Shown: positions 1 to 37,908 of the stretch, one piece after another | Numbering within the stretch: the stretch's first letter is position 1 | How the letters are laid out: each line of letters begins with the position of its first letter | Virus record (IMG/VR): IMGVR_UViG_3300032255_000170 | Location: 1 to 37,908 of that record | DNA length: 37,908 nt | Strand: one strand, 5' to 3' | Source: a virus | Lineage: Duplodnaviria > Caudoviricetes | Position numbers and translations under genes: made by a program | The notes under the pieces: generated by a model | What the model was told of the DNA's origin: nothing | The model's database searches: none | The model's input: only the letters and a program-made list of their open reading frames with translations

Positions 1-546
1 TTATCGGATCATCTCAGCTGTCACTTTAGTGGTCGCGATTGAGCGCAGACTGCCTGTGTTGACAGCTCTAAGAATGCCAAAGCAGTCATAATGCGCTGTG
101 CCTTCTACATTGTTGTTCGCAATGAAATCGTTCACATAATCAGCAGACCACGGCGTGCGGCCGTTGATCATTGCGTTGGTGTCCAGCGTCTCACCTCTTT
201 CGACGATCCGCTCCATGTGCACTGTCTCTGTGCTGCAAGTATAGCCATCGCCTCCCAGAGCAGCGAAGACGCGGTCTGGGGGCTCAGTTTCGTTGTGCAA
301 GGCGATATGCAGAATGTTGCGCTCCTCGCTGACATAGAGGCAAGAATAGGTTTGATCTTCAGCGGGCCAACACCTGGTCGCCGTTTCCCGCTCACCTTTG
401 TTTGCTGTCGTGATCGCAAAGACGCTGCCATCTGCGAGGTTTTCCCATGACGGGGTGAAGGCGTCTATTTCAGATTGCGGCACATGATTTGATGTGTTTC
501 CACAACCAGATAGTAAAAGCGAAAAAGCAATCAGAAATGAACGCAT
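1..546 (-). CDS. Predicted lipoprotein of unknown function, downstream of the repressor
   Basis: The N-terminus MRSFLIAFSLLLSGC carries a lipobox (LSG-C). The start overlaps the repressor stop (TAATG on the minus strand). Confidence 0.75.
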   Translation of the reverse strand: MRSFLIAFSLLLSGCGNTSNHVPQSEIDAFTPSWENLADGSVFAITTANKGERETATRCWPAEDQTYSCLYVSEERNILHIALHNETEPPDRVFAALGGDGYTCSTETVHMERIVERGETLDTNAMINGRTPWSADYVNDFIANNNVEGTAHYDCFGILRAVNTGSLRSIATTKVTAEMIR

Positions 547-1241
547 TAAATCCTCTTCACGATGGCGATCACTCGGCCAATTACAGTCAATTCATCCTCT
601 CCAGCGAGCTGGCTGGGGACGTTCGCGTTGTCGGACAATAGCATTATCTGCCCATTGCTTTCTACCCTGACGCGTTTGACCATTCCGATGCCGCCTGAAG
701 CAATGACCCAGATTTGATCGTTGATACGGATCGCATCGCGGCTCCTGTCGATTAGGAGCAGGTCGCGGTCGCCGATCGTTGGCTCCATGCTGTCGCCGAT
801 ACCGTGGGAGAAGCACAGCAGCTCAGCCGGGGCGTTGGTGAACATGCGGACGAATGCGCGCGGGAAGCGCTCTAGCGTTTCCCCGGTGTCGATATCGTCG
901 AGGAAGGTGCCGCCCATGCCGTAGGCAAGTTCGAGCATAGGGATGGCTAGGCTGTCGTCTCGACCTTCTTCACCACTGAGCGGCGCGAAGGCTTCTGCGC
1001 GTGGCTGCTGCCGGTATTCGGTTCTCGGTTCTCTAAGAGAGTTCCATCCGGGGAAATCTGGATAGGCGCTCTGTAGCTTTTCAAGTGTTCGCTGGCTGAG
1101 CCGAGTGGTTGCGGTGCCCTTCAGAGGTCTCTGGACAGTGGTCGCGGCGAGATTAGCGCGCCGAGAGACCTCAGCTGCTGTGTCGCCCGAATGCGCAATT
1201 AGATCGCGCAGAAGCGATTGATCCTGATCCAACCCGTCCAT
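546..1241 (-). CDS. CI-like repressor (HTH plus S24 peptidase domain)
   Basis: N-terminal HTH (TAAEVSRRANLAATTVQR) and S24 motifs GDSMEP, MVKRV and LLSDN. It is divergent from a cro-like gene. The start was moved to ATG 1241 because the longer ORF runs through the operators. Confidence 0.9.
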   Translation of the reverse strand: MDGLDQDQSLLRDLIAHSGDTAAEVSRRANLAATTVQRPLKGTATTRLSQRTLEKLQSAYPDFPGWNSLREPRTEYRQQPRAEAFAPLSGEEGRDDSLAIPMLELAYGMGGTFLDDIDTGETLERFPRAFVRMFTNAPAELLCFSHGIGDSMEPTIGDRDLLLIDRSRDAIRINDQIWVIASGGIGMVKRVRVESNGQIMLLSDNANVPSQLAGEDELTVIGRVIAIVKRI

Positions 1242-1275
1242 CAGTCGCGGGTAGCAGGGTCTGGATAGCATAAAA

Positions 1276-1315
1276 AATAGCATAATTGCTGTTGCGTAAC
1301 AGCATTAATGCTATT
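1276..1315. promoter_or_regulatory. Two 18-bp palindromic operators of the immunity switch
   Basis: AATAGCATAATTGCTGTT (1276-1293) and AACAGCATTAATGCTATT (1298-1315), plus a half-site ATAGCAT at 1265-1271, all between the divergent cI and cro genes. Confidence 0.8.
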
Positions 1316-1327
1316 AACCGTGTTCTC

Positions 1328-1585
1328 ATGAACCAGCAATCGACCGTCCGAGACATCGAAAAGCGCGCCCAAGAGCGCCGCATTTCCGTTCCCGAGCTGT
1401 GCCGCCGCGCAGGAATTGCCGTGAGCACTTTCTACCGATGGAAAAAGACAGCGAATAACCCCGACCCCAAAGGGGCGAACATGCATTTGATTGAGCAGCT
1501 GTATCAGGCGCTCGAGCGAGTTGATGCTGAGGATATGAAGCGGCTGTCTTCCGGCAATTCGAGCGCCAAAGCGGTGGCAGCATGA
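1328..1585 (+). CDS. Cro/Ner-like HTH regulator
   Basis: HTH ISVPELCRRAGIAVSTFYRWK; first gene of the rightward operon; ATG at 1328. Confidence 0.85.
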   Translation: MNQQSTVRDIEKRAQERRISVPELCRRAGIAVSTFYRWKKTANNPDPKGANMHLIEQLYQALERVDAEDMKRLSSGNSSAKAVAA

Positions 1586-1995
1586 TCCGCCCGCTGGCTG
1601 ATACCGGTTTTGCCGATGAGAGCTTGGTTGCGCCGTTGTTGCGGCGTTTGCGTGTGCGAGCGGCGTTGAAAGATGCGCGGTCACGCGTCCAGACATTGTT
1701 GAACCTGCTGGATGAGCAGAGCGAGCCTCTGCCCGGCCAGCGGTCTGCGCTGAGCGATCAGGGAATCGGCCTGACCACTGGCGATGAGCATGGCGGCGTC
1801 GGATGCCCCGCGATCTATGGTGCCAAGCGTCACGCAATGCGCGAGCATGAGCTGCTGGAGGGCGTAGAGTTGTTCGCCCAGCTGCTCGACCGAGTTGAGA
1901 TTGGAATGCGGCACGGATTGTTCTCCTGTTCAAGTGAGCAGAAGGCTAGCGAGGCCGGACAAAGCGCGCATCGTCTATGTGGAGATGCCAAATGA
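1582..1995 (+). CDS. Hypothetical protein containing a nested antisense ORF
   Basis: ATGA overlaps with both neighbours; no recognisable motif. Confidence 0.4.
   Translation: MIRPLADTGFADESLVAPLLRRLRVRAALKDARSRVQTLLNLLDEQSEPLPGQRSALSDQGIGLTTGDEHGGVGCPAIYGAKRHAMREHELLEGVELFAQLLDRVEIGMRHGLFSCSSEQKASEAGQSAHRLCGDAK
1681..1914 (-). CDS. Small antisense hypothetical helical protein
   Basis: Strong SD (AGGAGA) about 7 nt before the GTG start; L/Q/A-rich amphipathic sequence. Confidence 0.5.
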   Translation of the reverse strand: MPHSNLNSVEQLGEQLYALQQLMLAHCVTLGTIDRGASDAAMLIASGQADSLIAQRRPLAGQRLALLIQQVQQCLDA

Positions 1996-2180
1996 ACAGC
2001 CGAAACTCAGGTGTGAGTTGTAGTGGGTGCCGGTTCTTCGTTGAGCTTAAGACCTACCATCCGGACGACAAGCCTTACGGGCAGTGCCGAATTTATCCGC
2101 CTCGCGAGTATGGTTTTCCTAGCCCTTATGCCCACCAGTGGTGTGGCGAGTTTTCTCCGGATGACGGAGATGCCAAATGA
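1992..2180 (+). CDS. Small four-Cys protein with HiPIP-like or Zn-binding spacing
   Basis: CSGC...GQC...WCGEF; GGAG SD with ATGA coupling at both ends. Confidence 0.7.
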   Translation: MNSRNSGVSCSGCRFFVELKTYHPDDKPYGQCRIYPPREYGFPSPYAHQWCGEFSPDDGDAK

Positions 2181-3160
2181 ACGCTGGGTCAAAAGGGCGC
2201 AGCATCTTGGCTGGCGCGCAAGTCATCAGCATAGCGCCGGACGCCGTTCTAATCCCTGAGCGCATCGGCTTTCTGCATGAAGACAAGGCGGTCGCGCTGG
2301 GTCGCTTGATCGCGGTCGATGGTCAGCGCGATCCGATCAAGGTTGAACAGATTGATCCTGCCAAGAATGATGGGAAAGAGTGGCGTCTGGTTGTCGGCAT
2401 GCACCGGCTGCATGGCTGCAAACTGGAAGGCATCGAAGTGCTGGCGCTGGAGGTCTCTGGCAATGCCGAAGACTTGGTCGATCTGGAGTCGTCCGAGAAC
2501 CTGCATCGCCGCCCACTTGGGCCAATTGAGCGCGCGAAGTTTACCGCCGCGTTGGTACAAGCTGCGAACGACCGTGTGGCCCGCGAGCTAGGAGAGCTGG
2601 ATCAACACCAGCGCGCTGCAAAGGCCCGCTGGGATCGTGTCAGACATCATGAGGAGACAGCAGACGGCGCTCTAAAAGAGGATGTCAGCCATGCGAGTGA
2701 CACAATGTCACGCGCATACGGTTGGCAGGAATCAGTCGCGGATGCGATCGGTTTGGACAAGCGGACCGTCTATCGCGACTTGTCGCTTTATCACCTTCTG
2801 ATTGAGCCGTTTCCCGATCTGATCGAGGCGCTGTCTAAGCATCCCGTTGTTGGCGAGAATGCGAGCCAACTGAAGACTGTGTCTGCCGTGAAGGACGAGA
2901 CGCGGCGGCGCGCCGTGATTGAGGCGCTGCTGGCTGATGCTGAGATCGGCGCAGATGATGCGCGCATCGCAGCGGGCGTCGATCGGCCTGCTGGTCCAGC
3001 GCCGGTTGCGCACCAAAAGCACTTCGATGCGATCACCGGCAATTGGGATCGATTGGGGCAGGCGCAGAAGCGCGAATACCTACCCAAATTCGCGGCGCTT
3101 TTGACGCCTGAGATGAAGCGCAGCTTGCGCGACCAACTTAACCAGGAGTTGGGCGAATGA
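2177..3160 (+). CDS. ParB N-terminal domain protein with HTH
   Basis: GQRDPIKV...LVVGMHRL...ENLHRRPL ParB/Srx motifs; HTH VADAIGLDKRTVYRDL. Confidence 0.85.
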   Translation: MNAGSKGRSILAGAQVISIAPDAVLIPERIGFLHEDKAVALGRLIAVDGQRDPIKVEQIDPAKNDGKEWRLVVGMHRLHGCKLEGIEVLALEVSGNAEDLVDLESSENLHRRPLGPIERAKFTAALVQAANDRVARELGELDQHQRAAKARWDRVRHHEETADGALKEDVSHASDTMSRAYGWQESVADAIGLDKRTVYRDLSLYHLLIEPFPDLIEALSKHPVVGENASQLKTVSAVKDETRRRAVIEALLADAEIGADDARIAAGVDRPAGPAPVAHQKHFDAITGNWDRLGQAQKREYLPKFAALLTPEMKRSLRDQLNQELGE

Positions 3161-3429
3161 ACAATCCCACCCCTTTTCAGTTTGCTGCCGACGCTGGCTG
3201 GCAACAGCTCGCCGATGGCGAATGGTTCAGGCCAGCACGGCTGTATCTGCGTCGCGGAGCCGAGCCAGAGGGCATCCTAAAGCGGCGATGTGATCATAAC
3301 ATTATCTTCTGCGATAGGCTTAGTAGCGGCTTCGGTGGGCCTGTCATTGATAGAGGCGGGAGAATCTGTGGCTTCGTGTTTGGCAGAACGAAAGCGTGCC
3401 GCGCACGGTCCTTGGAGCTGGGCGAATGA
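3157..3429 (+). CDS. Hypothetical accessory protein
   Basis: ATGA-coupled at both ends and flanked by 16-bp near-identical junction repeats. Confidence 0.5.
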   Translation: MNNPTPFQFAADAGWQQLADGEWFRPARLYLRRGAEPEGILKRRCDHNIIFCDRLSSGFGGPVIDRGGRICGFVFGRTKACRARSLELGE

Positions 3430-4148
3430 GGGGCGAGATTTCATCTGGTCGCTATTCGAAGCGGCACCCGCTTGATTGGTATGTCGATCCGACTTGGTGC
3501 GCGGAGCAGCTTGCTCTGGCGCTCGACGGTTACTGGTACGAGCGCGCCCACAAGCTGGCGATATGGGACCCGTGCTGCGGCATGGGGAACACTCTGGATG
3601 CGGCGCAATCACGCGGCGTTGCGATGATCGGGTCTGATCTGGTCGACAATTTGCAGCGGGACAATTTTCTCGATGATGAGGATCATCAGCCGCCCCAATT
3701 CATCAACCGAGACTTCCTAGAATTTGGTCGCGCGCCAGCGCCTTGCAGTATCATCTGCAACCCGCCGTACTCCTACAAAAAGGGCATCGCAGAGCGATTT
3801 GCGCGTCATGCAATTGCTCTGGCGACGAAGCATGCCTGCATCCTGATGCCTAACAAATGGCTGGCTCCGGGCAAGGATGTGAAGGTTTGGAGCAATCGCT
3901 TGCGCTTGTTCCGGGAGGACCATCCGCCACTCGCGGTCCTCCATTTGTCTGAGCGCCCATCTATGCCTCCCGGCGACAAAATTAGAGCGATGGGGAGCCG
4001 CGCCTTTCGAGGCGGGATGATCGATTACACTTGGATCGTTTGGGATGTGACCCGCGATGTTGCGCCCGGCCAAACGCGCACGATCTGGCTGCCGCCGCTC
4101 CACCGCAATGATGAAATCCGACCAATTTGGGAGATGATAGATGCGTGA
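3426..4148 (+). CDS. Orphan SAM-dependent DNA amino-methyltransferase (probably N6-adenine)
   Basis: Motif I WDPCCGMG precedes motif IV CNPPY; SD GGAG and ATG at 3426. Confidence 0.85.
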   Translation: MRGEISSGRYSKRHPLDWYVDPTWCAEQLALALDGYWYERAHKLAIWDPCCGMGNTLDAAQSRGVAMIGSDLVDNLQRDNFLDDEDHQPPQFINRDFLEFGRAPAPCSIICNPPYSYKKGIAERFARHAIALATKHACILMPNKWLAPGKDVKVWSNRLRLFREDHPPLAVLHLSERPSMPPGDKIRAMGSRAFRGGMIDYTWIVWDVTRDVAPGQTRTIWLPPLHRNDEIRPIWEMIDA

Positions 4149-4287
4149 CCTTTTACGACGGATGAAACCAGATTGGGAGGTGCTAGACTGGCTTGCCCTT
4201 GCTGTCTGCGTTCTTGCGGTCCCGCTGTGTTTGCTGGGTGCAGCCATCGACATCTACGTGGCCTTGGAAACTGGGGTGATCCGGTGA
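4141..4287 (+). CDS. 48-aa single-pass membrane protein (not in the ORF track)
   Basis: MRDLLRRMKPDWEVLDWLALAVCVLAVPLCLLGAAIDIYVALETGVIR; GGGAG SD; overlaps both neighbours. Confidence 0.6.
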   Translation: MRDLLRRMKPDWEVLDWLALAVCVLAVPLCLLGAAIDIYVALETGVIR

Positions 4288-4454
4288 GCTTGCGTATGCC
4301 TAGCGAGGCCGAAATTCGCGCAGAGATGGGCAAAACTGGCTTTGACCGGATGCCATGCATTCGGCGCATCCAGAGTCGCCGATCATTGGCTGTATCGACG
4401 GCACCTGACGGCGCGCCGTTGTTCTATATCCCATTCGGGGAGCGCCGATCATGA
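4284..4454 (+). CDS. Small hypothetical protein
   Basis: GTGA and ATGA coupling within the operon chain. Confidence 0.5.
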   Translation: MSLRMPSEAEIRAEMGKTGFDRMPCIRRIQSRRSLAVSTAPDGAPLFYIPFGERRS

Positions 4455-4879
4455 GCGAACTTTCCCCGACCAACGAGTGGAGCGAGCTAAGAGCGGCTCA
4501 GCGCAGCGAGGCTGAGTTGAAACAGATCATGCAAGAGGGTGCGCCGCGCGCTACCTCTCGCGCCCTTGATCTTGCGCATGCCGATGCGTTGAAAGCGATG
4601 GTTTGCGGCCTGCCCGATCCGGCTGAGGTCGCCGCAACAATGATGTCGGTGCATCCCGGTGCCGCCAACACGTTGATGCGGGCGTGGATCAGCCGGTCGC
4701 AGCCGTATGCCGGTGCTTGGCGGGTTGAGAACAACGAGCACGTCGCTGTTCTGCGGAGCTGCGGTTTGGTGGGCTGGGTCGGCGCAAATCGCGATGATGG
4801 CTGCGCCGTTGGCAATTTCGGCAACGAGGTCCGCAAATTCATGCTGTGCGAGCACCCCAGCCAAGCGGAGGGCGTGTGA
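4451..4879 (+). CDS. Hypothetical protein
   Basis: GGGGAG SD; coupled to neighbours. Confidence 0.65.
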   Translation: MSELSPTNEWSELRAAQRSEAELKQIMQEGAPRATSRALDLAHADALKAMVCGLPDPAEVAATMMSVHPGAANTLMRAWISRSQPYAGAWRVENNEHVAVLRSCGLVGWVGANRDDGCAVGNFGNEVRKFMLCEHPSQAEGV

Positions 4880-5121
4880 TGCCGAAATTCGCAAGCCTCG
4901 CAGAGCGATATCGGCACAACCGAAAGTGCTTTGAGCTTGGGATCGAGCTTGGCTGCACGCCGAAGGAAGCTGAAGCGTGGATGGAGGCCGTCGAGGCGCG
5001 CGAAAAATGCCGCGCGATCCATCGCAAGCTTGGCCGCGATTTGACGATGCTCCCACCGCTTTCAACCTCTTCTCGCGCTCAGTTTGAGCGTTGGGAAGCG
5101 CCACATATGATGAGGGATTGA
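4879..5121 (+). CDS. Hypothetical protein
   Basis: GGAGG SD and TGATG overlap; begins MPKFASLAERY. Confidence 0.65.
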   Translation: MPKFASLAERYRHNRKCFELGIELGCTPKEAEAWMEAVEAREKCRAIHRKLGRDLTMLPPLSTSSRAQFERWEAPHMMRD

Positions 5122-5124
5122 GCG

Positions 5125-5553
5125 ATGGTTGCCTATTCATTCGCCCCGCAATTTATCGAGCCAGTCGCGTCGATGCGCAAGCTACAGACCGTCCGTGGAC
5201 TCCGGAAGCGGCACGCCCGTGTTGGTGAGCGCGTCCAGCTCTACACAGCTATGAGGACGAAATACTGCCGTAAGATATTGGAACCCGATCCGGCGTGTAT
5301 CGCAGTCGATGATATATGGATGAATGTCCAAGGCTTCTCCGACGAACGGATTGAAGCAATCTCAATTAACTCCATCCCGCTGGACGATGATGAGATCGAG
5401 GCGTTTGCCGTTGCCGATGGCTTCGGCGGTGGGCTGGCCGATGGCTTCGCGCGTCGGCGTATGGGCGAGTTTTGGTGGAAAGCGCACGGACAGGCCGAAA
5501 CAATAGGTTTCGAATTTGAAGGCGTCGTCATCCGGTGGAGTGGTAATGCCTGA
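5125..5553 (+). CDS. ASCH/PUA-like domain protein
   Basis: SFAPQF...KLQTVR...VGERVQLYT...FAVADGF resembles the ASCH signature. Confidence 0.75.
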   Translation: MVAYSFAPQFIEPVASMRKLQTVRGLRKRHARVGERVQLYTAMRTKYCRKILEPDPACIAVDDIWMNVQGFSDERIEAISINSIPLDDDEIEAFAVADGFGGGLADGFARRRMGEFWWKAHGQAETIGFEFEGVVIRWSGNA

Positions 5554-5803
5554 TCTCTACATCTCCCTGCATGCTGTTGAGCGGTACCGCCAGCGCGTTG
5601 CCGATATCTCTGATAGCGAAGTCTATGACCGGTTGAGCGGTCCCGCATTCAAGGCTGCTGCCGAATTTGGTGCGCCGTTCGTTCGACTGTCTGGCGGCCA
5701 AAGGGCGGTCATCGTCGAGCATTCGGTGGTGACAATACTGCCGGCGGACCATTCGCCGGGAAGCCTTAATCGCGGCAGAGATGAGTATGCTAGCAATGGG
5801 TAA
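5546..5803 (+). CDS. Small protein with a RelE/colicin-E5-like HAxERxxxR motif
   Basis: ISLHAVERYRQRV...VVTIL; GGAG SD. Confidence 0.55.
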   Translation: MPDLYISLHAVERYRQRVADISDSEVYDRLSGPAFKAAAEFGAPFVRLSGGQRAVIVEHSVVTILPADHSPGSLNRGRDEYASNG

Positions 5804-6251
5804 AGCGCGCGCTCATCCCGGCCAAGTCGCTTTCGACTTCACCGCTCCTGCGCCTGCAAAGGGTGTGGCCGAGCTGGCTGGTCTTGAGCGGCAAATCAAC
5901 GAGTTGGTCGGGACGATTCTCAACACAGATTCGCGGTCTCGCACGGTGATCGCGGCTGAGATGAGCGATCTGCTTGATGACCGCGTCTCCAAAGAGATGC
6001 TGGATGCTTATGCCAGCCCAGCGCGGACCGAGCATAAGGTGCCCGCATCGCGGCTGTTTGCGCTCGCGGTTGTGACCGATCGGCAAGACTTGCTCGACCC
6101 CGTCATGCGGAAGATTGGCGCGGCTCTGCTGGTCGGTGAAGAAGTAAGAACCGCGCGGCTTGGCCAAATCGAGGCCCTGCTCTCCGAGCTGCAAGCCGAA
6201 CGCAAAGCGATCAAGTCGGACGCCCCAACAATCCGGAAGGGCGATTCTTAA
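5796..6251 (+). CDS. Mu-like phage protein preceding the transposase (putative DNA-binding)
   Basis: SRTVIAAEMSDLLDDRVSKEMLDAYAS is HTH-like; TAATG coupling to MuA. Confidence 0.7.
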   Translation: MGKARAHPGQVAFDFTAPAPAKGVAELAGLERQINELVGTILNTDSRSRTVIAAEMSDLLDDRVSKEMLDAYASPARTEHKVPASRLFALAVVTDRQDLLDPVMRKIGAALLVGEEVRTARLGQIEALLSELQAERKAIKSDAPTIRKGDS

Positions 6252-8221
6252 TGGCCACTCAACCCACCAATGACAGTGACCTTCAGCGCGAGTGGTTCAC
6301 CGCTAACGAATTGGCGGAGCTGGCGCTGCCCGGACTGCCGGGCGAGAAGCGATCAATCAACCGCAAGGCCAGCGATGAGAGATGGGCCGCCCGTCTTGGG
6401 CCAGATCAAGCCCTGTTGGTGCGCAAGCGCGCCGGTCGCGGCGGCGGTGCCGAGTTCCATGTCAGCCTGCTGCCCGGAGAGGCGCGGATTGAGCTGTCCA
6501 AGCGCGGCATTTGCACCCGCGACGATGAAGCTGCGGACCGCGATCAGGGTGCGAGCGGATGGCCGTGGTTTGACCGCCAAAGCGCCAAGACCAAAGCCGA
6601 GGCCGAGCGCCGTTTGATGGCCGTCAAAGCCATCGAGATGCTGGAGGAGAGTGGCCAGACCCGCACCGCCGCGGTTGCGGCGGTTTCCGCCGATCGGGAG
6701 ATTGGCAAGGCGACCTTGTGGAACTGGCTCAAGATGATTGACGGCGTCGATCCGGCCAATCGGCTACCTGCGCTGGCCCCTGTCCGTAAGGGAGGCGGCT
6801 CTGCGGCAGAGATCGATGAGTATCTCTGGGAGAGCTTCATCAGCGACTATCTGCGGCCCTCGGCGCCGACGCTGACGAGTTGCTATGCCCGGACCGCTGG
6901 AATCGCGGCTGAGAATGGCCTCTCAATGGCGTCTGAGCGCACGTTTAGGCGGCGCTTAAACAAAGATGTTCCCAAGGCTTTGGTGACGCTCAAGCGCAAG
7001 GGTGAGGAAGCGTTTCGCCAATCGGTACCGGCCAATCGCCGGACGGTTGAGCATCTGCGGGTCTTGGAACACGTCAACATCGATGGCCACAAGTTCGATG
7101 TGTTCGTGAAGCCGCCACCGGGAAGCCGGTCGACCAAGCCAGTGCGCCCGTTGATGGTGGCGATCCAAGATATCCGGACCAGCAAGTTTGTCGCATGGCG
7201 GATCGCGGAAAGCGAATGCTCTGCCGTCACGCGGCTCGCCTTTGCTGATCTGTTCCGCAATTTTGGTATTCCCAAGGCTTGCACGCTCGACAATGGCCGC
7301 GCGTTTGCCAGCAAATGGATCACGGGCGGCGCAAAGAGCCGGTTCCGATTCAAGATTCGGGATGAGGAGCCGACCGGTCTGCTGACTGGATTGGGTATCG
7401 AGGTGCATTGGGCGCTGCCTTATCGCGGACAGTCAAAGCCGATTGAGCGGGCGTTTCGCGATATGTGCGATGCGATTGCAAAGCACCCGTCGATGGAAGG
7501 CGCGTACACCGGCAACCGGCCCGATGCCAAGCCAGAAAACTATGGCAGCCGCGCGATCGAATGGGATGAGTTTGTCGAGCATGTGAACGCCGGTGTGGCG
7601 GAGCATAACGCGCGGCTGGGCAGGCGCGGCCGTGATTATGCCGGGCGCAGTTTTGACCAAGTGTTCGAGGAGCTGATGGCGGCGTCCCCGATTGGGCGAG
7701 CCACGGATGCGCAATTGCGGATGGCCTTGCTCGCGGCGGATCAGAAGATGGTCAACCGCCGCACCGGCGAGATCGAGCTTTATGGCAACCGCTATTGGTC
7801 GCCGGAGTGTTCCGAATTGCATGGCCAGCGCGTCACGGTGCGGTTCGATCCGGAGAACCTGCACAGCGAAGTCTACATCTACGATCAGGCGGGCAGCTAT
7901 CTTTGTAGCGCCCAGCTGCTGGCCGACACAGGCTTTGACGATGTCGAGGGCGCGAAGGACGCGGCCAAGCGGGTCAAAGAGCTGAGACAGCAAGTTCGCG
8001 CTGGTGAAGAAGCGCGGCCGCTGCTGCACGCCCAAGAGGTGGCAGCGCGCCAAGCGACAATCCGCGAGGTTCCGATGCCAGAGCCTGATGTGATCCGCCC
8101 AGTGCGGCACGCGGGGAACACGGCGGCAGCGCTGAAACCCGCTCCAGTGAAAACCGAGACTAACCAATCGGCGCGGCGCCTCAGAGGCGCTGTTCTGAAC
8201 CTTGTAAACCGCGATCAGTGA
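6251..8221 (+). CDS. MuA-like DDE transposase
   Basis: N-terminal Mu DNA-binding domain (EWFTANELAELALPGLP), catalytic IDGHKFD / LDNGRAF / KPIERAF, and Mu C-terminal domain (GQRVTVRFDPENL). Confidence 0.95.
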   Translation: MATQPTNDSDLQREWFTANELAELALPGLPGEKRSINRKASDERWAARLGPDQALLVRKRAGRGGGAEFHVSLLPGEARIELSKRGICTRDDEAADRDQGASGWPWFDRQSAKTKAEAERRLMAVKAIEMLEESGQTRTAAVAAVSADREIGKATLWNWLKMIDGVDPANRLPALAPVRKGGGSAAEIDEYLWESFISDYLRPSAPTLTSCYARTAGIAAENGLSMASERTFRRRLNKDVPKALVTLKRKGEEAFRQSVPANRRTVEHLRVLEHVNIDGHKFDVFVKPPPGSRSTKPVRPLMVAIQDIRTSKFVAWRIAESECSAVTRLAFADLFRNFGIPKACTLDNGRAFASKWITGGAKSRFRFKIRDEEPTGLLTGLGIEVHWALPYRGQSKPIERAFRDMCDAIAKHPSMEGAYTGNRPDAKPENYGSRAIEWDEFVEHVNAGVAEHNARLGRRGRDYAGRSFDQVFEELMAASPIGRATDAQLRMALLAADQKMVNRRTGEIELYGNRYWSPECSELHGQRVTVRFDPENLHSEVYIYDQAGSYLCSAQLLADTGFDDVEGAKDAAKRVKELRQQVRAGEEARPLLHAQEVAARQATIREVPMPEPDVIRPVRHAGNTAAALKPAPVKTETNQSARRLRGAVLNLVNRDQ

Positions 8222-8233
8222 GGACTAGCTGAG

Positions 8234-9202
8234 ATGATCAATGTGAAAGATGCACCCGTCGACGTAGAAGAAATTCGCCTTTGGGCGCTGAATTATCGAG
8301 AGCGCGATGGCGATCCGATTTCGAATGCCAGATTCGCCGATGAGTGCGGCATTCCGCAGGGGACGCTAGGGCCTTGGCTCGACAGGAAATACACTGGCCG
8401 CGAAGACAATGTCGCGCGCCGGATGCTGCAATTCAAACAACAGATTGAAGCTGGCGCAAAGCACCGTGATGCACTTCCAACTGATCCGGGCTTCTTTGAG
8501 ACAGAGACATCGATGCAGATTGAGAGCCTTTTGGTGATGGCTCATTCCGGCAAAATAACTGTCGGCGGATACGGACCCGGCACTGGCAAGACGATTACTG
8601 CGCGCGAGTATGAGCAGAAGGCTCAGCCGGTTTGGCTGGCGACGATGAAGCCCACCACAAAACGGGTCTCTCAGATGATTATGGAAGTGCACAAGGCGCT
8701 AGGCCTTGAGCCGCGATACATGATCGCTGCCGAAGCTTCGCGAATTGTGATGGACAGAATTAGAAAACGTAAAGGCCTGCTCATCATTGATGAGGCCAAC
8801 CATCTAACCATCGACGCCATTGAAGAAATTCGCAGTTGGCATGACGAGACAGGCGTCGGTATCTGCTTCCTTGGCAACCAAGAGTTGATCCGTCGTTTGA
8901 GGCAGGGGAAGCACAAAGAGCAGTTTGCCCGGCTCAACAGCCGCATCCAGATTTCCCTTGTGCAAGATGTGCCATCAGCCGCCGACATATCCGCATTTTG
9001 CGACGCATGGAGCATTACGGATGGCGCTATTCGCCGGTATCTTTCGAACATTGCCACATCGCACGATGCGGGCGGACTGCGTGAGTGTCGCCAGCTGGTT
9101 GAGATGGCTTCAGCCTTCGCTGCGCATGATGAGCGCGGCTTAATGCTGGACGATCTGCGCGAGGTGCAAGCAGGCCGGGCAACGAAGTGGATCAGGGCGT
9201 GA
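8234..9202 (+). CDS. MuB-like AAA+ transposition ATPase
   Basis: N-terminal HTH, Walker A GPGTGKT, Walker B LLIIDEA and the RLNSRI arginine-finger region; follows MuA. Confidence 0.92.
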   Translation: MINVKDAPVDVEEIRLWALNYRERDGDPISNARFADECGIPQGTLGPWLDRKYTGREDNVARRMLQFKQQIEAGAKHRDALPTDPGFFETETSMQIESLLVMAHSGKITVGGYGPGTGKTITAREYEQKAQPVWLATMKPTTKRVSQMIMEVHKALGLEPRYMIAAEASRIVMDRIRKRKGLLIIDEANHLTIDAIEEIRSWHDETGVGICFLGNQELIRRLRQGKHKEQFARLNSRIQISLVQDVPSAADISAFCDAWSITDGAIRRYLSNIATSHDAGGLRECRQLVEMASAFAAHDERGLMLDDLREVQAGRATKWIRA

Positions 9203-9357
9203 GGGCGCTGGTCGAGACGGTGCGCAGCGTGGCGCGCGATTATGAGCTGTTTTACGGCCAAGGCACCGCCTTGCCGCATTATGCGATTGGGTTTTCTTTG
9301 GTGCTCGGCGCGCTGGGTATCGCTTTCACCGTTGCTGAGATGGGAGAGGCGCTGTGA
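9199..9357 (+). CDS. 52-aa membrane protein (not in the ORF track)
   Basis: GTGA overlaps at both ends; hydrophobic segment YAIGFSLVLGALGIAFTVA. Confidence 0.55.
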   Translation: MRALVETVRSVARDYELFYGQGTALPHYAIGFSLVLGALGIAFTVAEMGEAL

Positions 9358-10055
9358 TGGCCGCTGCTGACGCCGCCGCGCGGCCCGCCCAGTTTGACCG
9401 ATCGAGCAAGGCCCGGCGCGGTCTGATCGCCAAGGTCCATGTTGCCAAGAAGCAGCTCAATCTGGATGATGACGATTATCGCCAGATCATGCTGGATGAG
9501 GCTGGCGTGATGAGTGCGGCCGATGCTGACGAGGCGGGCCTGAAGGCGGTTGTTCGCCGGTTCGAAGGGCTAGGGTTTAAGCCGCTGCCGAAGAAGGGTC
9601 TGCCGCGCGCCGCGCAGTCGCCGATGGCGAAAAAGGCGCGGGCGCTTTGGATATCGCTCTACCATTTGGGCGAAGTCCGAAACCGCAGCGAAAAGGCGCT
9701 TGAAGCGTTCGCCCAGCGCCAACTCAAATGCGAGCGCATGGCGTGGGCGGATCAATCGCAGGCGCACAAATTGATCGAGGCGCTCAAGGCGATGGCCGAG
9801 CGCGGTGGATGGGCACAAGCCGGTGAGAATGGCGCGCGGCTTTCTGTGATCGCGCTCAACGAGGGGCTTTGCGAGGCGATCCTCGTGAAGCTGCGAATGG
9901 CCGAGGACGCGCCAGCGAGCTGGACGCTCAGCGATGCGGCGTTCCGGCTTTGCGGTGTTGAGCTTGGCTCTGGCGGGCCGATGACATCTGAGAACTACGC
10001 CGCGCTGGCCGCACAATTGGGCGCGAAGCTGCGTGCTGCGGGAGGCGCATCATGA
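9357..10055 (+). CDS. gemA: GemA (Mu gp16) family protein
   Basis: LIAKVHVAKKQLNLDDDDYR...KARALWISL...LIEALKAM. Confidence 0.88.
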   Translation: MAAADAAARPAQFDRSSKARRGLIAKVHVAKKQLNLDDDDYRQIMLDEAGVMSAADADEAGLKAVVRRFEGLGFKPLPKKGLPRAAQSPMAKKARALWISLYHLGEVRNRSEKALEAFAQRQLKCERMAWADQSQAHKLIEALKAMAERGGWAQAGENGARLSVIALNEGLCEAILVKLRMAEDAPASWTLSDAAFRLCGVELGSGGPMTSENYAALAAQLGAKLRAAGGAS

Positions 10056-10189
10056 TCTATTATTCATCACCGCACTACGCTGGTCTGCGTGGCATGGTTT
10101 TTAGCCGGGGCGCTCTTGAGATTATCGCGGCTTGTGTGCTCCCGCCAAGTGTCGAAGCGGCGATTCGAGCGATGGTGGCGAAGTTATGA
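10052..10189 (+). CDS. 45-aa hypothetical protein
   Basis: GGAGG SD; ATGA coupling on both sides. Confidence 0.4.
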   Translation: MIYYSSPHYAGLRGMVFSRGALEIIAACVLPPSVEAAIRAMVAKL

Positions 10190-10374
10190 GCGCCGCATCA
10201 ATCCTTATCACCGATCCGCTGCCGGTTGATGCGCAGCCGACCGGGCCGCTGTATTATCAGGGGGAGCACAACATCTGCCCCAGCTGCGGCAATGCTGGAT
10301 TCGAAGTTCGCCGCTCCACCGCAGAATGCATGCATTGCGGCCGCCCGATGGCTTTGGCGCACCGCGATCTGTGA
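10186..10374 (+). CDS. Zinc-ribbon protein
   Basis: CPSCG...AECMHCG. Confidence 0.7.
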   Translation: MSAASILITDPLPVDAQPTGPLYYQGEHNICPSCGNAGFEVRRSTAECMHCGRPMALAHRDL

Positions 10375-10769
10375 GCGAGGCGCGCGTCTTTTTGCCCGGT
10401 GTGCTGGGCGATATCGCCCGCGCTGCGGGTGAGGAGGCGGCGCTGTCCATCGCGCAGAAGTTTGGCGGGACGCGCGTCTATATCCCATCAAAACCGAGGG
10501 CTGATCACTGGCTTTGCGGTCTGGTTGGTGAAGAGGCGGCGCAAGCGATCGGTGATGAATTGACAGGCGGTTTCATCGGCGGCGCGCGCATAGATTTGCC
10601 GATCGGACCAGCTGGACACCAAGAGACCGCGCGGGCGAAAGTCGACCGGATGATCAAGGACGGAGCCAGTGAGCGTGACATTGCGCTGGCCTCTCGCTAC
10701 ACAACACGCGGTGTCCGCAAGCGCAAAGCGAAGTTGCGGGACGACACCCAAGCCAGCCTGTTTGATTAA
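10371..10769 (+). CDS. Mor/C-family transcription activator
   Basis: LGDIARAAGEEAALSIAQKFGGTRVYIP plus a C-terminal HTH; last gene before the lysis cassette. Confidence 0.85.
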   Translation: MSEARVFLPGVLGDIARAAGEEAALSIAQKFGGTRVYIPSKPRADHWLCGLVGEEAAQAIGDELTGGFIGGARIDLPIGPAGHQETARAKVDRMIKDGASERDIALASRYTTRGVRKRKAKLRDDTQASLFD

Positions 10770-10771
10770 CA

Positions 10772-10795
10772 CCCGGAACGCGTTCCGGGGCGCGG
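10772..10795 (+). promoter_or_regulatory. Late-promoter element, copy 1 (probable Mor/C-type activator site)
   Basis: CCCGGAACGCGTTCCGGG palindrome plus GCGCGG; identical to 19083-19106. Confidence 0.7.
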
Positions 10796-10826
10796 CTTAA
10801 CCCCACTTTCCACCATCACACTCGGC

Positions 10827-11462
10827 ATGACCGAGAACAGCATCCCTAACAAGATCATCGTGCAATATCCGCTGCGATACGTTCGCGCGCTTTGGCCGCT
10901 GCTCGGGATTGAGGGCGGCTGGGTCAACGATCCTGTCGATCGCGGCGGAGCCACCAAATATGGCATCTCGCTTCGCTTTCTCGTATCGGCCGGACAGATC
11001 GACAAGGACGCGGATGGCTTCGCAGATTTCGACCTCGATATGGATGGCGATATCGATCAGCATGATATCCGCAAGTTGACCATCGAACATGCGACCCAGC
11101 TTTACTATGAGCACTTTTGGAAGGTGCTCGATTGCGACAGCTTTCCTGAGCCGATCGGCGAGATGGTGTTTGATCAGGGCGTTAATGGAGGCAATCACGC
11201 CGCGCGCAAGCTGTTGCAGCAGGCCATCAATTCACTGCTTGCCCGGACCGCGTCGCTGCGAATTGAGGAGGACGGCCGGATCGGGGTGAAGACCACCGAG
11301 GCGCTCAAGAACGTGCTTGAGGCCTTCCCTATGCTTGCTTTCGTTGAGGCATTCCGAGCTGCTGTCAAAAACCGGTACCGCGCGATCGTTCGGCGCAATC
11401 CGAGCCAGCGGCGCTTCCTGCGCGGTTGGCTCAACCGAGCCGATGAGCTTGGCCGCGCCTGA
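10827..11462 (+). CDS. Endolysin, glycoside hydrolase family 108 with peptidoglycan-binding domain
   Basis: EGGWVNDPVDRGGATKYGIS, FDQGVNGG, DGRIGVKT, FLRGWLNR. Confidence 0.92.
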   Translation: MTENSIPNKIIVQYPLRYVRALWPLLGIEGGWVNDPVDRGGATKYGISLRFLVSAGQIDKDADGFADFDLDMDGDIDQHDIRKLTIEHATQLYYEHFWKVLDCDSFPEPIGEMVFDQGVNGGNHAARKLLQQAINSLLARTASLRIEEDGRIGVKTTEALKNVLEAFPMLAFVEAFRAAVKNRYRAIVRRNPSQRRFLRGWLNRADELGRA

Positions 11463-12142
11463 TGTTCACCGCCATCCGTCTCCTATTGTCAGGCGCGCTT
11501 GAGCGTGTCCTGAGCGCCCTATCAGCGGTGCTTAAATGGCTGCTTAGTGATTGGCGCAACGGGCCGCTGGTGTGGTTCTTTGCGCTTTTTCTAGTCAATG
11601 CCATCATCATCAAGCCAGCCATGCGCGAAGAAGTCAGGGGGGCGGAGAGCCAGCGCGACACCGCACGCGCCGAACGCGATGCCACAAAGGCTGCGTTCGA
11701 GCAGACCGTCGCGGGCTATCTAGCTGCTGCCGAGCAGGCTGAGCGCGATGCAGAGGCGAACCTCGCCCGCGTTGAGGCCGATCAGGCCGCCATCACTCAG
11801 GAGACGATCGATGATTATGAGAGCCGCATTGCTGCTGTTCGCGCTAACGCTGACCGCTTGCGGGCCGGAGCGCTTCGAGCCGCCCCAATCAATACCAGCG
11901 GTCCCGGCGCAGCTAATCTGCCCGGTTCCGGCGACACCGCCACCGGCGCTGATGCAGCGCCCGGCAATCCTGAACTTCCTGCCGGACCAAACGTCTGCCC
12001 CTCTGATTTCGTCTGTCTCACGATCGATGAAGCCCTGATCGCAACAGAGCAAGCCATCCAGCTTGATGCGTTGATCGATTGGAATTTGGGCCAAGCGGCA
12101 GTGCCGTTCACGCCGCAGGAGGTCAGCGATGCAGGGCAGTGA
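11462..12142 (+). CDS. Rz-like inner-membrane spanin
   Basis: N-terminal TM segment and coiled coil; follows the lysin; hosts a nested lipoprotein gene. Confidence 0.75.
   Translation: MFTAIRLLLSGALERVLSALSAVLKWLLSDWRNGPLVWFFALFLVNAIIIKPAMREEVRGAESQRDTARAERDATKAAFEQTVAGYLAAAEQAERDAEANLARVEADQAAITQETIDDYESRIAAVRANADRLRAGALRAAPINTSGPGAANLPGSGDTATGADAAPGNPELPAGPNVCPSDFVCLTIDEALIATEQAIQLDALIDWNLGQAAVPFTPQEVSDAGQ
11811..12038 (+). CDS. Rz1-like outer-membrane lipoprotein spanin, embedded in the +1 frame
   Basis: SD CAGGAG 7 nt before ATG 11811; MIMRAALLLFALTLTA-C lipobox; Pro-rich mature part. Confidence 0.7.
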   Translation: MIMRAALLLFALTLTACGPERFEPPQSIPAVPAQLICPVPATPPPALMQRPAILNFLPDQTSAPLISSVSRSMKP

Positions 12143-12344
12143 ACGATTGTTGGAGCGCAATGAGGCGTTTGAGCGCGCGCGGGCCGAGCAGGCGGTTGAG
12201 CGCATCCGATCCAACCTAAAAGGCATCGGCGTCGAATTCTGCGAGGATTGCGAGGAGCCGGTTGGCGAAGCTCGCCGTAAGGCCATGCCATCGGCAACCC
12301 GCTGCATCTCATGCCAGTCTGTGGTTGAGCGAAGGCGGCGCTGA
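12129..12344 (+). CDS. TraR/DksA C4 zinc-finger protein
   Basis: CEDCEEPVGEARRKAMPSATRCISCQ. Confidence 0.9.
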   Translation: MQGSERLLERNEAFERARAEQAVERIRSNLKGIGVEFCEDCEEPVGEARRKAMPSATRCISCQSVVERRRR

Positions 12345-12778
12345 TGGTCGGTTCTTTTACCTTTCCCAAATTCCTCTCATTCTGGCTGCCTGCGCTGGCA
12401 GTCTCAATCGTTGTGCCTGAGGCCGCGATACCGCTGGGCAAGCGGTTTTTGGTCGATCTTTGGGGTTTGCCTGTGCCGGTTGTGACCTGCGTGCTCGGCG
12501 CGCTTGGAATTGCAGCCTCGCGTCCGTTCACCCGAAAGTCAGAGGCGGAATTGGGCTGGAAGCTGCGCGGTCTCGTCACGCTGATCATGTTGGTCGTGGT
12601 GGAGCTTTGGATCGTCGAATCGCAGCCGAGCTGGCTGTTCGCATTCGTGGTGGCCATCGGCCTTGGGTTTTCTGGTTTCTCACTGCTGGAATTGTTTGGC
12701 GACCAAGTGAAAGATTTTGTGCGGCGCGCGTTCAGTGGCGCGGCTGGAACAATCGGCAAAGGACCGGATCAACAATGA
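12344..12778 (+). CDS. Putative holin
   Basis: Three to four TM segments; located in the lysis cassette. Confidence 0.6.
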   Translation: MVGSFTFPKFLSFWLPALAVSIVVPEAAIPLGKRFLVDLWGLPVPVVTCVLGALGIAASRPFTRKSEAELGWKLRGLVTLIMLVVVELWIVESQPSWLFAFVVAIGLGFSGFSLLELFGDQVKDFVRRAFSGAAGTIGKGPDQQ

Positions 12779-13203
12779 ATAGCAGTGACCTTCTTGAAGT
12801 GGCGATTATCGCTTTCATCGCCATCGGGATTGCCGTTGCGATCTGGAAAGGCGGCGCGCGCAACCCGGTCGGGACGGGCGGCCTCGACAAGCGGCTGACC
12901 GAATTCGGAGGCGCGCTTGCTGGGGTTGAGGGCAAGGTTGGCGAGATCGAGGATCGGATTGAGCAGATCGAACGCGTTGCCGCGAACAAAGAGGATATTG
13001 ATCGAATGGAAGAGCGACTGGAACGCCGCATCAAATCGATCAGCTCCGCGTTGCCGGATTTAGAGGCGCGTCAGCACGCGATGTCGGACCGATTGGCTGA
13101 GCACGCGACCCGCGCCGCAGTTACCGCCAAAACGGTCGAGCACGTCGGCCAGCAAGTGGACAGAATGTACAGCGTTCTGGTTCCGAAGGGGATGACAAAA
13201 TGA
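12775..13203 (+). CDS. Membrane-anchored coiled-coil protein (Mu gp25 position)
   Basis: TM segment LLEVAIIAFIAIGIAVAIW followed by heptad repeats; ATGA at 12775. Confidence 0.7.
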   Translation: MNSSDLLEVAIIAFIAIGIAVAIWKGGARNPVGTGGLDKRLTEFGGALAGVEGKVGEIEDRIEQIERVAANKEDIDRMEERLERRIKSISSALPDLEARQHAMSDRLAEHATRAAVTAKTVEHVGQQVDRMYSVLVPKGMTK

Positions 13204-13508
13204 GCTTTTCGCAAGACGTCGCCAATGCGCTTGCACAAGAGGCGCGCCTCTACATCCTGAAGGAACTGGCGCAGCAACCCGATGGCCGGTTGTCGATCAT
13301 GCTGATCAAGCGCGTGCTGGATAGCTACGAGCTGCGCCGCGACCGCGACTGGATCGAAACGCAGCTGCGCAAGCTGGAGACGCTTGGTGCGGTCACTATT
13401 GGCGGCCGAGACAAGGTGTTGATCGCCCGGCTTGAACGGCCGGGCCGCGATCACATCGAGGAGCGTTCGTTCCTCGCTGGGGTGATGAAGCCAGCGGAGG
13501 CCGAGTAG
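13200..13508 (+). CDS. Mu gp26-like winged-helix protein
   Basis: ARLYILKEL...RDWIETQLRKLETLGAV...GRDHIE...GVMKP; synteny before the small terminase. Confidence 0.75.
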   Translation: MSFSQDVANALAQEARLYILKELAQQPDGRLSIMLIKRVLDSYELRRDRDWIETQLRKLETLGAVTIGGRDKVLIARLERPGRDHIEERSFLAGVMKPAEAE

Positions 13509-14093
13509 ATGACGTCGGCAGCTGACAAGCGCGAAGGCCGGGGACGGCTGTCCTCGATCGATCTGCTGCCGGATGAGGCGGAGCCTGCGATTGTCTGGGC
13601 GCTGGAACAGCTGCGCGAGCGCACTTTGCCTGCCACTGTCATCCTCGCTGAGTTCAATGAAAAGCTGGCCGATATCGATCCCGCTTTGGGCTCGATCAGC
13701 AAGTCAGCGTTCAATCGGTATTCCCTGCGCAAATCGCTCCAATGGAAAAAACAGGACGAGACCCGCCGCATCGCCGGTGAGCTTGCAGCGGGAATGGGCG
13801 CAAAAGACGCCGATGAAATGACGGTGATGATCGCCGAGATGGTCAAGATCGCGGCATTTGAATTGCTGGAAGATGGCGAGCTGTCGACCAAAGGCATCAT
13901 GGAAATCAGCCGAGCGCTGCAATCCTCGGTCGGCGCGCAAAAGACCAGCATCGAATATCGCGAGCGGTTACAGCGGCAGCTTGATGAGAAGTTGGCCGAG
14001 GCCGCCGCCAAAGTGGGCGCAGCGGCCAAGAAAAACGGCGTTTCGCCAGAGGCAATCGCCAAGATCAATGATGCGCTGCTGGGGCAAGGTTGA
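13509..14093 (+). CDS. Terminase small subunit (Mu gp27/DUF3486-like)
   Basis: RGRLSSIDLLP...ISKSAFNRY; upstream of the large terminase. Confidence 0.82.
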   Translation: MTSAADKREGRGRLSSIDLLPDEAEPAIVWALEQLRERTLPATVILAEFNEKLADIDPALGSISKSAFNRYSLRKSLQWKKQDETRRIAGELAAGMGAKDADEMTVMIAEMVKIAAFELLEDGELSTKGIMEISRALQSSVGAQKTSIEYRERLQRQLDEKLAEAAAKVGAAAKKNGVSPEAIAKINDALLGQG

Positions 14094-14245
14094 TGGATAG
14101 AGAACCCGACTGGCTCATCTATCAAGATGACTGTGAACCTTTCGATGATTGCGCAGCGTTCGATGATTGCGGTTTAGGGGCTGATGGCCAGTGCTCGCAG
14201 GCTGGCACCGAATGGTGTGACTGGGAATGTGGGAGGCTCGGTTGA
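14093..14245 (+). CDS. 50-aa acidic six-Cys protein (not in the ORF track)
   Basis: MDREPDWLIYQDDCEPFDDCAAFDDCGLGADGQCSQAGTEWCDWECGRLG; TGATG coupling at both ends. Confidence 0.7.
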   Translation: MDREPDWLIYQDDCEPFDDCAAFDDCGLGADGQCSQAGTEWCDWECGRLG

Positions 14246-15672
14246 TGGCCAAATCGCCCAAAGGCAACGCCAAGTGCGTCCCCAAAGACACCGATGCGAT
14301 TTTCCTGCCGTATCAATCGGCGTGGATCAGGGACGAGGCGCGCCTTAAGCTGATCGAGAAAAGCCGCCAGATCGGCTTGTCCTGGGCAACGGCTTATGCC
14401 TGTGTTCAGCGCACCGCATTGCAGGGTGCGCGGTTTGATCAATGGGTGAGTTCGCGCGACGATATTCAGGCGCAGCTATTCCTAGAGGACTGCAAATTGT
14501 GGGCGGGCAATCTGCAATTCGCGGCAGAGGATTTGGGCGAGCAAGTGCTCGATCCGCGCGACCGGCAGACGGCGTATGTTTTGCGCTTCGCCAACAATCG
14601 CCGCGTCAATTCGATGTCGTCCAATCCGAACGCGCAGGCAGGTAAACGCGGCGGGCGTGTGCTCGATGAATTCGCGCTGCATCCCGATCCGCGCAAACTT
14701 TGGACGATTGCCTATCCCGGCATCACTTGGGGCGGCGCGATGGAGGTGATCAGCACGCACCGCGGCAGTCAGAATTATTTCAACCAACTGGTGCGCGAGA
14801 TCAAAGAAGGCGGCAATCCAAAAGGCGTCAGCCTGCACACTGTTACGCTTCAGGATGCCCTCGATCAGGGTTTTCTGTGGAAGTTGCAGCAAGTTTTGTC
14901 CGCCGATGATGAACGAATGCCGATGGACGAGGCTGCGTATTACGATTGGGTCAAAGCGGGCACGGTCGATGAGGAAAGCTTCCTTCAGGAATATATGTGC
15001 AAGCCTGCGGATGATGACGCCGCATTCCTCGAATACGAGCTGATCACCCGGTCTGAATACCCGAACGGGACTGACTGGCAGGAGACTGAAGGCGGCCAGT
15101 TGTTCGTCGGAATTGATATTGGTCGAAAGAAAGACCTGACTGTTATCTGGGTCATCGAGAGGCTGGGCGACGTATTTTACACTCGCCAGATCGAAGCGCT
15201 GCAAAATATGAGCAAACCGGATCAGGAAAAGGTGATCTGGCCAATTGTCGAGCGAGTGTTGGCATCTGGCGGGCGTGCTGCGCAGGATTACACCGGGCTT
15301 GGTATCGGATGGGGCGACGATGCTCAGGCGCGATTTGGCAAGTACAGGTACGAATGCGTCAACTTCACCACGCAGACCAAGGAGGCTTTGGCATATCCGG
15401 TTCGCGGCGTGATGGAGGATCGCAAGATACGTATCCCCTACGATCCCAAGGTCCGTGCCGATCTGCGCAGCGTCACCAAGCAAGTGACGGCAGCGGGCAA
15501 CATCCGATTTACCGCCGAGCGAACGCCCGATGGCCACGCCGACCGTTTCTGGGCGCTTGCGCTGGCGATTCACGCTGGCTCGGATCAGGCGGGCGGACCG
15601 TGGCGTCCACTGATTGGCCCGATGGGCGGGCTGCCAACACTAGAACTCGATCAGAACTGGATACCGGGATGA
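14245..15672 (+). CDS. Terminase large subunit (Mu gp28-like)
   Basis: FLPYQ, KSRQIGLSW, VLDEFA, GIDIGRKKD, GHADRFWA. Confidence 0.93.
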   Translation: MAKSPKGNAKCVPKDTDAIFLPYQSAWIRDEARLKLIEKSRQIGLSWATAYACVQRTALQGARFDQWVSSRDDIQAQLFLEDCKLWAGNLQFAAEDLGEQVLDPRDRQTAYVLRFANNRRVNSMSSNPNAQAGKRGGRVLDEFALHPDPRKLWTIAYPGITWGGAMEVISTHRGSQNYFNQLVREIKEGGNPKGVSLHTVTLQDALDQGFLWKLQQVLSADDERMPMDEAAYYDWVKAGTVDEESFLQEYMCKPADDDAAFLEYELITRSEYPNGTDWQETEGGQLFVGIDIGRKKDLTVIWVIERLGDVFYTRQIEALQNMSKPDQEKVIWPIVERVLASGGRAAQDYTGLGIGWGDDAQARFGKYRYECVNFTTQTKEALAYPVRGVMEDRKIRIPYDPKVRADLRSVTKQVTAAGNIRFTAERTPDGHADRFWALALAIHAGSDQAGGPWRPLIGPMGGLPTLELDQNWIPG

Positions 15673-15830
15673 AGCAGGGCACGCATATTTTGAGCCATCG
15701 TGGAGGCCGGTCGGTTTTCGCTAAGGTTGAAGGTGAAAAGCTTTTGCTGATCGAGCGTCGGATCAGTGAACCGGACGCTAGAATCTTCCTCTCCGAAAAG
15801 GCGCAAACCGCACTGAAGGAGCTGCTCTGA
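15669..15830 (+). CDS. 53-aa hypothetical protein
   Basis: ATGA and TGATG coupling between the terminase and portal genes. Confidence 0.6.
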   Translation: MKQGTHILSHRGGRSVFAKVEGEKLLLIERRISEPDARIFLSEKAQTALKELL

Positions 15831-18109
15831 TGGCCAATTTCTTCACCAAGGCGCTCGCCGCTGGTTTTGGCCAGATCATGGAACGCGTCACACAAATGCG
15901 TCATCCGGGCCAGTCTGGCGCGTTTGAGTGGATGCTCAAGCGCACCCGGTTCAATTATCGGCGCGAGGTCGGCGACGGTCTGGATAGCAGCGTCGTCACC
16001 GGTCCGATCCGCTGGCTACAGCGCGCCTTGCCCGAGGCGAAGCTTTCCATGCGGCGTGTCGAAGCAGACGGATCGATGGAGGATATCGACAGTCACGATC
16101 TGCTCGACCTGATCCAGAAGCCCAATCCGTACTATGGCGACATTGCGCTTTGGGGCGCGACGATCCTGTCCTTCATCGTCGATGGCAACGCCTATTGGAT
16201 CAAAGTGCGCAATGCGGCTGGCAAGCCGGTTGAGCTGTGGTGGGTGCCGTGGTGGATGATGGAGCCGAAAGCGCCGCTGGATGGCAGCGACTTCATCTCG
16301 CATTATGAATACACGCCCGGCACGGGGATGGGGCGCATGCCGATCGATCCGGATGATGTTATTCACTTCCGCGACGGTATCAATCCCAAGAACATGCTCA
16401 AAGGCATCTCTGCGCTTGATGGGGTGATCCGCGAGATATTCACCGATCTGGAGGCCAGCAATTTTGTCGCCAGCCTGCTGCGCAATATGGGTGTGCCCGG
16501 TGTTGTGATCAGCCCGAAGGGCGGCGCGATGCCATCCACCGATGATGTCGCTGCGACAAAGACGTGGTTTCAGGAAGCGTTCGGCGGCGACAATCGCGGC
16601 GGTCCGGTGGTCTTTGGCGCGCCGACCGACGTGCAGCAATTCGGGTTCGATCCGCAATCGATGAACTTGTCCGAAGGGCGCGACGTTGCCGAAGAGCGCG
16701 TTTGCGTGGTGATCGGCGTTCCGGCTGCTGTTGTTGGGTTTGGCGCTGGGATGCAACAGACCAAAGTCGGCGCGACGATGGAGGAGCTGCGCAAGCTGGC
16801 GTGGCACAACGGCGTGCTGCCGCTCGGCCGCCAGTTGATCGATGAGCTGGGCCGCAGCCTGCTGCCCGATTTTCAGCGTGGTCAGGCCGCGCGCGTGAAG
16901 GTCGAGCTGTATTGGAACACGGACAACGTCCTCGCCTTGCAAGAGGATGAGAACCGGCAGACCGATCGCAAGCTGAAGGAATTTGAGGCAGGCGCCATCA
17001 CGCATTGGCAGTATCTGACCGAAACCGGTCGCGAGGCCGAAGATCGCCACAAATACTATCTGCGCAGCTTCAACAAGATCGTGGTGCCAGAGGCGCAGGC
17101 TGGAGCGGTTGCTTTGCCTCGCCCCAAAGCAGCCGATGAACCCGAACCCGAACCCGAACCCGAACCCGAACCTGAAGGTGAGGTGATCGAGATCGAGGGG
17201 CAAAAGTCACTGCCCGCACCAGAGGTGAAGCAGCAAAGCGATAACCCGGTCGGGCCAGACTGGTTGCCCGATGATGCGACAGCGGCCAGCGAGGCGGCGA
17301 TCGAGCGCGGATTGATCTTGGTCACGGCGCTTCAGCGGCAACAAAGCGCCCTTGAAAGCCTGTTTAATGGCGTCCTAATCCCAACCTTCGAAGGCTGGGG
17401 CGACTTAGCCGGCCGAATTGCCCGCGACGTTTTGCGGGCGACTGGCGAAAAAGCGTTTTCTGATGGGCCTACCGCTTCGCTGCTTGAGGCCGGGATCAAG
17501 CCCGCTGGCTTATCCGAGACCAAGGCGGATGACGATCTGATCCGCCAGATCATCGAGCTGCTGAATATCGAAGCGTGGGAGAATGATCTCTCCAGCAAAT
17601 ACCAGGCGCAATATCTGGCTGTGGCGCGCGAGACGGCGGAGGCGATTGAACAATCGGGTTTTGGCACGAATCTTCCCGATCCCGTCATGCGCCAAATCAT
17701 CGCAGCGGGCGGCACACGCGCCGGGCTGCTCGATCTGAATGCGCAGACCCGCAAGGCGATCTTCCAGGCGCTGGCCGAAGGGCGCGCAGCGGGCGAAGGC
17801 GCGCAGGCGCTGGCCAATCGCATTGCCAATCAAGTCGAAGGCGGACCGCGTATCAATGCCGAGGCGCGGGCGCTGATGATTGCCCGGACCGAAACCAAAT
17901 ACGCGCAAAACATCTCCACGCTTCAGGCGGCGCGCGCGGGCGGCGTGGAAAAGATGATGGTGTTTGATGGCCGGTTCGGAGAGCCGCGATCGGAGCTGAG
18001 CCATATCGCCCGCGATGGAAAGATTGTGTCGATCGACGACGCGCAAACGATGGCGGACACGATGCGGCCGAACTGCACACTGAGCCTCGCGCCGCATTTT
18101 GAACTTTAG
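15830..18109 (+). CDS. HK97-family portal protein fused to a MuF/SPP1 gp7-like minor head domain
   Basis: Portal motifs LIQKPNPY, DGNAYW, DVIHFR, GISAL and GVPAAVVG; an (EP)6 linker; C-terminal RALMIARTET...PNC. Confidence 0.88.
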   Translation: MANFFTKALAAGFGQIMERVTQMRHPGQSGAFEWMLKRTRFNYRREVGDGLDSSVVTGPIRWLQRALPEAKLSMRRVEADGSMEDIDSHDLLDLIQKPNPYYGDIALWGATILSFIVDGNAYWIKVRNAAGKPVELWWVPWWMMEPKAPLDGSDFISHYEYTPGTGMGRMPIDPDDVIHFRDGINPKNMLKGISALDGVIREIFTDLEASNFVASLLRNMGVPGVVISPKGGAMPSTDDVAATKTWFQEAFGGDNRGGPVVFGAPTDVQQFGFDPQSMNLSEGRDVAEERVCVVIGVPAAVVGFGAGMQQTKVGATMEELRKLAWHNGVLPLGRQLIDELGRSLLPDFQRGQAARVKVELYWNTDNVLALQEDENRQTDRKLKEFEAGAITHWQYLTETGREAEDRHKYYLRSFNKIVVPEAQAGAVALPRPKAADEPEPEPEPEPEPEGEVIEIEGQKSLPAPEVKQQSDNPVGPDWLPDDATAASEAAIERGLILVTALQRQQSALESLFNGVLIPTFEGWGDLAGRIARDVLRATGEKAFSDGPTASLLEAGIKPAGLSETKADDDLIRQIIELLNIEAWENDLSSKYQAQYLAVARETAEAIEQSGFGTNLPDPVMRQIIAAGGTRAGLLDLNAQTRKAIFQALAEGRAAGEGAQALANRIANQVEGGPRINAEARALMIARTETKYAQNISTLQAARAGGVEKMMVFDGRFGEPRSELSHIARDGKIVSIDDAQTMADTMRPNCTLSLAPHFEL
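17138..17173 (+). repeat. Hexamer tandem repeat (GAACCC)5 GAACCT encoding the EP linker
   Basis: Directly visible in the sequence. Confidence 0.95.
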
Positions 18110-18116
18110 GAGACCA

Positions 18117-18824
18117 ATGATGCTGACCAAGAACTTGACCGTCACCGAAATGGACGACACCGGCAAAGGCCTCGCGCTGATTGCTGATCTGTCGAAAGTC
18201 GACAACGACAACGATGGCTATGCAAAGGGCGCTTTCGCTTGGAAGGAGCAATGGGCGCAGCTGCTCACTGCGCACAACCTCAATATGATCCCATTCGGAA
18301 AAGCGCGCATTTTCGAAGACGGGGATTTCGCCTTTGCAGAGCTGCATCTGAACCTCGAGGTTCAGGCCGGACGGGAATGGCATTCGGCGCTTAAGTTCGA
18401 TCTTGCGAATGGCTCGCCCATTCAAGAATGGTCATACGGCTACACCGCTCTCGAGTTTGAGAGAGTGTTTCGTGAACTGAGAAAGGGCCGCATCCTGAAG
18501 AAGGTTGATGTCCATGAGGTCAGCACTGTTGTTCGCGGGGCGGGCACCACGACGGGCACCCTCTCGATGAAGAACCTCAAAGCTCAGTTGAAGGATGGCG
18601 AGTTTGACGCCGTGATCAATCATCTGGGCGAGATGGCTGATACACTGAAAGGCGATCCCGGCCTGCTATCGGCAACCGGGCGCAAGCAGCTGGGCGAAAT
18701 CCATGCGGCCTTGGGTGTTGCGCTGATCGATCCGGCAGAAGCAGAGGCAAAGGCCAATGCTGCGATCGAGCATGAGGTCACTCGGCACCTGACACGCGAT
18801 GCCCGGATGCGATTGGGCGTCTAG
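18117..18824 (+). CDS. HK97-type prohead protease
   Basis: GAF, LLTAHN, EWSYGY, HEVSTVVRGA; AGGAG SD. Confidence 0.88.
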   Translation: MMLTKNLTVTEMDDTGKGLALIADLSKVDNDNDGYAKGAFAWKEQWAQLLTAHNLNMIPFGKARIFEDGDFAFAELHLNLEVQAGREWHSALKFDLANGSPIQEWSYGYTALEFERVFRELRKGRILKKVDVHEVSTVVRGAGTTTGTLSMKNLKAQLKDGEFDAVINHLGEMADTLKGDPGLLSATGRKQLGEIHAALGVALIDPAEAEAKANAAIEHEVTRHLTRDARMRLGV

Positions 18825-19082
18825 AGCGCCCCTCAATCCGCTGCGCTGAAAAACGCCCTAGGAGCCGCTTAGAAGGCCTTTCCGCTGTCATGAGGCGGAG
18901 AATTGCCTCGATGCGCCTCTTAGGGCGCTTATTTGGCCGTCTGGGGCGTTTTGGTTTGAGGTCCGGCCTGCGATTTGCAAATCCTCACCGCCATCGCCGC
19001 GCATTGATCGAGAGATCAGTTTGCCAGATCAAGCCAAAGCCTCTAGGTCGGAGGCATATCCAAAACGACTGGCTTTTCCCGC

Positions 19083-19106
19083 CCCGGAACGCGTTCCGGG
19101 GCGCGG
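19083..19106 (+). promoter_or_regulatory. Late-promoter element, copy 2, upstream of the major capsid gene
   Basis: 24-bp identity to 10772-10795; 20-bp perfect palindrome at 19082-19101. Confidence 0.7.
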
Positions 19107-19189
19107 GCCGTCCTGCATCCGCTTCATACCAACTCCACTGATTTCAACTCAGCTCGGCACGGTCGCCGGGCGCTCAGTGGAGATGACGA

Positions 19190-20530
19190 ATGTCCGATAT
19201 CAAGACCCTGACTCTGGAGCAGGTCCAAGAAAAAATGCAGGCGAAGTCGAAAGAGCTTCGTGAAGGTCTCAGTGAGGCCGAAACCGACGCAGGCACTTAC
19301 GATCACTCCAATGTGAAATCGTTTGGCGCTGGCATCAAATCGTCCAGCGATTTTGTCGCTGCGGTGAAAGAACGCAACGCCGAACTGGATGAGCTGGGCG
19401 AGCGCGCTGAAGAGCTGCGCTCTATCAAAGAGGCCTCCGACAATGTGAAGCGCCTTGAAAAAGGTCGGCGCGGCTTCCCGCTGCCGGGTCTGGGCGGCCA
19501 AGGTGGCGAAGGCGGCTTCCCGGCCAATCAGGGTCAGTTCAAATCGCTCGGCCAGCAGGCGATTGAGAGCAAGACCTTTAAGGACTTCGTTGAGCGCGGC
19601 GCGGCCGATGGGGAAACGATCAAGCTGGAGGATTATGCTCCCTCTGACTTTCTCGCCAAGGCGGCACAGTTCGATACGATCGGCAACAAAGCGTTGATGA
19701 CGACTTCGGCGGGTTTTGCGCCGGAGAGCGTTCGCCTCCCCGGCTTTGTCGAGGCGGCCACTCGCCCACTCCAGCTGCTCGATATCATCCCGATGGGCCG
19801 CACGTCGCAGGCGGCTGTTCCTTACATGGAGGAGACCACTCGCACGCACGCGGCTGCTGAAACTGCCGAGGGCACCGCTTTCAAAGAATCGACCTTCGCT
19901 TTCACCGAAAAGTCTGTCCCGGTTCAAAAGATCAGCGACAGCGTGCCGGTGACGGATGAGCAGCTCGAAGATGCCGCTCTCGTCGAGAGTTACATCAACG
20001 GCCGCCTTGCTTACGGTGTGCGCCAACGCCTCGATCAGCAATGTTTGGGCGGCGATGGGTTGGCACCAAACCTTCGCGGCATCCTAAATACCTCTGGTAT
20101 TCAGACCGCAGCACGCGGAGCGGACACTCAGATGGATGCGATCTACAAGGCGATGACGAATATCGGCCTGATTGGCCGTGCAATCGCAACGCACATCAAT
20201 ATGCATCCGCTCGATTGGCAGCGCATCCGGCTCCAGAAAACAGTCGACGGCCTGTATCTCTACGGCAGCCCAGCTGACGCGGGTCCAGAGCGCCTTTGGG
20301 GTCTTCCGATCGTCAAGAACGATGCCTTGGCGGAGCAGACCGCTCTTGTCGGCAGCTTCATGCCAGCGTGGATCATGTTGTTCGAGCGGCGCGGCATCGA
20401 CATCCAAGTCGGCTACGTCAACACGCAATTCGGCGAAGGCAAGCGCACCGTGCGTGCGGATATGCGCGCCGCTTTGCAGATCGGTCGCCCGGCTGCCTTC
20501 CACGCCGTCACCGGCCTTAACGCCCCTTAA
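19190..20530 (+). CDS. HK97-family major capsid protein
   Basis: N-terminal coiled-coil delta domain; AEGTAFKES, VTDEQLEDA, LRGILN, MHPLDWQRIRLQK, RLWGLPIV, RPAAF. Confidence 0.93.
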   Translation: MSDIKTLTLEQVQEKMQAKSKELREGLSEAETDAGTYDHSNVKSFGAGIKSSSDFVAAVKERNAELDELGERAEELRSIKEASDNVKRLEKGRRGFPLPGLGGQGGEGGFPANQGQFKSLGQQAIESKTFKDFVERGAADGETIKLEDYAPSDFLAKAAQFDTIGNKALMTTSAGFAPESVRLPGFVEAATRPLQLLDIIPMGRTSQAAVPYMEETTRTHAAAETAEGTAFKESTFAFTEKSVPVQKISDSVPVTDEQLEDAALVESYINGRLAYGVRQRLDQQCLGGDGLAPNLRGILNTSGIQTAARGADTQMDAIYKAMTNIGLIGRAIATHINMHPLDWQRIRLQKTVDGLYLYGSPADAGPERLWGLPIVKNDALAEQTALVGSFMPAWIMLFERRGIDIQVGYVNTQFGEGKRTVRADMRAALQIGRPAAFHAVTGLNAP

Positions 20531-20576
20531 TTGGCCCAGTCGCTGGGGCCGGTTCTCCATCGCGGGGATCGGCCCC

Positions 20577-20625
20577 GGCTTTTCCATCCGCTCCACCTGA
20601 TCCGGGGCGAGCGGATGGGAAAGCC
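20577..20625 (+). other. 17-bp stem hairpin after the capsid gene
   Basis: GGCTTTTCCATCCGCTC / GAGCGGATGGGAAAGCC; no U-tract follows. Confidence 0.7.
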
Positions 20626-20640
20626 AACTGGAGACAATCA

Positions 20641-21147
20641 ATGACACAGACCAATCAAATCGCCGCCCAGCGGATGTTCCTCAACGCGGGCAAGACCGCC
20701 GTGTTGGCCGAGGGCCACGAAGACGCCGCGTTCTTTTACGCTGGCAAAGGTGATGAAATCCCGGCCACCGCTTGCGAGCGGTTCGGCATCGTCGATGGCA
20801 AGGTGCCGACCAAGGGCCGCGCGAAGGCGTCGGGCAAGGCGCAGGGCGAGGGCAAGGAAAAAGCGCCTCCTGCCAACAAAGGCGGTAAAACACCCGCCAA
20901 CAAGGGCGGTGAGAAACCAGATAACAAGGGCGGATCGGGCGGCGAGGCGAAGCCTGCCGCCCTGACCGATATCGACGGCATTGGCCCTGCCACCGCCAAA
21001 GCTCTTGTCGCAGCGGGTGTCGCCGATGTTGCTGCGCTTGCGGCTGTTGATCCTGCCAGCCCGCCTCAATTGGAAAAGACGCCGCCGAACTTTGATTGGG
21101 CTGCTGTCGTTGCTGCTGCAAAAGCTCAAACGGGCGATGCGGAATGA
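20641..21147 (+). CDS. Helix-hairpin-helix domain protein with a Lys/Gly-rich repeat linker
   Basis: LTDIDGIGPATAKAL HhH motif; PANKGG/PANKGG/PDNKGG repeats. Confidence 0.8.
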   Translation: MTQTNQIAAQRMFLNAGKTAVLAEGHEDAAFFYAGKGDEIPATACERFGIVDGKVPTKGRAKASGKAQGEGKEKAPPANKGGKTPANKGGEKPDNKGGSGGEAKPAALTDIDGIGPATAKALVAAGVADVAALAAVDPASPPQLEKTPPNFDWAAVVAAAKAQTGDAE

Positions 21148-21461
21148 GGGCGCTCGAGGTCCAAAGCAAGGGCGAGTTCCGTGTCGGGGTTGATTTCAAT
21201 CCTAGCCATGATGTGGTGGTCGACAAGCTTAAGCGTCAGGCGGCCGACTTGATCGATACGATTGAGGAGATCGGTGTTCGGTTTGGCGGCGAAGAGTTTG
21301 TCGCACGGCACGATGGTGAGGTCGCTCGCCTTAAGTCGCTCGCTCAAACGTCGATCGAAGACGGGGCCATGTGGGCGGTTAAAGCCGCGACCAAGCGGCC
21401 TCCTGCTGTTGTCGAAGTGGAAGACGCTGCACCGGTCGTTCAAGCAGACGAGGCCGCCTGA
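21144..21461 (+). CDS. Acb2/Tad1-like helical-hairpin protein (candidate anti-defence nucleotide sponge)
   Basis: VDKLKRQAADLID...ARLKSLAQTSIEDGAMWAVKAAT resembles the Acb2-type C-terminal helix. Confidence 0.6.
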   Translation: MRALEVQSKGEFRVGVDFNPSHDVVVDKLKRQAADLIDTIEEIGVRFGGEEFVARHDGEVARLKSLAQTSIEDGAMWAVKAATKRPPAVVEVEDAAPVVQADEAA

Positions 21462-22027
21462 TGGCTTTGCTCGACCGGGTCAAAGAGCGCACGGGAAGTG
21501 ACCTTTCCGATGCCGAGCTGCAATCGATGATCGATGCGATCACCGAAGAGATCGGCGCGCGCTTTGGCCCGGCGGGCGAAACCTCCGTTGATATCGGCGA
21601 TCCGGTCAATCCAACGTCCGGCCGCATGCGCAATCTGCGCCTTCTGCGGCCGGTCGACACGGCGCAGCCGATCACCATCATCGAGCGCAATCCCGCCAAC
21701 ACGGGCGCGTCTGAGGATGAGACCACTTTGGCGGCTGGTGACTATCGCATCCTGCATGGCGGCCGGACGCTTCAGCGATTGTCGCTTGGCCCGAATGGCG
21801 CGCAGTTTTGGGCGCCGATGGTCAACGTCACCTACACGCCGATCGTTCCGACTGCGCAGCGCGATGAGGTGACGATCAAGCTGATCCAGCTCGACCTGTC
21901 TTATCGCGGCGGGCTGAAGAGCGAGAAGGCGGGCGACTACGCCTTCACCTTGTCGGGCGATCCGATAGCTGACCGTGAGAAGATCATGCAAGCGCTCGAA
22001 GACCGGCGCGGGATGGTGATCTCGTGA
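21461..22027 (+). CDS. Head-tail connector/adaptor protein
   Basis: LLDRVK...SDAELQSMID; KSEKAGDYAFT; position after the capsid gene. Confidence 0.75.
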   Translation: MALLDRVKERTGSDLSDAELQSMIDAITEEIGARFGPAGETSVDIGDPVNPTSGRMRNLRLLRPVDTAQPITIIERNPANTGASEDETTLAAGDYRILHGGRTLQRLSLGPNGAQFWAPMVNVTYTPIVPTAQRDEVTIKLIQLDLSYRGGLKSEKAGDYAFTLSGDPIADREKIMQALEDRRGMVIS

Positions 22028-22350
22028 GCGGCGAAACCAAACTAACCATCGCGGAGGAGGATCGGCCAAAGGCATTCTTAGAGCTGACGGATGAAGCTCT
22101 AGGGCGTTTTGCTCGGTCGTATCTCATTCAGATTGGAAGGCAGGTCGATACCCATGCTGGCAACCGCGAGATGCCGTTGCCTATCGCGATGTCCATGCAC
22201 GGCTCGATCGCGCTCTACCGGATGGCTTTTGAAGCCAACGCCGGTGAGCTTCATCTCACTCACAGCGAAGTCGAGTGGGGTGGGGAGAACCGAGGTGATT
22301 GGGAGATGATCCTCCGCCGCGTCGATCAAGGCGAAGTGGGGCCAGCATGA
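22024..22350 (+). CDS. Hypothetical accessory protein coupled to the desaturase
   Basis: GTGA and ATGA overlaps; no recognised motif. Confidence 0.65.
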   Translation: MSGETKLTIAEEDRPKAFLELTDEALGRFARSYLIQIGRQVDTHAGNREMPLPIAMSMHGSIALYRMAFEANAGELHLTHSEVEWGGENRGDWEMILRRVDQGEVGPA

Positions 22351-22886
22351 CCTTACTCGCAATCGCCTCTTTCCTCGCTCAGCTTTTCCTTGGCTGGCTG
22401 CTGGCCGATTTCCTCTCTGGTGTGCTGCACTGGATTGAGGATCGCTTTGGACCGGGCCGCGAGGATTGGCCGGTGCTTGGCCCGCTAATCTTCACGCCCA
22501 ATTTGATCCATCATGATGTGCCGACCCTGTTTTTGGACAGCGGTTTTGTCGAACGCAATTGGACGACGTGGGCTGTCGTCGTTCCGCTGGCCGCCGCGCT
22601 GCTCCTGCTCTTCGGGTCGCATCCGTTGATCTGGGCAGCGGCGGTCGGCGGGGCAATGGCAAACGAGATTCACGCTTGGGCGCATCGCCGCACAATGCTG
22701 CCGGTTTGGGCGCGCACGCTTCAGGATTGGGGTGTGATCCAATCGCCGGGGCATCATGCGGTCCATCACATTCCCGATCATCGCCGCAATTTCTGCATCG
22801 TGACCAATTGGCTTAACCCGATCCTAGACCACTATGAATTCTGGTACCGGATCGAGCGCCGCCTGCCGAAAGGCTGGATCGCGTGA
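22347..22886 (+). CDS. CarF/TMEM189 (PEDS1/FAD4/Kua) family lipid desaturase
   Basis: ADFLSGVLHWIED, IHH, NEIHAWAH, HHAVHH and NFCIVTNWLNPILD, with several TM segments. Confidence 0.88.
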   Translation: MTLLAIASFLAQLFLGWLLADFLSGVLHWIEDRFGPGREDWPVLGPLIFTPNLIHHDVPTLFLDSGFVERNWTTWAVVVPLAAALLLLFGSHPLIWAAAVGGAMANEIHAWAHRRTMLPVWARTLQDWGVIQSPGHHAVHHIPDHRRNFCIVTNWLNPILDHYEFWYRIERRLPKGWIA

Positions 22887-23230
22887 TCGCGGGCCGCCTC
22901 ACCCACCGTGCGCGCGTTGAGCGCAATGTCGCCGCCGCCAAAGACGCGTGGGGCAACCCGGTCGCGCCTGATTTTCAGGAGCTGTACAGCGCGCTGAAAT
23001 GCTTTGCCTGGTCAACGAGCAGCCGGGAGCAAGTCGACGGCACAAAGACCGCAATGTTCGAAGATGCGCGCATGATGATCTTTCTCGGCGCGGACCTGCG
23101 CGAAGGCGACGTGATCACCCGCATTGAAAAGCGCAATGGCGATCTTGTGATGGACGGGCGGCTCAAAGTCGAAGGCCCGATTCAGCACAAGCACACGCAC
23201 GGCGAAGCCGCCATCCAAAGGATCAGCTGA
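22883..23230 (+). CDS. Head-closure (stopper) protein
   Basis: GRLTHRARVER...KDAWGNP...ADLREGDVI; synteny. Confidence 0.75.
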   Translation: MIAGRLTHRARVERNVAAAKDAWGNPVAPDFQELYSALKCFAWSTSSREQVDGTKTAMFEDARMMIFLGADLREGDVITRIEKRNGDLVMDGRLKVEGPIQHKHTHGEAAIQRIS

Positions 23231-23685
23231 TGGCTGAGCAATCCCTCAAATGGAACGGCGCGGCTTTGACCGAGACCATGCGCAAGGCGCAGAAGCTGGG
23301 CGTCAATGCGACGATGTCCGCCTGCGTCGTTCATGCGAAGGCCAATCACTCGTGGAAGAACCGGACCGGCGTGCTCGAAGGTTCAATTGGCATCGCCAAG
23401 TTCGCAACCGAAGTGAAAGGCGGCGTCGAGGGCACTTGGGGATCGAAGGACGTCGTCTATGCCCTGATCCACGAGCGCGGCGGCATTATCGTGCCGAAGA
23501 AAGCCAAGGCGCTGGCTATCCCGCAGCCTGATGGCAGCGTGCGCTTCGTCAAGAAAGTCGTGATCCCCAAACGGCCGTATTTGCGCCCCGCTGCGGACGC
23601 GATTTACCCCACTCTCGCTGGCAACATTCGCAAGGCTTATGAGAAGCTGAGCGGTTCTTCAGCGGCCTCTCAGGGCGCTTCGTAA
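23230..23685 (+). CDS. Neck/tail-completion protein (HK97 gp10 / Mu gpG-like)
   Basis: RTGVLEGSI, YALIHERGG, IPKRPYLRPA. Confidence 0.82.
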   Translation: MAEQSLKWNGAALTETMRKAQKLGVNATMSACVVHAKANHSWKNRTGVLEGSIGIAKFATEVKGGVEGTWGSKDVVYALIHERGGIIVPKKAKALAIPQPDGSVRFVKKVVIPKRPYLRPAADAIYPTLAGNIRKAYEKLSGSSAASQGAS

Positions 23686-24110
23686 TGGCGGCGGCTGATC
23701 TCGAAGCGGGCGTGATGGCCTATCTCGCCACCGGCGCGGATGTTGTCGCTTTGGCGGGCACGCGGTTTTTCGGCGGCGAGCTGCCGGACGATGAGACAGA
23801 CTTCATGCCGCGCAAGGCGGTTCTGGTCCAATCGTCGGGCGGCATTTCATTGGCAAGCGGCAGCACGGTCGAAACCGACACACGCCGGGTCGATATCACT
23901 ACCTACGGCGAGACACCGCGCGAGGCGGGCCAGTTGATGTCCGAGGTCGCGCTGCATCTGAAGCGTTTGCGCCGGTCGATTCACGGCGGCGTCTTGCTGC
24001 ATTGGGCCAACAGCGCGGGCGGATCGGCGACCGGCCGCGAGCCGCAGACCGAATGGCCGCGCGCGATCCAATCCTTTCAAATCCTGCACGCACTGGAGGC
24101 TGTGACGTGA
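23685..24110 (+). CDS. Tail terminator protein
   Basis: Size and position before the tail tube gene; YLATGADVVALAGTRFF...RVDITTYG. Confidence 0.7.
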   Translation: MAAADLEAGVMAYLATGADVVALAGTRFFGGELPDDETDFMPRKAVLVQSSGGISLASGSTVETDTRRVDITTYGETPREAGQLMSEVALHLKRLRRSIHGGVLLHWANSAGGSATGREPQTEWPRAIQSFQILHALEAVT

Positions 24111-24241
24111 TGACCACGCCGCTCTCTGGCCGCAGCGCTTTTCCGCGCTTCGCTTCATTCAGCCGCACCCTGCGCGCCGCAATGATGGCGGGCACCTGCC
24201 TTTCTCATCCCATTCTCTCGTCATCTTAGGAGCACCAAGTC

Positions 24242-24847
24242 ATGACACCTTTTGAAATCATCACCGCACCGATGAAGGTTTACATCGCCCCGATCGGCGA
24301 AGCCTTCCCCGATATCGATGCCGCACCCGCTGGCAATTGGGAGCTGCTCGGCACGAACGGCGACCGGTCTTACGAAGAGAGCGGCGTCACCGTCTCCCAT
24401 TCGAAAAGCTACGACAAGGTCCGCACCGCTGGCGCGACTGGCCCGGTTAAATCGACCCTGCGCGAAGAGGATATGATGGTCCGGCTGACGCTGCTCGATC
24501 TCACTCTCGAGCAGTATAAGAACGCGCTCAACGGCAACACTGTGACCACGGTCGCAGCCGGTTCAGGCACTGCTGGCAGCAAGAAGATCGGCCTGTCGCA
24601 AAGCGTCGGCCGGACACGCGAATTCGCTCTGCTGGTGCGCGGCCAGTCGCCTTACGATGAGACGATGAACGCGCAGTACGAAGTGCCCCGGTGCTATGAC
24701 AGCGGCAGCGCCGAGCCAGTCTTCCGCAAGGGCGGCAGCGGCGCGGCTCTCGCGCTCGAATTGACCGCGCTCGAGGATTTGAGCGCATCCAGCGAAGAAG
24801 AGCGTTTCGGGCGTTTCGTCGCGCAACATCAGGACGCTTTGCCCTGA
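24242..24847 (+). CDS. Major tail tube protein
   Basis: Strong AGGAG SD; VYIAPIG..FP...W..LG...GVT motif; between the terminator and chaperone genes. Confidence 0.82.
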   Translation: MTPFEIITAPMKVYIAPIGEAFPDIDAAPAGNWELLGTNGDRSYEESGVTVSHSKSYDKVRTAGATGPVKSTLREEDMMVRLTLLDLTLEQYKNALNGNTVTTVAAGSGTAGSKKIGLSQSVGRTREFALLVRGQSPYDETMNAQYEVPRCYDSGSAEPVFRKGGSGAALALELTALEDLSASSEEERFGRFVAQHQDALP

Positions 24848-24939
24848 TCGCAGCCTAACGGGGCAGGCACTTTTCTAGTCCTCTTGGGTCTGCCCCGACC
24901 AACCTTTCCGCCTCACAATTCCAGCCAAAGGAAACCGGC

Positions 24940-25500
24940 ATGCCCGCCCCGGACACCCAAGCCGCCGACAATCAGCCCGCCGCCATCGATGAGCCGGATC
25001 GCCCGGCGCTGCTCGATCTCGACACGCTTGTCGTTCGCCCGCTCATCAACATCGATGAGGCGAAGTTCGAAATCCTGCATCCCAATGAATTGAGCGTGAT
25101 CGCGCAGGCCCGGTTTGGCCGCGATGGCCGCCGGATCGATGAATTGGAAAAGGACGACAGCGCCAAGGCCGAGGAAGAGCTGGAGCAGCTGATCAACCGG
25201 ACAGCGCGCAAAATTGCTGTCGGCGTTCCCGATACCGTTTGGGCCAAGCTGAGCGGGTCGCATCATTGGGCGATCGTCGACCTTTTTACCGGACTCTCGC
25301 TGCGACAGAAGATGGCAGTGGCGGGAGCGATGTACAAAGCCAGCGGGGACATGGAGACGCTGTTCCGCCCGCAAGCGGACGCCAGTCCCGCACCGACTGG
25401 GGCAAAGTCATCCCCGAACTTCAACGCTTCTATGGAGGCAGCCCCGCGAGCTGGCTGGATCAAATCCCTGCGGGCCTTGTTAGGGCCTACATCCGGATGA
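24940..25500 (+). CDS. Tail assembly chaperone (G-like)
   Basis: Position between the tube and tape measure genes; overlapped by a -1 frame ORF. Confidence 0.7.
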   Translation: MPAPDTQAADNQPAAIDEPDRPALLDLDTLVVRPLINIDEAKFEILHPNELSVIAQARFGRDGRRIDELEKDDSAKAEEELEQLINRTARKIAVGVPDTVWAKLSGSHHWAIVDLFTGLSLRQKMAVAGAMYKASGDMETLFRPQADASPAPTGAKSSPNFNASMEAAPRAGWIKSLRALLGPTSG

Positions 25501-25733
25501 TGCCGCGGCTTCAAGCCAGCGAGCAGCTCGACGCCATCCGCGTCGGCAGCATCGCGGGCGGCAATATGGAAAAGCAAGCACGGACCGACGCGATCCGCAC
25601 CCTGCAAAGACGCGCCAATGACGGGTCTCAGACCGGCAGTCAGCCTGCGCGCCGCGCCACTGTGCAAGATATGGCCGGAATGGGCATAGGCGTGCGCTTG
25701 GCCGCTCCAGCGACGGAGGCCTCCGGTGGCTGA
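25398..25733 (+). CDS. Tail chaperone T-like segment, probably made as a -1 frameshift extension (start uncertain)
   Basis: -1 frame open 25239-25733 (WGKVIPELQRFYGG...); alternative own ATG at 25497. Confidence 0.55.
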   Translation, partial: WGKVIPELQRFYGGSPASWLDQIPAGLVRAYIRMMPRLQASEQLDAIRVGSIAGGNMEKQARTDAIRTLQRRANDGSQTGSQPARRATVQDMAGMGIGVRLAAPATEASGG

Positions 25734-27975
25734 AACGCTTGGCGATGCTCTCCTCAACATTCGCACCAATGACGGCACGTTCTATTCGGATGTGAACCGG
25801 GCAAAAGGCGCGTCTGAGCAGCTTGGCGCGTCGATGGATAAGACATCGGGCAGCAGCAAGAAGCTCGCCACCGAAATGTCGCAGACCGGGCGCAGCGCCA
25901 AAACGATGGGAGACGGGTTTCAGGCAACCGGCAAGAAGGTCACTCAATCAGCAGGTTCGCAGCGCGCCGGGATGCAGCAGCTGAGCTTTCAGCTCAACGA
26001 TGTCGCCACAATGTACTCACTGGGCGCGCGGCCGATGCAAATCTTCGCCTCGCAATCGGGTCAAGTGGTCCAAGCGGTGCAGTTGATGACAGGCGGGACC
26101 AGCAAGCTTGCTGGCTTCCTCGGTGGTCCTTGGGGCATCGCGCTTACATCAGCCGCGATCGTCCTGACGCCGTTTATCGCCAAACTGTTTCAGGCGGAAG
26201 ATGCGCTGGAGGCGGTTGAGTTCGCATCCGACAATCTGGGCGATGCACAGGACATCCTGCGCAGCGTGATCGACACAACAACCGGCAGCATCGATCGGCA
26301 GCGCACTGCGTTGCTGTTGCTGGCGCAGGCGAAGGCGCTGGCCGCCGTTCAAGGCTCGCGTGAGCGGACGCAGGAGCTGCGCGGCGATCTAGAAGGCGCA
26401 GCGGGTGAAACCGAGTTGGTGCGCGGGTTGTTTGGCCTCCCTATTCCGGGCGGAACGCCCGGTTCGGGGCGAGGTCTTTTGAGGAAGAAAACCGACACCG
26501 CCAATATCGTTCGCGGTATGCTGGATGGCTCGATCACGGCGCAACAGGCTACCGAACAGCTCGGCGCTCTGCGCGCGTCAGGATCGATCAGCGCGAACGA
26601 CGAAATTCAACTTTCCAGCACCATCGCCAATCTGGGCGTTGAGAACGTCAACCTCGACCGCAATCAGGCGATGCTGCGGTTCTTGAATGATGAAGCAACG
26701 GCCGAGGACCGCGAGTTGCTTGGCATTAGCGATCTGGTTGATGATCCGGACAAGCCCGGCGCCCGAAATTCTCGCGCCCGATCGCGGCGCGGTTCACGCG
26801 GGCCATCACAATCAGAGATCAATTCGCGCTATGAGGCCGATCTGGTGGCGGTCACTCAACGCATTTTGCAGGCGCGCGCCCAGATCGCAACAAATGCCGA
26901 GGACCGGGCTAAGCTTCAGCTGCGCCAAGTCGAATTGAGCCGCCGCACTGCACAAGCCGAAATCGAGGCTGATGAGCACCTAAGCGATGTTCAAAAGGGA
27001 GAGTTGATCGCTGCTGAAGAACGGCTGGCGATGGCTGAGCGCGAGGTGGTCGAATTTAACAAGCGCGGGCAACTTGAAAGCGAAGCCCGCGCGCTATCCG
27101 AAGAGCGATACACCAACACCCGCGAGGCGCTCGACCTTGAACTCGAGCTGGCGGACACAGAGGCGGATCGCAAGGCGATTGCGCTCAAAACACTAGAGGC
27201 GGAAGAACAATTCCTGCGGCAACGACTGCTTGCGATTATCTTCAGTGAAACCGCTACCCAAGCGGAAAAAGAGCGGGCGGAAGTGGCGCTGGCCGCTATC
27301 CGCAATACCTCTGCCGGTCGCCGGGCCGCAGTCGCCCGGGCGAATGAGACAAGCGTCGAAGGTTATCTGCGCGGACTTGATCTAAGCAAAGAGCAGCTCA
27401 ACGAGGCAATTGACGGGATTACAATCAGCGGGCTGGAGAACCTGAACGAAGGCCTGATCGACGTGATCACCGGGGTTCAATCGCTGGGTGACGTTTTTTC
27501 CAGCGTCGCGGACCAGATTATCTCCGATCTTTTGCGGATCGCGATACAGCAAGCGATCATCAAACCACTGGCAGAAAGTCTGTTTGGCGGTGGTGGTAGT
27601 GGGGGAGGCGATCTTGGCGGATCGATCAGCGGCATCGGCGAGTTGTTCGCTGGGTTCTTTGCGACCGGCGGCCTGATCCCGAACGGTCAATTTGGCATCG
27701 TGGGCGAGGAAGGGCCAGAGGCGGTCTTCGCCACGTCCAGCGGCCTTAATGTGGTCCCCGCTGGCAAGACACGCCAGATGACAGGCGCTGATGGCGGCGC
27801 AGGCACCAGCGTTTCCATTCCTATCAGCATCGATGCGACCGGCGCGGATGCAGCCGGGCTGGAGCGGGTGCGCGCCGAAATACGGCGGTTAAGGCAAGAG
27901 CTGCCCGGCACGATCATCACCACAATCCAAGATGCCGACAGCCGCCGCATCATCAATTTGCAAGGTGGGTTATGA
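25726..27975 (+). CDS. Tape measure protein
   Basis: Lambda-type QLSFQLNDVAT...QSGQVVQ region, long helical body, C-terminal FATGG...VGEEGPE. Confidence 0.92.
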   Translation: MAETLGDALLNIRTNDGTFYSDVNRAKGASEQLGASMDKTSGSSKKLATEMSQTGRSAKTMGDGFQATGKKVTQSAGSQRAGMQQLSFQLNDVATMYSLGARPMQIFASQSGQVVQAVQLMTGGTSKLAGFLGGPWGIALTSAAIVLTPFIAKLFQAEDALEAVEFASDNLGDAQDILRSVIDTTTGSIDRQRTALLLLAQAKALAAVQGSRERTQELRGDLEGAAGETELVRGLFGLPIPGGTPGSGRGLLRKKTDTANIVRGMLDGSITAQQATEQLGALRASGSISANDEIQLSSTIANLGVENVNLDRNQAMLRFLNDEATAEDRELLGISDLVDDPDKPGARNSRARSRRGSRGPSQSEINSRYEADLVAVTQRILQARAQIATNAEDRAKLQLRQVELSRRTAQAEIEADEHLSDVQKGELIAAEERLAMAEREVVEFNKRGQLESEARALSEERYTNTREALDLELELADTEADRKAIALKTLEAEEQFLRQRLLAIIFSETATQAEKERAEVALAAIRNTSAGRRAAVARANETSVEGYLRGLDLSKEQLNEAIDGITISGLENLNEGLIDVITGVQSLGDVFSSVADQIISDLLRIAIQQAIIKPLAESLFGGGGSGGGDLGGSISGIGELFAGFFATGGLIPNGQFGIVGEEGPEAVFATSSGLNVVPAGKTRQMTGADGGAGTSVSIPISIDATGADAAGLERVRAEIRRLRQELPGTIITTIQDADSRRIINLQGGL

Positions 27976-28667
27976 TCCTTAATCAACCAGAGACACTGTC
28001 CGGCATCGCGCAAGTGAGCTTTGAGCCGCAGCGCATCGATTACAGCGCGCCCCAAGCCAGCGGCAAGCAGGGCGGTGTGCAGGCCGGTTGGCCGCTTTGG
28101 GCCGCGCAATTTGATATCGACCGCAGCGATCCGGCGTCGGCGGATTTATGGCGCGCGTTCTTTGCCCGGCTGCGCGGCCGCATTCGCCGGTTCTACGCCT
28201 ATGATACGACACGCCGCCGCCCGCTGGCGCACCGGTTTGATCTGCTAACTTTGATCCGCGCTGGTGGCGGCGCGTTCAATGGCGCGGCGACCAGCTGGAG
28301 CCAGTCGATCGACGCCGATGGCGAGGCCGCCGTCACGCTCAACGGATTGCCTGCTGGCATGGCCTTGTCGATCGGCGATTACATTGGGTTCAAATGGGAC
28401 GCTGCGGGGGCGGTAAGCGGCTCTTACGAGCGGCGGACCTTGGCGCGCGTGGTTCTTCCATCTGTGGCGGATGGTGCCGGGCAGGTGGTGGCCACGGTTG
28501 AGCCGCCGCTCAACACGAACCTCGTTCCAGCAGGCGCGATCGCCCATCTCGATGATCCCATGTGCGTCATGCAGCAAGTGACCGAGGGATCGCAGCTGGG
28601 GCCGGTTGTTGAAGCCAACATCTTGAGCGGAGCGACCATCATTGCGGTGCAGGATTTGCGCCCATGA
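27972..28667 (+). CDS. Distal tail/tip protein
   Basis: Follows the tape measure; WRAFFARLRGR...YD..RRRP...VEPPL. Confidence 0.7.
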   Translation: MILNQPETLSGIAQVSFEPQRIDYSAPQASGKQGGVQAGWPLWAAQFDIDRSDPASADLWRAFFARLRGRIRRFYAYDTTRRRPLAHRFDLLTLIRAGGGAFNGAATSWSQSIDADGEAAVTLNGLPAGMALSIGDYIGFKWDAAGAVSGSYERRTLARVVLPSVADGAGQVVATVEPPLNTNLVPAGAIAHLDDPMCVMQQVTEGSQLGPVVEANILSGATIIAVQDLRP

Positions 28668-29305
28668 AGTCGATCGCACCAGCTGCGCTTGCGGCGCTTG
28701 CCGATGGCACAGGCATCGTGGTTGGCGCGGTTGAGATTGCCAGCACGCCGCCAATCCGGGTGTGGGGCGGGCATCATCTCTTAACGCTCGAAGGCAATGA
28801 TTTTGAACCGGTTGGCGATCGGGCCTTGGTCAATGTGGCGGGCGGTGCCTTGGGGAGCGCTGCGCAGAGCATCACACTTACCCTATCCGGCATCGATCCA
28901 GAGACGCTGGCACTGCTCGATGCCAGCGAGGTCGCTGGAGCCTCGACTGTTCTTTGGCGACTGGTCTACGATCAGAGCGGCACGCTCCTGTTGGGTTATG
29001 ACGTTTGGGCGCGTGGGAGTATCGACACCCTGCCACGCAACGAAAAGGTTGGCGGCGAAGCGGTAATAAGCGCTTCGTTGGAAACCCCAGCGCGCGGTTT
29101 GGGCCGCCGAGGCGCGCGGATGCGGTCGGATGCTGATCAGCGCCTGATCGACCCGCTGGACGGTTTTTTCAAGAACACGGCATTCGCAGCGGAAAAGACG
29201 CTTTATTGGGGCGGGCGGCGTCCGTCGCAGGCGGGCAGCGTGGTGAACGGCGGTCGCTCGAATTCCAATGGCGGCGGTGGCGGCACCGATTTGCAGCAAC
29301 GATGA
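28664..29305 (+). CDS. Tail tip/hub protein
   Basis: ITLTLSGIDP...RSDADQRLIDPLDGFF...LYWG; synteny. Confidence 0.7.
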   Translation: MKSIAPAALAALADGTGIVVGAVEIASTPPIRVWGGHHLLTLEGNDFEPVGDRALVNVAGGALGSAAQSITLTLSGIDPETLALLDASEVAGASTVLWRLVYDQSGTLLLGYDVWARGSIDTLPRNEKVGGEAVISASLETPARGLGRRGARMRSDADQRLIDPLDGFFKNTAFAAEKTLYWGGRRPSQAGSVVNGGRSNSNGGGGGTDLQQR

Positions 29306-29751
29306 CGGTGCCGCCGCTTCCTCTTTCGCGCAATATTCCAGCGCTGATCGCGATGATCGATGCGCGTGCCGAGTGGGGGCATCGCTGGGTCCGTGGGCGC
29401 GATTGCGTCAGTTTCGCACTTCGCTGTGTCGAGGCACAGACCGGCGTTGATCTGCTCGCGGGAATTCCGACCTGGTCTAATCGGCGCGAGGCTCTGGATG
29501 TCACGCGCGGCCTTGGCGGGTTGGTCGCAGCGCTCGATGACCGGATGGCGATGGCCGCGCCTGCTTTGGCGCAGCGCGGCGATGTCGCCGGATTGCCAGA
29601 CAAAGCGTTCGGCGTGCGCTTGATGGTGGTTGAAGGGGCGACTTTGGTTGGGCCGGGACAAGGACGGCTCGAGCGTTTGCCGCGCAGCGCAATGATGTGC
29701 GCATGGTCCGCCTCCACCGCTGGATTCGGCATGGCGGGGATTGGTGCATGA
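29302..29751 (+). CDS. NlpC/P60-like tail assembly protein (DUF6950-like)
   Basis: RDCVSFA...EAQTGVD...AQRGDV; synteny. Confidence 0.7.
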   Translation: MTVPPLPLSRNIPALIAMIDARAEWGHRWVRGRDCVSFALRCVEAQTGVDLLAGIPTWSNRREALDVTRGLGGLVAALDDRMAMAAPALAQRGDVAGLPDKAFGVRLMVVEGATLVGPGQGRLERLPRSAMMCAWSASTAGFGMAGIGA

Positions 29752-31892
29752 GTAAGGTCGTCAGGGTCATCGTTGGTGCGGCCGCAATCGTAGGCGGTGC
29801 GTTGACGGGCAATTTTGCTCTGATCGCCACTGGTATTTCAATGGTCGGCGGCGCATTACTCGGACCTAAGCAGCCTCAGAGCGATCGCACCGCAGTTGCT
29901 GCGCAGCTGCAATTGGGCGAGGTGCCGCGCGGCGCGATCGCGGGCCGCGCCGGAATAGATGGCAGTCTGGTCGATGCCTTTAATCACGGCGGAGATGATG
30001 GCACCGATTGGGAGGTCTTGGTCATCGCTCTGGCCGATCACGAATGCGACGCGCTGGAGGGGTTTTATGTCGGCGACACCTATGTTGCCTTCACTGGTGA
30101 CGGGGCGGTTGCTGGCTACAACGGTCAGCTTGAGGTTTATTGGAAATCGGGCACATACGATCAGACCGCATCAACCTATCTGACCGCGAATGGGCCGGGA
30201 TGGACGGCGAATGATCGGGGCCGATCTGTCGCCTATGTCGTGGCCGCATACAAAGCCGATGAACCCGATGCCGACAATCCGGTTTGGCCCAGCGGCCGCC
30301 CGCAGTTCAAATGGATCGTCCGGGGCCTCAAATGCTATCAGGCGCGGCTTGACACCAGCGTTGGCGGCAGCGGCGCGCACCGCCGCAATGATCCCTCTAC
30401 GTGGCAGTGGACAGAGAACCTTATCGATATCCGCTACAATTGGGTGCGCGGCATTTATGCGGGCAACCGCGTGGATGAGCCGCAAAGCCTTTTGATCGGA
30501 CGCGGCCTATCGGCGATCGAGGCACCGCCTGCAAACGTGTTTGCGCGCGCCAATCTTTGCGATGAAATCGTTGGCGGAGCAGCGCGCTACCGGATTGGCG
30601 GGGCGATTTTCGCGACTGAGAAATTTGAGGATGTGGAGAATGATTTCGCTGCGGCCTGTGCCGGGATCATCGTACAGCGCGAGGGCAGCGTCGAGATCGA
30701 TCCGGGAGAGGCCAAATCGGTTGTAGCCAGCTTTACCGATGATGATCTAATTGTAGGCAGCAATGTCCAGTTTTCCGACTTTCTTGGCAGCGGCGATGCG
30801 GGATGGGTCAACACGGTCGTTGCCGCCTTTACCGATCCAGATCAAAAATGGACCGAGCTTGGTGCGCCGGTTAAGCGCGATGTTGCCGATATTGCCGCCG
30901 ATGGCGCGCCGCGCGAGCAGCAATTGAGCCTTGGCCTTGTCACGAACAGTCCGCAGGCGCAGCGGGTTGCCGAAATATTCCGCCGTCTTGGCCGTCTGTG
31001 GTGCAGAGCCCAAGTTACCCTGCCGCCAGCCTTCGCAGCGCTTGAAGAAGGGGATTGGGTCAATTGGACCAGCGACCGGCATTTTGGCGGCGTGACCAAA
31101 ACTTTCCGGATCGACGCGTTCGGTTCCGATGAAGGCTGGCGTCACCAATTGACCCTGCGCGAGATCGATGCCGCCGCCTATTCAGACGCCGCCGCCGAAG
31201 CCGATGGCGCGGTCGCTGTCCAGCAACCCGCACCAGCGGCTTTAACCGCGCCGGGCGCAGCGGCATGGAGTTCGGCCGGCACAATTGTGAGCGGATCGGG
31301 CGGATCAATCCCGGCGATTGTCGTCACGGGCGCTGTTGATCGATCCTTCGTCTCTTCGATCGTGGTTGAATACCGCGTCAACGGCGCAAGCACTTGGCAG
31401 CGATGGGGCGAGTTCAGCAGAGACTTCACATCGGCAACAATCACCGGCGTCGGCGATCAGACCGCATACGAAGTTGCCATCCGCTACATCGTCGACGGTG
31501 AGCGCACACCGCGCCTTGTGTTGGCGGCGGTCACAACGGGAGCGCTGTCGACGGCATCGGGCGCGCGCACGATCATCTCGCGCAGCGTGGCCTATCCTCT
31601 GACCAGCGATGACACCAGCATCTCCATCGCGGCCTTCACCGCCGTGCTCGATGACGGGCAAACGCTAAGCTTGCCAGCCGCCCCGCTCAGCCCGCTTGCA
31701 TCGGGCAGCAGTTTTGCCGTTTTTCGCAACATCGCCGCCGGGACATATTTCGCCGCAGCCTCTCCTGCGCTGAGCGAAATGGCCGATTCCGGGCTTGTCC
31801 TGATCGGCACCCAATCGACCAGTTCTGGCGGCACTTACACGCCGCCCGTCACGCCGGACGGCGTGGGAGGCGATGGAACGCAGCCGTATTAA
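29748..31892 (+). CDS. Central tail tip / host-specificity protein (lambda J-like) with Fn3-like domain
   Basis: VRGLKCY..R...TWQWTEN, ANLCDE, LEEGDWV, YEVAIRY. Confidence 0.85.
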   Translation: MSKVVRVIVGAAAIVGGALTGNFALIATGISMVGGALLGPKQPQSDRTAVAAQLQLGEVPRGAIAGRAGIDGSLVDAFNHGGDDGTDWEVLVIALADHECDALEGFYVGDTYVAFTGDGAVAGYNGQLEVYWKSGTYDQTASTYLTANGPGWTANDRGRSVAYVVAAYKADEPDADNPVWPSGRPQFKWIVRGLKCYQARLDTSVGGSGAHRRNDPSTWQWTENLIDIRYNWVRGIYAGNRVDEPQSLLIGRGLSAIEAPPANVFARANLCDEIVGGAARYRIGGAIFATEKFEDVENDFAAACAGIIVQREGSVEIDPGEAKSVVASFTDDDLIVGSNVQFSDFLGSGDAGWVNTVVAAFTDPDQKWTELGAPVKRDVADIAADGAPREQQLSLGLVTNSPQAQRVAEIFRRLGRLWCRAQVTLPPAFAALEEGDWVNWTSDRHFGGVTKTFRIDAFGSDEGWRHQLTLREIDAAAYSDAAAEADGAVAVQQPAPAALTAPGAAAWSSAGTIVSGSGGSIPAIVVTGAVDRSFVSSIVVEYRVNGASTWQRWGEFSRDFTSATITGVGDQTAYEVAIRYIVDGERTPRLVLAAVTTGALSTASGARTIISRSVAYPLTSDDTSISIAAFTAVLDDGQTLSLPAAPLSPLASGSSFAVFRNIAAGTYFAAASPALSEMADSGLVLIGTQSTSSGGTYTPPVTPDGVGGDGTQPY

Positions 31893-31925
31893 ACCGCCAC
31901 TGATCACCCGCTTAGGACCGAATAA

Positions 31926-34900
31926 ATGACACCTTCAGAAATCATCGCATCGCCTTACACAATCTGGATTGCTCCGGTCGATACTGCGTTTCCGGCAGTT
32001 AATGCTGCGCCCGGATCGGCCTGGACGAAGATCGGCACCAGCGGCGACCGCAGCTACAGCGAGAACGGCGTCACCGGCCGTCATATCCGCCGGAACGAAA
32101 CCACTCAGCCAGCGGGCAGCACTTCACCGACATACAGTTTTACCTCTGGCGAAGAATACAGGGTTGCGGCCGAGCTGTTCGATCTTTCGCTTGAACAATA
32201 CGCCCACGCTCTGGGCCAGAACGCAATTGTGGCAACATCGGCGCTTCCGGGCCTTCCCGGCACCAAGGTGATCGGATTGAGCATGAGGGCGCGCTCAGAG
32301 GACGTCTTTGCGATCATGGTGCGCGGCCCTTCACCGTATGGAGAAACGCTGCGCGCTCAATTTGAATTGCCGCGTTGCCGGGAGGCCGGGACTGGTCCGC
32401 AAGTCCGCCTGCGCCGAGGTGTTCCAGCAGCCTTGGCAATTGAGTTTGTGGCGCTCGAGGACCCGAATGCGGTGAGTGAAGATCAGCTCTTTGGGCGGCT
32501 TGTTGCGCAAACGGCGGACGAGTTGGCGCGGTCTGGCACATCTCCCAATCTCTACAGCTTTGCTGGCACGGGCTATCGCTGGCCGGTTGTGGGGCAGGCT
32601 GCGACCGAGACGTTCTTCGCGTCCGAATGGTATCACCACACCCCGGATTATGAGACGACCGACATCCGCTTCAACTGCCCCGCGTTCTGGTCGCCAACGG
32701 CGGGCGGTGAGGTGGCGATTGCGACCGGCGAGAGCATCACGATTCAGGGTGTTTCGATTGAGGTTTCTCCGGGGGTTTGGGTCGCGTGCGACGGCGCAGC
32801 CGAGACCGGTGTCGCCACGGTTGATGAGAACAATCTGAACGCGCTTTTACCGCGTGTGCAGGCCACACTGGCCGCCAATACAGCGTATCGCTGCCGCATA
32901 GCTGGTTTCTTTTCCAGCGCCGGTTTGGTTGTTCCGCGCAACACCTTGGCACCGGGCGGCGGCGCGCCGGGCGGGCAGTCTCGGCGTGAAGGCGCGGCAA
33001 CAACACTTTTTGATCGCTTGTCAGCGACCGGATCGAACCTCGCAAACAACAGCGGTGCGGTTTACTACGTGCCAAGCTTTCCGGTGGCGAAGGGCGGTGA
33101 TGGTCGGCCCGCGGAACTGGTGGTGGGCGACAGCATTGGCCACGGGGGGAATGACACGCAGGCAGAGGCCGCATGGACCGCCCGAAACGCGGTTGGTTAT
33201 GTCGAACGCGGGTTGGACGACAACGGCGAAGGCTTGCGTATTGCATCCCACATCATGTGCATTCCCGGTCAGCGCCCAGTTGGTGCGTTCGGTTGGGATA
33301 ACCCGGCCAATTGGTCCGGCAAAATTGCGGCGTTGCAGGGTGTGTTTAACGCCAATGGCGATTGGCCGTTCGATGAAATCCTAAACCAGCACATCACCAA
33401 TTCCATTCCGTATTCGGGCACTTTGCGCACCGACATGGACACGTATTTCGATTTGCTGGCGAGCACGTTTGGGAAGCCAGTTTATCAGATCGAAGGACTG
33501 CCCGCGACAAGCAGCAGCGATGGTTTTGCCACGGTCGCCAATCAAACGCCGACATCGGGTTACGCGGCAGCGGGGGCAACACAAGGGCACCTGTGGGCGT
33601 TTAATGCCGATGTGGGTGGCGCGGACGGCCTCGGCGATGCAGCGGCTTACTATCGCGCTTCTGGCAAGATTGCAGGCTCCATCGCCCCTTGGCGTTTGAC
33701 CAGCGCAGACACGACAACAGGCCGGGATAAATGGGCGGTCCGACCATTCGCGACCACACTGGCATCGGCGTATGCAAGCGGCAATGACATCATTTTGACG
33801 GCGGCACCGGACATCGGGGCGGCTATCAATATGAACCAGAACACCGGGGGCTTTGGCACTCTGCGAACGGTCACGGCGGTTTCTGGCACTGGGCCTTTCA
33901 CAGTCACCCTGTCCGGCGCACCGGGCACAGCGGCCAATGCTGGCAACGCAGTGCAAGAGGCATGGGGCGACGGAATTCACCCATCGGGCACGGTTCATGC
34001 GGTGTTGGCGCAATCAATCATTGATTACAAAGTGACGCGCGGTTGGGCATCGCCGCTTATCGTGCCCGCGTTCACTTCGTCCTCTATCAGCGGCACGCCC
34101 GAGGACGGTCAAATCCTAACCGCCAACGCGGTCGTGACCGGCAATCCCGCCCCAACGCTGGCCTATCAATGGCAGAAAGCGGGCGTCAACATCAGCGGGG
34201 AGGCATCGCAAACAATCACACTCAACGCGGGCACGATGAGCCTGACCGACGCGGATATAATTAGCTGCGAGATCACTGCGACAAATTCAGTTGCATCGGC
34301 GGTCGCAGAGCCGACGATTGCCTTTGTCGGCGCGTCCGGCGCGGTGCCGACATTCCTCGCTACCATCAACGCATCGAGTGAAAGCGGCTATTTCGACATG
34401 ACCGCTGCGGTCATCAATGGTTCGGGCCGTTTTGAGGCAACCGATGACAATGGCGGCGCGGTGTTCACCACAGTGGGCACAAGCGTTAATCCAAACATCG
34501 ATGGCACCTTGGGGGCGGTCTATCCTGACGGAACAACATTGATAACCCGCGCCCAAGCGGCGGGTCTTTACACACTTGTCTTTACGATGACGAAGGCTGC
34601 TGGTGTGGGCGATGCCGCCGATGCGTTTATGTTCGGCAATGACACCAGAATTAGGAGCGGCCAAACAACCGCGCTGACTGTCCCTGTTGAGGTTGACGGT
34701 GTGTCGATCACCACTGAGGATGCGTTGTATACCGCGCTCAATGACGCAGCCGAGCATACGATTGCTGTTCCGGGCTTTGACCGCAGCGCCGCGCTGGATA
34801 TTGATATTGGCCGCAGCGGTTCGGGTTTCCTTGGATCAGTCCGGCGTGTTGCGATCATCAGTGAAACCGACGCTGGCGGCAATCTGGCGACGTGGAAGGC

Positions 34901-34931
34901 CGAAGCAATTGCTGCGGTTGAGGCGGCGTGA
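31926..34931 (+). CDS. Tail-tube paralogue fused to SGNH hydrolase, Ig-like and possible lectin domains
   Basis: Residues 1-201 align without gaps to 24242-24847; VVGDSIG and GDGIHP motifs; GNPAPTLAYQWQK...ISCEITATN Ig-like domain. Confidence 0.85.
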   Translation: MTPSEIIASPYTIWIAPVDTAFPAVNAAPGSAWTKIGTSGDRSYSENGVTGRHIRRNETTQPAGSTSPTYSFTSGEEYRVAAELFDLSLEQYAHALGQNAIVATSALPGLPGTKVIGLSMRARSEDVFAIMVRGPSPYGETLRAQFELPRCREAGTGPQVRLRRGVPAALAIEFVALEDPNAVSEDQLFGRLVAQTADELARSGTSPNLYSFAGTGYRWPVVGQAATETFFASEWYHHTPDYETTDIRFNCPAFWSPTAGGEVAIATGESITIQGVSIEVSPGVWVACDGAAETGVATVDENNLNALLPRVQATLAANTAYRCRIAGFFSSAGLVVPRNTLAPGGGAPGGQSRREGAATTLFDRLSATGSNLANNSGAVYYVPSFPVAKGGDGRPAELVVGDSIGHGGNDTQAEAAWTARNAVGYVERGLDDNGEGLRIASHIMCIPGQRPVGAFGWDNPANWSGKIAALQGVFNANGDWPFDEILNQHITNSIPYSGTLRTDMDTYFDLLASTFGKPVYQIEGLPATSSSDGFATVANQTPTSGYAAAGATQGHLWAFNADVGGADGLGDAAAYYRASGKIAGSIAPWRLTSADTTTGRDKWAVRPFATTLASAYASGNDIILTAAPDIGAAINMNQNTGGFGTLRTVTAVSGTGPFTVTLSGAPGTAANAGNAVQEAWGDGIHPSGTVHAVLAQSIIDYKVTRGWASPLIVPAFTSSSISGTPEDGQILTANAVVTGNPAPTLAYQWQKAGVNISGEASQTITLNAGTMSLTDADIISCEITATNSVASAVAEPTIAFVGASGAVPTFLATINASSESGYFDMTAAVINGSGRFEATDDNGGAVFTTVGTSVNPNIDGTLGAVYPDGTTLITRAQAAGLYTLVFTMTKAAGVGDAADAFMFGNDTRIRSGQTTALTVPVEVDGVSITTEDALYTALNDAAEHTIAVPGFDRSAALDIDIGRSGSGFLGSVRRVAIISETDAGGNLATWKAEAIAAVEAA

Positions 34932-35185
34932 TGATTGCCGAGGTGGAGCGGTTCCTGCGCCGCACGGATATGCCTGCGTCAACATTTGGCCGCATGGCAG
35001 TTGGCGATCCCAAGCTGGTTTACGATCTGCGCGGGGGCCGCGCGCCTCGCTCGTCTCTGCGCCGGCGCGTTGAAGGCTTCATGCGCGATTGGAACGGCAA
35101 AACATTCCAGCGCCAATGCGCTGCTGAAACCCGCCCGCGCATTCGCCACGGGGCAAATCACAAACGCAAAATAGGAGTGAGATAA
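34931..35185 (+). CDS. Small Cro-like HTH protein
   Basis: EVERFLRRTDMPASTFGRMAVGDPKLVYDLRGGR. Confidence 0.7.
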   Translation: MIAEVERFLRRTDMPASTFGRMAVGDPKLVYDLRGGRAPRSSLRRRVEGFMRDWNGKTFQRQCAAETRPRIRHGANHKRKIGVR

Positions 35186-35538
35186 TGGGACTTTTTGGAC
35201 CCTCTGTCGCGGAGATGCAGCAGGCAATATCCGCCGCGCTTAGCGCACGCGAAACTCCGCCGCCTCTGGTCCTACCCAAATTCCCGACGTCGTTGGACGT
35301 AGCCCAGCCAGAGGTTCGCCCTGCGCGCGATATGCGGCCATTCGCAGATGATGATGCCGGTGCACGTCTGGACCCGCGCCCGCACGCCCTGTGGGCCAAT
35401 GGTGCGGCAGAGATCAAGGTCGAGAACGAGAGCGGTGATGTCGTCCTGTTCAAGGTTGCCGGTCCCGGACCGATCGATGTCTCGCCCGCCGCCATTCACA
35501 GCGTCAAGGGCGGCCCGATCGTTCTGCTCTTCCCCTGA
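35185..35538 (+). CDS. Hypothetical protein
   Basis: AGGAG SD; TAATG overlap. Confidence 0.7.
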   Translation: MGLFGPSVAEMQQAISAALSARETPPPLVLPKFPTSLDVAQPEVRPARDMRPFADDDAGARLDPRPHALWANGAAEIKVENESGDVVLFKVAGPGPIDVSPAAIHSVKGGPIVLLFP

Positions 35539-35565
35539 CCGTCACAATCAAAAGGAACATCGACC

Positions 35566-36123
35566 ATGCCACGTCGCAAAAAAGAAACCGTCCACGCCCC
35601 GCAAAACGCCTCTGAGGCCACACTTATGATCGCTGAGTATGTCCAGCTGGAGCGTAAGGCCGCGCTCGAGCGGCTTGCGGCCGAGGACGCGATCGACAAG
35701 GTCAAGGCGCAGCGCGACACCGCCCTGCGCGAGATCGAGGTGGAGGCCAAAGACCTGTTTGCCGGGATCAAAGTTTGGTGGGAAGCGGGCGGCAATGACG
35801 ACGTGGCGCGCGGCAAAAAGTCGGCCGAGATCGCCAATGCGAAAGTCGGCATTCGGACCGGGATGCCCCAAGTGAAGTTGGCGCGCAAAGTGAAGCTGGG
35901 CGATGTTGTCGCTTGGCTGCGCGGGCTTCGCTGGAGCGAGGCTAGCACGTTCCTGCGGACCAAGGTGACACTGGATAAGGAAGCGGTGATCAAAGCGGTT
36001 CGCGCCGATCCTCAGACTAAGAAGAAATTCTCCGCCCATTTGACTGTCGAGCAGGGCGATGAATTCTTCATCGACACCGGCCTCGATGATGATGCGCTGA
36101 AGGCAGAACTCGCCGCTTCCTAA
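35566..36123 (+). CDS. gam: Mu Gam-like host nuclease inhibitor
   Basis: Coiled coil, KKSAEIANAKVGIRTGMPQV, FLRTKVTLDKEAV, VEQGDEFFI. Confidence 0.85.
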   Translation: MPRRKKETVHAPQNASEATLMIAEYVQLERKAALERLAAEDAIDKVKAQRDTALREIEVEAKDLFAGIKVWWEAGGNDDVARGKKSAEIANAKVGIRTGMPQVKLARKVKLGDVVAWLRGLRWSEASTFLRTKVTLDKEAVIKAVRADPQTKKKFSAHLTVEQGDEFFIDTGLDDDALKAELAAS

Positions 36124-36124
36124 A

Positions 36125-36242
36125 CGGGGGCGGCCGGGCTGCTCTAACAGCCCGAACCGCGAGCCAGTAACTCGCACCTTTGGCCGCGCGCGCGGCCTCC
36201 AGCTCCCCCGGCCACGAGTGGCGGGAGTACAGTTAGGTGCAA
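36125..36242 (+). promoter_or_regulatory. Structured leader upstream of the Dam-like methylase
   Basis: Hairpins GGGCTG/CAGCCC, GCGAG/CTCGC and GCCAC/GTGGC; GCACCT is complementary to the SD region AGGTGC. Confidence 0.5.
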
Positions 36243-36245
36243 ATG

Positions 36246-37037
36246 ATGAATCAAGAATTGAAACCCGTCCGCCCCGTTCGCCCAGTCGCCCCGTGGTTGG
36301 GTGGTAAGCGCATCCTCGCCAAGCGGATCGGTGAGATGATCAACCGGACCGAGCATGTCCGCTATGTCGAGCCGTTCGTTGGCATGGGCGGTGTGTTCTT
36401 CCGCCGATCGGCGAAGCCAAAGATGGAAGTGATCAACGATGTGAACCGGGATGTGATCAATCTCTTCCGCATTTTGCAGCGTCATTATCAGCAGCTGCTC
36501 GATGTCCTGAAGTTCCAGCTCTACAGCCGCGCTGACTTCTCCCGCTTGCTGGCCACCGATGCGGAGCAGCTCACCGATCTGGAGCGGGCAGCCCGCTTCC
36601 TTTACCTCCAGAAGGCCAGTTTTGGCGGTATGGGCCGGACGCTGGGCGTCGACTATTCGGGCAGCCGGTGGAGCCTGAACAAGGTGGAGCCGCTGCTCGA
36701 TGCGGTTCATGATCGGCTCGACGGTGTGTTGATCGAGTGCCTCGACTTCGGCACCTGCATCGAGCGGTATGACAGCCGCCCCGGAGCGCTCTTCTATTGC
36801 GATCCGCCGTACTGGGGGCACACCGATGATTATGGCAAAGACATCTTTCAGCAGGCAGATTTTGAACGCCTAAGAGGCCTCTTAATGGGCGCTCAGGGCC
36901 AATTTATTCTATCCTTAAATGACCGGCCGGAGGTGCGTGAGCTGTTCGCTGGCTGCCAAATGGAAGAAGTTGAGCTGAATTATCGGGCCAGCGGGAAGGT
37001 GACACCAGCGCGCGAGCTGATAATCTCTGGTCCCTAG
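36246..37037 (+). CDS. D12-class (Dam-like) DNA adenine methyltransferase at the mom position
   Basis: PWLGGKR, YVEPFVGMGGVF, EVINDVN, FYCDPPY, FILSLND. Confidence 0.92.
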   Translation: MNQELKPVRPVRPVAPWLGGKRILAKRIGEMINRTEHVRYVEPFVGMGGVFFRRSAKPKMEVINDVNRDVINLFRILQRHYQQLLDVLKFQLYSRADFSRLLATDAEQLTDLERAARFLYLQKASFGGMGRTLGVDYSGSRWSLNKVEPLLDAVHDRLDGVLIECLDFGTCIERYDSRPGALFYCDPPYWGHTDDYGKDIFQQADFERLRGLLMGAQGQFILSLNDRPEVRELFAGCQMEEVELNYRASGKVTPARELIISGP

Positions 37038-37059
37038 GCGGTGCGGCTACACAATGGCG

Positions 37060-37127
37060 CTGCGATAGACTGAAAAAGTGCTCTAGAATGTCTTGTCAAA
37101 GACTCCAGCTTCTCGCGCCGCGCTACA
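37060..37127 (+). other. Probable right end (attR) of the transposable prophage
   Basis: Ends CTCGCGCCGCGCTACA (terminal CA) between the last phage gene and a host gene; not confirmed without the left end. Confidence 0.55.
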
Positions 37128-37245
37128 CGCGCAGAATGTGCTGCTTGTAACTCGTTCAGCCTCGACAGCGAAACTGTGAATACCTAGAACCCCCACAAAT
37201 TCGCGAAAGACCCTTTGACAGGGCGATGGTGGAGCGACGCATTTT

Positions 37246-37908
37246 ATGAAGCTGATTATCGGGAATAAGAACTATTCAAGCTGGTCGCTGCGCGGCTGGC
37301 TCGCGGCAAAGCAATCGGGGATTGCCTTTGAAGAGATCACTGTCCCGATGCTGGGTGAACAGTGGGACAAGCGTAAAGAGGCAGACGATTTTCAACCCTC
37401 TAGCGGCAAAGTGCCGATCCTTTGGGACGGCGACAATGTCATCTGGGACAGTTTGGCGATCATGGAATATTTGGCCGACAAGGTTGGGCGGGATCGGTTT
37501 TGGCCGAAAGACGAAAGCGCGCGGGGCATGGCGCGCGCAATGGTCGCAGAAATGCACTCGTCTTACATGTCCTTGCGCGGTGAAATGCCGATGAACGTGC
37601 GCCGCCGGATTCAATTGCAAAATGTGTCCGACCAAACCCGCGCCGATGTTGTCCGCATCCTTGGCCTGTGGGCAGAGGCGCGCGCGCGCCACGGAAGCGC
37701 GGGGCCGTTTCTGTTTGGCACCTTCGGCGCAGCAGACATTTTCTACGCGCCCGTCGTCTCGCGCTTTTTGACCTATGGCATTGGCGTGCCCGGCTTTGCG
37801 CAAAGCTATATGCAGGCGGTCTGGGAACACACGTGGATGGCGGAGTGGATCGCAGCTTCCGAAAGTGAAGAATGGGTTATCGAACAATACGAGGCGGTTG
37901 GCGCATGA
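37246..37908 (+). CDS. Host glutathione S-transferase family protein
   Basis: IGNKNYSSWSLRGWL, PSSGKVPIL, WDSLAIMEYL, FLFGTFGAADIFYAPV. Confidence 0.95.
   Translation: MKLIIGNKNYSSWSLRGWLAAKQSGIAFEEITVPMLGEQWDKRKEADDFQPSSGKVPILWDGDNVIWDSLAIMEYLADKVGRDRFWPKDESARGMARAMVAEMHSSYMSLRGEMPMNVRRRIQLQNVSDQTRADVVRILGLWAEARARHGSAGPFLFGTFGAADIFYAPVVSRFLTYGIGVPGFAQSYMQAVWEHTWMAEWIAASESEEWVIEQYEAVGA

Follow-up and report, generated by a model that had tools for sequence, protein, structure and literature searches.

A tail tube paralogue fused to a predicted SGNH esterase in a Mu-like siphoprophage: a candidate tip-ring anchor for exchangeable receptor-binding enzymes

What does a second tail tube gene do when it lies among the tail tip genes of a prophage and is fused to a predicted esterase? 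The window, that is, the whole stretch of 37 908 nt analysed here, is a 37.9-kb provirus record, 96% complete, of a Mu-like transposable siphoprophage. Profile searches identified the Mu-type genes for transposase A, transposase B, GemA, Mor and Gam, and the window further contains a head module (portal, prohead protease and capsid) and a non-contractile tail module comprising terminator, tube, chaperones, tape measure, Dit, a second tip protein, DUF6950 and hub. A glutathione S-transferase encoded at the right edge falls into a 90% cluster shared with proteins of Erythrobacter and Qipengyuania; the host is therefore probably a member of the Erythrobacteraceae. Relatives of the main tube protein in phages StopSmel and Aussie are annotated as major tail protein. 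The hub, 713 amino acids counted from its ATG, is without a long C-terminal extension. The features of the fusion gene and of the tail genes discussed below are given in Table 1.

Several other genes of the window were recorded. The tube gene is followed by two overlapping tail-chaperone-like ORFs (24940–25733), which we take to be the usual layout of a frameshifted G/GT pair. Directly 3' of the capsid gene is a helix-hairpin-helix protein (20641–21147; HHH_5, E 7e-8), and an ORF among the head genes (21096–21461, plus strand) scores 41.5 bits (cut-off 27) for an Acb2/Tad1 hairpin domain, making it a probable sponge against CBASS/Thoeris-type defence. A gene with a lipid desaturase domain (22299–22886, plus strand; PF10520, E 1e-37) is inserted between the head–tail joining genes; such a gene is also present in a related locus (L003, 1304–1837), and a similar ORF occurs at the same position in G001. 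Two small ORFs of 85 and 117 amino acids 3' of the fusion gene (34928–35538) had no Pfam or PHROG match. Promoters and terminators were no more or less numerous than expected by chance.

Table 1. Coordinates in the window of the fusion gene, its domains and the tail genes to which it is compared
Feature	Position	Strand	Basis
Main tail tube protein gene	24242..24847	+	phrog_117 E 2.5e-7; between terminator and assembly chaperones
Distal tail protein (Dit) gene	27972..28667	+	phrog_1302 E 4e-26
Baseplate hub gene, short form	29697..31892	+	PF13550, phrog_5616
Ribosome-binding site TTAGGA of the fusion gene	31912..31917	+	sequence
Tail-tube-fold anchor domain, residues 1–201	31926..32528	+	93/201 identity; AF2 pLDDT 94; Bxb1 match; clade support 100
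CBM-like beta-sandwich, residues ~206–390, packed on the esterase	32541..33095	+	all-beta model; aligned with the SGNH domain to PbeAcXE 7TOG
Predicted SGNH esterase domain, residues ~391–708	33096..34049	+	S403, G424, N492, D682, H685; phrog_8480 E 2.7e-19; Z 26.2
Ig-like domain, residues ~714–800	34065..34325	+	Ig_3 E 0.13 here; E 9e-5 in P0154
C-terminal beta domain, possibly LamG/lectin-like	34338..34931	+	Atlas score 0.94 to Laminin_G_3 clusters

The fusion ORF (31926–34931) encodes a polypeptide of 1001 amino acids. The original prediction, made from the sequence alone, that its N-terminus aligns to the tail tube protein without gaps was borne out, residues 1–200 matching the product of the 201-aa ORF at 24242–24847 with 93/201 identities (E 2e-49). 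The claim of a common gene start also held: TTAGGA is found upstream of both genes (31912–31917 and 24226–24231) and both begin ATGACACCTT. Because only 323/603 positions of the DNA and 77/201 third codon positions are identical between the two genes, the tube gene duplication appears to be old, and the third-position identity rules out a recent one. A frameshift product of the main tube gene was ruled out, the fusion being a separate gene that lies 7.7 kb downstream and has a ribosome-binding site of its own, and an assembly chimera or artefact by the same architecture in 15 other proteins, taken as independent fusions. One contig covers the whole stretch with zero differences and may itself be the source of this DNA; contigs of a second study cover the fusion gene in pieces only. 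Pfam and NCBIfam searches with the window protein gave no significant match, and a PDB sequence search nothing significant. The Ig-like domain suggested from the sequence was weak in the window protein itself and clearer in the close relative P0154 (Table 1); the proposed lectin-like C-terminus is a lead only, two of the 30 Atlas matches being Laminin_G_3 clusters and the other 28 unnamed clusters.

The SGNH motifs reported earlier are located at residues 401–405 (GDSIG) and 682–686 (DGIHP). Residues S403, G424, N492 and H685, representing blocks I, II, III and V, were invariant in 36/36 aligned relatives, and position 682 was D in 18 and E in 7 rows (D/E in 25/36). The model of residues 206–715 (pLDDT 93.8) has an alpha/beta/alpha SGNH fold with a small beta insertion ahead of block V. 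With these four residues invariant and the fold matched, the tube paralogue carries, as had been supposed, an intact predicted SGNH esterase. Structural comparison of the cargo (residues 206–708) with the acetyl xylan esterase PbeAcXE (7TOG) gave Z 26.2 and an rmsd of 3.7 over 342 aligned residues across the CBM-like and SGNH domains; the polyvinyl alcohol esterase 9KQZ followed with Z 25.2, and the next match had Z 16. PbeAcXE and FjoAcXE are two-domain enzymes in which a CBM-like domain is packed on the SGNH domain (7TOG; PMC9105624), an arrangement that the cargo has in common with them and with 9KQZ. It differs from PbeAcXE in having 11% identity, an extra beta insertion and GDSI instead of GNSI. 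GNSI is the motif at the catalytic serine given for the PbeAcXE family (PMC9105624), and GDSI was found in 36/36 rows of the cargo family; hence the cargo shares the fold of the FjoAcXE/PbeAcXE family but not its membership.

The same CBM+SGNH module was found in stand-alone proteins of ~525 amino acids (32 matches among 7997 scored). It adjoins a beta-helix spike-like gene in another phage (locus L160) and a gene annotated as 'polysaccharidase' in Rhizobium phage AF3, and in P0154 the whole cargo, including the Ig and C-terminal domains, is carried on a different 36-aa N-terminus (69% identical over 787 amino acids). Judging from these stand-alone forms, neighbours and N-termini, the esterase module is a mobile one. 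SGNH receptor-binding proteins of Klebsiella prophages are proven esterases on fibres (PMC13123978), the epsilon15 petal domain is an SGNH de-O-acetylase on an adsorption protein (10.64898/2026.07.31.742079), and G7C gp63.1 is cited as a further SGNH de-O-acetylase of this kind. From the fold and by analogy with the proven SGNH receptor-binding esterases (PMC13123978; epsilon15 preprint), we infer that the fusion may de-O-acetylate LPS or EPS of the host. The Klebsiella, epsilon15 and G7C enzymes sit on trimeric fibres or spikes, and the available text of these sources describes no tube-fold anchor.

Exchange of cargo behind a conserved N-terminal anchor is what receptor-binding proteins usually show. 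A survey of relatives for different cargo on the same tube domain, as originally proposed, did find such exchange. Among the best 150 of 479 matches were 13 long fusions of 805–1151 amino acids with an N-terminal tube domain; P0003 and a 1514-aa ORF in L021 bring the number to at least 15 relatives beside the window's fusion. A quick tree with midpoint root was calculated from 68 rows: of the first 70 proteins, three that were partial or extended were dropped, one tube protein was added, and L021 stayed outside the set. In this tree 15 long fusions, including that of the window, and three short forms made up a clade (SH-aLRT 100) apart from 50 stand-alone tube proteins. The cargo was of the CBM+SGNH class, as in the window, in P0004, P0007 and P0018; it contained Pfam GDSL domains in P0011 and P0012, was SASA-like in P0003 and P0016 (judged by motif and weak similarity to an ORF of L022 that matches SASA), and was beta-helix-like in P0009 (an Atlas lead, 0.90) and P0020 (a weak match). 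In two pairs the exchange could be placed at the linker, the tube domains being identical at 194/199 (P0004/P0005) and 176/197 positions (P0013/P0016) and the cargo beyond unrelated. Annotated phage genomes contained single-copy relatives only (StopSmel, Aussie and Mwe-Yong1), the main tube protein as query gave no loci in a first viral scan, and a second family-wide genome search added zero new genomes. The search for fusions of >2000 amino acids brought up nothing but partial matches of low identity, to proteins whose annotation names other repeat domains.

The paralogue was located directly 3' of the hub in 11/11 loci with upstream flank, namely the window, L003, L021–L026, L033, L056/L121 and L120 (L023, L025 and L026 being near-copies), and the hubs of these loci were 612–850 amino acids long. 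By contrast, four close relatives without the paralogue (L031, L037, L044 and L050), which amount to about two lineages, have the same tip module, a single tube gene and hubs of 1204–1643 amino acids, of which 2/4 had a tail-tip-fibre Pfam match; three further relatives were cut off and left unscored for this contrast. Since L031 and L037 nest among paralogue carriers in the Dit tree, the swap between paralogue and long hub appears to be recent. Distant near-complete relatives had one tube gene in 5/5 cases. In StopSmel the slot 3' of the hub holds a tail fibre, and this, together with the position in all eleven loci, agrees with the original assignment of the fusion gene to the receptor-binding slot. 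No classical fibre gene had been seen in the window, and none was found between hub and Gam by Pfam and PHROG profile searches. The slot of the true tube protein, from terminator to chaperones and tape measure, is occupied by the gene at 24242–24847 and not by the fusion gene. The start of the paralogue overlaps the hub stop in L003 and L023, which suggests a hub-like low copy number. These data bear on whether the protein belongs to the virion at all. A released or lysis-time esterase, with the tube domain as a leftover of the duplication, would be in keeping with the stand-alone esterase proteins; we regard it as the least probable of the readings considered, given that the tube domain is conserved while the cargo changes and is kept even without cargo, and that the gene sits where StopSmel has its fibre.

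A separate main tube gene was present in 9/11 paralogue records and absent in G415 and G417, both of which look decayed. G415 is missing everything from portal to tape measure, and its terminase almost abuts Dit, with Dit, hub and paralogue fusion intact (L121, 4214–6691). G417 is missing the neck, terminator and tube genes, and its head-closure gene directly adjoins the tail chaperone (L022, 2627–3544 and 9983–13578). The only tube gene of G417 is the paralogue, consisting of 261 amino acids of tube and Ig domain followed by a 937-aa SASA ORF in another frame; this split is probably due to decay, and it resembles a frameshift-extended tube gene.

The N-terminal domain had been expected to adopt a tube fold, and its AlphaFold2 model, built on an 87-row alignment of mostly true tube proteins, reached a pLDDT of 94 and had solved siphophage tubes as its best structural matches: Bxb1 (Z 14.1, rmsd 4.4, 176 aligned), Douge (Z 14.0) and JBD30 (Z 13.3). 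The beta-sandwich, the helix and the long beta2–beta3 loop of tube proteins are all present. We compared 20 paralogue rows with 42 tube rows, one row per set missing this segment. The residues predicted to make side contacts (G117, L118, S136, Q145, F189 and G190) were conserved in tube proteins and paralogues alike, as were core residues. Conservation of these ring-forming residues argues against a side adaptor, that is, a tube-like domain that, outside the DNA channel, either forms its own oligomer or attaches to the exterior of the tip and there carries the enzyme. Residues conserved specifically in the paralogues (R79, E83, G97 and E153) do hint at a different environment, and a cargo-free form of 227 amino acids precedes a separate 584-aa gene, as might be expected of an adaptor; the hub C-termini of paralogue carriers, however, are of several unrelated types, and no common docking domain is seen among them. 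Taken together, we consider such an adaptor improbable.

The two groups part in the stacking loop. The beta2–beta3 loop is the main ring-to-ring contact of the tube, and two charge changes in it halt tube growth in lambda (PMC8718954); in JBD30 it faces the ring below and, in the last ring, sits on Dit (PMC11445458). K70 was present in 41/42 tube rows and 0/20 paralogue rows, and R61 in 81% of tube rows versus 5% (1/20) of paralogue rows, so that these family-conserved residues of the loop do not characterise the paralogue clade. Their replacements in the paralogues are variable, which fits relaxed selection. In the window, residues 51–84 of the fusion are identical to the main tube protein at 9/34 positions, compared with 84/167 elsewhere (hand count).

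A mixed ring, for which complex prediction had been suggested as a check, was found to be compatible with a model of three tube domains and one paralogue domain, in which the latter sits between two main tube subunits; the model agrees with mixed rings just as well as with one special ring. The score was 0.63 with the best control at 0.00, on a mark that is reached by 116/157 solved pairs and 2/215 mismatched pairs; ring formation by side contacts is thus modelled, but close cousins and solved-like pairs pass too, and the result may reflect likeness to tube rings rather than binding. Runs agreed in at least 96% of contacts, with a partner pLDDT of at least 78. Residues 61 and 65–78 are also listed in the side interface of this model, and for that reason their inter-ring role is taken from the other phages.

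The predicted insertion between two main subunits via both side interfaces is what would be expected of a guest subunit, which would co-polymerise with the main subunit, enter mixed rings in small proportion at any point of the tube and decorate the tail with esterase arms. By hand count, the paralogue shares about 15/23 of the most confidently predicted contact residues with the main subunit, and neighbours could compensate for a weak stacking loop. Such a guest would resemble SPP1 gp17.1* and lactococcal TpeX but come from a gene of its own. We nevertheless think it unlikely: the clade-wide loss of K70 is hard to explain in a subunit sitting on tube rings, and the gene, placed in the fibre slot, shows coupling to the hub and goes together with loss of the long hub extension. 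The original prediction had left co-polymerisation into the tube and one special ring side by side. Its separate tube paralogue stands; free co-polymerisation along the tube is the less supported, and one special ring is favoured because K70 and mostly also R61 have been lost.

The reading that we prefer, with the odds in our estimate evenly balanced, is that of a tube-anchored, receptor-binding predicted esterase present at low copy in the tail, most likely as a ring on Dit, the presumed seat of the special ring. The tube fold, the intact SGNH residues, the position after a short hub, the cargo swapping and the loss of R61 and K70 speak for it. The model that inserts the paralogue between main subunits speaks against it, in that mixing within a ring would not be prevented, and so do the two records (G415 and G417) that have the paralogue but no main tube gene, decayed as they look. 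A subunit that never lies above a tube ring could lose R61 and K70 freely, which points to a ring at the tip end; at the head end, both residues would remain necessary. The paralogue subunit would still pair side by side with its neighbours and, without the basic residues of the beta2–beta3 loop, would dock poorly on an ordinary tube ring below. The loop faces the tip in solved tails, so that only the first ring would be open to the paralogue, with ordinary tube rings stacking on the head-side face of the latter. Some six arms could then bind a polysaccharide on the surface of an Erythrobacteraceae-type host and remove its O-acyl (probably O-acetyl) groups, standing in for the long central fibre of the sister phages. 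Slightly more tentative is the wider proposal of a self-limiting tube subunit, in which loss of the stacking charges would have turned the duplicate into one dedicated ring. Into this ring any of several enzymes that attack glycans, or else a separate fibre, would be plugged in place of the central fibre, giving a modular adsorption device free of fibres whose receptor-binding anchor is the tube wall. Co-adaptation of Dit was sought and none found, one column sorting with paralogue presence (9 vs 4 rows); since ordinary tube rings also sit on Dit, this neither favours a tip ring nor rules one out.

In type VI secretion, Hcp proteins with C-terminal extensions offer a second tube-fold gene with fused variable cargo, in a toxin-delivering secretion system and not in phage adsorption. 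Among phages, T5 p140 is likewise a tube-gene duplicate encoded with the tip genes and forms one ring between tube and Dit, where the side fibres are held (PMC10038345). That protein has 9% identity to the tube protein, is an undecorated trimer and needs the p132 collar to hold fibres (PMC10038345), whereas the fusion has 47% identity to the tube, a single tube domain and ~800 amino acids of enzyme cargo fused directly. SPP1 gp17.1* and TpeX of the lactococcal 936 phages are tube subunits with C-terminal host-binding extensions; a programmed frameshift in the one tube gene produces them, and their modules are non-catalytic (PMC6669499). The fusion is a separate, diverged gene, its cargo being predicted to be catalytic and its stacking loop changed. 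Evolved Dit proteins display carbohydrate-binding modules on a tip ring of tube fold (PMC6669499), but the window keeps an ordinary Dit, and the decorated ring proposed here would come in addition to it, with its origin in the tube gene. Duplicated major tail genes occur within one genome in actinophage clusters AU and DJ (10.1101/2020.01.10.891226; PMC10652937), for which, unlike the fusion, the available text of these reports describes no cargo fusion or function. Singly, therefore, the elements are already known: a tube duplicate as tip ring, decorated tube subunits, SGNH adsorption enzymes and duplicated tube genes. No separate tube paralogue with a fused enzyme, swappable or otherwise, was found in the open-licence PMC and bioRxiv literature.

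If the proposal is true, it would constitute a further way of attaching host-recognition enzymes to long-tailed phages: a tube paralogue that can exchange its cargo behind residue 200 would suffice, and collar, fibre anchor and frameshift could all be dispensed with. In annotations such genes would wrongly appear as a second major tail protein or stay hypothetical, and they may explain some prophages in which no receptor-binding gene is visible. The main and paralogous subunits, 47% identical and differing most in the stacking loop, would also serve as a natural experiment on what positions and limits tube rings.

The 584-aa gene 3' of the short, cargo-free form belongs to a cluster that includes named Citromicrobium proteins and, as named strains carry it, cultured hosts for prophage induction probably exist. 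In L047/L048 (G272:C1:3040000-3069999) and L026, two related copies of the tail region are arranged tail to tail in inverted orientation, each with a 227-aa paralogue and, downstream of it, a 584-aa gene that differs slightly between them.
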